From Candidatus Bathyarchaeota archaeon (GTDB taxonomy: Archaea; Thermoproteota; Bathyarchaeia; Bathyarchaeales; Bathycorpusculaceae): DNA of 10,790 nucleotides. A program made the position numbers and the translations under genes. The stretch is taken from positions 1 to 10,790 of the forward strand of contig CAVZKL010000001.1 in assembly GCA_963775895.1 (NCBI GenBank), read 5' to 3'. The notes beneath the pieces were generated by a model. It saw only the letters and a program-made list of their open reading frames with translations, was not told the DNA's origin and searched no databases. Shown one piece after another: positions 1 to 10,790 of the stretch. Position 1 is the stretch's first letter, and each line of letters starts with the position of its first letter.

Positions 1-140
1 CACGGGGTTTGTGCTGGGTTGCTGGCGTCAGGTGAAGTGGGTTCAAGAAATATGGAAGAACGTGTCTGATTCGTCTAGCACCTTCTGGTGCTTTTGGCCC
101 TCCTCCTGACGTGGGTGCAAATATATGGGAGAGTGTGCGC

Positions 141-551
141 TCACATGAGCGCTCTGGGTTCTTCGATCTTTCTCAGCAATGGACGTAGCGGTGAATGGGT
201 GATGCCGTCTTCGCCTGTGTTCTTGAACATGCTCGGTGAGCCTATTTTTCTGCATATGAAGTTGAGCGAGTCCTCGGTGAAGTTCAGCATGTTTTGTCCT
301 TCGTTTGTTAGTTTGTACACTTTTCTGGGTCTTTCGCTTGTCATTTCCCAGTCGCTTTTTACAAACCCTTTCTTTTCCAGTGTTCCGAGTAGCGGGTAGA
401 TTGTGCTTGGGCCGAAGTAGACGCCGAAGCTTCTGCGTATTTTCGTTATGATCTGGTAACCGTGCATTGGTTGTCCGTTCAGGAACTGTAGTATTATTAG
501 GTCGAGGAGGCCTTTCATGAGTTTTGTTTGGACTTCTTTCGTGTTATTCAT
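141..551 (-). CDS. PadR-family transcriptional regulator (136 aa, C-terminal extension)
   Basis: KGLLDLIILQFLNGQPMHGYQII...FGPSTIYPLLGTLEKKGFV...RPRKVYKLTNEG is a typical PadR wHTH. Start placed at ATG 551 (MNNTKEV) because the longer 611 start runs through promoter-like inverted repeats. Confidence 0.92.
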   Translation of the reverse strand: MNNTKEVQTKLMKGLLDLIILQFLNGQPMHGYQIITKIRRSFGVYFGPSTIYPLLGTLEKKGFVKSDWEMTSERPRKVYKLTNEGQNMLNFTEDSLNFICRKIGSPSMFKNTGEDGITHSPLRPLLRKIEEPRALM

Positions 552-578
552 TCGAACACTTTCGGTTTTTGTGGTTTT

Positions 579-601
579 GTTCAACAGTCTGCCTGTTGAA
601 C
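579..601. promoter_or_regulatory. Perfect 9-bp inverted repeat GTTCAACAG-N5-CTGTTGAAC, candidate operator or 5' UTR hairpin
   Basis: Seen directly; lies 28-50 nt upstream of the PadR start at 551; the same half-site recurs at 2262-2297. Confidence 0.5.
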
Positions 602-610
602 GGATATACA

Positions 611-632
611 ATATGTCTTTCCCCAGACATAT
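611..632. promoter_or_regulatory. Candidate PadR operator 1: ATATGTCT-N6-AGACATAT (core ATGT-N10-ACAT, 613-630)
   Basis: Perfect 8-bp inverted repeat just downstream of a minus-strand TATA-like CTATAAAG (646-639); ATGT/ACAT half-sites are known from bacterial PadR-family operators. Confidence 0.6.
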
Positions 633-672
633 CTTGAGTCTTTATAGACACTAAACCATAATATAAACGTTC

Positions 673-690
673 ATGCTTACTCGTGAGCAT
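673..690. promoter_or_regulatory. Candidate PadR operator 2: ATGC-N10-GCAT
   Basis: ATGCTTACTCGTGAGCAT, same 18-bp geometry as 613-630 and 761-778. Confidence 0.5.
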
Positions 691-760
691 AACAAAACAT
701 AATCAAACATACGTTGAAACGGGGTCATCGATCATAAGTCTAATAAGCCAAAACATCGAC

Positions 761-778
761 ATGTACCAAACGAGACAT
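761..778. promoter_or_regulatory. Candidate PadR operator 3: ATGT-N10-ACAT
   Basis: ATGTACCAAACGAGACAT, between a TATA-like CTAATAAG (740-747) and the TTG start at 798. Confidence 0.55.
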
Positions 779-797
779 AAGCAGATCCCGTGAAAAC

Positions 798-1136
798 TTG
801 TCTGACCACTACGAAAAACAACTTGTACAACGCATAACCAGAAATCTGCTCGATGTCCAAGTTTTGAGGCTCGTAAGCACCCAGCCGATGTGGGGATACA
901 TGATAAAAAAGGAGGCAGAAGCAAAATTCAACGTCACACTCCGACACGGCGCATTATACCCCCTCCTCAACACCATGGAGAAAGAAAGCTTCCTCACGAG
1001 CGAGAAGCAATCCAAGGGCGGAAGAACAAGGAAGGTGTACAAACTGACCCCCAAGGGCGAACAGTACCTGGAAGCCTACGAGCACGTGTTGAGGGAACAA
1101 CTGGACCGAAAAGACGTCGAGTTGAAACCCAAATAG
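798..1136 (+). CDS. PadR-family transcriptional regulator (112 aa, TTG start)
   Basis: RNLLDVQVLRLVSTQPMWGYMI...HGALYPLLNTMEKESFL...GRTRKVYKLTPKG PadR wHTH motifs. Confidence 0.92.
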   Translation: MSDHYEKQLVQRITRNLLDVQVLRLVSTQPMWGYMIKKEAEAKFNVTLRHGALYPLLNTMEKESFLTSEKQSKGGRTRKVYKLTPKGEQYLEAYEHVLREQLDRKDVELKPK

Positions 1137-1152
1137 GATTGTGCCGCTAGTT

Positions 1153-1160
1153 CTTAAATA
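1153..1160 (+). promoter_or_regulatory. TATA-like box CTTAAATA; probable leaderless promoter of the prenyltransferase gene
   Basis: Ends about 25 nt upstream of ATG 1185, the expected archaeal spacing; no SD before the ATG. Confidence 0.5.
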
Positions 1161-1184
1161 CGACCTGCACACAACGTAAACAGC

Positions 1185-2181
1185 ATGGAGAAGCAAAGAC
1201 GAAAAACGTCTCAGATCATAATAGAAGAATTGCAGCAACGCAGCAAAGAATGCCAAGGGTTTGTGAGATCAACCTTCAGATCCGAAAGAATCGAAGACCC
1301 AGAACTTCGAAAAGCGTTGGAGCATTATTTCTCATACTGGAACGATTTCACACATCCAGGCTTGTTCTCATTCTCATTCGAGGCTGCCGGAGGAAGACTC
1401 GACAAGGCTTTGAAGCCTCAAGCAGCAATAGCTATGATAGCCGCAGGCTTTGACATACACGATGACATTATTGACGGATCGCAAGAGAAGCAAAACCATC
1501 AAACGGTCTTCGGAAAGTATGGGCAGAATCTGTCTCTGCTGCTCGGAAACGCGTTCATGATAAATGGCCTAACGCTCCTGGGACTCTCGATTTCAGATTT
1601 GCCAGCCGAAAGGTTCAGGAAGGTAATCGAAACAGCCAAGAAGTGCTTGTTTGAGGTGGGAAACGCTCACGCACTTGAACTCCCCCTCAAAGGAGTCACC
1701 GCTAGTTTCCCAGCAAAAATACTTTGAAATCATTGAGATGAAAGCAGCAAGCGTTGAAGCAGATATGCACATCGCAGGTCTGATCGCGTCCGACAGATCG
1801 GACGTCAGCGAGGCCTTGCGAGAATACGGCAGAATCTTAGGCACGTTGGCAACTCTGAGAGAAGAGTTTGTGGACGTCTTCGAGGTTGCAGAATTAAATC
1901 GACGCTTGCGCAAAGAGGCATTACCCATCCCGATTGCGTTTGCCCTGAAAGATGCTGACCTGAAGGAAAGAATCCTTAAAAAGTTAAAGAAAAGGGAGCT
2001 AACAAAGACTGACGTTGACGCTCTAGTCGACCTGGTTTTCCATTCCGAGTCAATCAGTGCGTTAAAGAGCAAGATGGAAAAGCTTTGCATTAGGGCGGAA
2101 GTGTTAGCTGATAGACTCGAAACCCAGAAATACAAGACGGTATTTAGAGAACTAGCTAGATCGACTCTCGAAGACCTGTAA
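1185..2181 (+). CDS. Polyprenyl synthetase-family (class I isoprenoid synthase fold) protein, non-canonical, ComQ-like; one +1 frameshift at about 1680-1712
   Basis: ORF 1185-1727 has DIHDDIID (first Asp-rich motif, DDIID at 1461-1475) and LLLGNAF; ORF 1651-2181 continues with YFEIIEMKAA, ALREYGRILG, LREEFVD. Joined length is about 330 aa. Confidence 0.85.
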
Positions 2182-2188
2182 ACCTAAT

Positions 2189-2239
2189 CTACAGAGGAAA
2201 AGTTCTCACTGGAACGTTCCGTTTCTTAACCTTCGCCAT
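2189..2239 (-). CDS. Putative 16-aa precursor/signal peptide MAKVKKRNVPVRTFPL
   Basis: Minus strand reads GTAGAGGGATTAAG-ATG GCG AAG GTT AAG AAA CGG AAC GTT CCA GTG AGA ACT TTT CCT CTG TAG. SD-like GAGGG (2250-2246) and purine-rich BRE plus TATA-like AAAAGACTTAAGTA (2289-2276). The stop lies 7 nt from the prenyltransferase stop (convergent). Too short to verify without homologues. Confidence 0.55.
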   Translation of the reverse strand: MAKVKKRNVPVRTFPL

Positions 2240-2261
2240 CTTAATCCCTCTACTGTATATG

Positions 2262-2297
2262 TGTTCAACAGCCATTACTTAAGTCTTTTGTTGAACA
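2262..2297. promoter_or_regulatory. Inverted repeat TGTTCAACA-N18-TGTTGAACA bracketing the TATA-like palindrome ACTTAAGT; divergent peptide/MFS promoter region
   Basis: Seen directly; half-sites match those at 578-602; also contains AAGT-N10-ACAT (2281-2298), a one-mismatch version of the PadR-type box. Confidence 0.5.
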
Positions 2298-2344
2298 TGA
2301 ATACAGTTGCTGACTCAACAAATGTTTTATCATGGAATGAATGA

Positions 2345-3618
2345 ATGATGCTTGAACGGTCGCCACGATCAATGTCGCCGATGAACATCCTGAAGAACCG
2401 TATTCCATTAAGACAATTCGCTCCCGCCGCGGTACTGATACTTGACAGCCTCGTGTGGTTCACTTTGCTCAATCAGATGCTGAGCAATCTAGTAGACAGC
2501 ATGGTGTTAACATCGACTGAAAACATGTTCTTGCATGGGGTCTACTACGCCGGGATTGCAGTTGCAGCCGTACCAGGAGCCCTAGTCTCAATACGCAAAA
2601 GAGAAAACTACCTTTTCGCGTGGATGCTTTTCGGTTCATTAATGACAGCGTTACCAGCCATAATTATCTCCGAACAAATCTACGTAAACGCTCTTATCCT
2701 GGGCCTTGCTGGCGCCTCAGTCGGCCTCGGCTTGCCTTCATGCTTAGCCTATTTTGCAGATTCAACGGCTGTTGAAAACAGAGGCACCTACGGCGGCATA
2801 GCGTGGAGCGCGGTTGGTTTCAGCGTCCTTGGATTCGCATTGGGTATGAGCAGCCTAGGTCTGAGTACTCTCCAAACGCTTTTGGCCCTGGCTGTTTGGA
2901 GAGCAGCGGGACTTCCGATTTTCTTCATACTCTCAAAACTCAGAGGAATTACGGAGCAATCGCCTTCCAGACCGGGTTACGGTGCCATTTTGAGAAGAAG
3001 AGACGTGGCTCTGTACCTTCTACCTTGGATCATGTTTTCCATAATCAATTTCGCAGAAGTCCCCATAGTAATGAAAGGGCTCAAAATATCGTTTGCAGAA
3101 CGCCGTGGCTCATAGACTACATCGGCTTCATTGAATTTGCGATTTCAGGGATATTTGCCGCAGTCGGCGGCTTGATCGCGGATCAGGTTGGAAGAAAGCG
3201 AGTAGTGATCACGGGCTTCGTGATTTTTGGCATCGAATATGCCGTCTTGAGCCTTTTTTCAGAAATCCCAGCGTCTTGGTACGTGTACACGGTCTTCGAT
3301 GGAATCGCCTGGGGAATGTTCGCTTCGGTCTTCTTCATGACTGTTTGGGGAGACCTAGCCCAGGCCAGTCAGAAAGAAAAGTTCTACGTCTTGGGAGGAC
3401 TCCCGTATTTGCTTGCAAGCTTCATTCCTGTTTTGGTGAAGCCGTTCACACAAGGAATAGAGACGACGACGGCTTTCTCTCTTGCAAGCTTTTTCCTCTT
3501 CATTGCCGTTCTTCCGCTGGTGTACGCACCTGAAACTCTGCCCGAGAAGAAAATACTGGAAAGGGAACTGAGAGATTACGTTGAAAGAGCGAAGAAAGCT
3601 AAGGAGAAATACGCTTAA
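2345..3618 (+). CDS. MFS transporter; one -1 frameshift near 3099-3100; start uncertain (2345, 2372 or 2381)
   Basis: Many hydrophobic helices in both halves; AYFADSTAVENRG, motif A-like GGLIADQVGRKR and C-terminal PETL. Adding one A at GCAGAA(A)CGCCG gives a continuous FAETPWLIDYIGF. Confidence 0.88.
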
Positions 3619-3651
3619 GAGAGGGCATTCTGCTTTCTAAACGGAAACGGC

Positions 3652-4773
3652 ATGTTCTTCCACGTGATACTGACCACTGAATGCAACTCCCAGTGCAGCT
3701 ACTGTTACGGTGAGTCACTGCTCGACATGGATGATGACCTCCCCGATCTTGAAGTTGATTACTCACTGCCAAGAAAGATTAGCTACCCCATATCAGAACT
3801 GAAAAAATTCTGCTCCAAGGACCCCTACTGCGTACTAACGTTCTATGGCGGAGAACCACTTCTTTGCTTAGACGAAATCAGACAGGTCATGGACGAAGTG
3901 CACCCGCCGCTCTTCATGATCCAAACGAACGGTCTGAGGTTGAACTCTCTCGAATCAAGTTACGTGAATCGCTTCCACACGATTCTCGTTTCAATCGACG
4001 GCGACGAAGCGCTAACCGATCTCTACAGAGGAAAGGGAACCTACAGGAAAGTTGTTGACAACCTGAAGCTGATAAGAAGAAATGGCTTCAAAGGCGAACT
4101 GATTGCCCGAATGACGGTCATGGAAAACACTGACATCTACAAGCAAGTCCGTTGGCTTCTGGAAAACGAAGAGTTACCCTTTTCCTCCATTCACTGGCAA
4201 CTCAACGCAGGGTTCTGGAAAACCGATTTTGCGCGGAGAGACTTCAGGGCATGGAGCGAAGATAGCTACAACCCGGGCATCCAAAAACTAGCCGACTTCT
4301 GGGTGAACCAAATGAAAAAAAGACGCGTCGTTCTACGGCTCTATCCCTTACTCGGCATCGCAGAATCAATGCTATCTGGGGAGAGAAGTCTTCTGCGTTG
4401 TGGCGGCGGATGGATAAACTACGCAGTTCAGACGGATGGAAACATAATCCCGTGTCCAACCATGTGGGGCATGAAGAAACAATACTTGGGTCACATAAGC
4501 GAAGCTGATCCGTTGAAGCTCAACAAGGTTTTTGTCTCTGAACCGTGTACGCTCTGCAATTCGCTGGATCTGTGCGGCGGGCGATGCTTTTACGCAAACG
4601 TGATGAAACGTTGGGACCCGCAGGCATACGACATAGTGTGCAGCACAGTGCGCAACTTGATCGAAGCAGTTTCTCGACAAGTGCCAGAGATTCAGAAACT
4701 CATTCAAGCCACCAAAGTAAAGTTTAGGGATTTTGAGTTCGTCAGGTACAATGGGTGCGAAATAATCCCTTAG
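3652..4773 (+). CDS. Radical SAM/SPASM-domain protein, AF0577 (TIGR04084)-like putative peptide-modifying enzyme
   Basis: CNSQCSYC (CxxxCxxC), FYGGEPLL, IQTNG, VSIDG; SPASM-type cysteines RCGGG, PCP, CTLCNSLDLCGGRC, VC; C-terminus YNGCEIIP. Confidence 0.9.
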   Translation: MFFHVILTTECNSQCSYCYGESLLDMDDDLPDLEVDYSLPRKISYPISELKKFCSKDPYCVLTFYGGEPLLCLDEIRQVMDEVHPPLFMIQTNGLRLNSLESSYVNRFHTILVSIDGDEALTDLYRGKGTYRKVVDNLKLIRRNGFKGELIARMTVMENTDIYKQVRWLLENEELPFSSIHWQLNAGFWKTDFARRDFRAWSEDSYNPGIQKLADFWVNQMKKRRVVLRLYPLLGIAESMLSGERSLLRCGGGWINYAVQTDGNIIPCPTMWGMKKQYLGHISEADPLKLNKVFVSEPCTLCNSLDLCGGRCFYANVMKRWDPQAYDIVCSTVRNLIEAVSRQVPEIQKLIQATKVKFRDFEFVRYNGCEIIP

Positions 4774-4832
4774 ATCTTTTCCAAAAATCATTATTAGGAA
4801 AGCGCCTTCAATAGATTGACAAGGTGAAGTAG

Positions 4833-5160
4833 TTGTCGGTCACGCTTCGTGACGCTCAGCATCTGTGCTGGAAGAACTTTAGAATGATAAATGACAAACT
4901 CGATCCTGAACCGTGGCAAATTGTGGACACCTCTTGTTATGATTTCGGATCTTCTTGAAGAGACCAACAGATTGGGATCAACTGTAAAAAACTTGGAAGG
5001 CTACAAGACCTCAGAGAAACCCGAAATGAAGAAAGCGATCGCTACAGAGCTTTCCGACCTTCTTTACATGATTTTCGTTTTAGCGGAGCAATACAGAATC
5101 GAGCTGGAAGAGTCTTTTCTTGAAACAGTCAACGACTATATGCTGAAATTCGTTAAGTGA
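4833..5160 (+). CDS. MazG-like (all-alpha NTP pyrophosphohydrolase fold) protein; +1 frameshift at about 4911
   Basis: SD AAGGTGA (4821-4827) then TTG 4833: MSVTLRDAQHLCWKNFRMINDKLDPE. Removing one C at 4911-4912 joins RGKLWTPLVMISDLLEE...ATELSDLLYMIFVLAEQYRIELEE, a MazG-like helical pattern. Confidence 0.72.
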
Positions 5161-5202
5161 AAACCAGCTTTTGCGGAAGGCACTCGCTTGGAACGATGAG
5201 TG

Positions 5203-5212
5203 AAAAAAGGGG
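5203..5212 (-). terminator. Oligo-T terminator candidate (CCCCTTTTTT on minus strand)
   Basis: T6 run about 10 nt downstream of the stop at 5219, between convergent genes. Confidence 0.4.
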
Positions 5213-5218
5213 AAGTGT

Positions 5219-5479
5219 TTATAGTTTCTTGTACACAACGTCTGTTTCTCTTACGCGCTCGGCCACTTTCAAGCCAATGCTCTGTCCTGCTTCGGCGTTC
5301 TGAACGTTTTTGTGCTCAATTTGCATCGAATCAACCTTTTGCTCAAAATCTGTCGTCGGACCCTTGACCACTATCGTATCACCGACCTTCAAAGGTTTTT
5401 TGAGCTCGATGACAGCGACGCAGATCTTTGAAAAGAAGTGAGTTATTTTTCCAATCTCAACGACGTTCTCTTCACTCAA
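5219..5479 (-). CDS. Small beta-barrel protein (translation elongation factor-like / peptidase U32 C-terminal-like), 86 aa
   Basis: EIGKITHFFSKICVAVIEL..PLKVGDTI...TTDFEQKVDSMQIEH..VQNAEAGQSIGLKV.ERVRETD.VYK. TTG at 5479 is preceded by SD-like GGGGA. Confidence 0.85.
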   Translation of the reverse strand: MSEENVVEIGKITHFFSKICVAVIELKKPLKVGDTIVVKGPTTDFEQKVDSMQIEHKNVQNAEAGQSIGLKVAERVRETDVVYKKL

Positions 5480-5525
5480 GCGAATAGTCCCCAAGAAAGA
5501 ATATTGCATCGTCCACATAAATAAC

Positions 5526-6812
5526 TTATTCAGCGATCTCGCCGGCGAGATAGGTTGGAAACGTTTTTGCAACTCTCACGTTGATAGTCTTGCCAAGAAG
5601 ATCTGCAGGTCCTCTAACTGCAATTGGCTTGTAAGCAAAGTTGCGTCCGACCAGAGAACCAGGAACCTTGCCGATTTCATCTACGAGAATCAGGCCCTTC
5701 CACCCGATCCACAGCTTGTTCCTTTCGAACGCAATCTTCTTGGCAAGCGTTGCAGCAGCAGCGCTTCGCATCTTAATCTCAGAGAGAGGAACAACGTCTT
5801 TCATTTCGGCAGCGAACGTTTTGGGTCGTGCAAAGAACTTCGATACATTCACTATGTCAGGCTTGACTTCCTCAATCAGGTTCAAAGTATCTCTGAACGC
5901 TTGCTCGTCCTCGCCTGGGAAACCGCAAATGACGTCAGTGGAAAGAGAGAGAGTTGGGAAAGCATCCCTAAACCTTTGAACGATGGTTCGGAAATCATCC
6001 GACGAATAGAACCTGCGCATCTGTTTTAGGACGTCGTCGTTGCCGCTTTGAACGGGCAGATGCAAGAACTTGAAGATCTTCTCGTCCTCGAAGGCTCGAA
6101 TGAGCTCCTCAAGTGTGTCAATGATCCAGTTTGGAGTCATCATCCCGACCCTGACTTTGAAGTCTCCCTTGACGCTGCAGACCGCTTCAAGAAGCTCAGC
6201 AAGGTTCGATTCGATGTCTCTTCCGTAACATCCGGTATCCTGCGCGGTCAACCAAAACTCGCGAAGACCTGCCTTCACATCTTCGCGCACCCTCTCAACG
6301 ATTTCCTCTACAGAATAACTACGCAAGCGTCCTCTTGCGAATGTCACGCAACAGTACGAGCACGATCCCAGGCAACCGTAGCACACCGGAATCACGCTCA
6401 CGACAGGTTTTGTCTGTGCCCTTGGCAAATCAAGTGGGGGGCTCCGCTCCAGAGCGCCTTCGAGCGCAAGGACGGTGTCCCCATTTGAAACGCTTTTTAC
6501 GATTTCCACTATCTGTTCTGCAGCGGCTGGACCAATTGCCGCGTCAAAGTGCACAGTCTTCTGCAATCGTTCAAAATTTATCAGGGGCAAACATCCCGCG
6601 ACGATCAGCTTCTTTTCTCTTTGGACTCGTCTGCACGCGTCGATCATCCGATTCTCAGTCGGTCCCTTTACCGCACACGTGTTGTAAATAACAAGGTCGG
6701 CATGCTCGAGCGAACCTACTAGCTCATACCCCGCCTTGGATAGACAGCCCGCCAAAGAATAGCCGTCCGCTTGGTTTGCAGAGCAACCGAAGCTTTTCAA
6801 GAATATTCGCAT
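5526..6812 (-). CDS. mtaB: Archaeal-type MiaB-like tRNA methylthiotransferase (t6A37 C2-methylthiotransferase, MtaB/e-MtaB type), 428 aa
   Basis: UPF0004 N-terminus (FGCSANQAD, YNTCAVK, VAGCL), radical SAM CLGSCSYC, LHLPVQSG, TDVICGFPGE, C-terminal TRAM-like domain. Start ATG 6812 follows SD-like GGGGA. Confidence 0.9.
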   Translation of the reverse strand: MRIFLKSFGCSANQADGYSLAGCLSKAGYELVGSLEHADLVIYNTCAVKGPTENRMIDACRRVQREKKLIVAGCLPLINFERLQKTVHFDAAIGPAAAEQIVEIVKSVSNGDTVLALEGALERSPPLDLPRAQTKPVVSVIPVCYGCLGSCSYCCVTFARGRLRSYSVEEIVERVREDVKAGLREFWLTAQDTGCYGRDIESNLAELLEAVCSVKGDFKVRVGMMTPNWIIDTLEELIRAFEDEKIFKFLHLPVQSGNDDVLKQMRRFYSSDDFRTIVQRFRDAFPTLSLSTDVICGFPGEDEQAFRDTLNLIEEVKPDIVNVSKFFARPKTFAAEMKDVVPLSEIKMRSAAAATLAKKIAFERNKLWIGWKGLILVDEIGKVPGSLVGRNFAYKPIAVRGPADLLGKTINVRVAKTFPTYLAGEIAE

Positions 6813-6925
6813 GAATCCCCATCGCTGTATTCTAAATACTTCAATAAGAAATAAAAACGTGAAGGTTGGCACGGGCTGGAATTTACAGAAATCTGAAACG
6901 GTCTGGTGGGAAGCTTTAAAAAGCC

Positions 6926-6947
6926 TGCTTCCAACATGTTTGAAGCA
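6926..6947. promoter_or_regulatory. 22-bp near-perfect palindrome TGCTTCcAACATGTTtGAAGCA next to TATA-like GCTTTAAAAAGC (6913-6924)
   Basis: Seen directly in the divergent mtaB/ftsZ intergenic region; one mismatched pair. Confidence 0.45.
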
Positions 6948-7142
6948 TATTTGTAGTATGTTATGTAGAAGTATAAGGTCAAACACGAATCTAAGGGGCA
7001 CGAAGAGGGAGATGTTAAGTGAAGTTAATCACAATCTACGTGCCCGAAACTTACTTAAAAGCTTTAGACCAACTCGTGGGCGAACGGTTCTACCCGAATA
7101 GAGCCGAAGCCATCAGAGTTGCGATCCGTGATTTGGTAAACG

Positions 7143-8288
7143 ATGAACTCTGGCGGAGGGAAAACGTTGGCTAAGGTTCGCCCTGCGGAAAACTTGCTCA
7201 TGTACTCACAGCATCGTGCCGAAGCTCAAGGAGTGGGTAATAGCGGCGAATGCAGGATTGCGGTGGTCGGCGTTGGAACCGGCGGCAGCAACACAGTAAG
7301 CAGACTGAAGGAATCAGGATCAACTTCAGCAAAATGCGTCATCATAGACACTGATTGTGCCAAATTGAAATATTCGAGGGCGGACGAGAAAATTCTCATC
7401 GGCCAAAAACTCACGAAGGGACGCGGTGTTCACAGAAATCCAAAACTCGGCAGAGCCGCCGCAGAAGAATCTAGGAAGAGCGTGGACGCTTTGCTCTCAA
7501 AGGTTGAAATTGCTTTCATAACCGCTGGACTAGGTGGTGGAACCGGTGCTGGTGCCGCTCCGATTGTCGCTGAAATCATGAGAAGCAAAGGCGCAGCAAC
7601 GGTCGGCGTCGTCACAATGCCTTTCCGCGTTGAAAAAGGCAGAGACAAGAGTGCTGCAGAAGCGTTGGCTGAGATGCGAAGACATTGTGACACAGTTGTC
7701 GTGATAGACAACGACAAGCTGGCGCAGCTCGCACCGCACCTGCCGATGGACGAGGCCTTCAAAGTTTCTGACCAAGTGCTAGCAAACATGATAAAAGGAA
7801 TCGTCGAAACCATCTCAACGCCAAGTTTGATCAATCTTGATTTCGCGGACTTCAAAACCATCATCAGCCACGGCGGAATGGCAGTTGTCGGCGTGGGCGA
7901 ATCTGACGCACCGAACAGGGCTGAAGAGGCCGTACGAAACGCCTTCAGGACTCCTCTGTACGATCTGAGTTACGCAGGAGCAACGGGAGCTCTGATACAC
8001 GTGACGGGTGACAACCGTATGACAATTCAAGAGGCAAACCGTGTAGGCGAGATCGCGTCAGAAATAATGGAAGGCAACGTTCGAGTTGTGTGGAGCGCAA
8101 AGGTGGATCCTCAACAGGAAGGAAAGCTGAAGGTTACGCTGGTGATGACGGGTTTAGATTCGCCTCAAAGAGAAAGCCGCTTCGGATCGATTGCACCGCA
8201 ACTTTTCAACTTGGAACCCTACGCAGGGCACGAGAAGTCTCTAGGAATAGACCTTGACCTTTACCAGATGGAACGTGGCGCGAGCTAA
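7143..8288 (+). CDS. ftsZ: Cell division protein FtsZ, divergent paralogue (alternative start TTG 7167 after SD GGAGGG)
   Basis: VVGVGTGGSN, FITAGLGGGTGAGAAP tubulin signature, PFRVE, IDNDKL, T7 loop INLDFAD, GATGALIHVTG, VTLVMTG. Confidence 0.93.
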   Translation: MNSGGGKTLAKVRPAENLLMYSQHRAEAQGVGNSGECRIAVVGVGTGGSNTVSRLKESGSTSAKCVIIDTDCAKLKYSRADEKILIGQKLTKGRGVHRNPKLGRAAAEESRKSVDALLSKVEIAFITAGLGGGTGAGAAPIVAEIMRSKGAATVGVVTMPFRVEKGRDKSAAEALAEMRRHCDTVVVIDNDKLAQLAPHLPMDEAFKVSDQVLANMIKGIVETISTPSLINLDFADFKTIISHGGMAVVGVGESDAPNRAEEAVRNAFRTPLYDLSYAGATGALIHVTGDNRMTIQEANRVGEIASEIMEGNVRVVWSAKVDPQQEGKLKVTLVMTGLDSPQRESRFGSIAPQLFNLEPYAGHEKSLGIDLDLYQMERGAS

Positions 8289-8301
8289 CCCTAACTACAA
8301 A

Positions 8302-8328
8302 TTCTCTTTTTCTAATCCTTCTTTCTTA
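8302..8328 (+). terminator. Pyrimidine/T-rich terminator candidate after ftsZ
   Basis: TTCTCTTTTTCTAATCCTTCTTTCTT begins about 13 nt after the stop. Confidence 0.4.
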
Positions 8329-8418
8329 AAGTGTTTTCTCATATCGTAATATGTCAGATTTCGAAATAACCCTCTATAAACATGCAACCACCTCTTCTTC
8401 AGATCAGAGGATAAGCCA

Positions 8419-8622
8419 ATGGTTGATTGCCCAAAATGCGGAGAACCCCTCGTTAAAGGAGGAAAGGGCAAGTACTTCTGCGAGAACGACCAGTGCTCAG
8501 TGATATTTGTCAGATATCCCTCATTTCCGAGCAAAACTAAGCTGGTTGCTTCATCCTTGGCGAAGCCCGACAAAACATTTCGAATCAAAACACATGCAGA
8601 TATAGACCTCATTAAAGCCTAG
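8419..8622 (+). CDS. Small zinc-ribbon protein (CPKC...CENDQC), 67 aa
   Basis: MVDCPKCGEPL...KYFCENDQC; upstream TATA-like CTATAAA and SD-like GAGG. Confidence 0.65.
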   Translation: MVDCPKCGEPLVKGGKGKYFCENDQCSVIFVRYPSFPSKTKLVASSLAKPDKTFRIKTHADIDLIKA

Positions 8623-8956
8623 TTTGATCTGTGATTTTCAAGAACTGTATCGTTATCTGATTGACGATTTCGTTATTCAGTATTGCAGAAAACTGAACAG
8701 AAAAGACTTCACTGTGAAATCAGAAGATTTCTCAACAAAGCGAAAGGGCAAAAGGGAATATCTTAACGATTCTCAGACACATGATTTTGTCAAGGCTCTG
8801 AATCAGTATTTCCAGAGCAAAATCAAAATGCCAAGAGTTAGAATGGGTGAACAACAGGAAATTGAAACATTGATCAATGAAGAAGCTTTACTGTTGGCTC
8901 AGTATCTGAGAAATGAAAGGCAAGAATGGAATCCTAGACTCGGTGGAATTGCTTGA
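8615..8956 (+). pseudogene. cas1: C-terminal fragment of a stand-alone Cas1 (Cas1-solo/casposase-like)
   Basis: In-frame KPSLICDFQELYRYLIDDFVI matches the Cas1 SLxxDxxExxR motif; ends LINEEALLLAQYLRNERQEWNPR. An in-frame stop lies at 8603-8605, and the N-terminal domain and GFLH motif are absent. Confidence 0.75.
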
Positions 8957-8974
8957 TGTCTCAGAAAAAGGGAG

Positions 8975-9036
8975 GCGCGCGCGCTAGAAAACAGTATGCC
9001 TTCCTTCAAAAAGTTTGGGCTGAGAGAGCGCGCGCG
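8975..9036. repeat. Two (GC)n tracts forming a 10-bp inverted repeat CGCGCGCGCT...AGCGCGCGCG
   Basis: (GC)5 at 8975-8984 and GCGCGCGCG at 9028-9036; arms 8976-8985 and 9027-9036 are 41 nt apart. Confidence 0.6.
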
Positions 9037-9363
9037 AGGGAAAGCGCTTCCTTCGGCATCTCCTTGAGCATTCTGATCTTGCGCCTTTCCATTTCCGTCC
9101 ACATTTCTACTGCGTAGATGGACAGGAGAGCCTCTTTCCCTGCGGGTGTTAAATCGTACAGCCCATCTCCCCTGACCGCCACAAGTTCTCCCAGTTCTTA
9201 AGATGATAGTCGACGTTTCCGCTGCTCGCATAGCCAAGCTGTCTTTCAGGGAAGCGAAACTGGAAGGCTGCTTCTCAAGGATCTTAAGAATCTTGATCCG
9301 TACAGGATGCGCGATCGCCTCGAAAAGCTCTGCAGAATCTACCATCGCAAATCCTGAAACCAT
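8984..9363 (-). pseudogene. ArsR-type winged HTH regulator with two -1 frameshifts (about 9245 and 9195), possibly 3'-truncated
   Basis: ELFEAIAHPVRIKILKILEKQPSSFASLK; restoring one A in each of two A-runs gives RQLGYASSGNVDYHLKKLGELV...DGLYDLTPAGKEAL, a complete ArsR wHTH, ending at TAG 8986-8984. Confidence 0.75.
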
Positions 9364-9507
9364 TCTGTGAAACGTTTCTACTTAATCCTTGCTGTATCAG
9401 CGCGCGGTGGTGAAAACTGAAAGTTTCATAAGCAACTTGTACTCATGCTTGCAACAGTATTGTAGTCAACTCAATTTACGCATTCGACTGAAGAAGGTGT
9501 AGACAAA

Positions 9508-10790
9508 ATGAAAAGCCTGCTAATTCTGATTCTAATCGGAGTTATGTGTTTTTCAATGTCCCTGTCACTGTTGAGCATTAATTCGGTGAACGGTGTATCG
9601 CCTAGGTTGATTAGGGTTATGAGTTCCGTGACAGGCTTGAACTCTACAACTCTCGGAAACTCGACTGGTCCGCTGCCTCTAAGTGGCATCCCCTTCAGTT
9701 TGAACATTTCATTGAGCGGCGAAACAACTAACTTAGGAACTTGGCAGGTGGCGATCACGTTTGACAATAACTCGTTAAGATGTACTGACATTTCAATACC
9801 CGAGTCCGATCCAACCTACGTTTTTCACGGTCTACAAGAAATAAAAGCGGTTGATTTCAGTGACACAGCTCAAAATGGGACATACACGGGAGGAAAACCT
9901 GAGATTGTCGCTGGAGGCGCTTTGTTGGACGTGACCCAAGCGGTGTCAACGAACAACTCTTTGCTATGTACAATGAACTTCACGTCGTTCAAGGTGGGCA
10001 AGGAAATGAGACCACAATTTCGTTCTGGCCCTACAATCCCGCGAGTGAGACGTTTTTGTGGGACAGTAATGGTGTAGACATTCCGTTTGGCACCGAGGGT
10101 TTTTCGGTTAACATTCTAGAAGGCGTGCAGGCGCGCTTTGACGCGACGGGTCTGGATTCATCTGCCACCGCCACAGTCGTAACAGTCAATGGTTTCCTGT
10201 TAGCGCCAACCAAATGCCATACTCCACTTGGATTCAAAAAGGATCAACAGTGACCTATTTCTACAGCAACGTTACAAGTTCGATTGCTGGTAAACAGTTT
10301 GCATTAAATGAAGTGATAGGTCCAAACTCTCCGATTACTGTGACTACCTCGGTCAACATAACCGGAAACTACAAGACTCAGTACTATCTGACTGTGGCAT
10401 CAACTTCTGACTCGCCAAATCCAACAAGCGCTTGGTTCGACAACGGAACAAGCATCACAGCATCAGTCACTTCACCTTTGTCTGGTCCCCAAGGCACACG
10501 CTATGTCTGCACTGGCTGGTCTGGAACAGGAAGTGTTCCTTCCTCTGGAGGGGGTTCAAGCACAGTATTCACTCTGAATCAACCTTCGAGCATCACATGG
10601 AACTGGAAAACACTGTACCTTCTAACAGTATCCACAAGCCCTAGCTTTTTGAGTCCCCAACCTTCAAGGGCACCGATCGGTGAAAATGCTTCGGCAAACA
10701 GTTGGTGGTATGACTCTGCCACGAGCGTTGCCTTGACAGCTGAAACAGTGGAAAATTACACCTTCAATCTCTGGAAGGTTGACAATGTTC
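9508..10790 (+). CDS. Large secreted/surface glycoprotein: signal peptide, cohesin-like beta-sandwich, then beta-rich repeats; two -1 frameshifts (about 9997 and 10194); runs off the window
   Basis: MKSLLILILIGVMCFSMSLSLL signal; FSLNISL...LGTWQVAITFDNNSL...LLCTMNF cohesin-like pattern. Frame from 10214 is open to the window end, with repeats YKTQYYLTV..SAWFDNGT...YVCTGWSGTG / WKTLYLLTV...WWYDSAT...YTFNLWKVD; many NxS/T sequons. Confidence 0.8.

Follow-up and report, generated by a model that had tools for sequence, protein, structure and literature searches.

The described systems closest to the locus reported here are ComQ/ComX of Bacillus and StheQ/StheX of Sphaerobacter. In both, a small peptide gene adjoins the gene for an enzyme of the trans-IPPS fold that keeps the first Asp-rich motif and has given up the IPP site. 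A third pair, PalQ/PalX of Paenibacillus alvei, features an IPPS-superfamily enzyme that, in the available part of its description, prenylates a Trp at the end of the peptide. According to the accessible portions of the respective accounts, the Trp is third from the end in ComX168, second from the C-terminus in StheX and at the C-terminus itself in PalX. Section 2.4 of a 2026 review states that the characterized trans-IDS-like peptide prenyltransferases all target Trp, and the available sections of that review give ComQ, the P domain of ChrPC and PalQ as the only such enzymes, with no archaeal one among them. Our literature search likewise did not find a description of such an archaeal system.

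The locus is a single instance of a module that is conserved throughout Bathyarchaeia, and it shares with ComQ/ComX and StheQ/StheX the fold, the retained Asp-rich motif, the loss of the IPP site and the adjoining peptide gene. In addition, most of the Bathyarchaeia peptides, the window's own not among them, carry a Trp that is one or two residues away from the C-terminus, comparable to its location in the accessible accounts of those pairs. Unlike ComX, however, the Bathyarchaeia peptide has only 8-25 residues, is encoded on the opposite strand in an archaeal host, and is accompanied by an MFS transporter and PadR regulators in place of the ComP/ComA two-component system. The PalX core, DNVRRFFW, is reminiscent of Bathyarchaeia tails such as ..PMRIFFW and ..PVRRW, although PalX, as far as its description is available, has a long NHLP-type leader and belongs to a cluster with a histidine kinase, neither of which matches the Bathyarchaeia module. 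The best reading is a ComQ/ComX-like peptide that would be prenylated and exported, a reading to which we give slightly less than an even chance.

A tiny gene at the enzyme stop

The window, by which we mean the entire 10,790-nucleotide stretch analyzed from a Bathyarchaeia MAG, contains all of the elements that the original prediction had named from sequence alone, each in its expected place. A divergent, polyprenyl_synt-like gene for an enzyme of the trans-IPPS fold (positions 1185 to 2181, plus strand) meets a tiny gene of 16 codons on the minus strand (2189 to 2239) tail-to-tail, with 8 nt from one stop to the other. The encoded peptide, MAKVKKRNVPVRTFPL, begins with a K/R-rich head, which is followed by a P-V-R core and then by a tail of hydrophobic character. 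From the ATG of this ORF it is 105 nt to the start of a divergently oriented gene for an efflux-type MFS transporter (2345 to 3618, plus strand), the C-terminal part of which matches PF07690 with 34.5 bits. When the window was scanned for Rfam families and tRNAs, there was no match.

Both of the larger genes are split between two frames, the enzyme into 1185-1727 and 1651-2181 and the MFS transporter into 2345-3115 and 2803-3618. In relatives, the enzyme is intact at 326-346 aa, and the MFS transporter is a single intact ORF of 404-461 aa in 9 of 11 loci; in the other two, it is split (G005) or was matched in its C-terminal part only (G018). The break in the enzyme is due to one extra base near 1703-1705 that public contigs from two runs do not have, and the break in the transporter to one missing base near 3101-3104, where contigs from four runs have one base more. 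Both frameshifts are private to the window's assembly and do not occur in near-identical strains. Separately, a class-I aminoacyl-tRNA synthetase is split on contig C22, a hint of assembly frameshift errors.

Before any comparison, the original prediction had staked itself on a conserved small ORF beside homologous enzymes, and such an ORF was found. In each of the 12 close loci it occupies the strand opposite to the enzyme, at the enzyme stop, and it is present in 27 of 30 class-level loci. Among 79 species-level loci, a strict rule identified it in 57, and a relaxed look recovered 15 of the 22 misses, for a total of about 72. The same rule found nothing on the same strand (0/79) or after the MFS stop (0/72), and only 13 instances in 1580 shuffles. 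Because the ORF recurs in the same place and on the same strand while the controls and shuffles are almost empty, its presence is beyond chance. Even in the relaxed look, at least 7 of the 79 loci lack it despite an intact enzyme; these include one clade of three species, and five of them retain the MFS gene.

The 3' end of the tiny gene is tied to the enzyme stop, at -31 to about +70 nt, and not to the MFS gene. Its coding signature is clear in the P-x-R core, which is written with four Pro codons and six Arg codons among 41 peptides. In 12 ORFs of the same length, the Pro codon changes at the third base only, and the second base of the Arg codon is fixed. The ORFs keep an ATG or other start codon, and an SD-like GAGGG stands upstream of the ATG in the window (CCCTC on the plus strand, 2246-2250). 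An NCBIfam search with two of the peptides, of 20-21 aa, returned no family. One could imagine that the ORF is no gene but the by-product of a T-rich terminator 3' of the enzyme whose complement spells Lys codons; indeed, the plus strand has a T-rich run directly after the enzyme stop, just where the K-rich head is encoded. Such a by-product is at odds with the synonymous codon turnover in the core, the kept start codon and SD-like motif, the conserved aromatic tail and the empty control positions, and we give it almost no credence. We conclude that this small ORF is a genuine gene under coding selection.

The enzyme and its putative peptide substrate

The two halves of the window's enzyme match PF00348 with 28.6 and 24.4 bits, at a cut-off of 27, and its intact relatives carry the same domain. 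No NCBIfam equivalog cut-off was reached by the enzyme (best 77.6 versus 468 bits), and a separate, canonical synthase elsewhere in the genome scores 212.7 bits, compared to 27 and 22.9 for the enzyme of the locus. An AF2 model (pLDDT 93.7) predicts an all-alpha trans-IPPS fold, and an ESM Atlas search returned Bathyarchaeota polyprenyl-synthetase clusters only. In Foldseek and sequence comparisons, the best match in both sequence and fold is the GGPP synthase of Pyrococcus horikoshii (1wy0; TM 0.82, E 7.6e-35), with about 20% identity and the motif DIHDDIID in common; the enzyme differs from it in matching PF00348 only weakly. Ord1, a Trp prenyltransferase, gives a TM of 0.71 and an E of 1.1e-18. 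By modeled fold and aligned sequence, the enzyme is therefore nearer to canonical synthases than to Ord1, which acts on free tryptophan according to the available text of the 2026 review.

Across 52 enzyme sequences, D94, D95, D98 and D231 are invariant, so that the first Asp-rich motif is retained, as is K187. The second motif is acidic, [DE][DE]xxD, as in chain-elongating enzymes, and is preceded by an Arg; position 227 is D in 25 sequences, E in 21 and N in 6, and position 228 is E in 32 and D in 20. This differs from the ComQ family, for which published work describes a pseudo-SARM, NDxxD, that the second motif does not match in this set of 52. The Gln that lies one helical turn before the motif in ComQ is also not a feature here, where position 224 is T in 19 sequences, I in 17, S in 5 and Q in 2. 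The ComQ-like enzyme of the original prediction thus stands as regards the trans-IPPS fold and the first Asp-rich motif but not the pseudo-SARM or the upstream Gln.

A further change concerns IPP. GKRxR and RRG are the basic IPP-binding residues of trans-isoprenyl diphosphate synthases. In the alignment to 1wy0, wndfthp stands opposite GGKRVRP, and in the 52 sequences W-x-D-x-x-[HR]-P takes the place of canonical GGKRVRP (D55 in 41 of 52; position 58 H in 31 and R in 15), with K-x in place of RRG. By alignment, the allylic-diphosphate/Mg site is kept in the form of the first Asp-rich motif, K187 and the acidic second motif. Since the allylic site is kept and the residues that hold IPP are lost, the most likely activity of the enzyme is prenyl transfer to some acceptor that is not IPP.

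The loss of these residues also suits an enzyme that only ionizes an allylic diphosphate, and IDS-like enzymes have evolved into terpene synthases. The enzyme could be an IPPS-derived terpene synthase or an unusual prenyl diphosphate maker whose lipid is exported by the MFS transporter and sensed by the PadR pair, while the peptide, rather than being the substrate, acts on its own as a small regulator or an accessory factor. The acidic second motif, the closeness of the fold to canonical synthases and the five of seven loci that keep the enzyme and MFS genes with no recognizable peptide all fit with this explanation. It leaves unexplained why the peptide gene is placed strictly tail-to-tail at the enzyme stop throughout the class and why Trp occupies the position it has in ComQ-family substrates, and we regard it as rather unlikely.

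In the prenylated-peptide reading, the tails would be the site of modification. Of 109 P-x-R peptides, 70 contain Trp; in 45 of these the final Trp is the second-last residue and in 9 the very last, and some tails are rich in it (..PVRFWWA, ..PIRAWWR). Unlike ComX, the window peptide has no Trp, nor do most peptides of its own clade, and certain tails have no aromatic residue at all (VIPI, AGP, VLP). In most lineages the Trp stands one residue from the end, as it does in ComQ-family substrates. The peptides co-diverge with the enzymes on the tree, a pattern given equally by plain vertical descent of neighbors. When tail Trp was compared with enzyme columns, no column came near significance, with only seven independent contrasts.

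Transporter, regulators and radical SAM gene

The original prediction also called for an MFS neighbor beside homologous enzymes, and an MFS gene lies downstream of the enzyme in 73 of 75 loci (37 of 40 in another locus count). PadR genes are frequent upstream, with the pair present in 37 of 69 loci. The conserved core of the module is thus the enzyme, the peptide and the MFS transporter, often with the PadR pair. In the window, PadR1 (141 to 551, minus strand) and PadR2 (798 to 1136, plus strand; 112 aa) match PF03551 with 67.4 and 67.3 bits and are divergently oriented, as they are in the loci of relatives. The PadR1 ORF is open to a TTG at 611, which would give 156 aa, but the start is probably the ATG at 551 because the alignment of relatives begins at residue 21 of the longer ORF. 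LmrR with LmrCD is a PadR-controlled efflux pump. The Bathyarchaeia locus resembles it in having PadR genes that adjoin an exporter and palindromic candidate operators, and differs in that its PadR genes are two distinct ones, divergently paired, and its exporter is an MFS protein.

The candidate operators between PadR1 and PadR2 (578 to 630) comprise an inverted repeat, TGTTCAACA-N7-TGTTGAACg, at 578-602 (right half from 594) and a palindrome, ATATGTCT-N6-AGACATAT, at 609-630, and all 10 of the close loci listed show conservation of the spacer DNA. In the putative divergent control region of the peptide and MFS genes (2246 to 2297), an inverted repeat of TGTTCAACA (2262-2270) and TGTTGAACA (2289-2297) flanks CTTAAG (2278-2283). 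All three exact copies of the repeat in the window lie in these two spacers, in agreement with the proposal that the PadR and peptide promoters share it. With one mismatch allowed, TGTTSAACA occurs seven times in the whole window against 3.9 expected, which is not above chance (19 of 200 shuffles reach seven). In 71 other loci, GTTSAAC has a density of 2.03 per kb in the peptide/MFS spacers versus 0.18 in the remainder, about 11-fold. Only 2 of the 71 peptide/MFS spacers, and none of the 36 PadR spacers, contain two or more exact GTTSAAC copies, and relatives have a degenerate left half-site. Bacterial-type promoter and terminator scans stayed at chance level in this archaeal DNA.

The divergent control region with its conserved inverted repeat, common to the peptide and MFS genes, would also suit an unmodified short cationic antimicrobial or signal, rich in Trp and Arg, that the MFS transporter exports, with the enzyme in an unrelated lipid role and linked by descent only. 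The K/R-rich peptides with hydrophobic or Trp-rich tails have the appropriate composition. Nevertheless, the 3' end of the peptide gene is anchored at the enzyme stop and not at the MFS gene, and the enzyme is a dedicated, divergent paralog that exists alongside a canonical synthase. We find this explanation distinctly unlikely.

A radical SAM/SPASM gene (3652 to 4773, plus strand; TIGR04084, 301.9 bits, cut-off 225) follows the MFS gene by 33 nt on the same strand, and it had been counted among the members of the module. An adjacent radical SAM gene is present in 44 of 60 loci, and the protein has some similarity to the peptide maturases PapB (98.9 bits) and DynA (66 bits), with each score far below its cut-off, which would fit a classical RiPP whose precursor is the tiny peptide. 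Co-occurrence fails, however. The radical SAM gene is found in 143 of 301 genomes and the enzyme family in 63; 93 genomes have the former without the latter, and 13 the latter without the former. In the 13 loci without the radical SAM gene, the clusters common to all are PadR1, PadR2, the enzyme and the MFS transporter only, with the PadR1 or PadR2 ORF unseen in four of the maps listed. The gene is a neighbor of the enzyme in family f1, whereas loci of families f7 and f6 keep the peptide and lack the radical SAM gene, which in family f7 lies elsewhere in the genome or is missing. At 16 radical SAM loci elsewhere, no common neighbor was found, and only 4 of 115 peptides contain a Cys. We consider a RiPP of this kind very improbable. 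The radical SAM gene is probably a syntenic bystander outside the module, and its inclusion is withdrawn.

Proposed function of the module

What the sequences show is the genes with their order and conservation, the selection on the coding sequence of the peptide, the altered motifs of the enzyme and the repeats common to the spacers; we infer that the peptide is prenylated and exported, that the PadR proteins sense or control it and that it has some signaling or antibiotic role. The prenyl group would be placed on the hydrophobic C-terminal tail of the neighboring peptide, usually one that bears a Trp, with the K/R-rich head and the invariant P-x-R serving in recognition or later cleavage. 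The product would then be exported by the MFS transporter, and the PadR pair may use the TGTTSAACA inverted repeats to regulate both the divergent promoter of the peptide and MFS genes and the promoter of the pair itself. More broadly, we tentatively propose, as somewhat short of an even bet, a new class of ribosomal lipopeptides, made from precursors of 8-25 residues, with tails prenylated by an IPPS-fold enzyme that arose independently of ComQ and PalQ, MFS-exported and PadR-controlled, in which the Trp-less clades would modify another residue.

Bathyarchaeia are abundant, uncultured archaea of sediment and peat, and we know of nothing that has been established about their cell-to-cell chemistry. 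The tiny gene, overlooked by gene callers, is tied throughout the class to a remodeled prenyl-synthase-fold enzyme and an exporter, and the conservation of this trio suggests that archaea have a lipid-tagged peptide, a signal or an antibiotic, of a kind not yet described. If this is true, it would be the first lipidated ribosomal peptide and the first prenylated peptide signal or antibiotic from archaea, and peptide prenylation would have arisen from the IPPS fold a second time, independently of the first.

Gene content and reading frames of the window

The gene content of the window was taken from its ORF list and from family scans. It begins with a PadR gene on the minus strand (141-611), which likely starts at the ATG at 551 because its relatives align only from residue 21, and a second PadR gene follows on the plus strand (798-1136). 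A weak polyprenyl_synt match, hereafter the enzyme, is split over two frames (1185-1727, 28.6 bits; 1651-2181, 24.4 bits), as is the MFS transporter gene (2345-3115 and 2803-3618). Between the enzyme stop at 2181 and the MFS start at 2345 lies a tiny minus-strand ORF of 16 codons (2189-2239) encoding MAKVKKRNVPVRTFPL. A radical SAM/SPASM gene at 3652-4773 scores 301.9 bits against TIGR04084 (cut-off 225), and the genes after it look like housekeeping genes: MazG-like, EF-Tu-domain-2-like, a MiaB-like methylthiotransferase, a ribbon-helix-helix protein and FtsZ. The ribbon-helix-helix (CopG) ORF encodes 51 residues (7019-7174) and overlaps the start of the FtsZ ORF (7143-8288). Several short or broken ORFs occupy 8295-10789. 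One encodes a zinc ribbon (8419-8622), another weakly resembles the Cas1 C-terminus (8624-8956; 16.2 bits, cut-off 22.3), and a winged-helix-like ORF is split (8899-9363). At 9508-10789 a serine/threonine-rich protein that looks secreted runs through three frames and has no Pfam match. Rfam and tRNA scans of the window gave no matches. The source organisms named for close homologues put this genome in Candidatus Bathyarchaeia.

A DNA search with the window matched 25 of 31 related genomes; two of these, which belong to the same genus, are collinear with it over the whole 4.6 kb (69-70% identity). The enzyme is a single intact ORF of 326-346 residues in all 11 relatives' loci, and the MFS gene is one of 404-461 residues in 9 of them; the exceptions are genome G005, with the gene broken into pieces of 99 and 324 residues, and genome G018, where this comparison matched the C-terminal part only. 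We compared public contigs from four sequencing runs and three studies with the window over 1100-3700. Two runs (X1 and X7) cover the first site and both lack one base at 1703/1705, and all four have one extra base after 3101-3104; each change restores the reading frame of the relatives. The two frameshifts are therefore private to this assembly. A class-I aminoacyl-tRNA synthetase elsewhere in the source genome (contig C22, 23193-26172) is also broken, with overlapping frames of 430 and 576 residues, a tentative hint that the breaks are errors of assembly and not decay. In three genomes (G001, at 5118-7184 of locus L011; G002; G004) an insert of 1.2-2 kb, with a 399-residue ORF and a second copy of part of the MFS C-terminus, separates the MFS and radical SAM genes.

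A tiny gene facing the enzyme gene

All 12 close loci carry the tiny ORF, as do most of 40 further loci. A search across the class gave 30 loci, 27 of them with the ORF; genus g27 accounts for the other three. The ORF lies on the strand opposite the enzyme, and in nearly all loci it ends from -31 to about +70 nt of the enzyme stop. We formulated a strict rule, requiring an ATG start, 8-30 residues, at least two K/R and then P-x-R with a tail of 1-11 residues, and ran it on 80 species-level loci from the genome collection, 79 of which have room for the ORF. It picked out an ORF in 57 of the 79, compared with 0/79 on the same strand, 0/72 downstream of the MFS stop, with both strands considered, and 13/1580 in shuffled windows. 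A relaxed look recovered 15 of the 22 misses as ORFs that begin with GTG or TTG, carry a V-x-R or D-R variant of the core, lie farther away or follow a second copy of the enzyme gene, leaving 7 of the 79 loci in which neither approach found the ORF. Separately, some lineages have two tandem copies of the enzyme gene (loci L056, L059, L099 and L111), and there the tiny ORF follows the second copy only.

The codons of the P-x-R core vary as those of a translated peptide: across 41 peptides, Pro is written with four codons and Arg with six. When 12 ORFs of the same length are compared, the Pro codon changes at the third base only, where all four letters occur, and the second base of the Arg codon is fixed. 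The peptides are 8-25 residues long (median 16), and an SD-like GAGGG precedes the ATG. With its recurrence, the near-empty controls and this clear coding signature, the sequence evidence is that the tiny ORF is a real gene, and the gene cluster described in the original prediction stands as observed.

The DNA between these genes contains related repeats. In the peptide/MFS spacer, TGTTCAACA (2262) and TGTTGAACA (2289) flank CTTAAG, and the PadR spacer carries TGTTCAACA (578), TGTTGAACg (594) and a palindrome, ATATGTCT-N6-AGACATAT, at 609-630. In other loci GTTSAAC is about 11 times denser in the peptide/MFS spacer than in the remainder of the locus, usually with the right half-site alone exact. 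We infer a regulatory role for these repeats. The PadR1/PadR2 spacer (552-797) is itself unusually conserved, with matches reaching other families of the order, and holds several palindromes and repeats beyond the TGTTSAACA pair, such as a repeated AAGCATA. Many loci share a conserved AAATGTTTTATC 14-24 nt upstream of the MFS start (2321-2331 in the window), possibly the TATA box for an MFS transcript that lacks a leader.

Membership of the module

We counted neighbours in the 80 loci, restricting each count to those with enough flanking sequence. The MFS gene lies downstream of the enzyme in 73 of 75 loci, the radical SAM gene in 44 of 60, and a divergent PadR pair lies upstream in 37 of 69, with a single PadR gene in two more. 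In an earlier set of 40 loci, the MFS gene was in its canonical place in 37, the radical SAM gene was present in 20 and both PadR genes in 16. Thirteen loci from families f7 and f6 have no radical SAM gene; when their genes are clustered, PadR1, PadR2, enzyme and MFS are the only clusters represented in all 13, with a PadR1 or PadR2 ORF not resolved in 4 of the 13 printed maps.

The radical SAM enzyme had been proposed as a further member of the module, a role that the wider distribution of its family speaks against. TIGR04084 is a widespread stand-alone gene in Bathyarchaeia: the family is found in 143 of 301 sampled genomes, compared with 63 of 301 for the enzyme family (by our count from the two tables, both occur in 50 genomes, the enzyme alone in 13 and the radical SAM gene alone in 93), and among the control genomes it also occurs in Sulfolobus acidocaldarius. 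In 16 loci where the radical SAM gene lies apart from the enzyme (L174-L189), no shared neighbour was seen. Because its family is far wider than the enzyme family and has no common neighbours elsewhere, we take the radical SAM gene of family f1 loci for a syntenic bystander.

Bathyarchaeia-type modules on contigs labelled Caldiserica, Acidoferrum, Dehalococcoidales and Anaerolineales (L093, L115, L155 and L170) probably reflect mis-binning. The module is also present on contigs labelled Hodarchaeaceae, Hadesarchaea/Hadarchaeota and Baldrarchaeota (L138, L157, L162 and L159).

Enzyme, peptide tails and the ComQ/ComX-like reading

Column counts in an alignment of 52 sequences show that the enzyme retains the first motif, DIHDDIID, that D94, D95, D98, T108, E166 and D231 are invariant, and that the second motif is R-[DEN]-[ED]-x-x-D. 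The GGKRVRP and RRG residues of canonical synthases have a role in IPP binding. Against the Pyrococcus horikoshii GGPP synthase (1wy0, E 7.6e-35), W-x-D-x-x-[HR]-P stands in place of GGKRVRP and K-x in place of RRG. The predicted structure (AF2, pLDDT 93.7) is nearest to canonical synthases, with a TM score of 0.82 to 1wy0, and the Trp prenyltransferase Ord1 ranks 23rd (TM 0.71). An NCBIfam scan of the enzyme approached no equivalog cut-off, and a canonical synthase is encoded elsewhere in the genome (PF00348, 212.7 bits). According to a preprint, a review and the PalQ paper, ComQ-family enzymes keep the first motif, carry the pseudo-SARM NDxxD and have a Gln one helical turn before it; the Bathyarchaeia enzyme shares the first of these but lacks the other two.

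The peptides form clade-specific families on the enzyme tree. Trp occurs in the tail of 70 of 109 P-x-R peptides, with the last Trp penultimate in 45 and C-terminal in 9. These positions agree with those in known substrates, for which published descriptions place Trp second from the C-terminus in StheX, at the C-terminus in PalX and third from the end in ComX168. Trp-less tails, including that of the window's peptide, group in one large clade. A covariation test of peptide tail against enzyme, with too few independent contrasts, showed nothing.

Our literature search did not find an archaeal system of this kind described. The original prediction was of a ComQ/ComX-like module, in which the enzyme would prenylate the neighbouring peptide, the MFS transporter would export the product and the PadR pair would exert control. 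Its linkage of enzyme, peptide and MFS gene holds, and most tails in the family bear Trp, but the radical SAM gene falls outside the module and the window's peptide has no Trp. The reading suits that peptide less well than it does the wider family. Without the radical SAM gene, a ComQ/ComX-like system is a tentative and unproven reading of this Bathyarchaeia module, and the best available.
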